Below are positions 1 through 64,000 of a stretch of 64,000 nucleotides of DNA, piece after piece. Position numbers and translations under genes: made by a program. Source of the DNA: Escherichia phage HildyBeyeler; sequence record MZ501074. The stretch is one strand, 5' to 3'. Numbering within the stretch: position 1 is the first letter of the stretch; each line of letters starts with the position of its first letter. The notes below the pieces were generated by a model. The model was not told the DNA's origin. It searched no databases and was given only the letters and a program-made list of their open reading frames with translations.

Positions 1-1220
1 TTAGAGTTATTAACAAAGGCTTTTAATGCCTGTTTTCGACCGTTATTAAAATAATCTTGAATATTACGACTATTATCTTTAGTTGCAATATACTCAGATA
101 AAGCTGGGCGGATCTCCTTCTCTAGCCAACCAAAATCTACACCATCCTCTAACGCTCGGTGATATAGCTTTGGAATAATACGTAGATATACACCATCCTC
201 AGCCTCTTCTAACTCGCTAATGGTTTCTTCTACTTTATCAGAAGCAATCTTTTTGCCTTTAATTTGATCGAGTAAAGAGTAGAATTCCTCTTTAAACTCC
301 CCTCTAGTTGTTTCATAGTCAACCAGATTATTAGGTAAATTTACTTTAGAACCCTTAACAAATACCAGACGTGAAGCACCCTCCGCTTTAAACGGATCAA
401 CTATACCATCAGTAAATAAAGGATCTGCAAAGTAATGGAGCTGTACGGAAGAGTAATAAGCTAAGTCGGCAATATCAAAGCCATACTTTTGTCTACTACT
501 TTCATTGATAGATGTAAATAAGAACTTGATCTGACCCTGTGTAACTTTAACATTAGATTCTAGTATTAAGTGCATTCGGATACCTGGTTTTAGTCCAGCC
601 GAAGACGATGCATGAGCAATAAACCCTGCATCAAGAGGAAACATATCCTCACTAATACTATTCAACATTCTAATAATATGACGCGCCATGCCAACAAGAT
701 CAAACTTGTTACAACCTCCTGTATCTACAATACCATCCACGTCCATTGCAATTATATGACTTGGGTTAGATACATTAAAGTTGTCCTTCTTACGCCGCAC
801 ATTATTTTTAGGTGCAAGACATCGACCTCGTACCGCAACGATATGGGGGTCAGACGTTAAACGTCTCATAAGAGGGAGCATTTCTACTAGGGTTTGAGGA
901 TCAACTTCATCAATTACATCAAACTTGAAGGGCATTGAAGCTGGTTTACCTTCAGGATGCTTTGAGGAAAATCTTTTAGCAAAAAGATAATCTTCTGCTT
1001 TAACTTCTCGCCAATTGCCCGTGGCTAAATCGCGATGAAATCCTGCATGACCTTGTAGGATTGAGAACACAACAATACTCCTGTGTTGGAAATGAAATAA
1101 GTTTTCTTTAGGACTATTCAGAAAGAATAGAACAACTGTTACTGTCAATTTCTCAACAATTAATCGCAAATACTGAAGTGGGGTGGCAACTTCCACTTTC
1201 ACGCTGCGCTGCTGCCTCAT
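1..1220 (-). CDS. hypothetical protein, C-terminal part runs off window start; possible primase/polymerase-like protein
   Basis: Hand translation: ATG at 1220-1218 stays open to position 1 (over 400 codons); absent from ORF track (no stop in window); IIAMDVDG and SAGLKPGIRMH motifs. Confidence 0.5.
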   Translation of the reverse strand, partial: MRQQRSVKVEVATPLQYLRLIVEKLTVTVVLFFLNSPKENLFHFQHRSIVVFSILQGHAGFHRDLATGNWREVKAEDYLFAKRFSSKHPEGKPASMPFKFDVIDEVDPQTLVEMLPLMRRLTSDPHIVAVRGRCLAPKNNVRRKKDNFNVSNPSHIIAMDVDGIVDTGGCNKFDLVGMARHIIRMLNSISEDMFPLDAGFIAHASSSAGLKPGIRMHLILESNVKVTQGQIKFLFTSINESSRQKYGFDIADLAYYSSVQLHYFADPLFTDGIVDPFKAEGASRLVFVKGSKVNLPNNLVDYETTRGEFKEEFYSLLDQIKGKKIASDKVEETISELEEAEDGVYLRIIPKLYHRALEDGVDFGWLEKEIRPALSEYIATKDNSRNIQDYFNNGRKQALKAFVNNS

Positions 1221-1771
1221 TATACCGCACAAATCCTTGAGGATGGCCGCTAAGCCGGATTTGCTCACCTAATGCTTCATATACTAGCTCATACTAGATG
1301 CAATATAACTTACAGAATCACGTCTCGGTAGTTTTTCACTCCTCCCATCTCACTTCACAACCACCTCATACTAGGTTGCTTCGAGGCCTTACCAGGGTTC
1401 CTATGGGACGCAGATCGCTAAGTATTCTATTAACTATTTGTTTAAAAACTAACACGTAACAGTTAAAACAACCCTTAATGGGGCAGCCTAACTGTTCCGT
1501 ATCGCGGATTGTAAACAAGAAAAAACTTTTTCGTAAAGCTCTAGCAACGTACCTTATGCAGCTATTTACGGGTCATCGATTCCTCTCGCCGTAAATCCAT
1601 TGTCAGCTTCACTAAGAAAAATTAGCAAAATCAATTTTTACTAATGTCTCTCAATTCAATATAAATATTATAGCAAGATTTTGAGCATCATGCAAGTAAA
1701 TTTTTAAGGAGAATGCTATCAGTGTCTTTGAGCACAGTGAAAACCGAGCCAAAATGACTCGGTTATGTGGA

Positions 1772-1966
1772 TTAGACACTTAAAATACTTCTAATCTCTT
1801 CTATATACTTATCTACTTTTTTAGCATCTATTTTACTTAGTTTTCCTATATCAAAATCAGGATCAGTCAAATATCTTGCCATAAATTTTACTTGTTTAGC
1901 TGAAAGTTGACCCTTATTCCACTTTTTAATTTTACCATAACATACCCAATATTCTTTATTCATCAT
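1772..1966 (-). CDS. hypothetical small protein
   Basis: ORF track; last gene of compact minus-strand array. Confidence 0.4.
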   Translation of the reverse strand: MMNKEYWVCYGKIKKWNKGQLSAKQVKFMARYLTDPDFDIGKLSKIDAKKVDKYIEEIRSILSV

Positions 1967-2348
1967 TTAGTCCCGAAACATAAATCCCAACACGGTTTAA
2001 TTGTTCTTTGGCTTCTTTGAGAATATCTGGAGTGTACTCCCAAATATCATCTTCCACCTGTAAAAGATGGGGCGAACAACCGTCATCGGGCACACGACAT
2101 ATGGCCAAACCACGTGGATGGAACAAAGAGAAATTTAGTGCAACAATTAAACCCATAGCAGACAACTCATTCCAATCCAATTCCCATTCCCTAGCGTAGC
2201 CTGATAGGAAAACACCAATACAGGGATCGTCTATTTGCTGCTCCGGAAAAGTAAAGGAGGCTTGTCTTACCCCCAACCAACGTTGTAGCAGCTTCTCCGC
2301 ACGCTTCACCAAACTAGGATCAATCTGACGCCAATATACTTGTTCCAT
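1956..2348 (-). CDS. hypothetical protein, paralog of 2358-2786
   Basis: ORF track; shares CIG...MGL(I/V)xALN...LF(H/M)P motifs with neighbour. Confidence 0.55.
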   Translation of the reverse strand: MEQVYWRQIDPSLVKRAEKLLQRWLGVRQASFTFPEQQIDDPCIGVFLSGYAREWELDWNELSAMGLIVALNFSLFHPRGLAICRVPDDGCSPHLLQVEDDIWEYTPDILKEAKEQLNRVGIYVSGLNDE

Positions 2349-2357
2349 TGTGCCACC

Positions 2358-2786
2358 TTAGGCAGTTAAACCAGGAATTTGATAACCAAAACGACGAAGT
2401 TTCTGGATACCATCATTTACTTCTTCCGGTGAGTAAGACCAACCGTAATGTTCATCAACTTGAAAGCCAGGAGATTCACTGGTTTTATAGTTAACAACAA
2501 TACGGTGTTTATTGGGCATAAATAGCTTATAGTTTAATGCAAAAACCAACCCCATTTCATCCAGCTCTTTCCAGCCGACAATCTCTTCCAGACCATCCTC
2601 TACCTGCACAACTAGACCAATACACGGGGCCTCATCAATATCATCTTTAAAAGCAAAGGAGATTTCATTATTTTCACACCATATTTTCAAGGAGTTAATA
2701 GTCTCATTATACAGGCTAGCTGGGAGAGTACGCCAGAAGTTAACCAAAATTGGATTAGCTTCTTTAGAGAATACATTATTGAACAT
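2358..2786 (-). CDS. hypothetical protein, paralog of 1956-2348
   Basis: ORF track; tandem duplicate. Confidence 0.55.
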   Translation of the reverse strand: MFNNVFSKEANPILVNFWRTLPASLYNETINSLKIWCENNEISFAFKDDIDEAPCIGLVVQVEDGLEEIVGWKELDEMGLVFALNYKLFMPNKHRIVVNYKTSESPGFQVDEHYGWSYSPEEVNDGIQKLRRFGYQIPGLTA

Positions 2787-2788
2787 AT

Positions 2789-3295
2789 TTACACCTTAAG
2801 TTGTTGTAGGGCTTTACACATTTCAAGATCTGGACTAAATTCTAGCATATAGCTAACAGCCATTAAATCTTGAAGGTTTATTCCAGTTCTACCGTTGACT
2901 ATAACCGTTGGATACTGGTACATCATAGCACCAGCGTCATCCAGCACACACCAATGTTTGAGCTTATGCTTTTCAACGAAGCGAAGAACAGAATTACCCC
3001 TAGATAGCCCACCACCAGTAAAATCCGTTGTACCAAGAAAACGATCAATAAGATCTAATCTGGTCATAATCTGAACGTTCTCCATCTCATTCCTGACAGA
3101 GAACCATGAAGATACCCCAACAATCATTATTGGAGAAGGACGAATAAAGTCCTGAAAAGCCTTGAGAAGCGGCTTAAAAACCCAGTCACTTCCAAAGAAA
3201 ATCTTTTCATCATCAGGTGCATGATGGTGGGAGATGCTCGAATTAAGCACCCCATCGATGTCTAGAAAAATAATTGGAGTATTACTTATTTCCAT
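2789..3295 (-). CDS. HAD-superfamily phosphatase-like protein
   Basis: N-terminal IIFLDIDGVLN (DxDG HAD motif I). Confidence 0.5.
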   Translation of the reverse strand: MEISNTPIIFLDIDGVLNSSISHHHAPDDEKIFFGSDWVFKPLLKAFQDFIRPSPIMIVGVSSWFSVRNEMENVQIMTRLDLIDRFLGTTDFTGGGLSRGNSVLRFVEKHKLKHWCVLDDAGAMMYQYPTVIVNGRTGINLQDLMAVSYMLEFSPDLEMCKALQQLKV

Positions 3296-3464
3296 TTCTG
3301 TTCCTTTCTAAGAACGTATCATACTCAACCGTATCAACATATATGACACCATAGTCATCGGATTTATAGTCCATTTCCCATAGCTCACATCGATAGCACC
3401 AACTACCATCCGCCCATACAAATATATCATCGGGATGTGTATACACAGATTTAACTATGGACAT
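3282..3464 (-). CDS. hypothetical small protein
   Basis: ORF track; overlaps neighbours by a few nt. Confidence 0.4.
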   Translation of the reverse strand: MSIVKSVYTHPDDIFVWADGSWCYRCELWEMDYKSDDYGVIYVDTVEYDTFLERNRNGNK

Positions 3465-4279
3465 ATTTGTTTTCCCGGCATATAAGGTCTACCCTCTAGA
3501 TGAGCTTCTACACGAGCAATAAAACCAGGATCACTGAAAGCATCTACTGCACCTTTACTCCAGTAAGGAATACCACGATCTTCCAGTTGGTACATATCAC
3601 TACGAGTCATACCTTGATAGCCTGGTTTCGACGCTAGGGCACTATCATAGTAGTTAACTACCATAAGTTTCGCAGCAGTCCGATTAAGAACAGGGAATAG
3701 TTCCCAGTAGAAGTTAATTACTTGGTTAGAGCAACCAACTACAACGATCATATCTTGACTGGTAATACCATCAAAAATATTGTACATTTCTGCGTACGCT
3801 GGAGCATGCTCACCAAAAAAGATTACATTAGGTTTAACCCATTTATAATCATCTGGGTCAATAGAGTTATACCCAACATCAATAACCCGTTTATTACTAC
3901 TATTGTAGCTATCAGCTACAACAACCTCTTTTAAATATCCGTGAATGTGCAGAATATCACTATGTGGAACGCCAGCACGCTCAATAAGGTCATCAACGTT
4001 GGTAGTCAAGTTTACTACTTGACCCGGATATTTCTTATACCATTCACCAATACGCAAGTGTGCAAGATTAGGTTCAACAGTTTCTAACTCTTCACGCCGC
4101 TTGTTGTAAAACATATGGGTTTTATGATAAAAGTTACCACGAAAGGCGTGAATATTACATACTTCTTCTAGATCATAATCATCCCACAGTGCTTTACCAC
4201 TAGCAGTATCGGTACGAAAAGCTCGTACACCACTTTCAACGCTCAAACCTGCACCGCTAATAATAATTAATCTACGCAC
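3455..4279 (-). CDS. Sir2-family NAD-dependent protein (sirtuin-like)
   Basis: GAGLSVESG near N-terminus, TTNVD, HG and VVVGCS motifs in sirtuin order. Confidence 0.65.
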   Translation of the reverse strand: MRRLIIISGAGLSVESGVRAFRTDTASGKALWDDYDLEEVCNIHAFRGNFYHKTHMFYNKRREELETVEPNLAHLRIGEWYKKYPGQVVNLTTNVDDLIERAGVPHSDILHIHGYLKEVVVADSYNSSNKRVIDVGYNSIDPDDYKWVKPNVIFFGEHAPAYAEMYNIFDGITSQDMIVVVGCSNQVINFYWELFPVLNRTAAKLMVVNYYDSALASKPGYQGMTRSDMYQLEDRGIPYWSKGAVDAFSDPGFIARVEAHLEGRPYMPGKQICP

Positions 4280-4473
4280 TATACGATTCCTCGCTTAAAT
4301 CCTTCGATAATATTTCGGAGTAAAATTGCTTCCTCCGGGCGTACCTTCTCTTGCTTAATAAGCATATCCAATCCAGCAATACAACTAGTTACACCAGCAT
4401 TATAACCAGAGTTCCATTGCTCAATGAGCATGTTTTCTAGATTACTTTTTAGATTCTGATTCAAGAAGTCCAT
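4279..4473 (-). CDS. hypothetical protein
   Basis: ORF track; AGGAG 7 nt upstream of ATG. Confidence 0.45.
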   Translation of the reverse strand: MDFLNQNLKSNLENMLIEQWNSGYNAGVTSCIAGLDMLIKQEKVRPEEAILLRNIIEGFKRGIV

Positions 4474-4648
4474 AAAGTTTCTCCTCTAGTCCCATAATAC
4501 GATTTTCATAAGAAGCACGCAACTTTTCAATTGCCAGCGCACGCACTGTAACCTCATTAGAATTAATAGCTAACTGGGCCAGATCTTCTGTTTCCATACG
4601 TCCGTTGTAAATTAAGCGATATTTAAGGTGTTTCACATTCTTGGTCAT
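4442..4648 (-). CDS. hypothetical protein
   Basis: ORF track frame; start moved to internal ATG 4648 preceded by GGAG. Confidence 0.4.
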   Translation of the reverse strand: MTKNVKHLKYRLIYNGRMETEDLAQLAINSNEVTVRALAIEKLRASYENRIMGLEEKLYGLLESESKK

Positions 4649-5021
4649 TATTAAACTCCACTGCAACTGTTTCTAGGTCTTCGTCAAAAAAACTAGAGTA
4701 TGTATCTTTAAGATACTGTTTAATACTCCAAGTAATATCTTCGTATCCATCTGGACTACGTTGGTATACTTTTAACACTCTATTATACACAAATTCAAGA
4801 TTACATTTTACTTCATCTCTGTCTTCATCAAACAAGCAATATGGGTTATATGGCGATACATCTAGATTTGTTTCCACCCAATCACCAATAACGGTGGGGT
4901 ATCCAGCACCATCTATATGAGAGTAATCACCTGTGGCAGCAAAGACAGCCTCAGCAATATCATCCACGCCCAGATGGAAATCACCACATGTAGATTCAAC
5001 TATATAGGGCTTTAATTCCAT
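4623..5021 (-). CDS. hypothetical acidic protein
   Basis: ORF track; immediately downstream of nrdD, no radical-SAM CxxxCxxC so not NrdG. Confidence 0.5.
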   Translation of the reverse strand: MELKPYIVESTCGDFHLGVDDIAEAVFAATGDYSHIDGAGYPTVIGDWVETNLDVSPYNPYCLFDEDRDEVKCNLEFVYNRVLKVYQRSPDGYEDITWSIKQYLKDTYSSFFDEDLETVAVEFNNDQECETP

Positions 5022-5120
5022 ATCTTTCTCCTCTCAAATTTATAAATCTATTATACATAAATTTTTAGCTGAAAGCAAATAAAATAAAAGCCAGGTCGAC
5101 TAGCAACCCGGCTGATTAGC

Positions 5121-6947
5121 TTACTTAAGATTTAAGTGTTTTACTCTACCAAGAACTTCTTTTTGTTTCCCAGAATTGAAAGGCCTACTGCTAGGGGATC
5201 CCAAGTACCCGCAAACCCTACGTGTAACCTCTATTTCTTCAGACCCACAACTCGGACATACAAACCCACGTTCAGAGGCAACAGATTCACCCATATACCC
5301 ACAGTTGAAGCACTCATCAATTGGTATATTAACACCAATATAATGGCTACATTCTAGCCCCTTATCCACCACATACTCAAGAGCTTTGTGGAACTTTTTC
5401 ATTTGAGGTAGTTCCACAAATGATATATTACCACCATTAGCTATTTTGGTAAAATGAGCCTCGTACTCAAATTTAGTATCTGGGGCTACCTTCTCTCTTA
5501 CGTCCAAATGGTGACTATTAGTGAGATAGCCTTTATCTGTTAGCCAAGAATACTCTGGGAATCTACGTTCTAGTAATTTATTAAAACGATTACATAGAGA
5601 CTCACTAGGAGTAGCGTATAAGCTAAATCCAAGATTAGTCTCATTAGCTTTAACTTCGCAACGATTTTTTAGGTGAGTAAGAACTTCTTCTGTAAATTCA
5701 ATACAATCCCTATGGGTTTGTGGTAGACCAAACATTATTTGGCACATCTCATAGACCCCAATGTATCCAAGAGATACAGAAGATCTACCCTCAAAAATAG
5801 GCCATACATACTCTTCCCCATCTAAACGCACACCAAAACCACCGTGCATATAAAGAATAGGGGCTTGTTTAGCCTTAACTTTCTTCAGTCTGTTTAAGAA
5901 GAAGTCATGCGCTTCAAAAGCCTCATCCACATATTTGTCTAGAATATCCCAGAAATCTTCAAAAACCCCATCTGCCTCAGCAGCAACCATAGGTAGATTA
6001 ATAGACACTACACCTAAATTATTGCGCCCTGCAATTTCTCCGGAGGGGATAGCAGATAAAAAGCTACGACAACCCATAGGTGCTTTAAAATCACCAGTAA
6101 CAGCTACAACTTTCTCATAGCTTAAATAGTCCGGGTACATACGGGTAGCAGAACACTCAAGTGCTAGCTGTTTTATATCGTAGTTAGGATCGCCTGGATT
6201 TTTATTTAACCCTTCTTTAACTGAGAATACTAGTTTAGGGAAGATAGGGGTTGACTCAGCAGCACCTAAACCTTTAATACGGTTTTGGAGGATGGCTTTC
6301 TGAATCATCCTTTCCTCCCACTCCTGTCCTAGCCCAAAGCCAAGCGTAACAAAAGGAGTCTGTCCATTAGAGTTAAATAATGAATTAGTTTCATACTCTA
6401 GGGCTTGGAATGCGTCATAACACTCTTTTTCAGTGAGTTCAGTAGCATATACAGCAGCTTTCCTTTCATCCTTGAGCCAACGTAGACCACGACCCAGGTG
6501 CTTATCATAAGACTTTCTGACATAAGGGGCTAAAACCTCATCGATACGATCAATAGAAGTGCCACCATACTGAGCACCAGATACTTGGGCAATAATCTGA
6601 GCAGTGATTGCACATGCAGTAGTTATGGATTTAGGAGTTTCAATATTTGCATTACCAATTTTAGTACCATTCTTCAGCATGCCACCAAGGTCTACTAAAC
6701 AACAGTTAGTGTATCCCTGTGCCCTGTAATCCATATCATGGATGTGTATTTTACCTAGATTATGGGAGTCTAATAGATGTTTAGGTAATTCTTGTGCTAC
6801 TAAATACTTGTTGATTTCTCCAGCTAATAAGTCTCTTTGGGTATGGAACATCTCACTAGGCTTATTAGCATTATTATGTTGTAAGTCCTTATCAGCAGTT
6901 AGAGTGAGCAGGCCTTTGCAATTCTCAATTAATTCATTCTCTGTCAT
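5121..6947 (-). CDS. nrdD: anaerobic ribonucleoside-triphosphate reductase (class III RNR)
   Basis: 608 aa; C-terminal CxxC..CxxC zinc ribbon followed by RVCGY glycyl-radical motif. Confidence 0.9.
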   Translation of the reverse strand: MTENELIENCKGLLTLTADKDLQHNNANKPSEMFHTQRDLLAGEINKYLVAQELPKHLLDSHNLGKIHIHDMDYRAQGYTNCCLVDLGGMLKNGTKIGNANIETPKSITTACAITAQIIAQVSGAQYGGTSIDRIDEVLAPYVRKSYDKHLGRGLRWLKDERKAAVYATELTEKECYDAFQALEYETNSLFNSNGQTPFVTLGFGLGQEWEERMIQKAILQNRIKGLGAAESTPIFPKLVFSVKEGLNKNPGDPNYDIKQLALECSATRMYPDYLSYEKVVAVTGDFKAPMGCRSFLSAIPSGEIAGRNNLGVVSINLPMVAAEADGVFEDFWDILDKYVDEAFEAHDFFLNRLKKVKAKQAPILYMHGGFGVRLDGEEYVWPIFEGRSSVSLGYIGVYEMCQIMFGLPQTHRDCIEFTEEVLTHLKNRCEVKANETNLGFSLYATPSESLCNRFNKLLERRFPEYSWLTDKGYLTNSHHLDVREKVAPDTKFEYEAHFTKIANGGNISFVELPQMKKFHKALEYVVDKGLECSHYIGVNIPIDECFNCGYMGESVASERGFVCPSCGSEEIEVTRRVCGYLGSPSSRPFNSGKQKEVLGRVKHLNLK

Positions 6948-7137
6948 TGATTATTTCCTCAATAAACTTTATAGCTACTTTTGGTTCAATATTGAAGAAT
7001 TCCGTAGCGCCGTCAAAATCTTTGTACTGGCAATTCTGCTCTTTAAAGTAGTTATGGGCTAATTTTTCTATTCGAACTGCACTACTATATTCTCCAATTT
7101 CAAATACTTTAATTTTTTCGGCATTACTCTTCTCCAC
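6934..7137 (-). CDS. hypothetical protein
   Basis: ORF track; first gene of leftward operon. Confidence 0.45.
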   Translation of the reverse strand: MEKSNAEKIKVFEIGEYSSAVRIEKLAHNYFKEQNCQYKDFDGATEFFNIEPKVAIKFIEEIINDRE

Positions 7138-7318
7138 AGAATTTTCACACCTATTATACTAAACATTATCCACTATGTCAATTAAAATTTTCTTTCGCCA
7201 CCTAATACTGTAATATTCCGCGTATAAATAAATGATTATCTAATACCATACATTTCCCGTTAAAAGCAAGCAAATTTTTTATTTAAATGCAATATCATAG
7301 GCTTATTTAAAATTGTAG

Positions 7319-7347
7319 TTGCTTTTTACTGCATATACTGGTATAAT
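7319..7347 (+). promoter_or_regulatory. sigma70-type promoter (TTGCTT-17-TATAAT)
   Basis: Hexamers read directly; upstream A/T tract; precedes phoH. Confidence 0.6.
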
Positions 7348-7423
7348 ATATTTGTAAGTTGATAAACAAGATCTCTTTGTTGATCCTCTGTTAGAAGCGA
7401 AGTACACTATAGGAGTGTTATGT

Positions 7424-8176
7424 ATGGGAAAAGCACGTCAAAAAAGAGAGAACCGCAATGGTTCAAGAAAGCGTGGCAACAAATATGAGAATAACGTAAT
7501 TCAGGCTGATTTTTCTAATGATTACGCTAACCCAGTTGCTAAATCCCTAGTAGGTAAAAACCGAGAGCAAAAATCATATATCAATATGATCAAGAACAAC
7601 ACAGTGACTGTGGGTATCGGTGAGCCAGGTACAGGTAAAACCTTTATCCCGTCTGTTCTTGCAGCTCAGGAACTCGTAGACATTCACTCAGATATTGAGC
7701 AAGTGATCCTCGTACGTCCTAATGAACCTCTAGGTAAGTCTCTTGGTATGCTTCCTGGTGATCTAGCAGAAAAGCTAGAGCCTTGGTTGGAGCCAATAGC
7801 TGATGGTATGAAATGGGCCATCGGTGATCATGCCTATAGGGGATACGTCGAACGTCAGAAAATTAAATTTTTGGCTATCGAACATGCTCGTGGCAGAACT
7901 TTCAACAACTCCTATGTAATTGTCGATGAAGCTCAGAATATTTCCGTTGAGGCAATGATTTGTCTCCTAACTCGTGTAGGACAAGACTGCCGTTTAATTA
8001 TCTGCGGAGATATAGCTCAGAAAGACATTAAAGGTGACTCAGGTCTAGCACTCCTTATGGAAGTCTATGAGAAATACGAAAATGCCCCCTTCTCAATGAT
8101 CGAATTGATTGATAACGTTCGTTCTGCTGAGTCTAAAGCATTCTACGATATTTTTAAAGACATGGGGAAGGTGTAA
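7424..8176 (+). CDS. phoH: PhoH-like ATPase
   Basis: Walker A GEPGTGKTF and VDEAQN; ATG 7424 with AGGAG 8 nt upstream (track start 7415 is GTG). Confidence 0.8.
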   Translation: MGKARQKRENRNGSRKRGNKYENNVIQADFSNDYANPVAKSLVGKNREQKSYINMIKNNTVTVGIGEPGTGKTFIPSVLAAQELVDIHSDIEQVILVRPNEPLGKSLGMLPGDLAEKLEPWLEPIADGMKWAIGDHAYRGYVERQKIKFLAIEHARGRTFNNSYVIVDEAQNISVEAMICLLTRVGQDCRLIICGDIAQKDIKGDSGLALLMEVYEKYENAPFSMIELIDNVRSAESKAFYDIFKDMGKV

Positions 8177-8177
8177 T

Positions 8178-8375
8178 ATGGGAGACGTTGTACATCTACA
8201 CCGAAAAACTAAAATACATCGTACTTCACTGAGTGCTGCTAATATGATTACACGTAAGGAAGGGGAAGAAAGTCCTAAGACTACCCTAGCGTGGAAAATT
8301 GTAACCTCAAATCCAAATCGGCCCTTCAATTATAACGAACTAAGTACCTCAATAGATATTCTGCTGAGAACTTAA
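8178..8375 (+). CDS. hypothetical small protein
   Basis: ATG directly after phoH stop; in frame with track ORF 8109-8375. Confidence 0.3.
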   Translation: MGDVVHLHRKTKIHRTSLSAANMITRKEGEESPKTTLAWKIVTSNPNRPFNYNELSTSIDILLRT

Positions 8376-8519
8376 GTGGCCAAAAACTAGACTGACAACA
8401 CAGAAGGCCTGGGTATGAAAGTACTCGGGCCTTTTCTATCAGAAAATTTTATTTGCCAAATGACTGAGAATAAAGTAAACTATTTCCTAAATCCTGATAA
8501 CTATAAAAAGGAAAGCCAA

Positions 8520-10853
8520 ATGAGCCATCGCATTGAAAAGGTAATTAAACGTGACGGTACTGTAGAAGACTTTGCTCCTGAAAAACTCAATGGTTGGGCA
8601 GAGTATGGTTGCAAAACAGTTGATGTAAGTTGGTCTGCCATTACTATGGCTGCTCAAAAAACTCTGCCTAAAGGGGTTGTAGATTCCGACACTCTGATGG
8701 ATGCGTTAATTAAAGCTGCTGAAAGTCTTATCAAAGATAATCCAGCATACGACGTGCCAGCAAAGGAATTACGTCTTGCGCAGATGCGTAAACGCCTTTA
8801 TGATTCCTTTGAACCACCTTCTCTACGCTTCTTCCACGATCATATGGTTAGTGTAGGTGCATGGGAAGACATGAGTGCATGGATTACCGATGAGCAATTT
8901 GAAGCTCTGAATCAGGTTATCGACCATGATCGTGACCGTCTTTTCACTAGTGGAGGACTGAAACAATTCTTTGATAAGTATTCCCGTCGTAACATAGCCA
9001 CCGGTGAAATTTATGAAACCCCGCAGTTTGCCTACATGGGTATGGCAATGGCGATGCTATCTCAACCTAACTGGACAATTCTCGATGCAATCGACCTATA
9101 CAACGCAATGTCACTCCACAAAATCAACGTTCCTACGCCGCCACTGGTTGGTCTGCGCTCTAGTGATCGTGGATTTGCTAGTTGTTGCCTCGTTGATTCC
9201 ACTGACACATTGGATTCAATCGACACAGCCGAGCACATCGTTTTTAAAATGGTCGCAGCCAGAGCGGGAATCGGGTATCATCTTGAAAGCAGATCAATTG
9301 CTGATCCGGTGCGAAATGGGGCATTCCCGCATTCCGGAAAACTGCCATATTATCGACACATTGACCGCTCAGTAAAGGCCAACACTCAGCAAACTCGTGG
9401 TGGTTCTGCTACAGTGTCTTATCCATACTTTGATCCTGAAATCATTCAGTTGATGCAGGTTAAGCAACAACGTGCTACAGACGAGAATAAAATCGATAAG
9501 ATGGATTATTCTCTGAGCTTCAACAATCTTTTGTTAAAACGTTATCTTAAAAATGAAGATATTACGCTAATGTCATACTTCTATGCTCCGGAAGTTCATG
9601 AAGCGTTTTATAGTGATGACGAGGCTAAATTTGAAGAAATCTATGTGGCAGCGGAGAAACGTGTGGCATCTCTTACAAAGATCGACCACGAAGGAAAAAC
9701 AGTTCCAGCAGCTCCTAAAGTCTCTGCAAAAGAAATCCTAGATACTTGGCTGCGTATCCGAATGGAAACAGGACGTATGTATGCCCACCACATTGGGGAA
9801 TCTAATCGTCACGGTAACTTCCTTGATCCGATCCGTATGACAAACCTTTGTGTTGAAATTACTCAGCCTACACGCCCGTTCCATCATATCACGGAACTGT
9901 ATAAAACGAAAGAGCAGCTTGACCAAATGAAGCCGGAGGATATTGGGGAAGTATCTCTATGTAACTTAGGTGGTGTTGTACTAGGACGCATGGAATCTCT
10001 AGCTGAGTGGGAAAAAACTTGCTACATCCTCCTGAAATTCGTTGATACAATTATTGAAATTCAGGATTATCCGTTCCCAACTATGGAATATACGGCTAAG
10101 AAACGTCGTAATGTTGGTATTGGCCTGATGAACGCAGCAGGTGCAATGGCAGCAGAAGGTCTGGCTTATGAAGGTATTGAAGCCCGTAACTGGATTCACC
10201 GTGAGGCTGAAAAACTGTCTTACTTCCTGCATAAAGCCTCTGTACGCCTAGCTAAAGAACAGGGTGCATGTGAGTGGTTTGATCGTACTAAACCATCTAA
10301 AGGAATTCTGGTAATCGACACATACAAGAAAACTGTTGATGAGCTGGTATCCGTAGGTCTAGAAATGGATTGGGAATCTCTGCGTGCAGATATTCTGAAA
10401 TACGGTATGCGTAACTCTGTTCTGACTGCGCAGATGCCTGGAGAAAGTTCCTCTGTACTATTGGGTGTTACCAACTCAATTGAGCCACCTCGTAGGATTG
10501 TATCTATCAAGGGTAGTGCAGTGAATAAAGTAATTGCAATTGCTCCGGGTGCAACTGATTGGGATACTCTCATGAGCTATAAACTGGCCTATGATATTGA
10601 TCGCACTGAGTGGATCAAATGGAACGCCGTTTACCAAAAATTCTTGAGCCAGTCATCAAGTTTCCAGATGTATTATGATTACTCTAAATTCGAGAATGAA
10701 ATCATTCCTGGCCCAGTAGTAGTTCGTGACTTTATGACTGCGGTTAAGTATGGTATAAAGACCTGGTATTATGCTAACTTTAACACTGCGAATGGTGGAG
10801 GAGCTGGTGAAGAGGCGGCAACAGGTTGTGCATCAGGCGGTTGTCAGTTATAA
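8520..10853 (+). CDS. nrdA: ribonucleotide reductase large subunit (class Ia)
   Basis: ATP-cone KRDGTVEDF, NLCVEI active-site loop, C-terminal CASGGC tail; ATG 8520 has AAGGAAA RBS (track start 8415). Confidence 0.9.
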   Translation: MSHRIEKVIKRDGTVEDFAPEKLNGWAEYGCKTVDVSWSAITMAAQKTLPKGVVDSDTLMDALIKAAESLIKDNPAYDVPAKELRLAQMRKRLYDSFEPPSLRFFHDHMVSVGAWEDMSAWITDEQFEALNQVIDHDRDRLFTSGGLKQFFDKYSRRNIATGEIYETPQFAYMGMAMAMLSQPNWTILDAIDLYNAMSLHKINVPTPPLVGLRSSDRGFASCCLVDSTDTLDSIDTAEHIVFKMVAARAGIGYHLESRSIADPVRNGAFPHSGKLPYYRHIDRSVKANTQQTRGGSATVSYPYFDPEIIQLMQVKQQRATDENKIDKMDYSLSFNNLLLKRYLKNEDITLMSYFYAPEVHEAFYSDDEAKFEEIYVAAEKRVASLTKIDHEGKTVPAAPKVSAKEILDTWLRIRMETGRMYAHHIGESNRHGNFLDPIRMTNLCVEITQPTRPFHHITELYKTKEQLDQMKPEDIGEVSLCNLGGVVLGRMESLAEWEKTCYILLKFVDTIIEIQDYPFPTMEYTAKKRRNVGIGLMNAAGAMAAEGLAYEGIEARNWIHREAEKLSYFLHKASVRLAKEQGACEWFDRTKPSKGILVIDTYKKTVDELVSVGLEMDWESLRADILKYGMRNSVLTAQMPGESSSVLLGVTNSIEPPRRIVSIKGSAVNKVIAIAPGATDWDTLMSYKLAYDIDRTEWIKWNAVYQKFLSQSSSFQMYYDYSKFENEIIPGPVVVRDFMTAVKYGIKTWYYANFNTANGGGAGEEAATGCASGGCQL

Positions 10854-10861
10854 TAAAAACA

Positions 10862-10890
10862 AGGAGATCTTCGGGTCTCCTTTTTCTTTG
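10862..10890 (+). terminator. rho-independent terminator
   Basis: GGAGATCTTCGGGTCTCC hairpin followed by TTTTTCTTT. Confidence 0.6.
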
Positions 10891-10899
10891 AAATTTTAC

Positions 10900-10928
10900 T
10901 TGCTAATCGCTACCAGATTTGCTATAAT
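10900..10928 (+). promoter_or_regulatory. sigma70-type promoter (TTGCTA-17-TATAAT)
   Basis: Hexamers read directly. Confidence 0.6.
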
Positions 10929-10954
10929 ATCTCCATTAGTTAAGGAGATTAGTT

Positions 10955-11470
10955 TTGATAACACAAGATGAATTAAAAAGGATTCTGGAGTATAATCCAG
11001 ATGAAGGAACATTTACTTGGTTAAATAACCAGGAAGTACACAATAAAGTAAGGGGACTACCTGCTGGCTGTTTAAAACCCCACTCAGTAGATCCTAACCG
11101 AAAAGACTTAGTAATACAAATCAAGGGTAAGAAGTATCCCGCACAAAATATTGCTTTCCTGTACATGACAGGAAACTTACCTAAAGTTATGGTTGACCAT
11201 ATAGATGGAGATTCACTAAACTATAAGTGGGCTAATCTAAGAGAAGCAGACTGGCAGTTAAATAGTCAAAATAGAAAAACTAGTAAAAACAATATATTGG
11301 GTACTAAGAATATTCGGAAGAAAGGGTCTGGATTTCAAGTTAGAAAATCCATTAACGGAAAAGAATATGTGAAAACTCTCCCAACTCTAGAAGAGGCGAT
11401 AGAGTATCGAGATTCTTTAATCCTCTCTATAACCAAAGATCCAACACTACTTAGAAACACAGATAAATAG
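10955..11470 (+). CDS. HNH homing endonuclease (free-standing, between nrdA and nrdB)
   Basis: VDHIDGD...N..WANLR HNH motif; TTG start with AAGGAG RBS. Confidence 0.75.
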   Translation: MITQDELKRILEYNPDEGTFTWLNNQEVHNKVRGLPAGCLKPHSVDPNRKDLVIQIKGKKYPAQNIAFLYMTGNLPKVMVDHIDGDSLNYKWANLREADWQLNSQNRKTSKNNILGTKNIRKKGSGFQVRKSINGKEYVKTLPTLEEAIEYRDSLILSITKDPTLLRNTDK

Positions 11471-11478
11471 GAGAACTA

Positions 11479-12624
11479 ATGACAACTTTACTTAACTTAA
11501 ACTGGGATCATACCAATAAAGATCTATTTCTCGGTGATTCTCTTGGTATTGCAGATTATGTACGAGTAGCCCATCCAGAGCTGGAAAGGCTGGCGTTATT
11601 AGCTCGCTCTCAATTCTGGACTGAAACTGAAATCAGTCTGGAAGCAGATAAGAAACAATGGCCTAATCTCCCACGAGAAATTCAGGAAATTACCCTCCTG
11701 AATTTAGCATGGCAGACTCAAACTGATTCCTTTATCAGTCGAGCGCCTGAAGCAGCTATTATGCCACTTGTAAGTCGTCCAGAATTGGAAGGTATGCTAA
11801 AGCAGTGGAGCTACTTCGAAGACCTGCATAGTCGCGCCTATAGCAATATTATTCGTAATGTGCTGACTGATCCAGCAGAATTTATTGATTCTGTAACCAA
11901 AAACCAGGAAGCATTCGCACGCATCGCTGATTCTGTTGAACTGTTCGATGAACTGTATCAGTTAGGTCAGTATTTCCTCGCAGTACGCGATCATCGTGGT
12001 GACAATACATATCCAGAAACTGAGTTCCCTGAAGTTAAACGTGAAACTCAGGCTAAACTATTAGACGCTTACTTTGCGATCTATGGTCTGGAAGCAATGC
12101 AGTTTTACGCATCCTTTGCATGTACTTTTGCTCTAGCAGAGAACGATATTCTGCAAGGTATTGCTAAGAACCTGCAATTAATCGCTAAAGATGAGGCTCT
12201 GCACACCCAGATGTCTAAAGCAATCATCCAGATTATGTTCCAGCAGTTTGACAAAGATCTGGTAGATGAAGCAGTGGCTAAAGCACCAGCACAGCTCCTG
12301 AAAACTCTGAAAACTGAAATTGAATGGGGTCATTTCATTTTCAAAGGTCGTAGTCTGATTGGCTTGAATGCAGAACTTCTAGAAGAATATCTGTACTTTG
12401 TGGGGCGTAATGCATTTATGCACATCGGTGTAGAATGGCCTAGTCATTTACCAGTAATCACTAAGAACCCCATTCCGTGGATCATGAACTGGCTGGATAC
12501 CACTTCTTTACAGCCTGCTCCACAAGAAATCCAGATTGGTGCAGCCTACCGTGTAGGTCAGGTAACTGAGACCTCTACTGATACTCTGAAAGATCTGGGT
12601 AATGAATTTGGAGATTTCTTATGA
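11479..12624 (+). CDS. nrdB: ribonucleotide reductase small subunit
   Basis: 381 aa immediately after nrdA/HNH; ferritin-like E/H-rich helices. Confidence 0.8.
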   Translation: MTTLLNLNWDHTNKDLFLGDSLGIADYVRVAHPELERLALLARSQFWTETEISLEADKKQWPNLPREIQEITLLNLAWQTQTDSFISRAPEAAIMPLVSRPELEGMLKQWSYFEDLHSRAYSNIIRNVLTDPAEFIDSVTKNQEAFARIADSVELFDELYQLGQYFLAVRDHRGDNTYPETEFPEVKRETQAKLLDAYFAIYGLEAMQFYASFACTFALAENDILQGIAKNLQLIAKDEALHTQMSKAIIQIMFQQFDKDLVDEAVAKAPAQLLKTLKTEIEWGHFIFKGRSLIGLNAELLEEYLYFVGRNAFMHIGVEWPSHLPVITKNPIPWIMNWLDTTSLQPAPQEIQIGAAYRVGQVTETSTDTLKDLGNEFGDFL

Positions 12625-13151
12625 TTACAGCAATGTATGCAGTTGGGCCGAATGGAGAGTTCGGCCTCCGAGGTAAACTTCCCTGGGGTTCCTTCAAAGA
12701 AGAGTTAGATGCTTTCTATTCTCAACTGGACGTGTTGAATCCAGATAACATCATCATTGGTGCGGGTACTTATTTAGCACTTCCAGAAGTTGTTAGGCAA
12801 CGTATGATTGGAGAATCCGACCTCTTTATTCGTGCTGACCGACCTCTGGCTGATAGCATCAAAGAAACTTACACTGCCATATCAAGGATAGGTGATACAC
12901 TACCTACTTTCCTAAAAGATCAGCAAACAGTAGTTCTAGGCGGAGCTAATCTTCTCCTAGAAATGTATCAGCATGGGCATATAGAAAGTGCTTTTGTATC
13001 TACAATCTTTAGTGAGCAGAAGCTAGAGGCAGATACATACCTAGATAGTATGATACTGGATTATAACTATGAATCCACTCGATTAGTCTATGCAGTTGGC
13101 GCAAACAGTGATAACAGCCTGCGATTTGTACAGGAATTGGTTACTTATTAA
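12621..13151 (+). CDS. frd: dihydrofolate reductase-like protein
   Basis: 176 aa; GLRGKLPW near N-terminus; positioned between nrdB and thyA. Confidence 0.55.
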   Translation: MITAMYAVGPNGEFGLRGKLPWGSFKEELDAFYSQLDVLNPDNIIIGAGTYLALPEVVRQRMIGESDLFIRADRPLADSIKETYTAISRIGDTLPTFLKDQQTVVLGGANLLLEMYQHGHIESAFVSTIFSEQKLEADTYLDSMILDYNYESTRLVYAVGANSDNSLRFVQELVTY

Positions 13152-13990
13152 TGCAACAATACTTAAAAATTTTGACAGATGTAATTTTACTAGGTGAACC
13201 CCGTAATGACCGTACAGGAACAGGCACAGTTTCAATTTTTGATTCCTATGCTAAGTTCGATCTACGTGAGGGATTCCCTGCCGTAACCACTAAACGTCTA
13301 GCCTGGAAATCAGTAGTAGGAGAACTTTTATGGTTCTTGTCTGGTTCCACAAATCTTCATGATCTACGTGTATTCACATTTGGGCGTGACGAAGGACAGT
13401 GGACCATCTGGACTCCAAATTATGAAGACCAAGCTATAAGTATGGGGTATGATAAGGGTAATCTAGGACCGGTATATGGTAAACAGTGGCGTAACTTTGG
13501 TGGGCGAGATCAGATTCTAGAACTTATTGAAGGACTCAAGAATAATCCTCATGGCCGCAGACATCTAGTTTCTGCATGGAACGTAGCTGAACTTGATAAA
13601 ATGGCATTACCGCCCTGCCACTACGGCTTCCAGTGCTATGTAAGTAACGATGGATACCTAGATCTTAAATGGACACAACGTTCTGTAGATTGTTTCCTCG
13701 GTTTACCCTTCAATATTGCTAGTTATGCTTTATTAACGCATATATTAGCAAAACTGACAGGATTAAAACCTCGTTATCTCATCTTTAGTGGTGGAGATAC
13801 TCATATCTATAATGACCACATGGAACAGGTAGAAGAACAGGTAAAACGCAAGCCACGCCCTCTACCAACTCTAGTAATGCCAGAGTTTGTAGATCTTTAC
13901 GATTTATTAGAAAATAATACGGCAGCTTGGTCCTTCCAGCTTGAAGGATATGATCCGCATCCGGCTCTTAAAGCTAAAATGTCTTCCTAA
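13151..13990 (+). CDS. thyA: thymidylate synthase
   Basis: Active-site LPPCHYGFQCYV motif. Confidence 0.9.
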   Translation: MQQYLKILTDVILLGEPRNDRTGTGTVSIFDSYAKFDLREGFPAVTTKRLAWKSVVGELLWFLSGSTNLHDLRVFTFGRDEGQWTIWTPNYEDQAISMGYDKGNLGPVYGKQWRNFGGRDQILELIEGLKNNPHGRRHLVSAWNVAELDKMALPPCHYGFQCYVSNDGYLDLKWTQRSVDCFLGLPFNIASYALLTHILAKLTGLKPRYLIFSGGDTHIYNDHMEQVEEQVKRKPRPLPTLVMPEFVDLYDLLENNTAAWSFQLEGYDPHPALKAKMSS

Positions 13991-13994
13991 CTCA

Positions 13995-14014
13995 AATAGC
14001 CCTTCGGGGCTATT
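13995..14014 (+). terminator. hairpin terminator
   Basis: AATAGCCCTTCGGGGCTATT palindrome after thyA. Confidence 0.5.
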
Positions 14015-14029
14015 ATATTTAAATTTCAT

Positions 14030-14058
14030 TTGCTTATTTAGTGAAATTTAAATATAAT
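14030..14058 (+). promoter_or_regulatory. sigma70-type promoter
   Basis: TTGCTT-17-TATAAT. Confidence 0.55.
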
Positions 14059-14083
14059 ATATTTTATAAATTGGAGGTATATA

Positions 14084-14365
14084 ATGATTTCAGCCAAAGA
14101 AGCTCAAGAACTTGCAGGATTAACAGAAGTACCCGCATTCCTAAAGTTTATAGAAGAAAAGATTGTAGAAGCTGCTAAGTCTGGAAATACAGAAGTAATT
14201 ATTCGAGATAATCCTTACGCTAGGTGGCTATATAATCCTAGAGAAATGCCAGGAGCAGCTAAATCGGTACTAAAAACCTTATCGGATAAGGGGTATCACC
14301 TCTCACAATACTACCGAGAAGCCGCCTTTGTAGACATGGGTCTTAAAATTAGTTGGGAGGTATAA
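14084..14365 (+). CDS. hypothetical protein
   Basis: ORF track; GGAGG RBS. Confidence 0.5.
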   Translation: MISAKEAQELAGLTEVPAFLKFIEEKIVEAAKSGNTEVIIRDNPYARWLYNPREMPGAAKSVLKTLSDKGYHLSQYYREAAFVDMGLKISWEV

Positions 14366-14841
14366 TGTCGGTTTTCCACATTTACACAGATGGTGCTTGT
14401 AAGTCTAACCCAGGTCCAGGTGCTTGGGGTTTTATTGTCTATAATGATAACGACGATCGTTTAGGTTCTAAATCTGGTTATAATCCTAAAACTACAAATA
14501 ATGAGATGGAACTCACAGCTATTGTAGAAGCTCTACGTTGGTCTGTTAAAAAAGATAATAGACCAATTGCTATCTATACTGATTCTGCTTATTGCAAAAA
14601 TGGCATGGAAAGTTGGATGTTTTCTTGGCAAAGGAAAGGCTGGAAGAAAGCAGATGGTGAAGTTCCCCTTAATCTAGAACTTTGGCAGGAAGCATTTAAA
14701 TTAACACAGCAGTATATCAACTTTCATAATATTAACCCTACTTTTATTAAGGTTAAAGGACATTCTGGTATTAGTGGTAATGAAGCTGTAGACGCCTTAT
14801 GTAACACAGTTATTACTGAGCAAGAACTTGCCGAGATGTGA
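14365..14841 (+). CDS. rnhA: ribonuclease H
   Basis: YTDGAC, MELTA, YTDS and GHSG...NE.D motifs; ATG 14365 with GGGAGG RBS. Confidence 0.8.
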   Translation: MSVFHIYTDGACKSNPGPGAWGFIVYNDNDDRLGSKSGYNPKTTNNEMELTAIVEALRWSVKKDNRPIAIYTDSAYCKNGMESWMFSWQRKGWKKADGEVPLNLELWQEAFKLTQQYINFHNINPTFIKVKGHSGISGNEAVDALCNTVITEQELAEM

Positions 14842-14861
14842 TAAGTAAATTAAAAATTCAA

Positions 14862-14890
14862 TTGCTTAAAGCCCTCTAATTTAGTATAAT
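14862..14890 (+). promoter_or_regulatory. sigma70-type promoter
   Basis: TTGCTT-17-TATAAT. Confidence 0.6.
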
Positions 14891-14917
14891 ATTCGTATTG
14901 AAAGTGAGGAGGGCTTT

Positions 14918-15202
14918 ATGAGAATTTATAACTCAAATTCATTAGGATTTAAACCATTGAGAAAACGTGCACAATCACCTCGTCAAATAAGAAAGGCTAA
15001 TATTGGTGAACCAGAAACACGTCTTCCACCTCCTCCAGAACAACGTTTAGTTTATCTGGACGAAGAATTAGCGGAACGCGAAAGAAAAGCTCAAGAAGAG
15101 ATTAAGCATAAGAAAATGTGTACTGCTCCAGCCTACTCCAAAGGGGCTTATCAATATATCTATACAGCCGAGGAGGCTAAAGATGCGGGGCGTAAAAAAT
15201 GA
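14918..15202 (+). CDS. hypothetical protein
   Basis: ORF track; GAGGAGGG RBS. Confidence 0.45.
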   Translation: MRIYNSNSLGFKPLRKRAQSPRQIRKANIGEPETRLPPPPEQRLVYLDEELAERERKAQEEIKHKKMCTAPAYSKGAYQYIYTAEEAKDAGRKK

Positions 15203-15648
15203 AGATTACTGAATTTAAAGGTACTTATAGTTTTTTATCTAACTTTTATTTATCACCAATTACTTTCGAATATCTAAATGAGATATGGCATGCTGATACT
15301 GTAGAACATGCTTTTCAGGCTATGAAATCCGACCAAAAAGATGATGTAGCTCATGTGCTGCGCTCCCTAAATGCAGGAGTTGCCAAACGTAGAGGACGTA
15401 AATTAACTCTGCGCTCTGACTGGGATAAGGTAAAAGATGATGTAATGTTAGAGCTTTTACGGTTAAAGTTTGCAATCCCTGATTTGAGGGACAAACTGTT
15501 AGCAACAAAAAATGCAACTTTGATCGAAGGAAATACCTGGGGAGATACATACTGGGGTGTTTGCCGAGGCATCGGGGATAATACTTTAGGAGTTCTTTTG
15601 ATGCAGGTAAGGTCTGAAATTAAAAGAAGTTTACAGTTAATAAATTAA
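15199..15648 (+). CDS. NADAR-domain (YbiA-like) protein
   Basis: FLSNFY, EHAFQAMK and WGD..WG motifs typical of NADAR/DUF1768. Confidence 0.55.
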   Translation: MKITEFKGTYSFLSNFYLSPITFEYLNEIWHADTVEHAFQAMKSDQKDDVAHVLRSLNAGVAKRRGRKLTLRSDWDKVKDDVMLELLRLKFAIPDLRDKLLATKNATLIEGNTWGDTYWGVCRGIGDNTLGVLLMQVRSEIKRSLQLIN

Positions 15649-15656
15649 AAATTCAT

Positions 15657-15685
15657 TTGCTAAACGCTTCAAATTCTAGTATAAT
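15657..15685 (+). promoter_or_regulatory. sigma70-type promoter
   Basis: TTGCTA-17-TATAAT. Confidence 0.6.
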
Positions 15686-15723
15686 ATACTTCATAAATTG
15701 ATAAACAAAAAGGAAAATAAATA

Positions 15724-16239
15724 ATGGCTAAGCAGAAAAACGCAAAAACTCAAGCAGCAACTACAGTTAAAACTTTCCCTCAGACTGAGGCTAACCGCAA
15801 AGCTCGTCTGGAACGCCACCTGCGCAAGCATCCTACTGATGCTCAAGCTGCACAGGCACTGAATCGTCCGGCTCCGATTCGTCAAAAGCCGAAGGCTAAG
15901 AATGCTACTCGTTCTGTAACCCGCCTTGTGACCTATGTACAGGGTTATGGCCACAAATCTGTTCCAGTAACACTGAGTTTCAATGCTGGAGCTGAATTGT
16001 TCCCTCGTAATGGCATGGCCATGAAAGATTACGAGAAAGCAGTTAACCAGAAACGCAAGCCAACGGCAGATGTGCTTCGTGACACTCATGGACAGTTTGG
16101 CTCTGTTAAGCCAAATATCTTTGGCGTAGAGTATAGTAAAGATAGTGTTCGTGCTCTGTGTTACGGTGTAGGCATTAAGTTCACTGGTGATTCTGCTCGT
16201 AAATCTGCTAAACCAGCTCGTAAACGTAAAGCGAAGTAA
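15724..16239 (+). CDS. hypothetical basic protein
   Basis: ORF track; promoter and RBS upstream; antisense ORF 15691-16266 rejected. Confidence 0.5.
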   Translation: MAKQKNAKTQAATTVKTFPQTEANRKARLERHLRKHPTDAQAAQALNRPAPIRQKPKAKNATRSVTRLVTYVQGYGHKSVPVTLSFNAGAELFPRNGMAMKDYEKAVNQKRKPTADVLRDTHGQFGSVKPNIFGVEYSKDSVRALCYGVGIKFTGDSARKSAKPARKRKAK

Positions 16240-16280
16240 TAGATAGGAGGGGCGAAAGCCCCTCATATTTTGGAGAAACT

Positions 16281-16517
16281 ATGCGTAATTTTGTAGTAAA
16301 GAATGATTTTAACCGTGCTAGCACCCATAAGTCCGCTAGAGATTATACACGACTTTCTAGTCATGAGGTAATGGATACCTGTTATGAAGAGCTGGAAGAT
16401 AACTGGAATGAATGGCCAGACTTTTCTATGGAAGAAAACTGGGATGTTAGTGAAGATATGCTTCCTGGTTTTAAAGACCCCAAGAAGTGGGAGTCTATTA
16501 AAGAGACAGCTCTTTAA
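16281..16517 (+). CDS. hypothetical acidic protein
   Basis: ORF track. Confidence 0.45.
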   Translation: MRNFVVKNDFNRASTHKSARDYTRLSSHEVMDTCYEELEDNWNEWPDFSMEENWDVSEDMLPGFKDPKKWESIKETAL

Positions 16518-16545
16518 TAGTTTTCTACACAATAAAGGATAAGTT

Positions 16546-17247
16546 ATGAAAGTAAAACCATTTGGTATGCTAGATATTGAATCTCTAGGAACTCCGGGGG
16601 ATTGTGGTACTACTCATATCGCAATGCCTTCTTTCGCTTTTGTGGCTATGCATGGGATTGATAAAGACCCTGACTTAGTATTTGCTACTTTGGATGTGCA
16701 GGATCAGCTTAATTCTGGTGCCAAAGTTACAGCATCTACTCTAGCATTCTGGATGGATCAAGCTAAAAATAGCCCGTCTGCTATTCACATTATGGAAGCT
16801 ATGAAGGAACGTAATCCAAAACTGATTGCCTTCCAAAATGGTAAACATCATTGCACTACTAAATTAGGCTCAAACTATGCTGCCTTCTCTATGGCTCAAA
16901 ATATTATGGAGTTGGCTCTAGGCGAAAATGCTTTGTATTATGGCAATGGCCCAGAGTTTGATATGACTATCTACTCTGCAAACACGTTCCATGCTGGAAC
17001 CAATGAAGAGGTAGTTCCGTGGAAATTCTGGAATTTAGGCAATGTTCGATCTCTTCGTAATCTCTGGATGCAAGCGGGTTATAGTTACAAAGATCTAGAG
17101 GCTGAAGGTATTAGCTGGGCAAAAGCTAAAATGGAGAAGATGGACACCATTCGTTATGGGATCTATCCGGTTAAGCACGACCCAGCATTCGATGCCCTAG
17201 TTGAGGGCTATTGTGTTGCAGCTATGATCGAAAAAATGAAAATTTGA
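16546..17247 (+). CDS. DEDDh-type 3-5 exonuclease-like protein
   Basis: LDIESLG (exo I) and KHDPAFDA (exo III) motifs. Confidence 0.5.
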   Translation: MKVKPFGMLDIESLGTPGDCGTTHIAMPSFAFVAMHGIDKDPDLVFATLDVQDQLNSGAKVTASTLAFWMDQAKNSPSAIHIMEAMKERNPKLIAFQNGKHHCTTKLGSNYAAFSMAQNIMELALGENALYYGNGPEFDMTIYSANTFHAGTNEEVVPWKFWNLGNVRSLRNLWMQAGYSYKDLEAEGISWAKAKMEKMDTIRYGIYPVKHDPAFDALVEGYCVAAMIEKMKI

Positions 17248-17248
17248 T

Positions 17249-17277
17249 TTGCTTCCGGCTCCAAAATTCTGTATAAT
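17249..17277 (+). promoter_or_regulatory. sigma70-type promoter
   Basis: TTGCTT-17-TATAAT. Confidence 0.6.
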
Positions 17278-17318
17278 ATATTTATAAATTTGAGAAAACA
17301 ATAAAAGGAAAAACAAAT

Positions 17319-17501
17319 ATGCCAGTATCTAAAAATGTTCGTAAAAATGGTAAGAAAGCTACTCGTAATCTGGGTATCCGTCGTATGGCCGAACGTCAAT
17401 CAGGTGTCCAGAAAATCTTTGATCTGTTAAATCGTGCTAATCCTAAAATTGATAACAGTAATGATACTGTTCTGCGCACTCTGCTGGCAATTGGTCTGTA
17501 A
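17319..17501 (+). CDS. hypothetical small basic protein
   Basis: ORF track; AAGGAAA RBS. Confidence 0.4.
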   Translation: MPVSKNVRKNGKKATRNLGIRRMAERQSGVQKIFDLLNRANPKIDNSNDTVLRTLLAIGL

Positions 17502-17554
17502 TAGATCAAATTTAAACAAATTCAAATCTCAAACTTCATATAAGGAAGCAAATA

Positions 17555-18193
17555 ATGACTACTCGTATTTCTAAAACTCGCGCTCTGGCAACTATCAAAT
17601 CTCTGGAAGCTAAAATCCGTAAAGCTGCTGAACAGCAGGTTCTGATCGCTGTTGGTGAAGGTAAGGATAAAAATAAGGTTGTAGTTGGCGCTGCAATCGA
17701 AGTAGACGATCTGTCCGCCCGTATTAAGGCAGATTTCCAATCTCTCCTGGATATGATGTCCCAGCGTGATCGTATCAAAGCTGCTCTGATTAAGAGCAAT
17801 GCGGAAACAATCGTTGAGATTGGCTCTCGTAAGATGACTGTTGCGGAAGCAATTGAAGCTAAGCGTTCTATGGAACTTAAAGCCCAACTGCTGGCTAACA
17901 TGCGTAAGCAGTTCCAAGCCGCTACGGCTAAGTTTAATACGCAGAAAGCACAGTTTGATGCTAAATATGAGCGTTTGCAGGATAGCATGGCTACCCGCGA
18001 TAAGAAAACTTCCGAAGATGAAGTTAAAATGCAGCTCAACCTGCTGGAACTCAAGAATACTCCATTCTTGATTGATCCGCTGGAACTGGAGAAGCTGATT
18101 AAGCAGCATGACGAGGAATACCAGGACTTTGCAACAAATGTTGACTTTGTTCTGTCCGAGTCTAACGCCTCTACCTTCATTGAAGTAGAGTAA
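17555..18193 (+). CDS. hypothetical coiled-coil protein
   Basis: ORF track; AAGGAAG RBS; overlapping minus ORFs rejected. Confidence 0.5.
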   Translation: MTTRISKTRALATIKSLEAKIRKAAEQQVLIAVGEGKDKNKVVVGAAIEVDDLSARIKADFQSLLDMMSQRDRIKAALIKSNAETIVEIGSRKMTVAEAIEAKRSMELKAQLLANMRKQFQAATAKFNTQKAQFDAKYERLQDSMATRDKKTSEDEVKMQLNLLELKNTPFLIDPLELEKLIKQHDEEYQDFATNVDFVLSESNASTFIEVE

Positions 18194-18576
18194 TAATTTA
18201 AAAGCTAGTAAATCGGTAGACGAAAGCCCAAGCATCTTACCTCGCAGCAGCGGTTGAAATACGAGGTTAAATAAGACCGCTGACCATACTATAAAGTATA
18301 ATCTATTGGAGATTATGTTTATTACATCAGACATTTAATCTGACACGTAAAAACAAAGCGTCGTTGATATTACCGACACAACTTCAAAGATCAACATTTA
18401 AGTATGAAAGCTGAAAAGTTTAAAGAACTCAAACTTCTAAACTTCTAAAGCTAAAAGATGCAAAGTATTCGTTGATGATTCAAACCCTAGATCAAAGGTA
18501 CATGGCTCATAAGATATGGCCTGTGGCGCCTCTAGGCTGTTTATCGGTTTACTAGTTTCACAATTTAAAAATGTAT

Positions 18577-18605
18577 TTGCTAATTTATTAAGTTATCTGT
18601 ATAAT
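18577..18605 (+). promoter_or_regulatory. sigma70-type promoter
   Basis: TTGCTA-17-TATAAT. Confidence 0.6.
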
Positions 18606-18635
18606 ATATTTTTAAATTGATGAAACGAGGCTATT

Positions 18636-19457
18636 ATGGGTAAATTACAAAAACAAATACTACCATATATAGATTATATCCGAGAAATTATAGAGTATAA
18701 TCCCTATACTGGTAAATTATTCTATAAGCCTAATAAATATAAGAATAAAACTTGGCATACTTTATATGCTGGGAGAGAAATATGTAGTAAGAACTCTGAT
18801 GGGTACATCAGAGTTAGTTTGCTCTTAGATAATAAACCCACAATTATTTATGGACACCGAATAGCGTGGCTCCTTCACTATGGGGAGGAACCACCTGCTA
18901 TGATTGATCATATAAATACTATACCGTGGGATAATAGAATTATTAACCTAAGAGAGACAAATTTTAAGTTAAACAGACTTAATACTAACAAAACGGTAGG
19001 TGTAGAGCTGCTGCCAGAAGGATTTGTGTACAGCATTACATTAGGTGAAAAGTTTTTTGTATCCCCCGGCTTCCCCACTTTCGAACAAGCTAAAGTGGAA
19101 AGAGAAAAACTAGTAAATGGTTTATGTAATGCAGAAATTGGGAAGCAGACCAATATTCTAATAGACGATGTTAGAGATTTACCTGAAATGTCCATTATTT
19201 GTCGTACAGTTATAGGTGCGCTGGAACTATCAGATGTGTTTAGTTTCACAGGATCCTATTTATTTATGGACTCAGATTTAGGAGATTCAGAGGTACAAGG
19301 AAAAGATTTATTAGATCATATACTATTATTAGGTCAAAGACCCCTAAAAGTGATTCTAGTAACATCTAATCCTGTTGACGCAGAGTACATGAGAGGTACT
19401 CTTACGTCTTATGGATACCGAGAAAATCCCAATAGATTAGAATATGATCTATTTTAA
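18636..19457 (+). CDS. HNH homing endonuclease
   Basis: GHRIAWLLHYGEEPPAMIDHIN...NLRETN HNH signature. Confidence 0.7.
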   Translation: MGKLQKQILPYIDYIREIIEYNPYTGKLFYKPNKYKNKTWHTLYAGREICSKNSDGYIRVSLLLDNKPTIIYGHRIAWLLHYGEEPPAMIDHINTIPWDNRIINLRETNFKLNRLNTNKTVGVELLPEGFVYSITLGEKFFVSPGFPTFEQAKVEREKLVNGLCNAEIGKQTNILIDDVRDLPEMSIICRTVIGALELSDVFSFTGSYLFMDSDLGDSEVQGKDLLDHILLLGQRPLKVILVTSNPVDAEYMRGTLTSYGYRENPNRLEYDLF

Positions 19458-19469
19458 GGAGTAAAAAGA

Positions 19470-19919
19470 ATGAAGGCAGCTTTGCTTTTAGTAGCTGCCC
19501 TTACCTTCAGCTTCAATAGTCATGCGACCTACGACTCAAAGCAGATTGATTGCATTGCAAAAAATATCTACTTCGAAGCACGAGGTGAGGGCATAAAGGG
19601 AATGACGGCGATTGCACACGTTACTAAAAACCGTGTTAACTCTGGTACTTTTCCTGATTCTTACTGTAAAGTAGTATATCAGTCTAACCAGTTCTCTTGG
19701 GTATCTAAGAGACCAAAAGTTGATAAAACTGATGAGGCTTGGAAAACCGCCAAGAATTTAGCTAGAGTGATATACTACGTTGATTCACCACAAGATCCTA
19801 CACATGGAGCGTTATACTTCCATAGTGGTAAAGATAAACCGCGCTGGACAAAGAAGTTTAAGAAAACAACTAAGATTGAGGGACATACATTTTATAAGCC
19901 TGTTGTCACTAAAACTTAA
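19470..19919 (+). CDS. secreted SleB/CwlJ-like cell-wall hydrolase
   Basis: Signal peptide then NIYFEARGE...AIAHVTKNR...CKVVYQSNQFSW motif. Confidence 0.5.
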   Translation: MKAALLLVAALTFSFNSHATYDSKQIDCIAKNIYFEARGEGIKGMTAIAHVTKNRVNSGTFPDSYCKVVYQSNQFSWVSKRPKVDKTDEAWKTAKNLARVIYYVDSPQDPTHGALYFHSGKDKPRWTKKFKKTTKIEGHTFYKPVVTKT

Positions 19920-19927
19920 AAATTTAT

Positions 19928-19956
19928 TTGCTTAAATACTTAAACTTCTGTATAAT
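19928..19956 (+). promoter_or_regulatory. sigma70-type promoter
   Basis: TTGCTT-17-TATAAT. Confidence 0.6.
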
Positions 19957-19987
19957 ACTTTCATAAATTAATGAGAGGAAGCGAAAT

Positions 19988-20158
19988 ATGAAAAACTTGA
20001 TCGTCATTGGTGTTAACACTCGCGGTATTCGTACTACGAAAACTGTTAAAACTTCTAACGTTGCTGAGATCACTACGAACCCTAAAAAGTTTGATTTCGC
20101 CAAAGTCTCAGCAGTTATGACAGAACAATCTTTTAACCAAGCGTTAGGAATGAAATAA
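19988..20158 (+). CDS. hypothetical small protein (56 aa)
   Basis: Not in ORF track (under 60 aa); GAGAGGAAG RBS; stop overlaps next ATG as TAATG. Confidence 0.45.
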   Translation: MKNLIVIGVNTRGIRTTKTVKTSNVAEITTNPKKFDFAKVSAVMTEQSFNQALGMK

Positions 20159-20601
20159 TGGGAGAGAATATTTTAGATGTTTTGCGTAGAGCTTTGCAGG
20201 ATTCTAAGTTTAATGGTTCTGATAAAGAAGTCGCTAAAAGCTATCAGACCATAATCGGGGATCTTCAGCGTATTGATAAAGATTTCATCACTTCTGAACA
20301 ATTTGTGTCTTATCTCAAAGCTCAACTAAAAAGCATTAACCAGATGAAAGCTAAACTTCATGGTCAAGATCTTGATAGTTATAGCTTGCAGTCCGCTCAG
20401 TATGAATACATTCTAAATAAGTGGTTGCAGGAGTATCTGCCTCCTCAGTTATCTGATACTGAGATTCGTAAATACTTTGCAGAATTAGTTAAGCTAAACC
20501 CTGGAATTACAAAAGGTATGCTGATGAAAGCGATTAAGGAAGAATTTCCTGGGCGTTATGATGGTGGTACTGCTGCTCAGATTGCTGGCGAATTTAATTA
20601 A
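20158..20601 (+). CDS. hypothetical protein
   Basis: ORF track. Confidence 0.5.
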   Translation: MGENILDVLRRALQDSKFNGSDKEVAKSYQTIIGDLQRIDKDFITSEQFVSYLKAQLKSINQMKAKLHGQDLDSYSLQSAQYEYILNKWLQEYLPPQLSDTEIRKYFAELVKLNPGITKGMLMKAIKEEFPGRYDGGTAAQIAGEFN

Positions 20602-20609
20602 AAATTTAT

Positions 20610-20638
20610 TTGCTAAATGCCTATAAATTCTGTATAAT
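20610..20638 (+). promoter_or_regulatory. sigma70-type promoter
   Basis: TTGCTA-17-TATAAT; drives ORF-free region. Confidence 0.55.
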
Positions 20639-20861
20639 ATATTAATAAATTAGAGAACAGCGGGCCGATTACGCTGAGTGCAGAATCCAAACCGGAGTGC
20701 ATTGAATAGAGTCGGTGGGTTAGTTGTAAAACTAGTACACAGTGGGCGGCAATCCCGGTTAGTGGCTAGAACGTGTAAAATGGGGCGTCTGAAACCTCTC
20801 CCCTAAACTCTTCTCTAGTTTATAAATAGTGGGGTGTGGAAATCACTTATGTAGTAACACT

Positions 20862-20933
20862 GCCGATCTAGTATAAACGGTATTATCAAGCCGTAACTGG
20901 TGGAAGATGTAGGTTCGAATCCTACGATCGGTA
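20862..20933 (+). ncRNA. tRNA-like element (acceptor plus canonical T-arm, poor anticodon arm)
   Basis: GCCGATC/GATCGGT acceptor pairing and GTAGG-TTCGAAT-CCTAC T-arm. Confidence 0.3.
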
Positions 20934-21434
20934 AGAACTGGATAACTGGTGCTTTTAACGTAAAAGCTTCCGAGGTTAGTTGCGCACTGCCTAAACCACG
21001 CGGTAGTTGGTTCCAGACTAACCAACCAGTCTGCTGAATAGTTTTATTACGATTTAACTATGTCCAGGCTAAAGAAGAACTTTAGAAGGTATTCTAGGTG
21101 GTGAAGTTTTTCCTCCATATCGGAGTAGTTTTTCAAGCTACCAACAAAGTGGGAAATGCTGACATGAGAGATGTCACTAATGGTGCACAATAGCACAGGT
21201 AATTCGCGATAACTCCTGTTGAGTAGCAGCAAAAGGCGGGAAGTCATGACCCCAAGCCTAACCGAGTCCTCAATATACCGCAGGACATAACCACTAAGTC
21301 ACCCTGACTTAAACTGGAAAATAATAGACGTTACTGTATTTTGTCTTGAAATACTTAATGAGTGAGACTTATGACTCTCCCGGTATCGTCTGTATTTTTA
21401 AGAGTTTTTACGAGAGTTCTTAAAAATACTTAAA

Positions 21435-21509
21435 CGGGGTGTAGTCTAAGGGAGAGGCAGGAGTCTTCTAAATTCCTTTATGCAGGTTCGAATCCTGTCA
21501 CCTCGGCCA
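21435..21509 (+). tRNA. tRNA-Arg (anticodon TCT)
   Basis: Hand-folded cloverleaf; 7-bp acceptor, loop CTTCTAA, T-loop TTCGAAT, encoded CCA. Confidence 0.7.
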
Positions 21510-21543
21510 ATTTTATTAACTGTAACTAAAACAAAGGAAATAT

Positions 21544-22491
21544 ATGTTTAATACTAAAAATATGAAAGAACTGACTTCTGAGCAAAAAGTAATTCGCACT
21601 ATTAAACGTTGGGGTATTGGTTCTGTAGTTGGTTTAGCAGGTTTAATCCTAGCTTTTAATTCATATACTATTGTTTCTGATGGTACAGTTAAAACCCAAA
21701 CATTTCTGGGTAAAGTAGATCCTAACCCAGTATTACCTGGTTTCCATCTTGTAAACCCATTTGCATCTTTCGATACTTTTAGTACAAAAGATATTGCTGT
21801 AAAATTAGATAAACTTCAGGTTCCTAGCCAGGATAAGTTTAAATCCACTGTTGACCTGACTGTTATGTTGCAGTTTGATGGTTCTAAGGCACCGATCAAC
21901 CGTATTAATGCAGGTACTCAGGATCAGGCGTTAGACAAATATGTTACTGAAAAATTACTGTCTACCATCCGTGAGTTTGGTAAGTCTGTACCTAAAGCAC
22001 AAGATTTGTTTGATGCTAAAATTCAAGCACAATTACAAACTGCAATTCAACAGGAAGTTGAAGAGTATGCACGCCCTTATGGTTACACAGTTAAGCAAGT
22101 GTTCCTTCAGGATATTACATTGCCACCGGTAATTATGGAACAGGTACAGAATACCAAAGTTCGTGAAGAACAAGTTAATGCTGCGAAAGCTGAATTGGCT
22201 CGTGTTGAACAAGAAGCACAGCAGAAGGTTAAACAAGCAGAAGCAGATCGTGAAGCTCGTAACAACCAAGCTATTGCAAACGAACGTGATGCAGATGCTA
22301 AACTGTATGCAGCTAAGAAAGAAGCCGAAGCTAACGCCGCTCTGCAACGTACTATTACTCCTGAGATGATTCGCTGGAAACAACTAGAAGTTGAAATGAC
22401 TCGTGCTCAGAAGTATCAAGGTGGTGTGCCTCAGACTGTAGTAGGTACTGGTTACGATGGTCAAATGATCATGGATATGCGTAACAAGTAA
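21544..22491 (+). CDS. SPFH/Band-7 (prohibitin-like) membrane protein
   Basis: N-terminal TM helix, Band-7-like core, long A/E/Q-rich coiled coil. Confidence 0.6.
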   Translation: MFNTKNMKELTSEQKVIRTIKRWGIGSVVGLAGLILAFNSYTIVSDGTVKTQTFLGKVDPNPVLPGFHLVNPFASFDTFSTKDIAVKLDKLQVPSQDKFKSTVDLTVMLQFDGSKAPINRINAGTQDQALDKYVTEKLLSTIREFGKSVPKAQDLFDAKIQAQLQTAIQQEVEEYARPYGYTVKQVFLQDITLPPVIMEQVQNTKVREEQVNAAKAELARVEQEAQQKVKQAEADREARNNQAIANERDADAKLYAAKKEAEANAALQRTITPEMIRWKQLEVEMTRAQKYQGGVPQTVVGTGYDGQMIMDMRNK

Positions 22492-22515
22492 TAGTTACAC
22501 GTAATCTTCGAAGTA

Positions 22516-22556
22516 AGCCCTGTGTTCCCTGGAGAGCGCAGGGCTTTTCTGTTTTA
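22516..22556 (+). terminator. rho-independent terminator
   Basis: AGCCCTG...CAGGGCT stem followed by TTTTCTGTTTT. Confidence 0.65.
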
Positions 22557-22717
22557 AGGTAGAGGATAAGTGTGTCTCTTTGGTCACTCAGCTATGACAA
22601 ATACTTTACACTATATCACATTGAAAATCAAGTGGGGATAACAATTTTGGGGTCTATCCACTTACCTGCTACCCTTAAGCATCCTGTTATTTTCCTCTAA
22701 AAAGTTAAAAAATTCAA

Positions 22718-22746
22718 TTGCTTGAATGCTAAATTCTCTGTATAAT
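22718..22746 (+). promoter_or_regulatory. sigma70-type promoter
   Basis: TTGCTT-17-TATAAT. Confidence 0.6.
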
Positions 22747-22778
22747 ATACTTATAAATTTGAGAGAGAGGAATCTAGT

Positions 22779-23297
22779 ATGACTGTTGATGAACTAACAG
22801 AACATCTCTTATCTAGAGGGTTTGATACAGATAAGTATCATTGCTGGTTAAGTCCGGAAGGATGGCTAACAGTCCCGTTGTATGACTTCTCTGGGATGTT
22901 GAGAGGCTATCAGACTTATAATCCTTCTGCTCCAAAAGGTCATGGTAAGTGCCCCTTTGAAGCTAAATATTTTACTTATTCAACTACACAGTGTGTATGG
23001 GGATTAGAAACTCTCAATGGAGATGAAAAAGTAGTATTGATTGCTGAATCTGTATTTAAGGCAGTTGCGTTACATAACGCTGGTTATCCAGCCCTGGCAA
23101 TGTTGGGTTCTTCCCCCGGAAAAGCATTGTTAAAGCAATTGAAATTATTACCTTTTAAATTGGTAGCTGTCGGAGATAATGATCCTGCGGGTGAAAAATT
23201 TGCTAGAAAATTAAACGGCTTTGTTTCTCCTGTAGATGTAGATGAGATGTCTACCGAAAACTTGAAAAATTTTCTTGCTATGAAGCTAAATTTCTAA
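22779..23297 (+). CDS. Toprim-domain protein
   Basis: VVLIAES (Glu) and VGDNDPAGE (DxD) Toprim motifs. Confidence 0.45.
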   Translation: MTVDELTEHLLSRGFDTDKYHCWLSPEGWLTVPLYDFSGMLRGYQTYNPSAPKGHGKCPFEAKYFTYSTTQCVWGLETLNGDEKVVLIAESVFKAVALHNAGYPALAMLGSSPGKALLKQLKLLPFKLVAVGDNDPAGEKFARKLNGFVSPVDVDEMSTENLKNFLAMKLNF

Positions 23298-23303
23298 TAT
23301 AAT
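23275..23303 (+). promoter_or_regulatory. sigma70-type promoter embedded in 3-prime end of CDS
   Basis: TTGCTA-17-TATAAT directly upstream of tRNA-Ser. Confidence 0.5.
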
Positions 23304-23317
23304 ATATTTATAAATTC

Positions 23318-23406
23318 GGAAGAATAGCATAACGGTATTGCAGCAGATTGCTAATCTGTCGGTTTGAAATATAGCCTTGTGGGTTCGATTCCCACTTCTT
23401 CCGCCA
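23318..23406 (+). tRNA. tRNA-Ser (anticodon GCT), class II
   Basis: GGAAGAA/TTCTTCC acceptor, loop TTGCTAA, long variable arm, T-loop TTCGATT, CCA. Confidence 0.7.
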
Positions 23407-23412
23407 AATTCT

Positions 23413-23490
23413 GGTTCTCAAGCTCATATGGTATGAGCACCCAGCTCATAACTGGAAGGTACGTAGGTTCGAATCCTCGGGGAGCCACCA
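23413..23490 (+). tRNA. tRNA with CAT anticodon (Met or Ile2)
   Basis: Acceptor with two GU pairs, D-arm GCTC/GAGC, loop CTCATAA, CCA. Confidence 0.5.
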
Positions 23491-23509
23491 AATTAAATAA
23501 GGACAACTA

Positions 23510-23698
23510 ATGGAATTATTCATAGTTTCTGTTAAATTTGCACAAGATAGAGAACGTTCGGATGAGTTTAAACAAGGGTACAGACTAGTAAAGGCTACAT
23601 CTGAACTCCATGCTATGGACAAAGTAGTAGACTATATGTATAATGTAGAAGATGTTTACTACGTCAATGCTTTAGAAGCCTCAAAAGTAATTGACTAA
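23510..23698 (+). CDS. hypothetical small protein
   Basis: ORF track; AAGGA RBS. Confidence 0.4.
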   Translation: MELFIVSVKFAQDRERSDEFKQGYRLVKATSELHAMDKVVDYMYNVEDVYYVNALEASKVID

Positions 23699-23707
23699 GG
23701 AGACTAT

Positions 23708-23893
23708 ATGTCTAAGTTTCAAGAACTCAAGCAAGAGCTAGAAGAATGTGCCTGCCCTGAGTGTAGAGGAATTGGTGAAAGTTCTGATGCAGAAGCAGTG
23801 GATACTTTTTGCAATATCTGGGTTTGCCCAAATTGCAAGGGTACAGGTATTAATCCTAACTGTGGTATTTCTCTAGATATTGAAAGAGGATAA
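23708..23893 (+). CDS. small zinc-finger protein with two DnaJ-type CxxCxGxG motifs
   Basis: CPECRGIG and CPNCKGTG in 61 aa. Confidence 0.45.
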   Translation: MSKFQELKQELEECACPECRGIGESSDAEAVDTFCNIWVCPNCKGTGINPNCGISLDIERG

Positions 23894-23993
23894 TACCTGT
23901 GAAACTAAAAGATTATTATATTGGTTGGTTTGTGGGACTAGTAGTAGGATTTTCACTAGGCTATAATATGTATCAACTAATAAACTGATTACA

Positions 23994-24070
23994 TGGGGGT
24001 GTAATCGAATTGGCATAGGTACTGTACTTAAAATTCAGGTTTTGTGGGTTCGAATCCCACCACCCCTACC
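23994..24070 (+). tRNA. tRNA, anticodon read as TAA (Leu-like) but class I architecture
   Basis: Acceptor GGGGGTG/CACCCCT, T-arm GTGGG-TTCGAAT-CCCAC, CCA; loop CTTAAAA. Confidence 0.45.
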
Positions 24071-24246
24071 AAATTAAGGAAATAAGATGTATAGACATCC
24101 ACCTCCGCCAACACGTCGTTCTAGAGAAGTTATTCTCATGGAATTGACGAAAAACTTCAAGGCAACCCTTGAGGATAGAGACTTAGGTACAGATGAAGAC
24201 GTTGATTTTATCTGTAAACTATTAAAAATGAAACTGGAGAAGCAAC

Positions 24247-24453
24247 ATGGCTAATCCTGAAATTACCATGCAACGACTCATGACTAAAGGTATGATATCC
24301 GAGGCAGGCATTGAACAAGAAGTAAAAAGTTATTACGAACAGATTAAGGGTATTATAGACTCTGCTAAAAACACAGGAGAAAAAGAACACGGTGCAGCAA
24401 TTATGGCTATAACTCTTATTAGTCTAGACTTGGCAGAAGAATCTGGAGTTTAG
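24247..24453 (+). CDS. hypothetical protein
   Basis: ORF track. Confidence 0.4.
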   Translation: MANPEITMQRLMTKGMISEAGIEQEVKSYYEQIKGIIDSAKNTGEKEHGAAIMAITLISLDLAEESGV

Positions 24454-24543
24454 CTCCTCCAAACAGAATTTTTAAAAATGTACTTGCCTTTTGCTTTAAA
24501 TTTCTGGTATAATAGTTATATAAATTGATGAAGGAGTTAACGA

Positions 24544-24819
24544 ATGCAAAATCGTGTTATAGCAACTGGTATTGAAAGTGCAATCTGTAAATCCTGGGAA
24601 GGCTGGGAAGGTGAGATTGAATGGCTTTATTTCTACGATGTAGAACTTCTGCCGGAAATTAAAGCTAAATGTGTTGAAGCTGGCATGGCTCCAGATGCAA
24701 AAGCTGATATTGATATTTCAATGTCTGAACTTAAAGGTCGTGTAGTTACCGTTAGTAATGAGGGCGAAGAAGTTTTTGAACTTCCGTTCTCCTTAGCTGT
24801 CACTCCTAAGTTCGACTAA
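24544..24819 (+). CDS. hypothetical protein
   Basis: ORF track; AAGGAG RBS. Confidence 0.45.
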   Translation: MQNRVIATGIESAICKSWEGWEGEIEWLYFYDVELLPEIKAKCVEAGMAPDAKADIDISMSELKGRVVTVSNEGEEVFELPFSLAVTPKFD

Positions 24820-24828
24820 CTAATACAG

Positions 24829-24866
24829 CACTGAGCAAGTCCTTTAAAATTTGACTTGCTCAGTGC
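24829..24866 (+). terminator. perfect 14-bp hairpin overlapping next promoter
   Basis: GCACTGAGCAAGTC...GACTTGCTCAGTGC; downstream TTGCTC-17-TATAAT. Confidence 0.5.
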
Positions 24867-25018
24867 CTTAAAACTTGGTATAATAGTTATCTAATTTGGA
24901 AAGTTCTTTTTAAGGTAGTTCTTACTTTAGCAGAGTAAACTTTCGGCAGATGGTGGCAGCCACTTTACCGATATTCCATAGTCAGTGCCGCAAACACTGG
25001 CTACCTTAAAGAGAATTT

Positions 25019-25106
25019 GGGCGTTTATTCCGTAAGTGGTAGCGGAGGGGATTGTAAATCCCTGGTCATTGCGACTCGAGTGGTTCGACTCCATTAACGC
25101 CCACCA
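25019..25106 (+). tRNA. tRNA-Tyr (anticodon GTA), class II
   Basis: GGGCGTT/AACGCCC acceptor, loop TTGTAAA, long variable arm, CCA. Confidence 0.65.
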
Positions 25107-25114
25107 AATTTAAT

Positions 25115-25189
25115 GCACCTATCGTCTAATGGCTAGGACATCAGGATTTCAATCTGAGAATCGGAGTTCAATTCTCCGTGGGTGTACCA
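25115..25189 (+). tRNA. tRNA-Glu (anticodon TTC)
   Basis: Loop ATTTCAA, T-arm CGGAG-TTCAATT-CTCCG, CCA. Confidence 0.6.
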
Positions 25190-25198
25190 ATTTCTGCA

Positions 25199-25274
25199 TT
25201 CCTAGAGTGTTACTGGACAGCATGTCGGTCTCCAAAACCGTACGGTCTAGGTTCGAGTCCTAGTAGGTTTGCCA
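25199..25274 (+). tRNA. possible tRNA-Trp (CCA anticodon loop CTCCAAA); acceptor pairing unresolved
   Basis: T-arm CTAGG-TTCGAGT-CCTAG and 3-prime GCCA; 5-prime acceptor not found by hand. Confidence 0.3.
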
Positions 25275-25280
25275 AAATTT

Positions 25281-25355
25281 GCACCTTTAGCTGAGATGGA
25301 TTAGCGCTTGCCTGAAGAGCTTGAGAGGTTGGATCGTTACCAACGGGGTGCACCA
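25281..25355 (+). tRNA. tRNA, anticodon uncertain (GAA or CTG)
   Basis: GCACCTT/GGGGTGC acceptor, unusual T-loop ATCGTTA, CCA. Confidence 0.45.
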
Positions 25356-25372
25356 AATTGAAGGAGCTGCTG

Positions 25373-25645
25373 ATGCATCCTGAAAACTTCTTTATTTACT
25401 GCGCGGATAAGTCGCTGAAACGTAGAATTAACAAAGTCTATCATTATCGTGCTAGTCAACAGCCTTATGTATACGCTTTTGACGGTGATCACATTCCACT
25501 AGAACAATTATCTTGTGATTACATGATATTGAAGAACTTTGACGAGACGAAGATCTCAAGCGTTTATAATCGACAGAATCCATTAACGTGGAAATATAAG
25601 AAGAAAAAGAAAGGCATCAAATTCTTAAAAAATATAGTTGCTTAG
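25373..25645 (+). CDS. hypothetical protein
   Basis: ATG 25373 with AAGGAG RBS (track start 25358 is TTG). Confidence 0.4.
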   Translation: MHPENFFIYCADKSLKRRINKVYHYRASQQPYVYAFDGDHIPLEQLSCDYMILKNFDETKISSVYNRQNPLTWKYKKKKKGIKFLKNIVA

Positions 25646-25666
25646 TTTCCAAAAGTTCTGTATAAT
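25638..25666 (+). promoter_or_regulatory. sigma70-type promoter
   Basis: TTGCTT-17-TATAAT. Confidence 0.6.
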
Positions 25667-25714
25667 AATTACATAAATTGAACTGGAGAAGCAACATGAT
25701 AGAACAAGATAAAT

Positions 25715-25790
25715 CGACCGTTGGCTGAATGGCTTAGGCGAAGGATTGCAAATCCTTTTTATGTGAGTTCAAATCTCATGCGGTCGTCCA
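25715..25790 (+). tRNA. tRNA-Cys (anticodon GCA)
   Basis: CGACCGT/GCGGTCG acceptor, anticodon stem AAGGA/TCCTT, loop TTGCAAA, CCA. Confidence 0.7.
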
Positions 25791-25792
25791 AT

Positions 25793-25933
25793 TTGCTGAA
25801 AGAATTGTTAAATCAATTCAGGCACGCGTAGGAACACTGTCTCCGTAATTGAAAGATGAGGCACGGTTTGGAGAGGTATGCCGCTACACGCTACGGTGCT
25901 AACTCCGTCTAGGTGAAAATCCTAGTCAGCAAT
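25793..25933 (+). ncRNA. 141-nt tRNA-like structured RNA candidate
   Basis: Perfect 7-bp terminal pairing TTGCTGA/TCAGCAA, 6-bp hairpin GAATTG/CAATTC, T-arm-like CTAGG-TGAAAAT-CCTAG. Confidence 0.35.
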
Positions 25934-25942
25934 GTAAATTTA

Positions 25943-26028
25943 GGGTCGTTGGCTGAACGGTTTAAGCGCCGGACTGTTAATCCGTATCCGCAAGGATAAA
26001 GTAGGTTCAACTCCTACACGGCCCGCCA
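25943..26028 (+). tRNA. class II tRNA, anticodon loop reads GTT (identity uncertain)
   Basis: GGGTCGT/ACGGCCC acceptor, variable-arm hairpin TATCC-GCAA-GGATA, T-loop TTCAACT, CCA. Confidence 0.5.
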
Positions 26029-26130
26029 AATTCTGTGTAGAGTTAAGTAAACCGGTAGCCAACCAGCTATCATTGCTGACATCGAATTCAGCCACAGATA
26101 CCATTTTCATTAATAACTAAGGAAACAAGC

Positions 26131-26316
26131 ATGTCCAAGAATGTGATTGCGCAGCTAGAAGTTCATCGTGATAGCACTATCAACAATATTAAGTGCCGAC
26201 AAAAAGATATTGAAGCTCAAAAGGCTGATCTTTTAATGAGTATTCGAGAGCTTAATGTACGAAAAGAGTTTCTTAAAGAACTTAATGCAGCTATTGAAAA
26301 ACTCAAAGCTGAGTAA
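26131..26316 (+). CDS. hypothetical small protein
   Basis: ORF track; AAGGAAA RBS. Confidence 0.4.
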   Translation: MSKNVIAQLEVHRDSTINNIKCRQKDIEAQKADLLMSIRELNVRKEFLKELNAAIEKLKAE

Positions 26317-26325
26317 ATGAATTAT

Positions 26326-26402
26326 GCGACCGGGGCTGGCTTGGTAATGGTACTCCCCTGTCACGGGAGGGAATGTGGGTTCAAATCCCATCGGTCGCGC
26401 CA
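26326..26402 (+). tRNA. tRNA-Asp (anticodon GTC)
   Basis: GCGACCG/CGGTCGC acceptor, stem CTCCC/GGGAG, loop CTGTCAC, CCA. Confidence 0.7.
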
Positions 26403-26419
26403 GATAAGGTAGGTTAGCT

Positions 26420-26578
26420 ATGGAACGTAGGGAGTTTACTCCAGAAGAGATAGAGCAGATAAAAGAATCTGCTATGAAAAATGCTAGAATATCTCTGTCA
26501 CTGGAAGGTATCATTATTAGTGATGTAAACTTTGAAAAAATCAAAGCCATAGCTGATGAACTGGAAAAAGTAATTTAA
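26420..26578 (+). CDS. hypothetical small protein (52 aa)
   Basis: Not in ORF track; AAGGTAGG RBS; fills gap between two tRNAs. Confidence 0.35.
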   Translation: MERREFTPEEIEQIKESAMKNARISLSLEGIIISDVNFEKIKAIADELEKVI

Positions 26579-26579
26579 T

Positions 26580-26655
26580 ACATCCATAGCTCAATGGTTA
26601 GAGCTACCGCCTCTTAAGCGGAGGGTTCTAGGTTCAAGTCCTAGTGGGTGTACCA
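26580..26655 (+). tRNA. tRNA-Lys (anticodon CTT)
   Basis: D-arm GCTC-AATGGTTA-GAGC, loop CTCTTAA, T-loop TTCAAGT, CCA. Confidence 0.6.
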
Positions 26656-26685
26656 AACAAACTAAACTAGCACGAGAAATATGCT

Positions 26686-27033
26686 ATGATTAATGCTAAA
26701 GAAGAATTGTTACTTGCCCTAAAGAATACTAATTCTGAAGTTAAGTGTATTAAGATAGAATTCGGTTATTATGGGGACAAAGAAGTTTTGGTATTACCCA
26801 TAGGTTACACAGAAAAAGATATTGAAGATTTTCTAAATAATCTAGACTTTAAATATGATTCTGGTTTCGGTGGACAATTGCTTTATGGTAACGTATGGTT
26901 TACTGATGGAACTTGGTTAGAACGTGGTGAATATGATGGTTCTGAATGGTGGGAATATAAGACTACACCAGCAATTCCAGAGGAATGCCGAACAATTAAT
27001 GGTGAAGTAGATCGTACTTTACTATTAAATTAA
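26686..27033 (+). CDS. hypothetical protein
   Basis: ORF track. Confidence 0.45.
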   Translation: MINAKEELLLALKNTNSEVKCIKIEFGYYGDKEVLVLPIGYTEKDIEDFLNNLDFKYDSGFGGQLLYGNVWFTDGTWLERGEYDGSEWWEYKTTPAIPEECRTINGEVDRTLLLN

Positions 27034-27155
27034 CAAAATCTCAGTGCAGAACACGGAGCTAGCAATTCGGAAATGCTGACTCATGATAAGCTGCCTATGT
27101 ACTTGCGAAGCGGTCGTGTCCAAGACTCGGACTCTTGCACTGAAAACAATCAAAC

Positions 27156-27276
27156 ATTCTAGCGTGGTTGATGGGGAAACCAGCTTGGCTAGGGCAGAAG
27201 CTCGTTCGATTCGAGTGAAAGAATGGTTCTCGTAAGTCCGCACAAGTGATAACAGGTTCGAGTCCTGTCTAGAATG
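27156..27276 (+). ncRNA. 121-nt tRNA-like structured RNA candidate
   Basis: Perfect 7-bp terminal pairing ATTCTAG/CTAGAAT, T-arm ACAGG-TTCGAGT-CCTGT, internal TTCGATT loop. Confidence 0.35.
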
Positions 27277-27425
27277 ACACTATAAAGTTTACTTATTATG
27301 TAGGTTCCGATAGACCGGCGGGTCTATTCTGGCATTTAAGAGAGGTCTCGCAAACTTCTTTGTCAGCCGTGGGGTTGATAGCCCCCAGGTGGCCTACACA
27401 ATAAGTAAATTTATGAAAAATGTAG

Positions 27426-27454
27426 TTGCTATTTAGCTTAATTCTCTGTATAAT
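27426..27454 (+). promoter_or_regulatory. sigma70-type promoter
   Basis: TTGCTA-17-TATAAT. Confidence 0.6.
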
Positions 27455-27486
27455 ATATTCTATAAAGTGAAGAGAAGGAAAGCAAA

Positions 27487-28062
27487 ATGGAAGGATTTAA
27501 ACCAATACCCGAGTATCCAGAATACTTAGTATCTGAGAAGGGAGAAATATACTCCACTATCAGTAATAAATATTTAAAACCTACCATAAACGGGAGCGGC
27601 TATTACCACTTTGCAGTACGTGAAGATACTAATGAGTATAGATGGCTTCTGCTGCACAGAGTTATATGCAGGGTTTATGGTAATCTCCCCTCTTTAGATA
27701 GTGAAATGGAAGTAGATCATAATGATTGTAATAGGCTTAATATACTCCCTAGTAATTTAGTTGCCAGAGAGAAGAAAGATCATTACGATAAAACTACACT
27801 GGAGAGAGGAAAAACTATAGGGGGCACTAGATGTATAGTCTGTAATAAGAGGATACACTCTGGTCGAGAATACTGCATAAATTGCAGTCCAGTTAAACAG
27901 ACTAAATCCCCAGAGATTACCGCAGAACAGATAGAATATTGGGTATCAAAGTATTCCTGGACTAGAGCTGCAAAAGAGTTAAATTTATCTGATAATGGTC
28001 TACGAAAACGGTATACTAAATTAACAGGTAAATCCCCAAAAGAAATTAAAAAATCAGGGTAA
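27487..28062 (+). CDS. HNH endonuclease inside tRNA cluster
   Basis: EVDHNDCNRLN...N HNH motif plus C-terminal Cys cluster; 3-prime end overlaps tRNA-Pro. Confidence 0.6.
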   Translation: MEGFKPIPEYPEYLVSEKGEIYSTISNKYLKPTINGSGYYHFAVREDTNEYRWLLLHRVICRVYGNLPSLDSEMEVDHNDCNRLNILPSNLVAREKKDHYDKTTLERGKTIGGTRCIVCNKRIHSGREYCINCSPVKQTKSPEITAEQIEYWVSKYSWTRAAKELNLSDNGLRKRYTKLTGKSPKEIKKSG

Positions 28063-28132
28063 GGGCGATAAGGTACGCCACCTCGTTTGGGGCGAGGAAA
28101 TCTTTAGAGTTCGAATCTCTATACCCTGACCA
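28055..28132 (+). tRNA. tRNA-Pro (anticodon TGG)
   Basis: D-stem GGCG/CGCC, stem CCTCG/CGAGG, loop TTTGGGG, CCA. Confidence 0.65.
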
Positions 28133-28138
28133 AACAAT

Positions 28139-28214
28139 TGCGGGTGGGAGGCATAGAGTTCTTCTTAGTCTCATAAGCTAAGTAAGTCCAGGGCAGTACT
28201 GGAACCCGCTACCA
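28139..28214 (+). tRNA. tRNA with CAT anticodon, atypical (1-72 mismatch, non-standard T-loop)
   Basis: Loop CTCATAA; T-arm TCCAG-GGCAGTA-CTGGA; CCA encoded. Confidence 0.4.
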
Positions 28215-28232
28215 ATTTCAAGAAAAACGCAG

Positions 28233-28261
28233 TTGCTTAATGCTTAATTTCTTGTTATAAT
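28233..28261 (+). promoter_or_regulatory. sigma70-type promoter
   Basis: TTGCTT-17-TATAAT; no ORF for 330 bp downstream. Confidence 0.6.
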
Positions 28262-28264
28262 ATT

Positions 28265-28597
28265 TATATAAATTGATGCGAAAATAGCTGCCTAGATACC
28301 AGGTGTATGACGTCTACACTAGCAGAGCTACCGAAAAAGAGATCCCCAGGATAAACGTCGTAGCAAAATTAGTCTGGTATCCATCAATTTAGTTCACTAA
28401 GGTATTAGCTCGACCTAGGACTGGCTGCCAAAAAGCACGATCCCTACGATTCGGGAGAAGTTCTAGATTAGTCCACTAGATTCAGCGGCAACTGAATAGT
28501 GTATTGGGTTTGCGAGATGACGCAGTTCCTTCCGCTCGAAGCGAAGGTGCTGTAGTTACGCCGAGCTAATAGCCTTAGTAAACTAGAAGGAATATCT
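28265..28597 (+). ncRNA. candidate promoter-driven non-coding RNA region
   Basis: ORF-free (longest ORF 15 codons), several imperfect hairpins, no tRNA T-loop. Confidence 0.35.
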
Positions 28598-28861
28598 ATG
28601 TTTGATCTGAAAGATATGGCTAAAAAGTTAATGTCGCAACGCTATCAACAAAGAACACTCCATAAACGAGTTTCCGATATGAAAAAACGTTGCAATAATG
28701 CTAAATATTATAATAGTCTTAATAAACTATCTGATGCAGATCTTGTTAAAACTGAAGCAATATATAATCACTTAGCAGTAGAGTATGATATAGTGAATAA
28801 AGATATTGCTAGGCTAGAAGCTCAGATTGTAGCAACTGTACTTGACATGTACAGGGAATAA
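28598..28861 (+). CDS. hypothetical protein
   Basis: ORF track; GAAGGAA RBS. Confidence 0.45.
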   Translation: MFDLKDMAKKLMSQRYQQRTLHKRVSDMKKRCNNAKYYNSLNKLSDADLVKTEAIYNHLAVEYDIVNKDIARLEAQIVATVLDMYRE

Positions 28862-28872
28862 ATAAAGAATTT

Positions 28873-28951
28873 GGGGGATGGGTCTGCTGGGAGTGGACAC
28901 CTCGCTTGCACCGAGGACATCAGAACGATTCGAATTCGTTATCCTCCACCA
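28873..28951 (+). tRNA. tRNA-Ala (anticodon TGC)
   Basis: GGGGGAT/ATCCTCC acceptor, stem CCTCG/CGAGG, loop CTTGCAC, CCA. Confidence 0.65.
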
Positions 28952-28956
28952 AATAC

Positions 28957-29033
28957 GCGTGATTGATGGAATTGGCATACATACCGTCCTTAGAAGTCGG
29001 GTTTTGAGGGTTCGAATCCCTTGTCACGCACCA
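28957..29033 (+). tRNA. tRNA, anticodon read as TAG (Leu-like) but class I architecture
   Basis: GCGTGAT/GTCACGC acceptor, loop CTTAGAA, T-arm GAGGG-TTCGAAT-CCCTT, CCA. Confidence 0.45.
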
Positions 29034-29157
29034 AATTTGATGGTCAGAGTAAATTAAACCTACTATCTCGGTTGAGCTGTTTTAATGGGTTCGAATCCCA
29101 GCGAGGCGTAACTGCCTGGTGTGATAGAGGCATCATTCCACTAATATTGGAAAACTA

Positions 29158-29388
29158 ATGAAACGAAAATTAAAAAAATCTTATATAATTAAGATAAATA
29201 AGCTAAGAAGTAGGGCAAAAGGATGGCCACTTCGGATATTAATTGCGGATAACCATATTAGATACCATGCGGAACAACGTCATTATAAACAGTGGGAGTC
29301 ATACTGCCGCTCAAAAGCAGGTCGTTTAGATGGATCTTATGAGTTTCTATTTGGTAAGAAGCCTACTAGAGTAGCTTTAGGTAATTAA
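29158..29388 (+). CDS. hypothetical basic protein
   Basis: ORF track. Confidence 0.4.
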   Translation: MKRKLKKSYIIKINKLRSRAKGWPLRILIADNHIRYHAEQRHYKQWESYCRSKAGRLDGSYEFLFGKKPTRVALGN

Positions 29389-29393
29389 TACTT

Positions 29394-29484
29394 GGAAGAG
29401 CAAATCGAATTGGCGACGAAAACCGCTTGGAAAGTGGCTGACCGGTAAAACGGCTTGAGAGTTCAAATCTCTCCTCTTCCGCCA
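29394..29484 (+). tRNA. tRNA-Ser (anticodon GGA), class II
   Basis: Perfect GGAAGAG/CTCTTCC acceptor, loop TTGGAAA, long variable arm, CCA. Confidence 0.65.
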
Positions 29485-29496
29485 AACAATTTATAT

Positions 29497-29591
29497 GGTA
29501 GGTCAATCCAACGGCTGGCGCTGGACTCCGACTTGAAATCGGTTGATCGTAGTGATACGGTGTAAGGGTTCGATCCCCTTACCTACCTCCA
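29497..29591 (+). tRNA. tRNA-Ser (anticodon TGA), class II
   Basis: Perfect GGTAGGT/ACCTACC acceptor, loop CTTGAAA, long variable arm, CCA. Confidence 0.65.
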
Positions 29592-29957
29592 AATCTTGAA
29601 GTATGCCGGAATCGGTAGACGGGGCTGCCTAAAAGGTTTATAGGGAACATCCACTCCCTGCAACATACCTCATAAAGCGGCTGAGATAAATGGTCTATCT
29701 CGTGAAGGTTCAAGTCCTTCTGCTTCTTGATACATCTATGGCTCAAAGTGTAACGGTGCTATTTGATGCTCTTGGTAAGACTTCCCCGACATGCGTTCGG
29801 GAGTAAGCTGCTAAGACTAGAGTAGAAGAGTTTCTGAGAGCCGCCACAATTGAAAATTCGTACTCGTCTTGAGCTGCGTGCAATAGGAGATAACTTGATT
29901 AGTATTCTAGAACATGCTAATTGAGGATGGTTTCGCTAACCCTGCGAGTTTTCAATT

Positions 29958-30034
29958 GTGGCTATATCATAATTGGTTAATGATCCTGATTGTGAATCAG
30001 GCCTATGTGGATTCGAATTCCACTAGCCACCCCA
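29958..30034 (+). tRNA. tRNA-His (anticodon GTG)
   Basis: Perfect GTGGCTA/TAGCCAC acceptor, stem CCTGA/TCAGG, loop TTGTGAA, CCA. Confidence 0.7.
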
Positions 30035-30059
30035 AATTAACTTAAATAGGAAATAAAAT

Positions 30060-30257
30060 ATGGCTGATTTCTGCAAACAATGCTCCATTGATATGTGGGG
30101 CAGAGATACTGGTGATCTTTCTGGTTTGATTACAGAAGCCGAAGTCAAAGAAGGTTATGGTGCAGTTGTGGTTTGCGAAGGATGCGGAGTTATTCGAGTA
30201 GATCATGAAGGCAAACGTTTAGAAGAACCGGAAAATTTAGGAGAAACAAATGAGTAA
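30060..30257 (+). CDS. hypothetical small zinc-ribbon protein
   Basis: CxxC...CxxC spacing; GGAAA RBS. Confidence 0.4.
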   Translation: MADFCKQCSIDMWGRDTGDLSGLITEAEVKEGYGAVVVCEGCGVIRVDHEGKRLEEPENLGETNE

Positions 30258-30486
30258 TGCTTTAATTAGTGAAATTATGTTAACACGTCTTGCAGAACTG
30301 CAAACTCTTCGAGATGAATCTCAGAATAACTTATCCTACCATAAACAGATGGTAGATACTCTTACTACTCGTATTGAAACTTACGAGCGTGATATTGCAG
30401 CATTACAAGCTCTTTTCTCCGTATCAGCACCAGATACGTTAGAACAGCCTGCTGTATCTCAGCCAGTAGAGACAGCATCTAGTTAA
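30250..30486 (+). CDS. hypothetical protein
   Basis: ORF track; translationally coupled to upstream ORF. Confidence 0.4.
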   Translation: MSNALISEIMLTRLAELQTLRDESQNNLSYHKQMVDTLTTRIETYERDIAALQALFSVSAPDTLEQPAVSQPVETASS

Positions 30487-30495
30487 TAGCATTTT

Positions 30496-30571
30496 TGGAG
30501 TGTAGATCAATTGGCAGATCGTCGGCCTCTGACTCCGAAGGTTCCTGGTTCGATCCCAGGCACTCCAGCCA
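30496..30571 (+). tRNA. tRNA-Gln (anticodon CTG)
   Basis: TGGAGTG/CACTCCA acceptor, D-stem GATC/GATC, loop CTCTGAC, CCA. Confidence 0.6.
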
Positions 30572-30577
30572 AATAAT

Positions 30578-30653
30578 TGGAGAGTAGTGTAACGGTTAGC
30601 ACAACGGCCTTTGACTCCGTTAATGGTAGGTTCGATTCCTCCTTCTCCAGCCA
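30578..30653 (+). tRNA. tRNA-Gln (anticodon TTG)
   Basis: TGGAGAG/TTCTCCA acceptor, loop CTTTGAC, T-loop TTCGATT, CCA. Confidence 0.6.
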
Positions 30654-30660
30654 AAATAAT

Positions 30661-30735
30661 GCGTGATTAGTTCAGTGGCTAGAACAACTGGCTTCCAACC
30701 AGTAGACACGAGTTCGACTCTCGTATCCCGCACCA
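30661..30735 (+). tRNA. tRNA-Gly (anticodon TCC)
   Basis: D-arm GTTC-AGTGGCTA-GAAC, stem ACTGG/CCAGT, loop CTTCCAA, CCA. Confidence 0.7.
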
Positions 30736-30749
30736 AATAAGGAATCTCT

Positions 30750-31001
30750 ATGCACGTTTTTGAGTTTCGTAATAAAAGTACCAATAAACGAGTTATTGTT
30801 ATTGGGGAAACATATCGAGCATATGAACAAACTGACGGCTCTGTTATCTTGAATGATGAGAAAGGGGGTTTTAGCTTTTATCCAGAAGAACCTTATGAAG
30901 AGTTTCGAAAACAATTTAACCTAGACTGGAGAAAGCATTTAAACACTGTTGCTTCATCTGTAGTACTGCCAACTACCAGTACTGTACTATCTAATGGCTG
31001 A
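30750..31001 (+). CDS. hypothetical protein
   Basis: ORF track; AAGGAA RBS. Confidence 0.4.
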   Translation: MHVFEFRNKSTNKRVIVIGETYRAYEQTDGSVILNDEKGGFSFYPEEPYEEFRKQFNLDWRKHLNTVASSVVLPTTSTVLSNG

Positions 31002-31158
31002 TAACCTAAAAGTCAAGATCGACAAACAAAAGAAACGTGTAGAAGTAGAGATTGGTGAAGAACGTGTAGCCTTCACCTTTGAATTTCTACAACAAATGGC
31101 AATGACAGTTATGACTGATAAGTCTCCTGTTATTGAAAAAGAAATCCCGTTGAAATAA
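30994..31158 (+). CDS. hypothetical small protein (54 aa)
   Basis: Not in ORF track; ATG overlaps upstream stop (ATGGCTGA); followed by hairpin. Confidence 0.3.
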   Translation: MADNLKVKIDKQKKRVEVEIGEERVAFTFEFLQQMAMTVMTDKSPVIEKEIPLK

Positions 31159-31166
31159 CGGGTTCT

Positions 31167-31253
31167 GCTGGGTTGGCAGAATGGTTGAATGCACCTGATT
31201 TGTAATCAGGAGGAGTAATCCCGTTGCAGGTTCGAATCCTGTGCCCAGCACCA
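31167..31253 (+). tRNA. tRNA with 15-nt variable region, anticodon loop reads TGT (identity uncertain)
   Basis: GCTGGGT/GCCCAGC acceptor, perfect stem CCTGA/TCAGG, loop TTTGTAA, CCA. Confidence 0.5.
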
Positions 31254-31267
31254 ATTTAAGGACTATT

Positions 31268-31435
31268 ATGTTTAAACTGTTAGTAGTTATCTGGTATAGT
31301 CAATCAAATAGAGCGAATACCTCCCACGTTATAGACTTTACTACTAAAAATGAAGCTGAAAAAGCATATGCTAATTTAATAGAACGCAATAAAGAATCTC
31401 GTAGTATAGTTTATGAAGTGACTAAACTTTATTAA
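31268..31435 (+). CDS. hypothetical small protein
   Basis: ATG 31268 after tRNA; AAGGAC RBS. Confidence 0.35.
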   Translation: MFKLLVVIWYSQSNRANTSHVIDFTTKNEAEKAYANLIERNKESRSIVYEVTKLY

Positions 31436-31443
31436 AAATTCAT

Positions 31444-31472
31444 TTGCTTTCCCTCTTATTTATTGTTATAAT
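31444..31472 (+). promoter_or_regulatory. sigma70-type promoter
   Basis: TTGCTT-17-TATAAT. Confidence 0.6.
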
Positions 31473-31502
31473 ATTTATATAAATTAATGAGAGGGAAACC
31501 AA

Positions 31503-31793
31503 ATGAAACGTTATCTTTCTGTTATGTTCCAAACCGGCGGCCAAAGATACACCTATGAATTTCCACCTTCCTGGAAAATCAGGGAAGGTGATCAAATAGT
31601 TGTGTTGACACCGCGTGAAGAATATAAAGTAGTGACGGTTAAACAAGTATTTCCAAAAGATCATGAACCAGCTATAGGCATCCGATATAAGATGATTCAT
31701 GGCGTGGTTCGTCAAGTACCACGAACTGAGGTAGAAGTAGATAATACTGGAGAAACTAAATTCCATTATACTTCTTACTTAGACAGTGTGTGA
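31503..31793 (+). CDS. hypothetical protein
   Basis: ORF track; GAGAGGGAAA RBS. Confidence 0.45.
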   Translation: MKRYLSVMFQTGGQRYTYEFPPSWKIREGDQIVVLTPREEYKVVTVKQVFPKDHEPAIGIRYKMIHGVVRQVPRTEVEVDNTGETKFHYTSYLDSV

Positions 31794-31807
31794 TGTAAAT
31801 ATTTTAA

Positions 31808-31884
31808 TGCTTCGGTAGCTTAGCGATCTAAAGCACTCGGCTGATAACCGAGAGATCAGGGGTTTAAATCCCTCCCGGAGTACC
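31808..31884 (+). tRNA. tRNA-Ile (anticodon GAT)
   Basis: D-stem GCTT/AAGC, perfect stem CTCGG/CCGAG, loop CTGATAA, CCA. Confidence 0.65.
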
Positions 31885-31981
31885 AAATCTAGGAATTAAG
31901 ACTATGCGTCCAGGAAAGTTTAAAAAAGCTAGTTGGTCTAAAGAGTACAAAGAATACTTACTTAGCCTAGTAAAACGTAAT

Positions 31982-32057
31982 AGTTAGTTGGCAGAGTGGT
32001 TATGCGCCTCCTTCATACGGAGCGACTACAGTGGTTCAAATCCACTACTAACTACCA
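31982..32057 (+). tRNA. tRNA with CAT anticodon (Met or Ile2)
   Basis: Perfect AGTTAGT/ACTAACT acceptor, loop TTCATAC, T-arm AGTGG-TTCAAAT-CCACT, CCA. Confidence 0.6.
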
Positions 32058-32070
32058 AACAGGAGATCTA

Positions 32071-32439
32071 ATGAAAGCGTATCAAAATCTTAAATCTGGC
32101 GTAATTAATATTGTTCATAATAATCAGATTATTCAACTGTACTCTAAAGATGGTGAACTTAAACAAAAGGTTCTAGTTGAAGATCTAGATGGTATCACAC
32201 CTCATTTTGACCCAGAATCCTTTCGTGAAGTCAAAGTGGAAGTCGCCCCTCAAATTGAAGGTGGTCAACACCTAAATGTCAATGTGTTAAGTCGTGATCA
32301 GCTTTTGGATGCGCAGAAACATCCTGAAAAATACCCTCAATTAACTATCCGTGTTTCAGGGTACGCTGTGCGTTTTAACGCACTGACGCGTGAACAGCAG
32401 AACGACGTTATTAGTCGTACATTTACTCAGGCGATGTAA
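32071..32439 (+). CDS. grcA: autonomous glycyl-radical cofactor (GrcA/YfiD-like)
   Basis: C-terminus [11 protein letters not shown]...[20 protein letters not shown] matches the PFL/YfiD glycyl-radical signature; ATG 32071 after AGGAG. Confidence 0.8.
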
Positions 32440-32520
32440 TGGGGCTTGGATACGGTTTCTACGAACTACGTAAGGTAGTCGAGCAAACTCCATTTATCTC
32501 CCAAGTTTTAGGAGAAATGT

Positions 32521-32835
32521 GTGGATCGAGCATTAAGACGTCATCACCGGCAACGTGTAAAGAACAACCGCAAGAAGTATTGGACAGTCTTCCCACATGA
32601 AGAAAGCCCTAAACGGTTAGGTATTATCACTACTACTCCTTGTATCTGTTCTTGTTGGATGTGCGGGAACCCTCGCAAACACTTTAAGAATAGTAAAGCA
32701 GGGATGAAAACCTCGGAGATTAGGAAAATGGAAGCAATGATTACGGATATTTCAAATGATGAATTTGATGGCTTCGTAGGATTCGGGGAAGATATTAGCT
32801 CGGACTGTTTCGAAGATGAGCTCCCAGGTCTATGA
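32521..32835 (+). CDS. hypothetical protein
   Basis: ORF track (GTG start after AGGAG). Confidence 0.4.
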   Translation: MDRALRRHHRQRVKNNRKKYWTVFPHEESPKRLGIITTTPCICSCWMCGNPRKHFKNSKAGMKTSEIRKMEAMITDISNDEFDGFVGFGEDISSDCFEDELPGL

Positions 32836-32843
32836 TTAATAAC

Positions 32844-32881
32844 AAACCCCAGCTATTGAATAAGTAGTCTGGGGTTTTTCT
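32844..32881 (+). terminator. rho-independent terminator
   Basis: AAACCCCAG...CTGGGGTTT stem followed by TTCTG. Confidence 0.6.
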
Positions 32882-32956
32882 GTATACAGGTAGATAATTT
32901 ATGTATAATAAAATTCATCCACATTAGGTTAATTCAAAAGACTTAATGGAGGTAAT

Positions 32957-33304
32957 ATGAGCCGTACTTATCGTAGACAAACTGGTGATCAGTGGTGGAA
33001 GTCTAAAGCTAATTACACCCAGGGATATACTTTCCTCAAAGCAAGTGACTACTACATTCGTGTTACTTATGCTAAATCCTGGGATGAGGTAGAACAGGAA
33101 ATGGAAGAAGCAACCATTCGTAATGAGAAAAAGGATGGTTATAGCTGGAATTCTGTTAGTAAGAATGTTAAGTGGCATTCTAATAAAATGGTTCGTCAAG
33201 GAAATCGTCAAGAACTCCACCGCGTGATGAAAGACCCAGAAAATTACGACTATAATCGCGATCATGACATGCGTAAGCGTGGGTTACGGTGGTGCTATGA
33301 CTAA
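32957..33304 (+). CDS. hypothetical protein
   Basis: ORF track; GGAGG RBS. Confidence 0.45.
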   Translation: MSRTYRRQTGDQWWKSKANYTQGYTFLKASDYYIRVTYAKSWDEVEQEMEEATIRNEKKDGYSWNSVSKNVKWHSNKMVRQGNRQELHRVMKDPENYDYNRDHDMRKRGLRWCYD

Positions 33305-33321
33305 ATTCTGAAATAATTCAT

Positions 33322-33350
33322 TTGCTAAACCTCTCTTTTCTTGCTATAAT
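33322..33350 (+). promoter_or_regulatory. sigma70-type promoter
   Basis: TTGCTA-17-TATAAT. Confidence 0.6.
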
Positions 33351-33380
33351 ATATTTATAAATTGATGAGAGAGGTTTGAA

Positions 33381-33662
33381 ATGAAAACTCGTCTAGACTG
33401 TGCTGTTCATGTTCTTGAACATGATGTTGTGGGAACCTGTATGTCTTATCACGAAGCAGGTCGTTTAATTAAAGAACGTGTGGCAGATGTATGTGGGTTG
33501 AAGATTACTGCTGAGGAAGCTGATGATCTTCTAGACCAGGCACTGGGGAAAACAGAAATATTCCTCTGCGATTCCTGCTCCTGGTGGTGTGAAGCTCACG
33601 AACATTCCTTCAACGATTATGATGTATGCCGTGACTGTAATGAGGGGGACCATGATGAATAA
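33381..33662 (+). CDS. hypothetical Cys-rich protein
   Basis: ORF track; C-terminal CDSCSWWC...CRDC cluster. Confidence 0.45.
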   Translation: MKTRLDCAVHVLEHDVVGTCMSYHEAGRLIKERVADVCGLKITAEEADDLLDQALGKTEIFLCDSCSWWCEAHEHSFNDYDVCRDCNEGDHDE

Positions 33663-33954
33663 GTTTATTGTTGCACTGATGGTTTCAGCAGTTAGTTTCG
33701 GTTCTCTAGCATCTACCAAAGTTTTTATGAAAAACGGTAATGTTAGGGTACAACAGAATGGTATTATTACCGAGTATGGTAAAGTGCGTGATATTAAAGA
33801 ACGTAATGGCAAAGTAGAAATATATACTAATAAAAACTTCTCTACTCCAGCCGTTACTGTTAGCAAACGCGGTGAAATAACCACTCAACGTACTAATAGC
33901 TCTAGTTCTTTTACTTGTCGTTATGATTGCGACTTTGAAGGTGAAGATGAATAA
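33652..33954 (+). CDS. hypothetical secreted protein
   Basis: Start moved to ATG 33652 (MMNKFIVALMVSAVSFGSLAS signal peptide). Confidence 0.45.
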   Translation: MMNKFIVALMVSAVSFGSLASTKVFMKNGNVRVQQNGIITEYGKVRDIKERNGKVEIYTNKNFSTPAVTVSKRGEITTQRTNSSSSFTCRYDCDFEGEDE

Positions 33955-34297
33955 TTTAGATCCTAGAATTAAATTTGCAATTACAGAAATCCAAGATCAA
34001 ATTGATGAAGACTTCACTGTTTGGTCAAGGTCCGGTAACGGGGAATACTGCCAGCTTTATAGCATGAAAATGGGTATCTCAATTGAGCTTAATATCAACT
34101 CTGAAGGTAGAGTAGAAGCCCAACCCATGTTCAGTGTTCCAGGCTTCTCTGGATTTGTTGCAGGTATGAAATTGTGTCTACCAAATAACCATCTTCATCG
34201 AGTTATTTGTCAACTAGAGACTATTAAACACTTCTTGCCAGAAGGTAATATTAATGACTACTACCATGAAGTTGTAGCAGCTCATATGATGAAATAA
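33947..34297 (+). CDS. hypothetical protein
   Basis: In-frame ATG 33947 after GGTGA RBS; track ORF 33923-34297. Confidence 0.4.
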   Translation: MNNLDPRIKFAITEIQDQIDEDFTVWSRSGNGEYCQLYSMKMGISIELNINSEGRVEAQPMFSVPGFSGFVAGMKLCLPNNHLHRVICQLETIKHFLPEGNINDYYHEVVAAHMMK

Positions 34298-34319
34298 TGC
34301 AAACGTCGGAGAGAAGAAC

Positions 34320-34616
34320 GTGAAAAGACTAAACATCAACAGCACAGTGCAGATTCCAGCAACTAAGGATATTTTAACCTTCCTACGGAGTGAAAACGCT
34401 CAGTTTTGGCATGATCATGTTGTAAAGAACGGTAGTACTCCAGATGTAGTTGCCTTTGCTAAAAAACGTATCGAGGAGTACAAAGATCCAGAGATTAAAG
34501 ATGGTATGATTACTATGCAGTTGTGGGTAGCTATGCAAACCTTTGGCCCCACCATGTGTTTAGGAAATACTCCATTATTTACAAATATTTTAATTAATGA
34601 AAAGGATTTGAAATGA
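34320..34616 (+). CDS. hypothetical protein
   Basis: ORF track. Confidence 0.45.
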   Translation: MKRLNINSTVQIPATKDILTFLRSENAQFWHDHVVKNGSTPDVVAFAKKRIEEYKDPEIKDGMITMQLWVAMQTFGPTMCLGNTPLFTNILINEKDLK

Positions 34617-34897
34617 TTGTTTCTCCATTTGCTCTTTGGTTCGTCATTGGGTCTATAGTTGCTATTTATAGTCTAATAGATGATTTATTCATCTCCAAGA
34701 ATAAAGATGTGTTCTTATATGTTGCACACAAAACACGCCCATCAGACCTAGCACCTCTTGATGATAAAACGCTACTAAGATGTGCTAGAGCTGCAATATT
34801 TATTATGGATATTCTGCTAGGACCAGCATCTGTATTTTTCTATTACCGAAAAACTCGTAATATGAAAAAATTTAAAGCAGAAATGCAGAATAACTAA
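34613..34897 (+). CDS. hypothetical membrane protein
   Basis: ORF track; two hydrophobic segments; ATGA overlap. Confidence 0.45.
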   Translation: MIVSPFALWFVIGSIVAIYSLIDDLFISKNKDVFLYVAHKTRPSDLAPLDDKTLLRCARAAIFIMDILLGPASVFFYYRKTRNMKKFKAEMQNN

Positions 34898-35007
34898 AGA
34901 ACTCGCGTAGGACCGAGTTGCGTCACCTGCAACTGTTACGGATAAGGGAGTCGTGCCCCTTAGTGCGGTAAGTGGTGAGTTGGTCGCTGACCCTAACTGG
35001 AGATGAT

Positions 35008-35352
35008 ATGACTATATTACTAATTCTTGTTACTACCTGGTTTTTAATCGGTGCTGGATATGCAATAGCTATTATTAGACATTTGGATGAACATTCTGCT
35101 GAATGGTTTGTTAAATATCTACGTATAGACAACAAGGATCACGAGTTTAAAGATGAAAAGCAGAAAAAAGCAGTTGAAGAAATGACAGGCGAAGAATGTT
35201 TATTCTATATGCGTGCAATAGGATTCTTAGGATTATTTAGTGCTGGCCCACTAGGTTTTACCATAGCTCCTTATAAAGAAACAGTAGACGATATTAAGTT
35301 ATGGAGAAATGCAGGGGTACTACGCAAAGCTAGAGAAACTAATATTACATAA
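35008..35352 (+). CDS. hypothetical membrane protein
   Basis: ATG 35008 after GGAG; N-terminal TM helix. Confidence 0.45.
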   Translation: MTILLILVTTWFLIGAGYAIAIIRHLDEHSAEWFVKYLRIDNKDHEFKDEKQKKAVEEMTGEECLFYMRAIGFLGLFSAGPLGFTIAPYKETVDDIKLWRNAGVLRKARETNIT

Positions 35353-35446
35353 GATTGACACTAAGTCAGCTTACTAGCAAAAGCAAATAATGACAAAGCC
35401 CAGCCTGCACTTTTGCAACTGGGCTATTTTTATAATAAAATTTTAG

Positions 35447-35475
35447 TTGCTTAGATGCCCAAACTTTTGTATAAT
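35447..35475 (+). promoter_or_regulatory. sigma70-type promoter
   Basis: TTGCTT-17-TATAAT. Confidence 0.6.
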
Positions 35476-35506
35476 ATGTTTATAGATTGAGGCAAGAGGA
35501 TTAAAT

Positions 35507-36187
35507 ATGAGGATTATTTCTAAGTTCGCCGATGTGTATGATCTGCAGAACAGTTTGTTTGACCCAGATCGTGTGTGGGAACGTAAAACTGAAGAGCTAA
35601 CAATAAAAGCCCCAGATGATGACAACTATACGATCATGCAAGAACGTAGGATTGCTCGTATTGAGGGAAAGATTGGTTACTTTAAAATTTTGCCTTTCTT
35701 CCTAGCTGGGGAGATTTACTGGTTATACCACATTGATGTACTGGATACCCAAGTAAAAACCTTCAGTTTGGACGAGGCGTTAGAAATTTTGGAGGAGAAG
35801 GGATGGTCAACAGGGTTTTCTTTGCTAGACATAAATAGGGGGAAGCCAAAAGAGTCTATCTTAGCATGGCAAGAAGAAGTTACCCCCAAAGCTAAAGAAG
35901 CCTTAACTGAGTTAAGAGTACCCTTAGCAATTCTAGACTCAGTAGTTCCAAATGATAAAGATAACAATAAATACTTCAAGGTTATAACTAATCCACGCCT
36001 ACACCTATCAGGAATACCGTGGCAGAGTGTGGAACCTAACTTATATCGACTGCACCAAAGAATCGAGCAGTATATTTGGGGTGTACTAGGAACTGGTGAG
36101 CCTGATATGATTACTGTGTCAGATAAAGACCGCCTAGCAGCACATGGATTTGATACGGTTACGTCATTCAGGAATATGAAAAGATGA
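35507..36187 (+). CDS. hypothetical protein
   Basis: ORF track; AAGAGGA RBS. Confidence 0.5.
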   Translation: MRIISKFADVYDLQNSLFDPDRVWERKTEELTIKAPDDDNYTIMQERRIARIEGKIGYFKILPFFLAGEIYWLYHIDVLDTQVKTFSLDEALEILEEKGWSTGFSLLDINRGKPKESILAWQEEVTPKAKEALTELRVPLAILDSVVPNDKDNNKYFKVITNPRLHLSGIPWQSVEPNLYRLHQRIEQYIWGVLGTGEPDMITVSDKDRLAAHGFDTVTSFRNMKR

Positions 36188-36627
36188 TAAAAAACTTTAT
36201 TAGTTCTCTATGGCAAGGTAAATGGTATATCCTGGGAGCAGGTCTAGCGATAGGCATCGGATTCGGTGCTTATCACTTAGTAGATAAAGTGGAGACTTTA
36301 GCAGGAGATCTTGCGGTAGCTACTAAAAAGATTTCTTCCCTAGAAACTTCCCTCAATAAGGTGAAAGCTGAAAGCGAACTTCGTGAGACTAGAATGAATC
36401 AGTATTTCACAATGAATAATATTTCGCAAGCAGATCTAGACAAAAAGATTAAGCAGTTAGATAAAGCTCTTAGTCGCCAAGATATTATAGCTGCAAAGCC
36501 TGGATTGGTAACATTAATTGCTAAAAAGCAGAGTAAAGAATTTGAGGAGAGATTAGCATGTCTTTCTGGAAGTGTGGAATACTGCTCGCAGCCGCAATCA
36601 CAATCACAGGCTGTGCACAAGAAATAA
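36184..36627 (+). CDS. i-spanin-like protein (N-terminal TM plus coiled coil)
   Basis: ILGAGLAIGIGFGAY TM helix then coiled coil; overlaps downstream lipoprotein gene. Confidence 0.4.
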   Translation: MIKNFISSLWQGKWYILGAGLAIGIGFGAYHLVDKVETLAGDLAVATKKISSLETSLNKVKAESELRETRMNQYFTMNNISQADLDKKIKQLDKALSRQDIIAAKPGLVTLIAKKQSKEFEERLACLSGSVEYCSQPQSQSQAVHKK

Positions 36628-36911
36628 AGCCAGAGCCCTCTCATGAGCTACCAACAGCTCACGTAGATTGGCCTAAAGGACTTCAACCTTGTAGCTTTGA
36701 CTTTAAGTTTGAAAAGAAAGTAGCTACAAATGGAGAAGAGGGCGTAGTAGTTGTTGTACCATATAAAGATTGGAATATGTTGGCAAAATGCCGTGAGGCA
36801 GAATATTCCTTTATTTCACGACTGACTAGTATGGTTTGCTTCTATCGCCAAGATTTACAAGAAAAACGTTGCTTAATTTACTATCCACCCATTAACAGTA
36901 GGAAAGATTAA
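36558..36911 (+). CDS. o-spanin-like lipoprotein
   Basis: Signal peptide with lipobox ITGC; start embedded in 3-prime end of 36184-36627. Confidence 0.4.
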   Translation: MSFWKCGILLAAAITITGCAQEIKPEPSHELPTAHVDWPKGLQPCSFDFKFEKKVATNGEEGVVVVVPYKDWNMLAKCREAEYSFISRLTSMVCFYRQDLQEKRCLIYYPPINSRKD

Positions 36912-37663
36912 TGTCAGTATTAGTAGGTTTACATGGCGAGGCAGGTGCAGGAAAAGATACCGTTGCAAAATTAATTATCGATTGGTGTAATGACACGTAT
37001 CCAACGTGTTTACCACGTCGTTACAGTTTTGCTAAACCAGTTTATGAGCTTGCATCCGTAATCCTCGGGGTAACTCCAGAGTTTCTAGGAGAGCGCAGGG
37101 GAAAAGAAATTGACCAATGGTTTACGGTCACACAATCTCAATTGGAGCGAGCTAGAGACGTATGGTTTAAATATGGTATCGATAAGTTTGAAGACTTCTC
37201 GTACGTTTGGCCGATTTTTGAGGAAAAATATCTTAATCCTCAACAACTTATCTCAGAGAATAAAGAAGACGGACTTTATAGTTTATTTATTTCTCCGAGA
37301 AAAATGTTACAGCTCGTAGGAACAGAGCTAGGAAGGCAGCTGGTACATGAACGCATTTGGCTCATAATTCTGGAGCAATCCATCGCTAAAGACGACCCAG
37401 ATGTCGCCGTAATAACAGATGTGAGATTCCCCAATGAAGGAGAGTTACTCAGAGAAACGAACCATTTAGATATGGATTCTTTACTAATAAATGTAGTGCC
37501 CGCTGAGCAGAAGTTCACTATTAAATCAGATCATCCATCTGAAAGTGGTATTCCTACAAAATATATCACTCACGAATTAGTTAATAAATTCGATGGTATC
37601 AATAACCTTAAACTAGAAGTGTATAACTTCTGTGACTTAGAGCTAGAACCACTAGTTGGATAA
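36911..37663 (+). CDS. deoxynucleoside monophosphate kinase-like P-loop kinase
   Basis: GLHGEAGAGKDT P-loop at N-terminus; 250 aa. Confidence 0.5.
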   Translation: MSVLVGLHGEAGAGKDTVAKLIIDWCNDTYPTCLPRRYSFAKPVYELASVILGVTPEFLGERRGKEIDQWFTVTQSQLERARDVWFKYGIDKFEDFSYVWPIFEEKYLNPQQLISENKEDGLYSLFISPRKMLQLVGTELGRQLVHERIWLIILEQSIAKDDPDVAVITDVRFPNEGELLRETNHLDMDSLLINVVPAEQKFTIKSDHPSESGIPTKYITHELVNKFDGINNLKLEVYNFCDLELEPLVG

Positions 37664-37675
37664 TCAAGGATTGCT

Positions 37676-38269
37676 ATGGCTAATAAAAAAGAAGAAAAGA
37701 CTAACCTGTTTCACTCCATTCGCCAATCTAACGAGTATACCTTTTTCTTTGATGAAGAACTTGGTCCGCCTGATGAATACCGTGATTTATCAATGGTACT
37801 TATGCAGGCAAATGAGGACGACGAAATTAATCTGATGATTAATGGCCCTGGTGGCTATGTTGATACCGCTGCACAGTTATCTAACTTAATTGCCAATTGC
37901 CGTGGAACAGTTATAGGACATCTGATTGGTCCTAGTGCTTCTGCTTATTGCACAATTTTCCTATCCTGTCATAGATGGGTAGTACATCCACATGCTACGC
38001 TAATGGGACACACGTTCTCTGGCGGATTCTGTGAGAAAGGTCAAGAAATCAAGAAAGCCTATGAATCTTACAACAAGTTTGTAGAAGATATGATGCTAGA
38101 TGTCTACTATCCGTTCTTCTCAATAGATGAAATCGACGAGATGGTAAAAGACAACAAAAATATCTATCTAGATAGCAAGGAAATTCATAAGCGTATTGAA
38201 ATCTTGGCAAAATATCGATCTGAGCAATATAATAAAGCCCAGTTACCTCAATCCTGGGGGCACAACTAA
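37676..38269 (+). CDS. ClpP-family serine peptidase-like protein
   Basis: INGPGGYV, GPSASAY (Ser) and HPHATLMGH (His) in ClpP order. Confidence 0.45.
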   Translation: MANKKEEKTNLFHSIRQSNEYTFFFDEELGPPDEYRDLSMVLMQANEDDEINLMINGPGGYVDTAAQLSNLIANCRGTVIGHLIGPSASAYCTIFLSCHRWVVHPHATLMGHTFSGGFCEKGQEIKKAYESYNKFVEDMMLDVYYPFFSIDEIDEMVKDNKNIYLDSKEIHKRIEILAKYRSEQYNKAQLPQSWGHN

Positions 38270-38285
38270 GAGTAAGTAGTTTTAA

Positions 38286-38316
38286 GCCAGGGTTTAACGA
38301 CCCTGGCCTTTCTTTT
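38286..38316 (+). terminator. rho-independent terminator
   Basis: GCCAGGGT...ACCCTGGC stem followed by CTTTCTTTT. Confidence 0.65.
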
Positions 38317-38378
38317 ATCTAAAATTCTTCTTGACAACGACATAATTTTGTGCTCCAAGTGTAACGTTTAAAAACCAA

Positions 38379-38407
38379 TTGAAATTTTCCTCCAAAATTA
38401 GTATAAT
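38379..38407 (+). promoter_or_regulatory. sigma70-type promoter
   Basis: TTGAAA-17-TATAAT; also TTGACA at 38329. Confidence 0.55.
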
Positions 38408-38432
38408 GGTACTGGTTAGAGGAGGTTACAAA

Positions 38433-39089
38433 TTGGAAAAGTTCTTACAATTATTAACAGTACTGCTCCAAGAAGCGAAAGACCCAGCATCGCTTCTTAA
38501 ACGTCTGCTAACTATCTTAGTTGCTGTCATTATTTTCTTATTTGTTAGTAATACTAGTGAGGTGATGTCATTCTTAAAGACTTTCTCCACGTCTGCGGTT
38601 CTACAGGATGTTCAAACTCAAAGGATAAGTAATTTTCCTAACGTAGCTAGAGAAAAGAGCATGGTGCTTTTTTCCCAAACGGGTGCGGATGCTGTTTTTG
38701 TAGTCAAGTATAAACCCGATGCCATTAATGATTATTCTAACATTATTGCATGGGAAAGCAATGCGCAATTAGATAGGGCTGACTTGGCTGATAAAGCGGT
38801 AAATAAGACGTCTGAGCTATATAGACGTCACTTAGACGGCTTTAACTACGCATCGGATTTAAGTGTAAAAGTAAATAAATACATGGGGTTAAATATACCT
38901 GCGTTTAAGAACGTTACTTTTAATTACATATACACTTGTCCGTATTTCAATCTAAACAATATCTATGCTGGATATATTGGTATTGCTTGGAAAGATAATC
39001 CTGTAGATACAGCTGATTCTGAACAGTTCAAGGAATATTTAGCAAAGCTCTGTTCCCCACAACAGAGATCTTTAGGTAGGTCAATATGA
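38433..39089 (+). CDS. holin-like membrane protein
   Basis: TTG 38433 after GAGGAGG (218 codons); TM segment; immediately upstream of endolysin with ATGA overlap. Confidence 0.5.
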   Translation: MEKFLQLLTVLLQEAKDPASLLKRLLTILVAVIIFLFVSNTSEVMSFLKTFSTSAVLQDVQTQRISNFPNVAREKSMVLFSQTGADAVFVVKYKPDAINDYSNIIAWESNAQLDRADLADKAVNKTSELYRRHLDGFNYASDLSVKVNKYMGLNIPAFKNVTFNYIYTCPYFNLNNIYAGYIGIAWKDNPVDTADSEQFKEYLAKLCSPQQRSLGRSI

Positions 39090-39499
39090 GTTTTAAATTT
39101 AGTAAAAGAAGTTTAGATAGATTAAAGGGTGTTCATCCAGATTTAGTAAAAGTAACTCATAGAGCTTTAGAATTAAGCCCATATGATTTTACTATTACAG
39201 AAGGATTACGTTCCTTAGAACAAAGCGCCCAAAATATTAAGAATGGAACCTCGTTTTTAAAAGACCCGAGCAAGTCAAAACACGTACAAGGGCTGGCTGT
39301 TGACTTTGCTCCTCTTAAAAATGGGGAGATTGATTGGAATGATTTAGAATCATTCAAATTAGTGGCAGATGCCTTCTTTAAGGCAGCAGAAGAGCTAGGA
39401 GTAAAGATTAGATGGGGTGGTGATTGGAACCAGAACGGAAGTTATAAGGATGAAATCCAACGTGGTACTTTTGATGGCCCACATATAGAATTGATTTAA
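39086..39499 (+). CDS. lys: endolysin, L-alanyl-D-glutamate peptidase (M15-type)
   Basis: 137 aa; SKSKHVQGLAVDFAP...GGDWN...DGPHIEL zinc-peptidase motifs. Confidence 0.85.
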   Translation: MSFKFSKRSLDRLKGVHPDLVKVTHRALELSPYDFTITEGLRSLEQSAQNIKNGTSFLKDPSKSKHVQGLAVDFAPLKNGEIDWNDLESFKLVADAFFKAAEELGVKIRWGGDWNQNGSYKDEIQRGTFDGPHIELI

Positions 39500-39508
39500 G
39501 TAAAATAC

Positions 39509-39531
39509 GGCGGGAATACTCCCGCCTTTTT
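39509..39531 (+). terminator. rho-independent terminator
   Basis: GGCGGGA-ATAC-TCCCGCC followed by TTTTT. Confidence 0.7.
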
Positions 39532-39574
39532 AGGCAAAGGGGGCTTTAATAACTTTTGAAGATAGGAGAAAGCC

Positions 39575-39991
39575 ATGTTTGCAGAACTATTCACTACGAT
39601 GCTGCTAGGTATCTGGAAAATAAGTCTAGTAGTATTCGTTTTAATAATAGTCTTTACTATCCTTGCACTAACTACCAGAAATATCTTATTAATAAAGATT
39701 ACTCATGGACTAGAGTATATAATTATGGGTTCATTCGGCGTTTGTAAATGCAATTGCCATAGAGATACGAAATATTGTTGGTTATGGATGGAACTAGAGA
39801 ATCCTATATCCATAGCTTTGGCTGTTTCATTCGGTATGATTCTTATGGCCCTTACTCTAGCATTAATACCTTTGATGTTAGCTGGGGGAGTTACAGCGTA
39901 TTTCACCCTTTTATCCCCGATACTTATGTACTCAATTTACCCAATAACTATGTATCTAGTTAGGAAAAGATTTATACATGCAGTAGATTAA
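39575..39991 (+). CDS. hypothetical multi-pass membrane protein
   Basis: ORF track; AGGAGAAAG RBS; several hydrophobic helices. Confidence 0.45.
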   Translation: MFAELFTTMLLGIWKISLVVFVLIIVFTILALTTRNILLIKITHGLEYIIMGSFGVCKCNCHRDTKYCWLWMELENPISIALAVSFGMILMALTLALIPLMLAGGVTAYFTLLSPILMYSIYPITMYLVRKRFIHAVD

Positions 39992-40004
39992 GATAAAAAA
40001 GTAG

Positions 40005-40033
40005 TTGACTTTTAGCCCTAGTTATTATATAAT
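40005..40033 (+). promoter_or_regulatory. sigma70-type promoter
   Basis: TTGACT-17-TATAAT. Confidence 0.6.
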
Positions 40034-40066
40034 ATATACATAAATTAGTTAAGAGAGGTATATATT

Positions 40067-40474
40067 ATGTCTGATCGTTTCTATACTCAAATGGCGGAAC
40101 ATTATAACATGGCTCCATATGAGTTGAACATCGCATTACGTGACCTCGATTCACCAGAGCGTAAAAAACTTGAGAAGAAGGCAGGAACTACTATGTCTAA
40201 AGGCAAAAAGTTAACTCGTCTTGATCTTAATAAAATTTTAACTGAACTTTTGGGTACTGATATTGAAGGTGCTAAATTACCGCTTCTTGTACTAGAGACT
40301 ATGATTAAAAAGGTCAAAAATAAAGAATATAAGAAGGTAGAAGTCCCAGAAGGCAGATTAAAGGCTCCTTATCAGGAAGCATTAACCGAGTGTTTGGGTG
40401 TAAATCTTGATCTGAGCACCGCAACCGTAAAAACTATGAAAAACTTCTTAGAGGCCATTAATAACTATGAGTAA
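40067..40474 (+). CDS. hypothetical protein
   Basis: ORF track; GAGAGG RBS. Confidence 0.45.
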   Translation: MSDRFYTQMAEHYNMAPYELNIALRDLDSPERKKLEKKAGTTMSKGKKLTRLDLNKILTELLGTDIEGAKLPLLVLETMIKKVKNKEYKKVEVPEGRLKAPYQEALTECLGVNLDLSTATVKTMKNFLEAINNYE

Positions 40475-40757
40475 ATTAGTATATCTATTAAAAGGTTCCA
40501 CGTGTCGTCCTTGTGCTCTTTTCGAGCCAGTATTTGATAAAGTAGTCAATGAGTATAATTTGGAAGTCCATAAAGAGACTGATAATACAGAATTAATGCA
40601 GAAATTTGGCGTACGCCAAGTTCCTGTAGTAGTTCTGGCGGATCGCTTACCTAATGGTCGAGTAGAAGCTAATCATATTTTGATTGGACGTCAGCTTCGT
40701 AAAGAAACTATGCACGAAGCTATTAAAAATTTCCTGGATGATAATCCAGAAGGTTAA
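40467..40757 (+). CDS. thioredoxin/glutaredoxin-like protein
   Basis: CRPC CxxC motif in thioredoxin-fold context (VPVVVL). Confidence 0.5.
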   Translation: MSKLVYLLKGSTCRPCALFEPVFDKVVNEYNLEVHKETDNTELMQKFGVRQVPVVVLADRLPNGRVEANHILIGRQLRKETMHEAIKNFLDDNPEG

Positions 40758-40763
40758 TAAACC

Positions 40764-40796
40764 AAGCCTGATCTTAGCGGATCAGGCTTTTATTTT
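40764..40796 (+). terminator. rho-independent terminator
   Basis: AGCCTGAT...ATCAGGCT stem followed by TTTTATTTT. Confidence 0.65.
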
Positions 40797-40798
40797 AC

Positions 40799-40827
40799 TT
40801 GCTTTTTGCTAAAAATTTTGGTATAAT
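40799..40827 (+). promoter_or_regulatory. sigma70-type promoter
   Basis: TTGCTT-17-TATAAT. Confidence 0.55.
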
Positions 40828-40884
40828 ACTTATATAAATTGATAAGAAGGCTATCTACGCACTACAAAAAATAGGAGTATTCCA

Positions 40885-41262
40885 ATGAACTATGCATATC
40901 TAATTATTAATAATAACGTAGTTTGTGGTACTCGCGCTGTTGAGATGGGTATTACAGAAGAAGAGTATAAGTCACTTCCAGAAAAGGAACAACAATATTA
41001 TGTTGAAGAAGCTGCTTGGGAGTATGCTGAGGTTTATCCCGAACAACGTGAAGATCGCGTTACTATTGTTGTTTCTTTGGGGCTGGTTGGCTGTGATACC
41101 GAAGTTGATACAGACCTAGAGACTTTAGAGGAGTGGGAAGAGTTAGATATTTCAGCTAAAAACTCCTTAATCCGTGAAGCCTTTTGGGAAGCTGTAGATT
41201 GCCACGTAGTATTTGAGCCTAATGATGAAGAGGCTGAAAAACATACTAACCATTGGAGATAA
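40885..41262 (+). CDS. hypothetical acidic protein
   Basis: ORF track; GGAG RBS. Confidence 0.45.
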   Translation: MNYAYLIINNNVVCGTRAVEMGITEEEYKSLPEKEQQYYVEEAAWEYAEVYPEQREDRVTIVVSLGLVGCDTEVDTDLETLEEWEELDISAKNSLIREAFWEAVDCHVVFEPNDEEAEKHTNHWR

Positions 41263-41266
41263 TTAA

Positions 41267-41512
41267 ATGTTAGCAGAGCGAGCAAAACGTTTAGCTAGGG
41301 TTAATAGAGCTGCTCTTCTCAAGAGCAGGAAGAAATCATATAAGTATGTTAAAAGACGGATTATAGCTTCTGTAGAGGCTGGAGGTTCTTATGTGCAGTT
41401 TAACCGTGACGAAATTAGTTATGAAGCTATAAAAGCCCTCAATAAAGATGGTTATACTCTCAAACTATCTAATGAGTATGGCACAACTATTTTAACTGTT
41501 ATTTGGGAATAA
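41267..41512 (+). CDS. hypothetical protein
   Basis: ORF track. Confidence 0.4.
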   Translation: MLAERAKRLARVNRAALLKSRKKSYKYVKRRIIASVEAGGSYVQFNRDEISYEAIKALNKDGYTLKLSNEYGTTILTVIWE

Positions 41513-42366
41513 TTATGAAAAAAGAATTTAATGTACATAAAACTCTAGTAGTGCCAGATGATGCCAACTTGTTTTTCGTTGGTGATATTCATGGGTGCAA
41601 CGATTTGCTAGAAGATGCACTACAATTAGCTGGCTATAACGGCAAGAAAGATTGCGTTGTATGCGTAGGGGATTTAATTGACCGAGGCACGCAGAACCTA
41701 CAAGTTTTAGCCAAATTCCTGTATAATCCACGCTTTATCAGTGTCCGTGGTAATCATGACCAATTTATGATTGTGGGAGATTGGGCTAACTGGATGTATA
41801 ACGGTGGTATGTGGGCTATGAATGAACTAGATGCAGATACCATTAAAAATATTGCCGAAGACATGGCTGAAAAAATGCCAGTATTCCTAACTGTTAAACA
41901 TCGTGGCAAGAAGTATGGTGTTGTTCACGGTGCGGTTCCCTACAGGCATAAAGGGGATAATAACATATCTAAAATCCCAAATTGGGACACTCTTATTCTG
42001 GAGGCAGAGCAGGCCAAAGGGCTTGATTTAGCAGATATTATAGACGATGCTCTATGGGATAGGGATGTGATCCAAGATGTATTTTCCCATATGTCTGAGG
42101 ATGCTGACCACCCGTATTTTCAAAGATATGCTGGACTTCCAGAAAACTTAATTAATCACATTCCTAAGGTAGAAGGAGTAGAATTCGTATTTCACGGGCA
42201 TACTGGAGTTCCTTACCCAATATTATATAAGAACCGTGTCTATCTTGATACTGGCGGTGTTTTCAACGGGCAGTTGACGGTTGCGCAGGTTAATGATGAA
42301 ACTGGCAAAATCACCACATTTACCACAGACAAAAATGATAGCTGCGGTGTACAGAGGGTTCTTTAA
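41503..42366 (+). CDS. Ser/Thr protein phosphatase (calcineurin-like metallophosphoesterase)
   Basis: GDIHG, GDLIDRG and GNHD motifs in order. Confidence 0.7.
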   Translation: MGIIMKKEFNVHKTLVVPDDANLFFVGDIHGCNDLLEDALQLAGYNGKKDCVVCVGDLIDRGTQNLQVLAKFLYNPRFISVRGNHDQFMIVGDWANWMYNGGMWAMNELDADTIKNIAEDMAEKMPVFLTVKHRGKKYGVVHGAVPYRHKGDNNISKIPNWDTLILEAEQAKGLDLADIIDDALWDRDVIQDVFSHMSEDADHPYFQRYAGLPENLINHIPKVEGVEFVFHGHTGVPYPILYKNRVYLDTGGVFNGQLTVAQVNDETGKITTFTTDKNDSCGVQRVL

Positions 42367-42653
42367 TGAATGATAGAATGAAAGAAGTACAAGAAGAGTT
42401 ACGAGCAATGCGTATTGATGCCCTTCGTTGGAGGGCATTAGTTAATGCTTTCGTAAAAGGAGATACCGGAGTAATATATTCTGGAATAGCAGTCAATTTT
42501 TGTTTTAATTCTCCTGCTGAAATAGAGATAGAAACAAGGCTTACTACCTTCCTTAATGAGGTAGACCTTAAGGAAGGAGAGACTCCCGAGGAGTTTAAAA
42601 CTAGAGTATTAACTACCTGGGTTGATAATTTAATACAAAAAAGGAGTAAGTGA
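42366..42653 (+). CDS. hypothetical protein
   Basis: ORF track; ATGA overlap. Confidence 0.4.
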   Translation: MNDRMKEVQEELRAMRIDALRWRALVNAFVKGDTGVIYSGIAVNFCFNSPAEIEIETRLTTFLNEVDLKEGETPEEFKTRVLTTWVDNLIQKRSK

Positions 42654-43243
42654 TGAGGGTTAAATTCTGGTCAGACTTGCACTTAGACCACCCTGGAGCA
42701 CTACGTTTCCGTCCGTGGTTTAAGAACATGAAAGAGCACGATGAGTATATTCTAGATACTTTGTCCAAGCATATTGGTAAACGAACAAAACTTATTTTGC
42801 TAGGAGATATTGCAGTAGGTCGTGAAGGTCTGGCCAAATTAAAGTCGGTTATCCACAATGTCCCTAATCAACTCATTATGGGTAATCATGATGCGGAGCG
42901 TCAAGGACTGAGTATTAGGGACTTAGCGGAAGTTTATGACGATATTCAAGCTCTAGGCAAACAGACTGGAGGTGGCAAAAAGTTTTGGCTATCTCATTGC
43001 CCTTTGCACCCCAATGAGCTTCGGGGCAAATTAAATATTCACGGACACGTACATGCTACTTCTATACGTGACCCTCGTTACATCAATGTCTCATTTGAAA
43101 TGAGCAAAACTCCTATTCCTCTAGAAGATATTGTATCAGGTAAGTTTACTAGCTATGATAGAGTAGTTAATTGTACTACTGGCGAAGTATTACAAATAGG
43201 GGAAGATGTAGCTGCTGTATTACGTGGCGATATAAATGTCTAA
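42650..43243 (+). CDS. metallophosphoesterase
   Basis: SDLHLD, GD, GNHD and HGHVH motifs. Confidence 0.6.
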   Translation: MMRVKFWSDLHLDHPGALRFRPWFKNMKEHDEYILDTLSKHIGKRTKLILLGDIAVGREGLAKLKSVIHNVPNQLIMGNHDAERQGLSIRDLAEVYDDIQALGKQTGGGKKFWLSHCPLHPNELRGKLNIHGHVHATSIRDPRYINVSFEMSKTPIPLEDIVSGKFTSYDRVVNCTTGEVLQIGEDVAAVLRGDINV

Positions 43244-43351
43244 GTATATAGCTGGGGCTATAATTAAACGAGTCATACAAGCAGTAGCAATACTTATAAT
43301 CATTTGTATTGCTATTGGTACAGGACTAGGCATTTTAATTAAAAGTTTTAT

Positions 43352-43380
43352 TTGCTAAAATGCCTAAGTTTCTGTATAAT
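43352..43380 (+). promoter_or_regulatory. sigma70-type promoter
   Basis: TTGCTA-17-TATAAT. Confidence 0.6.
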
Positions 43381-43410
43381 TACTTTATAAATTGATGAGA
43401 GGGAAACAAA

Positions 43411-43842
43411 ATGAACAAAGTAGATAAAGCTCTAGTTTTTGCAGCAGCAGATAAGTTTGAACAAGTTAAAGCTACTTTCCGAACCCTGTTCCAGTCTTAC
43501 GTTCAGGATAAGTCTAATCCTATTTCTGAACGCTTGATGGTTTGGGAGTGTCATGCTTGCAATGCCTTGCTAATTGCTGATTACCGTAGTGATATAGATA
43601 AAGATCTTTGTGAAATCCTTATCCCCGAGGAAGCAGAACGTTATCAGTTAATCTCTTTTCAAGATTTAGCAGAACAGATCATCCCTGATGATCTTTGGGA
43701 CAAGTATTATGGTGATCCTGAAGACGAAGGAATGACTCCAGAAGCATGTATTGAACTGATCTGCAAAGATCATCCTGAAATTGCAGAAAAATTTGAGAAA
43801 GTTTTTGTTTCTGAGTTCTCCGGTGTTGTTAACGATTGGTAA
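43411..43842 (+). CDS. hypothetical protein
   Basis: ORF track; GAGAGGGAAA RBS. Confidence 0.45.
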   Translation: MNKVDKALVFAAADKFEQVKATFRTLFQSYVQDKSNPISERLMVWECHACNALLIADYRSDIDKDLCEILIPEEAERYQLISFQDLAEQIIPDDLWDKYYGDPEDEGMTPEACIELICKDHPEIAEKFEKVFVSEFSGVVNDW

Positions 43843-43859
43843 GTAATTAAAAAATTCAG

Positions 43860-43888
43860 TTGCTTCAAGCCTTAAAATTCTGTATAAT
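43860..43888 (+). promoter_or_regulatory. sigma70-type promoter
   Basis: TTGCTT-17-TATAAT. Confidence 0.6.
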
Positions 43889-43920
43889 AAGTTCATAAAT
43901 TAATGAGAGAGGAAATTCTA

Positions 43921-44199
43921 ATGGAAAACATGACTAAAGACTTCGACGCCTCTAACCTTACCAAGACTGAAATGGCCAATGTATTAGCAATTCTCCTCGA
44001 CATGCAAGGATTTGAGGGGCAACTGATGAAAATGTCTATTCCGGCGATGAAGAAGATGTATGATTCTCTTAACAAGAACGCCATGGCCTTTAACTTAGCA
44101 AAACAAGAGGCACGCTTTGCTAAGGAGCACCAAGCAGTGGCAGAACGCCGAGCAGCTAGCTTTGAGCGTGAAGTTAAGCAATTAAAGAAAAAATGCTAA
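43921..44199 (+). CDS. hypothetical protein
   Basis: ATG 43921 after GAGAGAGG (track start 43903 lies in promoter-proximal sequence). Confidence 0.45.
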   Translation: MENMTKDFDASNLTKTEMANVLAILLDMQGFEGQLMKMSIPAMKKMYDSLNKNAMAFNLAKQEARFAKEHQAVAERRAASFEREVKQLKKKC

Positions 44200-44729
44200 C
44201 ACAAGAAAGATTAAAAGAGCTATTTGAATACCGCCCGGAAACGGGCGAGTTTATTAGATTAGTAAGTATAGGTAATCAAAAAGCTGGTAGTACTGCTGGC
44301 TGTCTAAGAAAGACTGGGTATATAGAAATAAGAGTAGATAAAGTAGGCTACAAAGCACATCGACTAGCCTTCCTCTATATGGAAGGTTATATTCCCGAAG
44401 TAATAGACCACGTAAATCGTATACGGAGTGATAATAGGTGGGCTAACCTTAGAGAATCTAATAACCAAGAAAATTCTAGAAATAGAACAGCAAGGAGCAA
44501 ATCATGGTATTTGGGAATCTTTTGGCATAAACAAAAGCAAAAATGGGAAGTAAGGGTTGTAGATTCGTACAAAAAGTTAGTGCATGGTGGGTATTTTGAT
44601 TTTCTAGATCTAGAATTAGCGGTTCAAAGAGCTAATGAACTACGTTTAGAACTACATGGGCCTAACGCTGTTATAGAAACTTTTGATCATACAAAACCCT
44701 TACCTACTTTAGAGGAATTAAATAAATGA
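44193..44729 (+). CDS. HNH homing endonuclease
   Basis: HRLAFLYMEGYIPEVIDHVN...NRWANLRESN HNH signature. Confidence 0.65.
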   Translation: MLTQERLKELFEYRPETGEFIRLVSIGNQKAGSTAGCLRKTGYIEIRVDKVGYKAHRLAFLYMEGYIPEVIDHVNRIRSDNRWANLRESNNQENSRNRTARSKSWYLGIFWHKQKQKWEVRVVDSYKKLVHGGYFDFLDLELAVQRANELRLELHGPNAVIETFDHTKPLPTLEELNK

Positions 44730-45007
44730 TTACAGAAATTCTTATTGGGTTACTAGTTCTTACTACACTAGTAGCGATTGGCGGAGTTATTGGGATTGTG
44801 AATGCACGAAAAAACATGGAAAATATGCTCATTACTAATGATGGGCTACACCACCGCTTGCTAGAGCAAGAGCAGGATATTGAACTAGCACAGAGACGCT
44901 CAGATATTCTTAAAGAAAAATTAAATAATATAGAAGCAATAGTTGGGAATAATAAATTACCTGCTAAAGTAATGCGTACACAGATAATTACGGAGATTAA
45001 AAAATGA
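44726..45007 (+). CDS. hypothetical membrane protein
   Basis: ORF track; N-terminal TM helix. Confidence 0.4.
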   Translation: MITEILIGLLVLTTLVAIGGVIGIVNARKNMENMLITNDGLHHRLLEQEQDIELAQRRSDILKEKLNNIEAIVGNNKLPAKVMRTQIITEIKK

Positions 45008-45246
45008 TGTTTATTCTAGCGTTTTATTTGATTGTGGTAGGAGTTCTGGTTACTAAGTACCATACATGGGCACCAAAGAATGTAGCTAAGGTAGCACTAT
45101 TTGTTATCCCAGTTCCACTTATTATACTTTCTATGTTACTGGTGATGTTAATCGGTAAAGTGACGAAGACCGATATTAAGCGCATTGCTGACGAATTGCA
45201 ACAGTCCTGTGATATGATTGAGGATATTATTAAAGATGAAACTTAA
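45004..45246 (+). CDS. hypothetical membrane protein
   Basis: ORF track; two TM helices. Confidence 0.4.
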   Translation: MMFILAFYLIVVGVLVTKYHTWAPKNVAKVALFVIPVPLIILSMLLVMLIGKVTKTDIKRIADELQQSCDMIEDIIKDET

Positions 45247-45562
45247 TTTCAATGAGTTAAATACCTTGCATGAGCTGTTACAGTTTGTAAATAATAATAT
45301 TAGTATTCCAGCTGACACACTAGAAGTTCTCACGGTAATCGAGAAAAAGGTAGGAATTGAAATTGAGGACTCTTGGAAACCACTTTCTGTATTAACGCCA
45401 CTCAATATGAAAGTGATTGTTAAAAATATCAATACCGGAGAAGAACGTGAGATGGTTCGTACAGAACTGGCTGATAGTTACTCTCCAACGTCTGTAGTGA
45501 TGCAACATGATGGTGTTTCTGAAGTTCTACAGACAGCTAATTACGTATGGCGTCTCCCATGA
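45236..45562 (+). CDS. hypothetical protein
   Basis: In-frame ATG 45236; track ORF 45218-45562. Confidence 0.4.
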   Translation: MKLNFNELNTLHELLQFVNNNISIPADTLEVLTVIEKKVGIEIEDSWKPLSVLTPLNMKVIVKNINTGEEREMVRTELADSYSPTSVVMQHDGVSEVLQTANYVWRLP

Positions 45563-45661
45563 TTGATCTAGTACCAATTACTGCGGGACTAATAGCACTA
45601 TTAGTGCTCGCAGTTTTCATTATTGTGGAGCAGGCCAAAGTAATAAGGAGACTTAAAAACA

Positions 45662-45862
45662 ATGATAAAACGTCTTGTTTATCAGACACCAAAGATTGTA
45701 ACTGAGTATTTTGTATTACTGCCTCAAATTGTATTTCTAACAGCATTATTTAATATACTTTTTCGACATCTAGGAATAACAGAAAATATATTCTATACTT
45801 CTGGGTTACTTCCTTTTATGTACGAAGGCATCATTATGGCGATTAACGGGGTTCGTAAATGA
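45662..45862 (+). CDS. hypothetical membrane protein
   Basis: ORF track; AAGGAG RBS. Confidence 0.4.
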   Translation: MIKRLVYQTPKIVTEYFVLLPQIVFLTALFNILFRHLGITENIFYTSGLLPFMYEGIIMAINGVRK

Positions 45863-46326
45863 CAGCGCTACAACAACTACAGAATTACTGGTTTGATAAC
45901 CAATTTAACGATCTTTTCATCCAGTTGTTTGTCGAAACGAACGGACGCTTCAACTACCGATTCTTTAATAAGTTTCATGAAACAAAATTCTCACATACAG
46001 AAATTAATGCAGCGATCCAAGACCTAACTGGTTCTAAAGTAATTCAATATCGCGAAGTAGACTTTACACCAGATTGTTTTGGGTTTGAATTGTTTAAGAA
46101 AGCATATAAGTTTGGTAAGTTTGAAGATGCTCGTCAATGGGTTCACGATTTTTGGTATAACACCGATATTGTTCCTAGTCGCGTGCTGATTCTTAACTGG
46201 ATTGCTAAGCAACATCCACCTAAAATGCAATCATCCTTCTTACCGACTGCCACAGGAAACCTCTACCATGACAGAAAAGAAGAATCCATTATTGGAGCAG
46301 ATGAAGGAGTGGGAGAGCAATATTGA
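45859..46326 (+). CDS. hypothetical protein
   Basis: ORF track; ATGA overlap. Confidence 0.45.
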   Translation: MTALQQLQNYWFDNQFNDLFIQLFVETNGRFNYRFFNKFHETKFSHTEINAAIQDLTGSKVIQYREVDFTPDCFGFELFKKAYKFGKFEDARQWVHDFWYNTDIVPSRVLILNWIAKQHPPKMQSSFLPTATGNLYHDRKEESIIGADEGVGEQY

Positions 46327-46639
46327 ATCTGGTCTAATAGACGGTGAAGATATTGTTAATTCCATGTTAGAAGTAACAGTAGATAATATTAATCCTATTT
46401 TGGAGGGAGAAACCTCAGATCTTATAGGACTCTCTAGCACATTTGATTCTTTGGCTAAATTAGCTTTAGACGATGAAGAGATAACCAAAGAAGATCTCGC
46501 TACAGCTATGAATATGGCTATTAATGCTTACATCGGTAAACGTACTGATGAACTTGGTAAACAGATCAAAAAGCGTGATGCTACGCTAGGTCTTATGGAA
46601 ACGGCCACTATGTTACGAAGTGGTAAACAACTTCATTAA
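46268..46639 (+). CDS. hypothetical acidic protein
   Basis: In-frame ATG 46268 after AGGAAA; track ORF 46202-46639. Confidence 0.4.
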   Translation: MTEKKNPLLEQMKEWESNIESGLIDGEDIVNSMLEVTVDNINPILEGETSDLIGLSSTFDSLAKLALDDEEITKEDLATAMNMAINAYIGKRTDELGKQIKKRDATLGLMETATMLRSGKQLH

Positions 46640-46695
46640 TTTTAGGGGGCCAGGGCTTAACTGTTCTGGCCTTTTATGTTTTCAAGGAAATTCAA

Positions 46696-46899
46696 ATGCA
46701 AGTATATGTCCTTACTAGAGATATAAATGAGTATAATCAGGATGGTGAGTATTTTGTAAAAGTATTCGCTGAAAAGCCAAGTAAACAACAATTATTAGAT
46801 GTTGGAGTACCGGAAGACCAGGCTAAGTGTTTATTACAGGATAAAGAGTTTACTGGAGATGCTTACGAATGTTTCCACCTTAGCTGTGAGACTATTTAG
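46696..46899 (+). CDS. hypothetical small protein
   Basis: ORF track. Confidence 0.4.
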   Translation: MQVYVLTRDINEYNQDGEYFVKVFAEKPSKQQLLDVGVPEDQAKCLLQDKEFTGDAYECFHLSCETI

Positions 46900-46900
46900 T

Positions 46901-47347
46901 ATGAGAGAAAAAGTAAATGAATTATTAATCGAGGAAGCTAACAACTTTCCAATAAATAGGTTCGTCAAATCAGATGGGTCTATTAATAGAACTAAGATTA
47001 AGCAGCTACACCCCGACTTCCAGCAAGAAGCGCTAAACCTTATCTTTATCAAGAAAGCCATTGCAGCTCACGGGGCTTTCTTTGGGTATGAGCGTGTAAA
47101 TTATAAAACAATGCAGCAGCAAGTCGAGATCTATTGTCCAGACCATGATGGTTATTACTGGCAAACTGCTAGATCTCATTTAGAAGGGCATGGATGTCGA
47201 CTGTGCGCACACAAGGTTGTGCAGCGTGTCACGGATTATGGAACTTATACCGTACCAGCATGTTACCATAAATTTGTAATTGACGATAATCACATAGTTT
47301 GGTATAATAAGTTTTCAAAGTTAAGAATGGAGATAAGTAGTGAGTAG
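46901..47347 (+). CDS. hypothetical protein with CxxH...CxxC zinc-binding-like motif
   Basis: ATG 46901 directly after upstream stop; CPDHDGYYW...HGCRLCAH. Confidence 0.45.
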   Translation: MREKVNELLIEEANNFPINRFVKSDGSINRTKIKQLHPDFQQEALNLIFIKKAIAAHGAFFGYERVNYKTMQQQVEIYCPDHDGYYWQTARSHLEGHGCRLCAHKVVQRVTDYGTYTVPACYHKFVIDDNHIVWYNKFSKLRMEISSE

Positions 47348-47630
47348 CTATATTGTATGGTCAAACCCACTAGCAGCACTTAGTAACAAACTATTTAAAA
47401 CAACGTGGGGGTATAATGAAATAGACTTAGGTAGTCACCCAATACCAAACAAACATCCCTTAGTTCCAGAGCTGTATAGGGTAGTGATAAATGGCGCGGA
47501 GTATTTGGTTGATAAATTTGACAGAAAACGTTTACTAGAGGGTATCTACGATAATTCTACATCAATAAATGAATTAGTAGAACATGCCCAAATATATGAT
47601 AAAAGCTGGATGTTAATATGGAGATCATAG
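47340..47630 (+). CDS. hypothetical protein
   Basis: ORF track. Confidence 0.4.
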   Translation: MSSYIVWSNPLAALSNKLFKTTWGYNEIDLGSHPIPNKHPLVPELYRVVINGAEYLVDKFDRKRLLEGIYDNSTSINELVEHAQIYDKSWMLIWRS

Positions 47631-47842
47631 TAATTATTTTAGCAGTTATGTTGTTTATTGTAACATTTGTATCATTTGCTATTATGCGCAGAGCTAGAGA
47701 ACTAGCGGAAGATATAACAAAATTACGTGGTGAGTTGGCTGCCCTTAAACTACAGCGCGAGGCTTTAAAGTTATTTGTGGTTCAAGTAGCGTGGAGCATA
47801 CAACAGAAGACTTCATCACGTATCTCAAACATTACATGGTAA
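47618..47842 (+). CDS. hypothetical membrane protein
   Basis: ORF track; TM helix. Confidence 0.35.
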   Translation: MEIIVIILAVMLFIVTFVSFAIMRRARELAEDITKLRGELAALKLQREALKLFVVQVAWSIQQKTSSRISNITW

Positions 47843-47849
47843 TTAAATA

Positions 47850-48035
47850 ATGGAAACTCTTTTTCTTTTAATGCTTGTAGGTTCCCTGCTAGTCATATTA
47901 GCACTTCTACTAATCTGCAATATTCTTAATAATAAGAATTTAGAGTTAAAGTGTGAGAACCAAATCCTTAATCGTGAACTTAAACAATATAATCTAGCAG
48001 CTCATAAACTGCTAGACAAACTGGAGAATAAATAA
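47850..48035 (+). CDS. hypothetical membrane protein
   Basis: ORF track; TM helix. Confidence 0.35.
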   Translation: METLFLLMLVGSLLVILALLLICNILNNKNLELKCENQILNRELKQYNLAAHKLLDKLENK

Positions 48036-48643
48036 TGTTTACACAACAACCTATTCAAGTAGTACCAGATCATGAACTGAATACATGGGATTATAGCTTT
48101 AAAGATTTAACTGCTACTGTACAATTCAAATCTATGAAGCTAACCTTTGCACACACTAATATTAAAGCATGTAAAGATTTTGAAGGTAGGCTCAACAACG
48201 CTCGTAAGATTTTTGGTACGGCTCGGATTCCAGCTGATAACCTTATTAACGCATTAATAGATGCGGGCTATAAACTCGTGAAGGCTGAGGTGAACCGCCC
48301 TAGTACTCCAGTAACTGTTAGTGATCCGTGGCAGTCAGGGCCAATTATAAGGTGGAACAGTCCTAAAATAACGTCGGATTTGCACAATGTTCCATGCGGT
48401 GGTGCGCTGTCGTCTAATCAGTCCTATCGAGTTGGGGAAGATTATGGGCCTTCTGCACAGTTGAAACATACTCAAGAAGCTTTTGAATCTGACATGAAAA
48501 GCGTAGCACCTGCAGATGCTGGAGTTTCTAGGAGTTCTGTTTGTACTATTCATTTTAATAATCCTAGTAAACATGGAAGTCTAGAAGATGCTATTATGGG
48601 GGCGTTGGGAGCTGCTCTTAATGAAGATAAGAGAGGTAATTAA
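48035..48643 (+). CDS. hypothetical protein
   Basis: ORF track; ATGA overlaps. Confidence 0.45.
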   Translation: MFTQQPIQVVPDHELNTWDYSFKDLTATVQFKSMKLTFAHTNIKACKDFEGRLNNARKIFGTARIPADNLINALIDAGYKLVKAEVNRPSTPVTVSDPWQSGPIIRWNSPKITSDLHNVPCGGALSSNQSYRVGEDYGPSAQLKHTQEAFESDMKSVAPADAGVSRSSVCTIHFNNPSKHGSLEDAIMGALGAALNEDKRGN

Positions 48644-49368
48644 TGAGTATTAAAAAGAATTTAGCAGAGATTATTAAATTAGCTAGAGCTTGTAATGGAA
48701 AATGTGTTTCTCAACTTAATGAACTAGAGGCACATGCAGTAGCGTTTTGTGCAGAGTTTTATCCTGCATATATTAACGCTAGTGGACAGCCGAAATATAA
48801 TAAAGATGCAGAAGAAGTTACGTTAGCTCCTTCGTATATTAGTATACGTCGTCTGATTCAAACTGTTGACCCTAATATTAAAGGATTTTCAGCAGATTCA
48901 TTCCATGTTTTTGCGGATAAAGAACTCCCACATTTTAAAGAAGGAAGTGCAAAGACAGCCCTAGAATGTTATCCTAATATTTTGATGATTCCACCTAAGC
49001 AATGTAAGTATGATCATCTTCCTAGACTTACAAAGAAAGTAGAACCACCTTATTCTTCTCTATCTGAATTAAAGCTAGGAATTGTATCTACACTTGCGCA
49101 GGTTCATCTAAGTATAGTTGACGACTCAACAACATCTAATCCAGTCTTAGATGCTGCACATTATGAAATTTTACGTGACCCTGAACAGGCTAGAAAAGTT
49201 GCGAAGTCTGTTAAGTTTGACATCTCAACAATTCTTGATACGATGCAAGATACGAGACCTAGAGGAAGTGTAGATTATTCTGCGCTAAATTCCGAGTCAT
49301 CTTACCTAGCAACATTCCTTTTCATGGCATCGAAGGGAATCATACTCAAAGTCAATCACGATGTATAA
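48643..49368 (+). CDS. hypothetical protein
   Basis: ORF track; last gene before repeat region. Confidence 0.45.
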   Translation: MSIKKNLAEIIKLARACNGKCVSQLNELEAHAVAFCAEFYPAYINASGQPKYNKDAEEVTLAPSYISIRRLIQTVDPNIKGFSADSFHVFADKELPHFKEGSAKTALECYPNILMIPPKQCKYDHLPRLTKKVEPPYSSLSELKLGIVSTLAQVHLSIVDDSTTSNPVLDAAHYEILRDPEQARKVAKSVKFDISTILDTMQDTRPRGSVDYSALNSESSYLATFLFMASKGIILKVNHDV

Positions 49369-49385
49369 ACGTTAACAAAATCTTC

Positions 49386-49414
49386 TTGACATTATTTGAG
49401 CTGTATGTTATAAT
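49386..49414 (+). promoter_or_regulatory. consensus sigma70 promoter TTGACA-17-TATAAT
   Basis: Both hexamers perfect, 17-bp spacer; no ORF downstream. Confidence 0.7.
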
Positions 49415-49767
49415 AATCTCATAGATTAAAAACATCAACTTGTTTTTACCTCTAGGCCGTAGATTTACATCATTCCTCGTAGGAAAACACTTGATGACGG
49501 TTCTGTTCGCAGGTTCTCGTCAATTGTTCTTCCTCCCCGAGACTCAGGAGGATGTATCAAATCGCACGCGCCTAGAGGGGCTAACTCTCATGAAATGGGG
49601 GTATATTAACTTTTAAATAACTGATAAATATTTAAAGGCAATATCTGTGTTCAAGATGATACACCTGTTGCCGCTCATCTGCTAGGATGGCACAACACTT
49701 TCTTCTAGACTCCTAAGTTTCTAGGAAATTGATAAGCACAAATTCTAGAGATCGCACAAAAATATTC

Positions 49768-50546
49768 ATCGGATTTGCACATATTCTAGGAAATTGATAA
49801 GTACAAAAATATTCATCGGATTTGCACATATTCTAGGGCAGTTTCTCTCAAACGTTACACATACTAGGCGGTTAATATAGGGCGGTTATAGGGAGGGCGG
49901 TTATTTCTAGGAGACATTTTTTGAAAACACATTTCTGGATTTTACTGTCGGATTTGCACACTGCATTTCTAGAAATTTATGGTCGGATTTGCACAAACGC
50001 CTAAGTTTTTAGGAACATATAATCTCTTGAAAATGGCAGCATTATTTCGGGCCGAAGGCCCATGATTGCCTGAGTTTTTAGAGCCACAGGAATTTTCACT
50101 TGTCAAGCTATTTTGCCCCATTTTGCTAATAAAATTTTACTTTTTCTGCACCTATCTCAAATTTCCCCAAATTATCTCAACTCTTCCCCAAAACCCCGCA
50201 AATCAGGTGCTCCGCACCAATCCTGCGCCCACACCATTCTAGCCTCCCAAATTTCTCTCGCTCTCTCATCTTCTCCTCAAACCTATACAATCACACACCC
50301 TCTCATCGAAGTCACAAAAATTTCATCGGATTCGCACAAATAAACCCATGTCGGATTTGCACATATTCTAGCTAATTCCACAGGATTGATGCGCAGCATC
50401 GGATTGCTGGAGTTTTTGGGAAAATTCGTCGTCGGATTCGCACATCACAAAAGTTTTTAGGGTCGGATTTGCACACTACCAAAAATTGTCGGATTCGCAC
50501 ATACACGCCCGCACGTAACACCCGTGGAGCAATGTCGGATTTGCAC
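49768..50546 (+). repeat. ten direct copies of 13-bp iteron TCGGATT(T/C)GCACA
   Basis: Copies start at 49768, 49815, 49947, 49982, 50325, 50350, 50431, 50462, 50488, 50534, all same orientation. Confidence 0.85.
49866..49902 (+). repeat. three direct copies of GGCGGTTA at 14-15 bp spacing
   Basis: Copies at 49866, 49880, 49895. Confidence 0.7.
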
Positions 50547-50575
50547 AAAAGCGCAGGGCAATTGCCCTGCGACTT

Positions 50576-50800
50576 TGAATGAGAATCATTATCATTTAAG
50601 AAGTGGAATGCAAATGATAATTATTCTCATTTAAGAAGTGGAATGATTCTCATTTAATAAGTGGAATGCAAATGATAATTATTCTCATTTAAGAAGTGGA
50701 ATGAGAACTATTCAAGAAGTGAAACGATTCTCATTAAAGAAGCGAAACGATTCTCATCCTAGAAAGGGAATGCAAATGATAATGATTCTCATTTAAAAAC
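50576..50800 (+). repeat. tandem array of about 24-bp units (GATTCTCATTTAAGAAGTGGAATG and variants)
   Basis: About eight degenerate contiguous units read directly. Confidence 0.8.
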
Positions 50801-50822
50801 GGAAGTGAGAAACACTGTTATT

Positions 50823-50936
50823 TAAGTTATCCACAGACTTATTAACAGCACGATTTGACTTGACAGAATCCTAGCCATTTTGAGGCGTTATCCACAGACT
50901 TATCCACAGCTTATTCTACTGTATAAATATACAGTA
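50823..50936 (+). promoter_or_regulatory. left inverted repeat with three perfect DnaA boxes and 20-bp palindrome
   Basis: TTATCCACA at 50827, 50888, 50900; TACTGTATAAATATACAGTA at 50917-50936. Confidence 0.8.
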
Positions 50937-51191
50937 TTCCTACGCAGTGAATAATTCTAATATAGGCCTAAAACGTCCTGAATCGCATTCTAGCGCGTTT
51001 TATTTTGGCGGGGATACTAAAACAAGGGCAAAACTGGAGGAGGCTTAGAAATTAGTTAGCTCGCTAACGATCACACAAGGCGACACGTAACACCCTAATC
51101 ATTAGCAGGCTAACCATCGCGGGCGCGGTCAAATGAGAATCATTCTCATTTGAGGATTGGGGGCACTTCCTGATAATTGCCCCCGTGATTA

Positions 51192-51386
51192 TTAGTCCGG
51201 TAATTGATGCGTGATCTTCTCCTCTTCCCCGTAGGAATCGACTAAATGCTGATAATAACCATCATGATCATAAATGACTTTATCATATTCGCCCAGCTCG
51301 ACCGCTTGCCGGTTTTCCGGAGTATCGGGCACATAAAAAACGTCAACCATTGTGGTAGTTTTGGTCACAATAATTTTATCGCTCAT
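51192..51386 (-). CDS. hypothetical protein
   Basis: ORF track; last gene of leftward operon. Confidence 0.4.
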   Translation of the reverse strand: MSDKIIVTKTTTMVDVFYVPDTPENRQAVELGEYDKVIYDHDGYYQHLVDSYGEEEKITHQLPD

Positions 51387-51401
51387 AATAACGCCCCGTT
51401 A

Positions 51402-51683
51402 TTAGTTGACTATCTCAAAGATAGCGTTCTCAAGTGTCGCCCTTAGGATCCCATCGCGCCCTACTACGGAATACTTGAGATCAGGTATTTTGTAACGCTC
51501 AATTGCTTTGAGTAATTGATCTTTTTGGGCTTTATATTTTTGCCCTTCTCGCGCTATCGTGTCGCCTTCGGCTTTAATGCAAATCAGTGTAACCATAATA
51601 ATCCCCCTAGTAAATATATTTTTGCCAATAGCGGCGAACGTTATCGCCACCAGCGGAATCATTAGCTGCCTTACTATTACCAA
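51402..51683 (-). CDS. hypothetical protein (start uncertain)
   Basis: ORF track; possible internal start at MVTLICIK. Confidence 0.4.
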   Translation of the reverse strand: MVIVRQLMIPLVAITFAAIGKNIFTRGIIMVTLICIKAEGDTIAREGQKYKAQKDQLLKAIERYKIPDLKYSVVGRDGILRATLENAIFEIVN

Positions 51684-51707
51684 CGAAAATATATAATCTC
51701 ATTAGTA

Positions 51708-51869
51708 TTATTTTCCCCGCATTAATTTATACATAACTAACATCCCGCAAAACTGACCTAAGATAGTGCAGACAACAAGGGATAACACAATATTGCCTAT
51801 GGTGTTATAAGTAACCACACCAACAATAAGGGATAATGCATACCCTAGCAGGGCAATATAAACAGCCAT
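51708..51869 (-). CDS. hypothetical mini membrane protein (53 aa)
   Basis: Hand translation MAVYIALLGYALSLIVGVV...; not in ORF track. Confidence 0.35.
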   Translation of the reverse strand: MAVYIALLGYALSLIVGVVTYNTIGNIVLSLVVCTILGQFCGMLVMYKLMRGK

Positions 51870-51878
51870 ATTATTTAC

Positions 51879-52214
51879 CTATTTTCGAAACGCTGTTTCA
51901 ATACTATCAGCCGTGGATTGAATATACGCGCCTTTCATTATCAGGCGCTCGGTGCATACTTTGCGAAAAATATTAATAAAATCATCTTCATTTTCTGCGA
52001 TTAACGCCTCCCCCATGACCTGAATATCACACGATGCAAAGGTCAAAAATTGAAACGCTAGTTCACGGGCGACGACCGCATTAATTTTATAATGCGCCTT
52101 TCCATCGTAAATATTAACAACGCCCTTATATTCAGGCGAAAGCTGATTTAAGTAGTTTGCTAATAATCCCGGGCGGCAATTAGTAACAAAGCGATTCCCT
52201 TCATAAATTACCAT
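51879..52214 (-). CDS. hypothetical protein
   Basis: ATG 52214 (MVIYEGNRF) preceded by GGGAGG; track ORF 51879-52229. Confidence 0.45.
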   Translation of the reverse strand: MVIYEGNRFVTNCRPGLLANYLNQLSPEYKGVVNIYDGKAHYKINAVVARELAFQFLTFASCDIQVMGEALIAENEDDFINIFRKVCTERLIMKGAYIQSTADSIETAFRK

Positions 52215-52215
52215 T

Positions 52216-52341
52216 TTATAACCTCCCAATCAGATAGCCAGATAAAAGCATAAAAATCCCCAGCGAACTAGGGTCATTCTTAAACAAGGTGGCGGTAAAA
52301 CCGCCAACCATTGCAAGGATAACAACAATAACGCTTTTCAT
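52216..52341 (-). CDS. hypothetical mini membrane protein (41 aa)
   Basis: Hand translation MKSVIVVILAMVGGFTATLF...; ATGA-coupled to upstream gene; not in ORF track. Confidence 0.35.
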   Translation of the reverse strand: MKSVIVVILAMVGGFTATLFKNDPSSLGIFMLLSGYLIGRL

Positions 52342-52550
52342 AGTACCCCACGAAACGCAGCGTAAAAGGTGGCAAAGTGTCTAACCGTTTCAGCTATCAC
52401 GTTGCCGCGCTTATCGAATTTTTTCTCGGTAACACGAAAGGCGTTTTTATTCCGTGCTACATATTCGATTTTACAATCTTCCCGCTCGAACGTGTTAACG
52501 TCCACCAGCTTAAAGCCTTTGGAACGAGCAAGGGAAACATTACGAATCAT
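52338..52550 (-). CDS. hypothetical protein
   Basis: ORF track. Confidence 0.4.
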   Translation of the reverse strand: MIRNVSLARSKGFKLVDVNTFEREDCKIEYVARNKNAFRVTEKKFDKRGNVIAETVRHFATFYAAFRGVL

Positions 52551-52552
52551 TT

Positions 52553-52741
52553 TTATTCTCCTTTACTATTCATGCAGCCCAGCAGATAAGAAAATACAGC
52601 GACACCCGCGCCAATAATAACCATAGGTTTAGTATTTGCTAAACTGCAATAAGAATCCTGAATACCATAAGCGGTGGCGAAAAGAGTCAAAATAGCGCCC
52701 AAGATACCTGCTAAAAAAGCCCGAAAAATAACCATTTTCAT
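52553..52741 (-). CDS. hypothetical two-helix membrane protein
   Basis: ORF track; two hydrophobic stretches. Confidence 0.4.
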   Translation of the reverse strand: MKMVIFRAFLAGILGAILTLFATAYGIQDSYCSLANTKPMVIIGAGVAVFSYLLGCMNSKGE

Positions 52742-52781
52742 TCTCCTAGTTAGTGGGGCGAAAGTAGCGCCCCGTTATTAC

Positions 52782-53012
52782 TTACATTAAAACGATTTTG
52801 GCGGCTTGTTTTTTGGTGCAATGTTCTGCTTTCAGGGTATCCAGCAAAAAGCCCGCCGTTTGCTGATCGATTTGATCATTATCATAAAGCGCCTGAATGG
52901 TAGTGTAAGTTTTAGCAATGCCGTATTCTTGCACCATTTCTTGAATGATCCAGCGATTTGATACCCAGCCTTTTCCAGTGAAAAGATGACTAGCAGAAGA
53001 ATAAGCAACCAT
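52782..53012 (-). CDS. hypothetical protein
   Basis: ORF track. Confidence 0.4.
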   Translation of the reverse strand: MVAYSSASHLFTGKGWVSNRWIIQEMVQEYGIAKTYTTIQALYDNDQIDQQTAGFLLDTLKAEHCTKKQAAKIVLM

Positions 53013-53130
53013 TATAAGCCTCCAAAATTTTTTGGGAAATTTTCAACCGTCCTCAAACGGTGTAAGGGCATTATAACAAAAAGGCCGCCATAATCGGCGA
53101 CCTTTACAAAACTTTACATTAGATTATTTA

Positions 53131-54123
53131 TTACTCGTTTTCGGTGTTAGTGGTAAAAGTAGAAATATCGATACCTTTTACCATTTCATCAATCATCTCA
53201 GCGATGTTAAAACTTTGCACCATTTCCAACATTGCCGCTTCCATAGCCGCTCCTGCTACCGCTTTCGCTTTCTGGTTATTCGGGGCGTACTGGTCAACCG
53301 CTACACTCAGCAGGTTAGCGATCACTACTCGACCGATCGGCGTATCAATATAGCCTTTAATCATAAATGGCGCTTTTTTAGCCGCTACTTTCGTGATTTG
53401 AGTTAGTGCAATTTTACCCGCTTCCAGTTTTGCAGCATTTACAACAGCGGATTTATTAGCGGCAACGATGTTAGCGATCTTAGTCATGGTATTTTTTCCT
53501 TTGTTTTCAGTGGTTTGAGTGTTAACGCTTTGAGTGTTAGAATTTACAGCATGTTTTTCTATATTGTCAATAGGCTGATCTTCATCTTTCCAGAAAGAAA
53601 AGCCCGCGCTTTCTATATCCCCATCGTATACGTATGGGTATACTTCCGACGGTAGCAAAAAATTGCCATCATCATCAAAGGCCATTACAGCCGCCAGACG
53701 ATACCCGTCACCGATTGACCGATTCCAGCCAACTGATAAATAACGCCAAAATGAATCAAGAAAGTTTTCAACGTCATAAAGATCCTTATCATAAGGCTCA
53801 TAATTTTCTATTGAAAAAACTTCTAAGCCCGCCCCAGCATCATAGGCTTTTACTGTGCTACCTTTTACGATTATGAAATCAGTGTCCGGCCCCCTACTAG
53901 TAAGCAGGTGATTATCCCTATTATATAAGATAATAGTTGCCCCTTGCTTATATAATGGTAGAAAACTACTCATATCATAGGCGTCGAAATCATCAAAAAA
54001 ATTCTGGTGAATATCTTCGGCCTTGTTAACAAAGTGCTTAATGCTGGTTGTTCTGCTACCGTCCAGCAGGTTGCGCAGCGCACCTTTTAAGACGGTTGCG
54101 TTATCTGGTTTATATAGCCTCAT
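53131..54123 (-). CDS. hypothetical two-domain protein (330 aa)
   Basis: ORF track; acidic N-terminal domain, N/T/Q-rich linker, A/K-rich C-terminal domain; no motif recognised. Confidence 0.55.
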   Translation of the reverse strand: MRLYKPDNATVLKGALRNLLDGSRTTSIKHFVNKAEDIHQNFFDDFDAYDMSSFLPLYKQGATIILYNRDNHLLTSRGPDTDFIIVKGSTVKAYDAGAGLEVFSIENYEPYDKDLYDVENFLDSFWRYLSVGWNRSIGDGYRLAAVMAFDDDGNFLLPSEVYPYVYDGDIESAGFSFWKDEDQPIDNIEKHAVNSNTQSVNTQTTENKGKNTMTKIANIVAANKSAVVNAAKLEAGKIALTQITKVAAKKAPFMIKGYIDTPIGRVVIANLLSVAVDQYAPNNQKAKAVAGAAMEAAMLEMVQSFNIAEMIDEMVKGIDISTFTTNTENE

Positions 54124-54389
54124 TTGTTGGCCTCCCTCGTTAATCGGTGAGTGAATGATAAAGGCAATTTTCTAGCATAGGCAAATATTATTTTACCTTT
54201 TTATTTTCCTTGCCTAGCGCCTAGTTTTATGCTAACCGCGCAGCGGTACAGTAAAGAGCAAAACACGGTGAAGCCACCAGGCCGACGCGTTGAGGCTTTA
54301 CTTTAATATTACCCCACTGCGTTTAGCTCGTTAGAAAGCGATTTAGGCCGCTTAAAATTGATTGCAGTTGTTAACACTACCTTTTTACC

Positions 54390-54497
54390 CTGTATATTTA
54401 TACAGTAGGATAACCTGTGGATAAGTCTGTGGATAAGCCCTTATATCGCCGCCTATTGTGTCAAATCATTTTGTGCTGTGATTAAGTCTGTGGATAA
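54390..54497 (-). promoter_or_regulatory. right inverted repeat with three DnaA boxes (reverse orientation) and palindrome
   Basis: TGTGGATAA at 54416, 54428, 54489; CTGTATATTTATACAG at 54390-54405; mirrors 50823-50936. Confidence 0.8.
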
Positions 54498-54538
54498 CTT
54501 AAATGATAGTTTTTCTCACTTAGGCCGATAGTTTCTTA

Positions 54539-54580
54539 TAGTGATTATTTTTATAGTGATTATTTTTATAGTTATTATTT
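54539..54580 (+). repeat. tandem 15-bp AT-rich repeats (ATAGTGATTATTTTT)
   Basis: Two perfect units plus one degenerate, read directly. Confidence 0.6.
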
Positions 54581-55247
54581 CTCATTAATTTATATGTATA
54601 TTATATAATATGAAATAGTTAGTTGGCTAATGAGATTTTACGGGATTAGTAGTCTGCTAATGGTTCAGGCTGTTACAATCCACCAGCACGATTATCATTC
54701 TAGTAATTATTAGTCTGCTATCTTTCTAATACACAACAACAAATAAAAGTCAATTAATTAATTTTATAAAATAACTCATTTAGTCTTGATTTTTAAAAGT
54801 CAATACCTTTTACAACTATTTTTCAATTTTGCTTTTATTAAATATTTGTTAAGTCGAAAATAAGCCGCCTAAAACGCCCTAGAAAGCGGTAAAATTTTCA
54901 GGTATCCCATCATAAGGGGATAGCCCGTTTATCGTCACCTGATGGATTCTAGAAAAATCAAGTAGGGCAAGGCAAATATAAGTGAAAAAATTACTTGCCT
55001 ATCTGCTATGTTTTGTGGTATCCGCGCGCCCGTTTCCTTTAAACTTGGGCAATCGCCGGACACCTTGCTTTCTTTACATTTCTTTACAAAAATAAGGTTG
55101 CGCCATTTTTGGTATTTGCTATTATTTACCTCGTAGGGCGGCAATGACGAACTACACGGCGGGAAGTTTACCGCCGCGCTCTTTAAAAATTGGGTATATC
55201 TTAAAGTCTATCGGCGGCAAACTTATACATTATAAGGAATCGCAGAT

Positions 55248-55451
55248 ATGAAACAAACTTTATTGATCACTGGCAAGCCAGCTAAAAAACTGGATGGCAA
55301 TACTAGAAAGCTGTTGACAGTAGCGCAAAGATCAGTAAAATATCGATTTAAGCAGTACAAGAAAGGCCGCCAGCAAGGTCTAGAAATGATCTGGCGAAAT
55401 ATTATGATCGACCTAAAGGAAAATCATAAAAAACTGCAAAAAATTGTTTGA
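55248..55451 (+). CDS. hypothetical basic protein
   Basis: ORF track; AAGGAA RBS. Confidence 0.4.
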   Translation: MKQTLLITGKPAKKLDGNTRKLLTVAQRSVKYRFKQYKKGRQQGLEMIWRNIMIDLKENHKKLQKIV

Positions 55452-55679
55452 CAACCTAGCCGATAGGCTTTAAGATGTACCCAGTTCGATAAGAGCGATA
55501 ACTTGATACAATTTGACGGCCGGTACTTGCCATAATGTGCCCCGCCCCCTAACTGGGATATAGCGGCCCGCGTGGAGTTCTTTAAATTGATTATATTGGC
55601 AAGCGGATTTTTTCTTATTACCTGCTAGAAAGTAGCAGGTAATGCGGAACAATCCACTAAATAAACTGGAGTTTATACT

Positions 55680-55931
55680 ATGCAAAACATTACTAATGCG
55701 CCGAAAGTTGGTCAATCCGTTTTTATCCCTTTCGTTACTAAAACGGACGAGGCAACCGGAAAGGCCGAACGCATCAAAGGCGCGGCGCTTATGCCGTTTG
55801 ATGTGATTGATGCGGTATACGCTGAAACGGAACAGAGTAACAACGGGAAAACCGTTTTTAGCGTTCGCGTTAAATCCGGCGACGTTGTAAAGGTTGCCCA
55901 GCGTAACGAAAAATGGGAAGCTGTAGCGTAA
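55680..55931 (+). CDS. hypothetical protein
   Basis: ORF track; followed by CCCCCAG...CGGGGGG hairpin. Confidence 0.45.
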   Translation: MQNITNAPKVGQSVFIPFVTKTDEATGKAERIKGAALMPFDVIDAVYAETEQSNNGKTVFSVRVKSGDVVKVAQRNEKWEAVA

Positions 55932-56034
55932 TATAGTGTTAACTTTATATTCCCCCAGTAGTTCGGGGGGAATATAACGATTAACATTATGTTAATCATT
56001 TAATCCCTTAAATTAAATCGATAGGAGCTATATC

Positions 56035-56451
56035 ATGACTAACGTTAAAGCCGAAAAATCCGCAAAATTTGCTTGGAATGAAGAAAACACCCAGCAGGCG
56101 GTTACTATGTATCAGCAGTTAATTAATGAAAACGGATTAGATTTTGCAAATAGCGACGGTTTAAAAGAGATTGCGAAAGCAGTTGGCGCGGCTTCTCCCG
56201 TGTCCGTTCGGTCAAAATTGACCAGCGCGAAAGCCTATCAAAAAAGCGATAAGCCGCGCAAAGTTGGCGGCGGCAGTTCAATCCGCAAAGCGCATTACGT
56301 GCGCGTTATTGCAAAACATGCCATCGATTCCGGCATTATCAAGGACGCCGATGATCTGGCATCACTGGAAAGCGCAAAATTAGAAACGTTGGACGTCGTG
56401 GCGCAGATGTTAGGCGTTGCCGATGAAGTAAAACAAGCCGCAGGCGAATAA
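56035..56451 (+). CDS. hypothetical protein
   Basis: ORF track; GGAG RBS. Confidence 0.45.
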   Translation: MTNVKAEKSAKFAWNEENTQQAVTMYQQLINENGLDFANSDGLKEIAKAVGAASPVSVRSKLTSAKAYQKSDKPRKVGGGSSIRKAHYVRVIAKHAIDSGIIKDADDLASLESAKLETLDVVAQMLGVADEVKQAAGE

Positions 56452-56540
56452 TAGTTATATCTTGCCCCTTCTAGCGAGGGGGCAATAATATAACTGTTTA
56501 GCGATAGTTATTTTCTTCCCCTAAATCAGGAGTTTTAAAA

Positions 56541-56738
56541 ATGATCTTTTACCCTACTGAATCGCTCATTCTAGGATTATTTATTATGGCGGCCTCATTA
56601 TTGTTTGCTTATTTCCAAAATGATCTGGATTCGTATTATTTTAAGCGCAAAGCTAAATTAGCAAAGCGGTTGGGCTTACTTTGCTTAATTGCCGCCGTTG
56701 CTTGTGGTGTTAGTTCTAGCCTGATGCCGATTAGTTAA
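56541..56738 (+). CDS. hypothetical membrane protein
   Basis: ORF track; two TM helices; hairpin ATAACGCC...GGCGTTAT downstream. Confidence 0.4.
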   Translation: MIFYPTESLILGLFIMAASLLFAYFQNDLDSYYFKRKAKLAKRLGLLCLIAAVACGVSSSLMPIS

Positions 56739-56835
56739 ATATCGCAAGTTATAACGCCTATTATTTAAGGCGTTATATCTGGCAATATTGCCAATAACAA
56801 ACGTTTTTTAATCCCTTTAATGGAGTTTTATTATT

Positions 56836-58506
56836 ATGGTTATTTCCGCAGAAAAACAAACCCAGATCCTCAACCTTGCCGCTGATTTCAATTTCTATGG
56901 TAAACGTCTGCGCGCTACTAAGCTGGAAGTTTGTGACGATATTTCAAAAGCTGTTTATGATACGCCGAAACATTCCACCGCTATTTGTGACTGGTTGGAA
57001 GCAAATAAACCAGCGAAACCGAAAGCGGCGAAAGTAGCAAAAGCCATAAAAAACGATGACCGCCCTGAAGCCGCTGGAGTTATTTCTAGCACGGTGGAGC
57101 AATGGGAAGTAAAACAAGGCAAACGCTTTATCATTACATCGATTCAGAATAATACTTTCCCGCATAAAAACTTTTTGGCCGCGCTTGAACAATATGCCCA
57201 ATTTATTGGAGCTGATTTGCTGGTTAGCAAGTATATTTATAATAAAAACGGTTTTCAAAATGGGGAAGGGGCAGACGGAATCAAATATGATTCTGCATTT
57301 GACAAATATATTTGCAGCAAAAACGTGTTTTTAAATAACCGCCGCTTTGCTTTCATGGCTGAAATTAATGTTTTGCCAACCGCAGATTATCCGCTATCTG
57401 GATTTGCTGAAACTGCAACCGCGCTTAATCTGGAAGGTCTGGCAATTGGTCACGCTAAAATCACCGCCGAAAGCGTGCCAGCTTTAAAAGGTGAAGTAGT
57501 GCGCCGCATGTATTCAACCGGAACGGCAACGCTAAAAAATTACATTCAGCAGAAGGCAGGGCAAAAAGCGGAAGCGTTACATAATTTTGGTGCGCTGATT
57601 GTCGAGTTCGACGAGGACGGAGAATTTTTTGTTCGCCAGCTTGAAACGATGGACGAAAGCGGCGTTTTTTACGATTTGAATATTTGCGCCACTCCCACCG
57701 GATGCTATGAAACAACGGGGCACGTTTTAGGTTTACAGTATGGTGACATCCACGCTGAAAAATTAGATGAAGAGTGCGCCGCTGCATCATGGGGGCATGG
57801 TGATACCTATGGGCTTGTGGATATTCTCAAACCAAAATATCAATTCGTCCATGACGTGCATGATTTTACATCACGCAACCATCACAACCGCGCCTCCGGT
57901 GTATTCCTAGCAAAACAGTACGCCGCCGGACGTGATAAGGTTCTGGATGATCTTATCGATACGGGGCGCGTACTGGAAGCAATGGAGCGTGATTTCTCTC
58001 AAACAATCATTGTTGAATCGAATCACGATCTGGCGTTATCCCGCTGGCTTGATGATCGTAATGCTAACATTAAAGACGACCCAGCAAACGCGGAACTATA
58101 TCACCGCCTGAATGCCGCGATTTACGGAGCTATCGCAGAAAAAGACGAAACCTTCAACGTGCTTGATTATGCGTTGCGCAAGGTTGCAGGTTGCGAGTTT
58201 AACGCCATTTTCCTAACGACTGACCAATCTTTCAAGATTGCAGGCATTGAATGCGGCGTACACGGTCACAATGGCATTAACGGGAGTCGTGGCAATCCTA
58301 AACAGTTTAAGAAATTGGGCAAATTAAACACGGGGCATACTCATACGGCAAGCATTTACGGCGGTGTATATACCGCTGGCGTTGCTGGTAGTCTGGACAT
58401 GGGTTACAACGTTGGCGCGTCAAGCTGGACGCAAACGCATATTATTACCTATGTAAACGGTCAGCGCACTTTGATTGACTTTAAGAATGGTAAATTTTTC
58501 GCATAA
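56836..58506 (+). CDS. A1: A1-like pre-early protein, metallophosphoesterase-type nuclease
   Basis: 556 aa; GDIH, ESNHD and GVHGHNG phosphoesterase motifs; size and context recalled to match T5 A1. Confidence 0.5.
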   Translation: MVISAEKQTQILNLAADFNFYGKRLRATKLEVCDDISKAVYDTPKHSTAICDWLEANKPAKPKAAKVAKAIKNDDRPEAAGVISSTVEQWEVKQGKRFIITSIQNNTFPHKNFLAALEQYAQFIGADLLVSKYIYNKNGFQNGEGADGIKYDSAFDKYICSKNVFLNNRRFAFMAEINVLPTADYPLSGFAETATALNLEGLAIGHAKITAESVPALKGEVVRRMYSTGTATLKNYIQQKAGQKAEALHNFGALIVEFDEDGEFFVRQLETMDESGVFYDLNICATPTGCYETTGHVLGLQYGDIHAEKLDEECAAASWGHGDTYGLVDILKPKYQFVHDVHDFTSRNHHNRASGVFLAKQYAAGRDKVLDDLIDTGRVLEAMERDFSQTIIVESNHDLALSRWLDDRNANIKDDPANAELYHRLNAAIYGAIAEKDETFNVLDYALRKVAGCEFNAIFLTTDQSFKIAGIECGVHGHNGINGSRGNPKQFKKLGKLNTGHTHTASIYGGVYTAGVAGSLDMGYNVGASSWTQTHIITYVNGQRTLIDFKNGKFFA

Positions 58507-58561
58507 TTAAATTATTCCCTAGCGGCTTGAAATATAGCCGCTATTACAGGAGCCACAAAAA

Positions 58562-58852
58562 ATGAAAATTAATTTACCTAGCAATGAATTTTCCCCTAAA
58601 ACTTCTTTACTAGATGATATTTCTTATCAAGATGCTTATATAAATGAGGAAGTATATCGCGCTTGTTCTGACCTCCTAGAATATCCCGATTATCCAATCT
58701 ATAAAGGTGATTTCATTATACCCGTTTATAATGGTGTGCTAGTAGTAGGCAAAGCTGGGGTTATTGTTATAGATAGTTGTACATTGTCACAAGAAACGTT
58801 TAAAGTGCCACTAGAGTTAACTAATTATTCTCCTAGTATTACAGTACAATAA
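58562..58852 (+). CDS. hypothetical protein
   Basis: ORF track. Confidence 0.4.
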   Translation: MKINLPSNEFSPKTSLLDDISYQDAYINEEVYRACSDLLEYPDYPIYKGDFIIPVYNGVLVVGKAGVIVIDSCTLSQETFKVPLELTNYSPSITVQ

Positions 58853-58889
58853 ATTAAGTCCCTTATTAAACTAATTGGAGTTTATAAAT

Positions 58890-59282
58890 ATGAAAAAGCA
58901 AAATATCCCATTCGATCGCGCTCAGTCTTCTATCGTTCTGGTTTATTCTAATGGTGCGCGGTATCACGTCGAGGCCGGTCACGTTGTCGATGACTTAATC
59001 GAGTTTAATGACGTTTTGCAGGTTACTACTTTCGCCTATACCACGGGCAAGCTATCCAGCCGCATCAAGGCGAAAGGCGTTCACATTGACACGATGAAAC
59101 AAGAAACCATCATTATTGACGCGGTAAAATCCGGCCTAGCCTTTGCAGTTGTCGCGCCTTGCCCCGCTTGCCTTGATGATCAGCTAATGAGCGCAAAAGT
59201 ATTTACTTGTGCGGGGATTCGTTCCGATGTATCAGGTGAAGATATTAGTTTTATCGCTGATGCGCTGGCTTATGGTCTTTGA
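58890..59282 (+). CDS. A2-like pre-early protein (about 15 kDa)
   Basis: ATG 58890 after GGAG; position between A1-like and dmp-like genes. Confidence 0.35.
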   Translation: MKKQNIPFDRAQSSIVLVYSNGARYHVEAGHVVDDLIEFNDVLQVTTFAYTTGKLSSRIKAKGVHIDTMKQETIIIDAVKSGLAFAVVAPCPACLDDQLMSAKVFTCAGIRSDVSGEDISFIADALAYGL

Positions 59283-59320
59283 TAGTTGATTTATTATTGC
59301 CCGCTGATAAATAGCGGGCA

Positions 59321-60097
59321 ATGCTGGATAAACTAAATCCCTTTAATGGAGAACGTAACAAAATGAATCAAGTTAAAACGAATATTACCCGTAATTTCCC
59401 GCATGTTTCCCGCGTCATGATCTGGGATCTGGATGGCACTATCGTTAACTCATTCCATCGCGTAGCGCCTTGCTTTGATAGTGATGGTAATCTAGATCTG
59501 AATAAGTATAAAAATGAAGCGTGCAAACATGATTTAATAATGCAAGATACTTTATTGCCGCTTGTTACATATATGCGCCAATGCATGAATGACGCAAATA
59601 CTTTAAACATTATTTGTACCGCTCGACTGATGAGCAAGTCGGACTATTATTATTTGCGCAAACAAGGCTTGCGAGGGCGTGGGAATAGCAATATCCGTGT
59701 ATTTTCCCGCGATACACTGCATAAGTATTTTGAAGCTGATAAAGTTAGCGAAATATACCACAGTAAGGACGCAGTTTATAAAAGCCACTACTTTGAGTTA
59801 TTTAAGCAGTTATATCCGAACGCTGATTTCACGATGATAGACGATCATAAAGGTGTGCTAGCAGCGGCGGCATCATACGGATTTAAAACGTTGGACGCGC
59901 AAGCCGTTAACGATATTCTATCAATCGGTGTTACATTGATAGGCGAAACCTTTATCGACGAATCTCTTGAGGATGATAATGATTATCAGTTCCTAGTCGA
60001 TCGCTTGCAATTATGTTGGGAAAGTATGACCGAGGAAGAACGCGCAGAATATAGTTGCAGCCCGCAACAATATATCGAGAAACTAAAAGTTGCATAG
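59321..60097 (+). CDS. dmp: HAD-superfamily 5-prime deoxyribonucleotidase-like protein
   Basis: MIWDLDGTIVNS HAD motif I; 258 aa; pre-early context. Confidence 0.55.
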   Translation: MLDKLNPFNGERNKMNQVKTNITRNFPHVSRVMIWDLDGTIVNSFHRVAPCFDSDGNLDLNKYKNEACKHDLIMQDTLLPLVTYMRQCMNDANTLNIICTARLMSKSDYYYLRKQGLRGRGNSNIRVFSRDTLHKYFEADKVSEIYHSKDAVYKSHYFELFKQLYPNADFTMIDDHKGVLAAAASYGFKTLDAQAVNDILSIGVTLIGETFIDESLEDDNDYQFLVDRLQLCWESMTEEERAEYSCSPQQYIEKLKVA

Positions 60098-60103
60098 TAA
60101 TTA

Positions 60104-60140
60104 AAGTTGATATTGTTTCACCTTGCAATTAAAATGGTTG
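60104..60140. terminator. bidirectional terminator, perfect 14-bp hairpin
   Basis: GTTTCACCTTGCAA-TTAAAATGG-TTGCAAGGTGAAAC between convergent genes. Confidence 0.7.
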
Positions 60141-60272
60141 CAAGGTGAAACAGTTAGCATGATAATAGTAACGGGGGTGGCGGTTAGCAGACTAAGTATT
60201 TTCGCCCAGCCCACTGCACCCACCCACGCGTACGTAATCCAAAGAATTTGGCAAAAGTCATTTTAGCGCTAA

Positions 60273-60812
60273 TTACCTGTTTAATTGGGCAACGTCTGGT
60301 ATACTTCCTTTGAACATCTCCTGTATTGCAAAGTCACCATGAAATGTCCTTCTTAGTAAATTTGCATAATTTACGGCATCTTCTAATTCGCTATAGGGAA
60401 AGTACTTAGTAGTGCCCCTTATCAGCCCCTGTTTATCGTGTAATCTTACCATCCACTTCTGAAGTTCTTTATGCCATGTAACATTTAGATAGCCTGATGA
60501 TGCTCTTGAGATTCTGCCATTATGATTATTCTCTGTAATTGAAGCCTCTCTTAAATTTGACCATCTATTATTTAGTTTATTCCTATCTATGTGGTCTACA
60601 CATTCCTCTGGCCATCTATTCTCCATAATAACAAAAGCTACTTGATGTGCATAAGCTTTAAACCCTCGATACTTGAGCTGCCTATATCCCCTATTTAAAG
60701 TACCTGCTTCTTTACCCTTACGATTGCCGCTTTTCCAGGTAAAAACTCCAGTTTCGGGGTCATAAGCAAATACTTCTTGTATTTCCTGTATATTTAGATT
60801 ATTCTTCACCAT
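60273..60812 (-). CDS. HNH homing endonuclease
   Basis: HQVAFVIMENRWPEECVDHIDRN...NRWSNLREAS HNH signature. Confidence 0.65.
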   Translation of the reverse strand: MVKNNLNIQEIQEVFAYDPETGVFTWKSGNRKGKEAGTLNRGYRQLKYRGFKAYAHQVAFVIMENRWPEECVDHIDRNKLNNRWSNLREASITENNHNGRISRASSGYLNVTWHKELQKWMVRLHDKQGLIRGTTKYFPYSELEDAVNYANLLRRTFHGDFAIQEMFKGSIPDVAQLNR

Positions 60813-60854
60813 GAACCTCCATGTGTAATCTTATGAAATTTGGCAAAAGTCAAA

Positions 60855-61100
60855 TTAGTGCATAGAAGGGTCATCAAACCTGTGTTCTGGTCTAAACTCA
60901 CGGAATCTCTTCCGCGACGCCCGAGAACCATCATTCCACTCCCGTTCAAACTCCGCACGTTTCTCATCGAACTTCCGCTCCCTTTCCGCAATCTCCCGCG
61001 ATACTTCCGCAATATATTTACGATGCCTGTCGATAGCCGCAGTCATCCCGAAAACTCCCGCAAGTACCCCGATAATAAAAGCAATTATAATACTAAACAT
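60855..61100 (-). CDS. mini membrane protein (array member a)
   Basis: ORF track; N-terminal TM IIIAFIIGVLAGVFG then charged tail. Confidence 0.45.
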   Translation of the reverse strand: MFSIIIAFIIGVLAGVFGMTAAIDRHRKYIAEVSREIAERERKFDEKRAEFEREWNDGSRASRKRFREFRPEHRFDDPSMH

Positions 61101-61287
61101 CTAATTCCCTCTCAATTTGCAGAATACGGGTGCTACCACAACGTTGCAGTAGTACTAGCTTTTCTAGAGCAACTTGTTGTTGTTTTACTTGAGCTTCTAG
61201 AGTTTTTAGGCGAACATACGCGTTATAAGAAACAATGAAAGTTGCCCAGACTAGTATTACTATTAGTGTAGCTACTATTTCCATCAT
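61093..61287 (-). CDS. mini membrane protein (array member b)
   Basis: ORF track; TM helix then coiled coil. Confidence 0.45.
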   Translation of the reverse strand: MMEIVATLIVILVWATFIVSYNAYVRLKTLEAQVKQQQVALEKLVLLQRCGSTRILQIERELDV

Positions 61288-61391
61288 TTACGCTTCTCCG
61301 TTAATAAGGTTTCAATTCTAGCTAAGTGATTATCTAAAATACATTGCCCGATAATCACAATCCCTAGTAGTGCAATAATTACCCATTCCAT
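61284..61391 (-). CDS. mini membrane protein (array member c, 35 aa)
   Basis: Hand translation MEWVIIALLGIVIIG...RIETLLTEKRK; ATGA/TAATG coupling; not in ORF track. Confidence 0.4.
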   Translation of the reverse strand: MEWVIIALLGIVIIGQCILDNHLARIETLLTEKRK

Positions 61392-61546
61392 TATTTACGC
61401 TCCTCTAATAAAGTTTCAATTCTAGATAATCTATTGCTCAACTGCATTAATTTAACCTCTACTTGGGTTACAGAGGTATCTATTACACGTAAGCCTACAA
61501 AGAGAAGTATTAGTAAGACGAATATGCCAATAATTACCCATTCCAT
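61391..61546 (-). CDS. mini membrane protein (array member d, paralog of c)
   Basis: Start MEWVIIGIFVLL at internal ATG of track ORF; C-terminus RIETLLEERK. Confidence 0.45.
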   Translation of the reverse strand: MEWVIIGIFVLLILLFVGLRVIDTSVTQVEVKLMQLSNRLSRIETLLEERK

Positions 61547-61683
61547 TAAATCCACCCCGCCATAGCTGCTAACCAAAAACCTACGAAAATAAAGAATAGA
61601 ATAGTTCCGAATCCAAAGCTATTAATCCAGCTATCGTACACTTCCCCACGTCTACTTTTTCTTCTGTTTGACATATCTTTCAT
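61546..61683 (-). CDS. mini membrane protein (array member e, C-terminal TM)
   Basis: Hand translation MKDMSNRRKSRRGEV...TILFFIFVGFWLAAMAGWI; TAATG coupling to d; not in ORF track. Confidence 0.4.
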   Translation of the reverse strand: MKDMSNRRKSRRGEVYDSWINSFGFGTILFFIFVGFWLAAMAGWI

Positions 61684-61850
61684 GCTCCTATAAGTGCGGT
61701 ATTTGAAATATTCTATAACTTGTGCACAACCAACCGTGCCTATGAACTCCTAGAAGGACTTCTACTTTTCCTACCTAGTGGTTTCTGCCAGTACACCATC
61801 CGAGAAATAAAAAATTTAGTTTACTTGGATGTCTTTTTGCTTTATACTAA

Positions 61851-62117
61851 TTACAGGTAGTTAGATTGCTCTAGTTTAAATTTACAATCACCGTATTTAA
61901 GATCAAACTGACTGAGATCCCACCACCCAAACTTAGTACGGAGCTGTACTACTGGAAAGCGATCTCCCTTAATACGAACTTTTTGAACCTTGAGGCCGTA
62001 ATGCTCCTCCCCAGCACCGCCAAAAGATTTTACAAATCCCGTACAAAATGGTTTGGGAGCAGGTGCACAACCAGATAACATAGCTGCGGCAACTAGTGCA
62101 ATTACAAACTTTTTCAT
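61851..62117 (-). CDS. llp: Llp-like lipoprotein (candidate receptor-blocking superinfection exclusion protein)
   Basis: Signal peptide with lipobox LSGC; divergent from receptor-binding-protein gene as in T5. Confidence 0.5.
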   Translation of the reverse strand: MKKFVIALVAAAMLSGCAPAPKPFCTGFVKSFGGAGEEHYGLKVQKVRIKGDRFPVVQLRTKFGWWDLSQFDLKYGDCKFKLEQSNYL

Positions 62118-62202
62118 ATTTATCTCTCCATTTCTAATTTATGAATCTATTATAGCAAAATAGAGGGATGAAAGCAAATACATTTTTATAATAGGAGATT
62201 AT

Positions 62203-63990
62203 ATGGGTTTTTTCGCTGGAAAATATAGTGATGGTAAAACTGTATTATCACTAAACAAGGTGAATGGGGGGGATATTAATGCTCACAAAACTCCTAACGC
62301 CAATACTATATTTCATTCTGACATGCCATTTGTTCTAGTTGAGAGTACGTATGAGAGTGCGTTAAGTAGTGCTGGTAATGGGTTCTTTGTATGTCAAATG
62401 CCTTCTGATATAGCTAATTTAAAGAGCAACGACCCTGGTAGAGTTATACTAACCGCTGTTGAGATAAACGGTACACATAGAGCTTTTCTTAATGGTACTC
62501 AATCCCAGGTTGGGCAGTTCTCAGCATTTTTCGAGGATTTTGCTAGTGGTAGGGCTGGTGCTGAATTATCTGTAACATCTGCTTTTGCGATCGGTGATAG
62601 TTTAGCACACGGTACTTATACTTATAACTCTGGTTTAGGCCATGAGGAATCTATTGCTCGACAAGGTTCTGGGGGCAGTTTACTACAGGCCTCTGGGTTC
62701 CTGATCTATAGACCTGGTGGTGTTTCTGCTGGTGAAGCCATTTCCAGAGCCTGGAATCTTATGGGTTTTCCAGCGGGTGTCTCTACTGTTCCTTTAGATA
62801 GTAATCACGCAGATTATTGGGAGCCTAACTGGCAGGCACCTATTGGGTCTGCTGGTAGAGGTCACAATTGGTTTTATGTTTGTAACTCCAATATTCGTGG
62901 CTTTGCAGGTAAGAAAGGTGTATTACCAAATAACGTAAACGTTATTTATAAATCCCCCGCATACCCAGAAAAAATCTATGTTTGTAGAGGTTCTACCTCT
63001 AACTTAGCGAATCAAAGTGCTAAAAAAATGATTGTACAAGATAATTTTAATGTAACTCCAACTAAGGTTATTTGGTACGTATTGAATCTTAAGTACTCTA
63101 ATGGGGGTATGAGTGTTGCTAGTAATCCCTTTACTGGATCCGATATTCATATAAGTCCATCTAACTTTACTATAAAAGGTGTTAGTCTTCCAAACACTAG
63201 CTACAAATTCATTAATCAGAATGCTTTTGGTAATTTAGCGTCTAGACCTGATATGGAGTATGTTGGTAATAACGCTGCGTATACCGGAGTTTTTGGTGAT
63301 AATACTGCAAGATGTGAAATTGTAGGTTCTAATAAAGGCTCTTTATGGTCTCCAGTAGATTATGGTGGTTCTAAGTCTCAGATAAGTATTTACAAATTCT
63401 CTGCTGGTAAGCAATGGTATGTTAATTCCAACAATAATACTATAGGTAATGAGCATGGAGTTGTTTGGGGACCCTCTTCAGTACCTTTACGATTACTACC
63501 AAATAACGTAGCCAGTACTTATATAGGTGATGACATAAACCCTTCTTACCCGGGTACAGGTAACAAGTATGTAGCCTTATCCACAGTAAGTCTTGGACTA
63601 CCAAATGCAAACTCTACAGTAATCCTAACTACTGAAGTAGTTGCTGGAAATCTTAATACTGCTGGAATGCCTGTGCGTACTTACAGTGGTAGCGCTTGGC
63701 AGGTACAAGGTAGACGTAAACAAAGTTACACAGCTGGTGATGGCATATTCCATCAAATATTAACTTTACCACCCAACCATCTAGTACCATTCCATACTAC
63801 AGCTTCCTATAGCTATGCACAAACTCAGGCTAGTAGGCCTGATGATTTAACATTTACTAGAAATGGGTTTATTTATACTATTAAAAATTTGGGTAACGGT
63901 AACGTTGAGTTGGGTGTAGTTATACATGCTGCGGAAGCGGCAGCTGTTTTCTTACCAAGACTACGTGTAACAGTTCAACGCCTTACCTAA
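62203..63990 (+). CDS. receptor-binding tail protein candidate (pb5/Oad-like)
   Basis: 595 aa Gly/Asn/Ser-rich protein adjacent and divergent to llp-like gene; AGGAG RBS; no sequence motif recognised. Confidence 0.4.
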   Translation: MGFFAGKYSDGKTVLSLNKVNGGDINAHKTPNANTIFHSDMPFVLVESTYESALSSAGNGFFVCQMPSDIANLKSNDPGRVILTAVEINGTHRAFLNGTQSQVGQFSAFFEDFASGRAGAELSVTSAFAIGDSLAHGTYTYNSGLGHEESIARQGSGGSLLQASGFLIYRPGGVSAGEAISRAWNLMGFPAGVSTVPLDSNHADYWEPNWQAPIGSAGRGHNWFYVCNSNIRGFAGKKGVLPNNVNVIYKSPAYPEKIYVCRGSTSNLANQSAKKMIVQDNFNVTPTKVIWYVLNLKYSNGGMSVASNPFTGSDIHISPSNFTIKGVSLPNTSYKFINQNAFGNLASRPDMEYVGNNAAYTGVFGDNTARCEIVGSNKGSLWSPVDYGGSKSQISIYKFSAGKQWYVNSNNNTIGNEHGVVWGPSSVPLRLLPNNVASTYIGDDINPSYPGTGNKYVALSTVSLGLPNANSTVILTTEVVAGNLNTAGMPVRTYSGSAWQVQGRRKQSYTAGDGIFHQILTLPPNHLVPFHTTASYSYAQTQASRPDDLTFTRNGFIYTIKNLGNGNVELGVVIHAAEAAAVFLPRLRVTVQRLT

Positions 63991-64000
63991 AGGAGGAAAT

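What the first reader, a model, noticed from the sequence alone, without database searches (positions are those of the whole stretch)
61851..63990. Divergent lipoprotein / receptor-binding-protein pair
An 88-aa lipoprotein precursor (lipobox LSGC) is transcribed away from a 595-aa Gly/Asn/Ser-rich tail protein. The arrangement matches what I recall of the T5 llp-oad locus, where the lipoprotein masks the receptor used by the RBP. The RBP is shorter than T5 pb5 (recalled as about 640 aa), which would be consistent with a different receptor.
Basis: partly seen in the sequence, partly recalled or inferred. Interest (0 to 1): 0.45.

Follow-up and report, generated by a model that had tools for sequence, protein, structure and literature searches.

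The report
BF23-type BtuB receptor-binding/receptor-blocking gene pair
This is the already-annotated host-recognition module of the T5-like coliphage HildyBeyeler: a tail-tip protein that docks on the vitamin-B12 transporter BtuB, next to a small lipoprotein that shuts that receptor down in infected cells. It is real but ordinary.

Summary
Both ORFs exist exactly as described: an 88-aa lipoprotein precursor (61851-62117, minus strand, lipobox LSGC) and a 595-aa protein (62203-63990, plus strand), divergent across 85 bp. This is the T5-like receptor-binding protein (RBP) plus receptor-blocking lipoprotein (Llp) module, but in its BF23 version (hrs/llp), not the T5 version.

- **RBP:** 86% identical to BF23 Hrs with no gaps and the same length, and 29% identical to T5 pb5.
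- **Llp:** the mature protein is 72/72 identical to BF23 Llp.
- **Source:** the exact proteins are deposited as Escherichia phage HildyBeyeler (Bas33, MZ501074), as "receptor-binding tail tip protein" and "superinfection exclusion protein".

Verdict: already known, low interest.

The parts
61851..62117 (-). llp: 88-aa precursor of the BF23-type receptor-blocking (superinfection-exclusion) lipoprotein. The stop codon is 61851-61853.
   Evidence: ORF. It is 87/88 identical to BF23 Llp. The exact sequence is QXV80180.1, 'superinfection exclusion protein', of phage HildyBeyeler. PHROG 1119 at 1.5e-25.
62070..62117 (-). Signal peptide (codons 1-16, MKKFVIALVAAAMLSG). The lipobox LSGC spans 62067-62078 and Cys17 is the lipidated first residue of the 72-aa mature protein.
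   Evidence: Pfam LPAM_1 at 6e-05 and sequence features. The only difference from BF23 Llp (A12 versus V12) lies in this segment.
62118..62202 (.). 85-bp divergent control region. On the minus strand, the llp -10 TATAAT is at 62149-62154 and the -35 TTGCTT is at 62172-62177. The llp Shine-Dalgarno (GGAGAG on the minus strand) is at 62124-62129. The RBP Shine-Dalgarno AGGAG is at 62193-62197.
   Evidence: 82/85 identical to BF23 with no indels. The promoter hexamers were mapped from the -10 and -35 features annotated in BF23 record DQ097178 and read in the sequence. The generic promoter scan did not call this site, and its hits were not above chance, so the promoter rests on the BF23 annotation.
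62203..63990 (+). hrs/oad-type gene for the 595-aa receptor-binding tail-tip protein, BtuB-specific cluster.
   Evidence: 86.1% identical to BF23 Hrs without gaps. PHROG 4815 at 2e-268. PDB pb5 at E 3e-46. The exact sequence is QXV80181.1 of HildyBeyeler. Terminal receptor BtuB in S5 Table of PMC8594841.
62503..63252 (+). Central module of the RBP gene (codons 101-350). It is a recombination tract and the most variable part of the family. It aligns to the receptor-inserting loops L1 and L2 of T5 pb5.
   Evidence: This tract is 94-99% nt identical to Logan contig SRR16555208_216924 (L004), but codons 101-300 are only 67-77% identical to BF23. The pattern reverses in codons 351-500. 58 of the 83 amino-acid differences from BF23 fall in residues 101-300. 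The family variability peaks and the mapping to pb5 Q115 and F170 come and PMC9586334.

Best explanation
The locus is the host-recognition and lytic-conversion module of a T5-like phage, Escherichia phage HildyBeyeler (Tequintavirus), in its BF23 (BtuB) version. The 595-aa protein is the late-expressed receptor-binding protein. It sits at the tip of the straight central tail fibre, binds the outer-membrane vitamin-B12 transporter BtuB irreversibly, and so triggers DNA ejection. Its central third and a short C-terminal stretch probably form the loops that insert into the BtuB lumen. The divergent 88-aa gene encodes a lipoprotein that is exported, lipidated at Cys17 and sorted to the outer membrane. 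There it binds BtuB and makes it unavailable to the RBP. This protects the infected cell from superinfection and keeps progeny from being wasted on debris. By analogy with T5 Llp-FhuA, the block is probably allosteric, acting from the periplasmic face of the receptor. Shown here: the identity and homology of both genes, the lipoprotein features and the mosaic gene structure. Shown by others for identical or near-identical proteins: BtuB dependence, and Llp-mediated exclusion of BF23-type phages but not of T5. Inferred: the periplasmic allosteric mechanism on BtuB, which RBP loops make contact, and the expression timing.
Against: Nothing contradicts the assignment. Several points remain weak. 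The central RBP module differs by 22-38% from BF23, so receptor use is not proven by BF23 alone and rests on the BASEL table and on cluster membership. Homology between this Llp and T5 Llp is not detectable by sequence beyond the signal peptide, and Foldseek found no PDB match, so transferring the periplasmic allosteric mechanism to BtuB is an analogy. The generic promoter scan found nothing above chance.
Confidence: 0.93

Rival explanations
1. The swapped central module has retargeted the RBP to an outer-membrane protein other than BtuB (FhuA, FepA or something new), so that RBP and Llp are mismatched.
For: Residues 101-300 are only 62-78% identical to BF23 Hrs. This region aligns to the receptor-inserting loops of pb5. 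Recombination between hrs and llp is documented and visible here.
Against: The phage with the identical RBP is listed with BtuB as terminal receptor. The central module is 84-86% identical to that of P0015 (Salmonella phage bux), which belongs to the high-identity group that also holds BtuB-proven TrudiRoth at 82% overall. Identity to FhuA- and FepA-type RBPs is about 31% or less. DT57C has an equally divergent Hrs and still uses BtuB.
Confidence: 0.04
2. The 88-aa lipoprotein is a generic moron or membrane lipoprotein with a role other than receptor blocking, and its position next to the RBP gene is incidental.
For: No curated Pfam family matches beyond the lipid-attachment motif. There is no sequence match to any solved structure.
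Against: The mature protein is identical to BF23 Llp. Receptor-blocking activity is reported for BF23 Llp and for the DT57C Llp, which differs from it by one residue (PMC4728585). The divergent pairing with the RBP gene is present in every related locus examined here (BF23, T5 and L004). 25 positions of the protein are invariant across 12 sequences that go down to 57% identity.
Confidence: 0.02
3. It is a T5-type, FhuA-directed oad/llp module, reading the first reader's analogy literally.
For: The divergent layout is the same as in T5, and the RBP is a remote homologue of pb5.
Against: The RBP is only 29% identical to pb5, and the Llp only 28% identical over 67 aa to T5 Llp. The profile comparison aligns only the signal-peptide region. 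A BF23-type Llp does not protect against T5.
Confidence: 0.01

Closest known systems
Phage BF23 hrs-llp module (DQ097178, OR083247; Mondigler et al. 2006, cited via PMC4728585 and PMC10644984)
   Same: Same gene order, orientation and lengths (595 aa and 88 aa, with an 85-bp spacer that is 82/85 identical). The mature Llp is identical. The RBP is 86% identical without gaps. The receptor is BtuB.
   Different: The central RBP module (residues 101-300) is only 62-78% identical and derives from another lineage. There is one substitution in the Llp signal peptide. Downstream of llp, the neighbourhood carries an extra small membrane ORF and an HNH endonuclease insertion.
Phage T5 oad (pb5)-llp module (NC_005859; structures 8a8c, 8b14, 8a60, 7qjf)
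   Different: The receptor is FhuA, not BtuB. pb5 is 640 aa and 29% identical. No Llp sequence homology is detectable beyond the signal peptide and first Cys. There is no cross-protection.
Phages DT57C and DT571/2 (Golomidova et al. 2016, PMC4728585)
   Same: The same published pattern: an Llp nearly identical to BF23 Llp (one substitution), a mosaic and divergent Hrs, BtuB still the receptor, and a recombination point placed within the module.
   Different: The RBP allele is different. There, the divergent patches were described in the first 200 N-terminal residues. Here, the exchanged tract is codons 101-350.
Cor lipoproteins of T1, phi80 and N15 (PHROG 1119 'Cor superinfection exclusion protein')
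   Same: Small outer-membrane lipoproteins encoded next to the RBP that exclude phages using the same TonB-dependent transporter. Many database records label this Llp 'Cor'.
   Different: Cor proteins act on FhuA, and their relationship to this protein was not tested directly here. The PHROG match (1.5e-25) most likely reflects BF23-type members within that PHROG.

Membership tests
T5-like (Markadamsvirinae) receptor-binding protein family (pb5/Hrs; PHROG 4815; Pfam PF26860 Phage_T5_RBP5) | Full-length sequence homology to pb5/Hrs | tested here: met
   PHROG 4815 at 2e-268 over residues 1-595. pb5 chains 8b14_B and 8a8c_B at E 3e-46. All homologues carry the precomputed PF26860. The local Pfam copy gave no hit.
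T5-like (Markadamsvirinae) receptor-binding protein family (pb5/Hrs; PHROG 4815; Pfam PF26860 Phage_T5_RBP5) | Gene lies directly upstream of the terminase small subunit and divergent from llp, next to the terminal repeat | tested here: inconclusive
   The divergent llp and the upstream A1/dmp pre-early genes are present. The window ends 10 nt after the RBP stop, so the terminase gene cannot be seen. In BF23 and L004, which share this arrangement, it follows 10 nt later.
T5-like (Markadamsvirinae) receptor-binding protein family (pb5/Hrs; PHROG 4815; Pfam PF26860 Phage_T5_RBP5) | Located at the tip of the central tail fibre and triggers DNA ejection on receptor binding | not testable with these tools
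   Known for T5 pb5 (PMC9586334). BF23 Hrs can replace pb5 functionally (PMC10644984).
BtuB-specific cluster of Markadamsvirinae RBPs (BF23 Hrs type) | Clusters with RBPs of phages shown to need BtuB, and apart from the FhuA and FepA clusters | tested here: met
   86% to BF23, 82% to TrudiRoth and 59% to phiR2-01, against 29% to T5 and 31% to S124. No phage homologue in the sampled ranking falls between 34.5% and 66.9%. The three-cluster rule is from PMC8594841.
BtuB-specific cluster of Markadamsvirinae RBPs (BF23 Hrs type) | Infection depends on btuB | not testable with these tools
   S5 Table of PMC8594841 lists terminal receptor BtuB for HildyBeyeler, whose RBP is 100% identical.
BF23-type receptor-blocking lipoprotein Llp | Lipoprotein signal peptide with a lipobox and no Asp at +2 | tested here: met
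   MKK, hydrophobic core, L-S-G-C17, then Ala18. LPAM_1 at 6e-05.
BF23-type receptor-blocking lipoprotein Llp | Mature sequence matches BF23 Llp, including two conserved non-lipid cysteines | tested here: met
   72/72 identical in the mature part. C25 and C78 are invariant in 12 sequences.
BF23-type receptor-blocking lipoprotein Llp | Expression blocks BtuB-dependent phages | not testable with these tools
   Reported for BF23 Llp and for the DT57C Llp, which differs by one residue (PMC4728585).
T5 Llp / Cor family (FhuA-blocking lipoproteins) | Sequence homology across the mature protein | tested here: not met
   hhalign aligns only residues 1-29, the signal peptide to the first Cys. phmmer against the PDB does not retrieve 8a60_B or 7qjf_A. 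Pairwise BLAST gives 28% over 67 aa at E 4e-4.
T5 Llp / Cor family (FhuA-blocking lipoproteins) | Same fold as solved T5 Llp | tested here: inconclusive
T5 Llp / Cor family (FhuA-blocking lipoproteins) | Blocks FhuA | not testable with these tools
   Published data argue against it: a BF23-type Llp did not affect T5.

The most novel reading that the evidence does not exclude
BF23-type and T5-type Llp, which the literature describes as non-homologous, may be divergent members of one small disulfide-stapled beta-barrel lipoprotein fold. In that case the BtuB blocker would work like T5 Llp on FhuA, from the periplasmic face by allosteric loop closure. Meanwhile the RBP would keep pace with BtuB surface variation by exchanging a roughly 750-nt cassette (codons 101-350) that encodes the lumen-inserting loops. 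That would explain why Llp stays invariant while the RBP centre is shuffled between Tequintavirus-like and Epseptimavirus-like lineages.
Probability: 0.4. Interest if true: 0.3.

Novelty: already known. Interest (0 to 1): 0.08.

Why it matters
It matters mainly as a check on the scan. Biologically the module is textbook material for T5-like phages, and this exact allele is already deposited with its receptor assigned. The residual value is practical. The cleanly bounded central cassette and the invariant Llp make this locus a convenient natural template for engineering BtuB-directed RBP chimeras, and for testing whether lipoprotein-mediated allosteric receptor shutdown extends from FhuA to BtuB.

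Tried and rejected
- **Single-sequence AlphaFold model of Llp:** pLDDT 48, so it was discarded and replaced by a 12-sequence alignment model with pLDDT 83.
- **Foldseek against BFVD:** it recovered only the family itself (phiR2-01 Llp, 1e-8) and one weak 'super-infection exclusion protein' hit at 9.5e-3.
- **Pfam scan of the RBP:** no hit in the local copy, although homologues carry the precomputed PF26860.
- **phmmer of Llp against the PDB:** only chance-level hits such as ovomucoid and TrwH.
- **hhalign of the Llp profile against T5 Llp:** only the signal-peptide region aligned.
- **Generic promoter and terminator scan:** the counts were at or below shuffled expectation, and the scan missed the llp promoter annotated in BF23. 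No promoter claim rests on it.
- **Exact-protein contig look-up for the RBP:** nothing on record, so the window's identity with HildyBeyeler rests on four exact protein matches with accessions from one record, QXV80170 to QXV80181, not on a DNA alignment.
- **BF23 as a recent recombination donor of the C-terminal half:** considered and dropped. Synonymous differences from BF23 are roughly even along the gene. The recombination evidence comes from the L004 comparison instead.

Full report
**Observation.** One is an 88-aa ORF on the minus strand (61851-62117). The other is a 595-aa ORF on the plus strand (62203-63990). They point away from each other across 85 bp. The small protein has the standard lipoprotein precursor layout: MKK, a hydrophobic core, the lipobox L-S-G-C17, and Ala at +2. 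It matches Pfam LPAM_1 at 6e-05. The large protein is 29.7% Gly+Asn+Ser.

**What it is.** The region matches 438 phage records, almost all of them T5-like Salmonella or Escherichia phages. In these records the two genes are annotated as receptor-binding protein and as receptor-blocking or Cor superinfection-exclusion protein.
- The best-studied match is BF23. Its hrs and llp genes have the same lengths, 595 and 88 aa, and the same 85-bp spacer.
- The window's RBP is 86.1% identical to BF23 Hrs with no gaps. It is 28.8% identical to T5 pb5 (E 4e-53).
- It matches PHROG 4815, 'receptor binding tail protein', at 2e-268, and the solved pb5 chains 8b14_B and 8a8c_B at 3e-46.
- The Llp differs from BF23 Llp at one residue (A12 versus V12), which lies inside the signal peptide. 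The mature 72-aa lipoprotein is therefore identical.
- The spacer is 82/85 identical to BF23. It carries the llp -10 (TATAAT, 62149-62154, minus strand) and -35 (TTGCTT, 62172-62177) that are annotated in BF23 record DQ097178.

**Source of the window.** A search of the large protein collection found a 100% identical RBP named 'receptor-binding tail tip protein [Escherichia phage HildyBeyeler]'. Exact-sequence look-ups then showed that four proteins in the window are all HildyBeyeler proteins from one 111,607-bp record:
- Llp is QXV80180.1, 'superinfection exclusion protein'.
- RBP is QXV80181.1.
- The neighbouring HNH endonuclease is QXV80174.1.
- A1 is QXV80170.1.

HildyBeyeler is Bas33 of the BASEL collection (MZ501074, Tequintavirus). 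S5 Table of that paper lists its primary receptor as LPS/O-antigen and its terminal receptor as BtuB, under the heading of host receptors on E. coli K-12 (PMC8594841). The paper's methods describe testing the phages on receptor-knockout strains in qualitative top agar assays.

**Receptor assignment.** The BASEL paper shows that Markadamsvirinae RBPs fall into three clusters (BtuB, FepA, FhuA) and that cluster position predicts the receptor. In my tblastn survey, the homologues split in two with nothing in between in the sampled ranking. One group is at 66.9% identity or more. The other is at 34.5% or less.
- The high-identity group contains BF23 and TrudiRoth. TrudiRoth is 82% identical, and its btuB dependence was complemented.
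- The RBP of phiR2-01 is 59% identical. That phage is BtuB-dependent according to the title of PMC8624392.
- T5 (FhuA) is at 29% and S124 (probably FepA) is at 31%.

**Mechanism.** For T5, structures show two things (PMC9586334). First, pb5 inserts four loops into the FhuA lumen. These are L1 with tip Gln115, L2 with tip Phe170, L3, and L4 at residues 570-590. [quoted passage not shown]

For the BF23 type, published genetics show the following (PMC4728585; see also PMC10644984). The llp of DT57C has one substitution relative to BF23 llp. Expressing it lowers plating of BF23-type phages more than 100-fold and does not affect T5. Resistant mutants map to btuB.

I therefore take the function of both genes as established by identity to characterised proteins. 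The periplasmic allosteric mode on BtuB is an inference by analogy. I found no BtuB-Hrs or BtuB-Llp structure in the PDB copy or in the paper library.

**Is this Llp related to T5 Llp?** By sequence, barely.
- BLAST gives 28% identity over 67 aa at E 4e-4.
- A profile of 12 BF23-type Llps aligns to T5 Llp only from the signal peptide to the first Cys.
- phmmer does not retrieve the T5 Llp PDB chains.

The cysteine pattern is nonetheless the same: the lipid Cys, a second Cys 8-10 residues later, and a third near the C-terminus. The positions are 17/25/78 here and 16/26/73 in T5.

**A modest addition: the RBP gene is mosaic.** 58 of the 83 differences from BF23 Hrs lie in residues 101-300. Across 23 BtuB-type RBPs, variability peaks at residues 101-125, 151-275, 476-500 and 526-550. 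In alignments to pb5, these stretches correspond to L1 (Gln115 maps to about residue 113-114), L2 (Phe170 maps to about 169-173) and L4 (570-590 maps to about 532-549). At 29% identity this mapping is approximate.

The DNA comparison with a Logan contig, SRR16555208_216924 (locus L004), shows a clear exchange.

| Codons | nt identity to L004 | nt identity to BF23 |
|---|---|---|
| 51-100 | 81% | 88% |
| 101-300 | 94-99% | 67-77% |
| 301-350 | 97% | 92% |
| 351-500 | 71-79% | 86-93% |

This marks an intragenic recombination tract of roughly 750 nt, codons 101-350.

Meanwhile the Llp stays essentially constant, and RBP and Llp similarity are uncoupled among relatives. Sds2 has an RBP 82% identical to the window's but an Llp only 67% identical. 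GEC_vB_N7 has a 67.5% RBP with a 97.7% Llp. This is the phenomenon described for DT57C (a mosaic Hrs, a BF23-like Llp, and a recombination point inside the module), so it extends known biology rather than adding a new kind.

**Verdict.** The locus is already deposited and annotated, and its receptor is assigned. Novelty is 'already known' and interest is low.

Noticed in passing
window 60273-60812 (-), flanks 60245-60269 and 60837-60861: A 179-aa HNH homing endonuclease (PF13392 at 7e-12; PHROG 99 at 9e-52; exact match to QXV80174.1 of HildyBeyeler) sits between the dmp gene and the small membrane-protein ORFs. BF23 has no gene at this position. The ORF is bracketed by a 25-nt imperfect direct repeat (88% identical, 592 nt apart), which suggests a discrete inserted cassette near the position where BF23's terminal repeat ends.
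   Followed up: partly
window 61284-61391 (-) and 61391-61576 (-): Two tandem paralogous small single-pass membrane ORFs, MEWVIIALLG...IETLLTEKRK and MEWVIIGIFV...IETLLEERK, together with direct repeats (21 nt identical at 61373 and 61528; 30 nt at 87% at 61296 and 61400). BF23 lacks a 155-bp segment here and has a single copy. This looks like a local duplication in the cluster of tiny ORFs downstream of llp, whose function is unknown.
   Followed up: partly
window 62503-63252 (+); locus L004 4301-5050: There is an intragenic recombination tract in the RBP gene. Codons 101-350 are 94-99% nt identical to Logan contig SRR16555208_216924, while the flanking codons are 71-81% identical. BF23 shows the opposite pattern.
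   Followed up: yes
related phage records: Llp alleles fall into two main groups in the phage collection: 174 records at 95-99% identity and 213 at 60-80%. They are not linked to RBP similarity. Sds2 has an RBP at 82% with an Llp at 67%. GEC_vB_N7 has an RBP at 67.5% with an Llp at 97.7%. This implies repeated recombination between the two genes.
   Followed up: partly
window 56836-60097 (+): The pre-early genes A1 (556 aa, exact match to QXV80170.1) and dmp, which lie in the terminal repeat of T5-like phages, sit directly upstream of the llp/RBP module, with about 57 kb of further sequence before them in the window.
   Followed up: no
window 61820-61848 (+): A sigma-70-like site (TTTACT, 17-nt spacer, TATACT) just past the 3' end of llp points into llp in antisense and on towards the RBP gene. 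The scan as a whole was below chance expectation (5 found against 7.8 expected), so this is probably meaningless.
   Followed up: no
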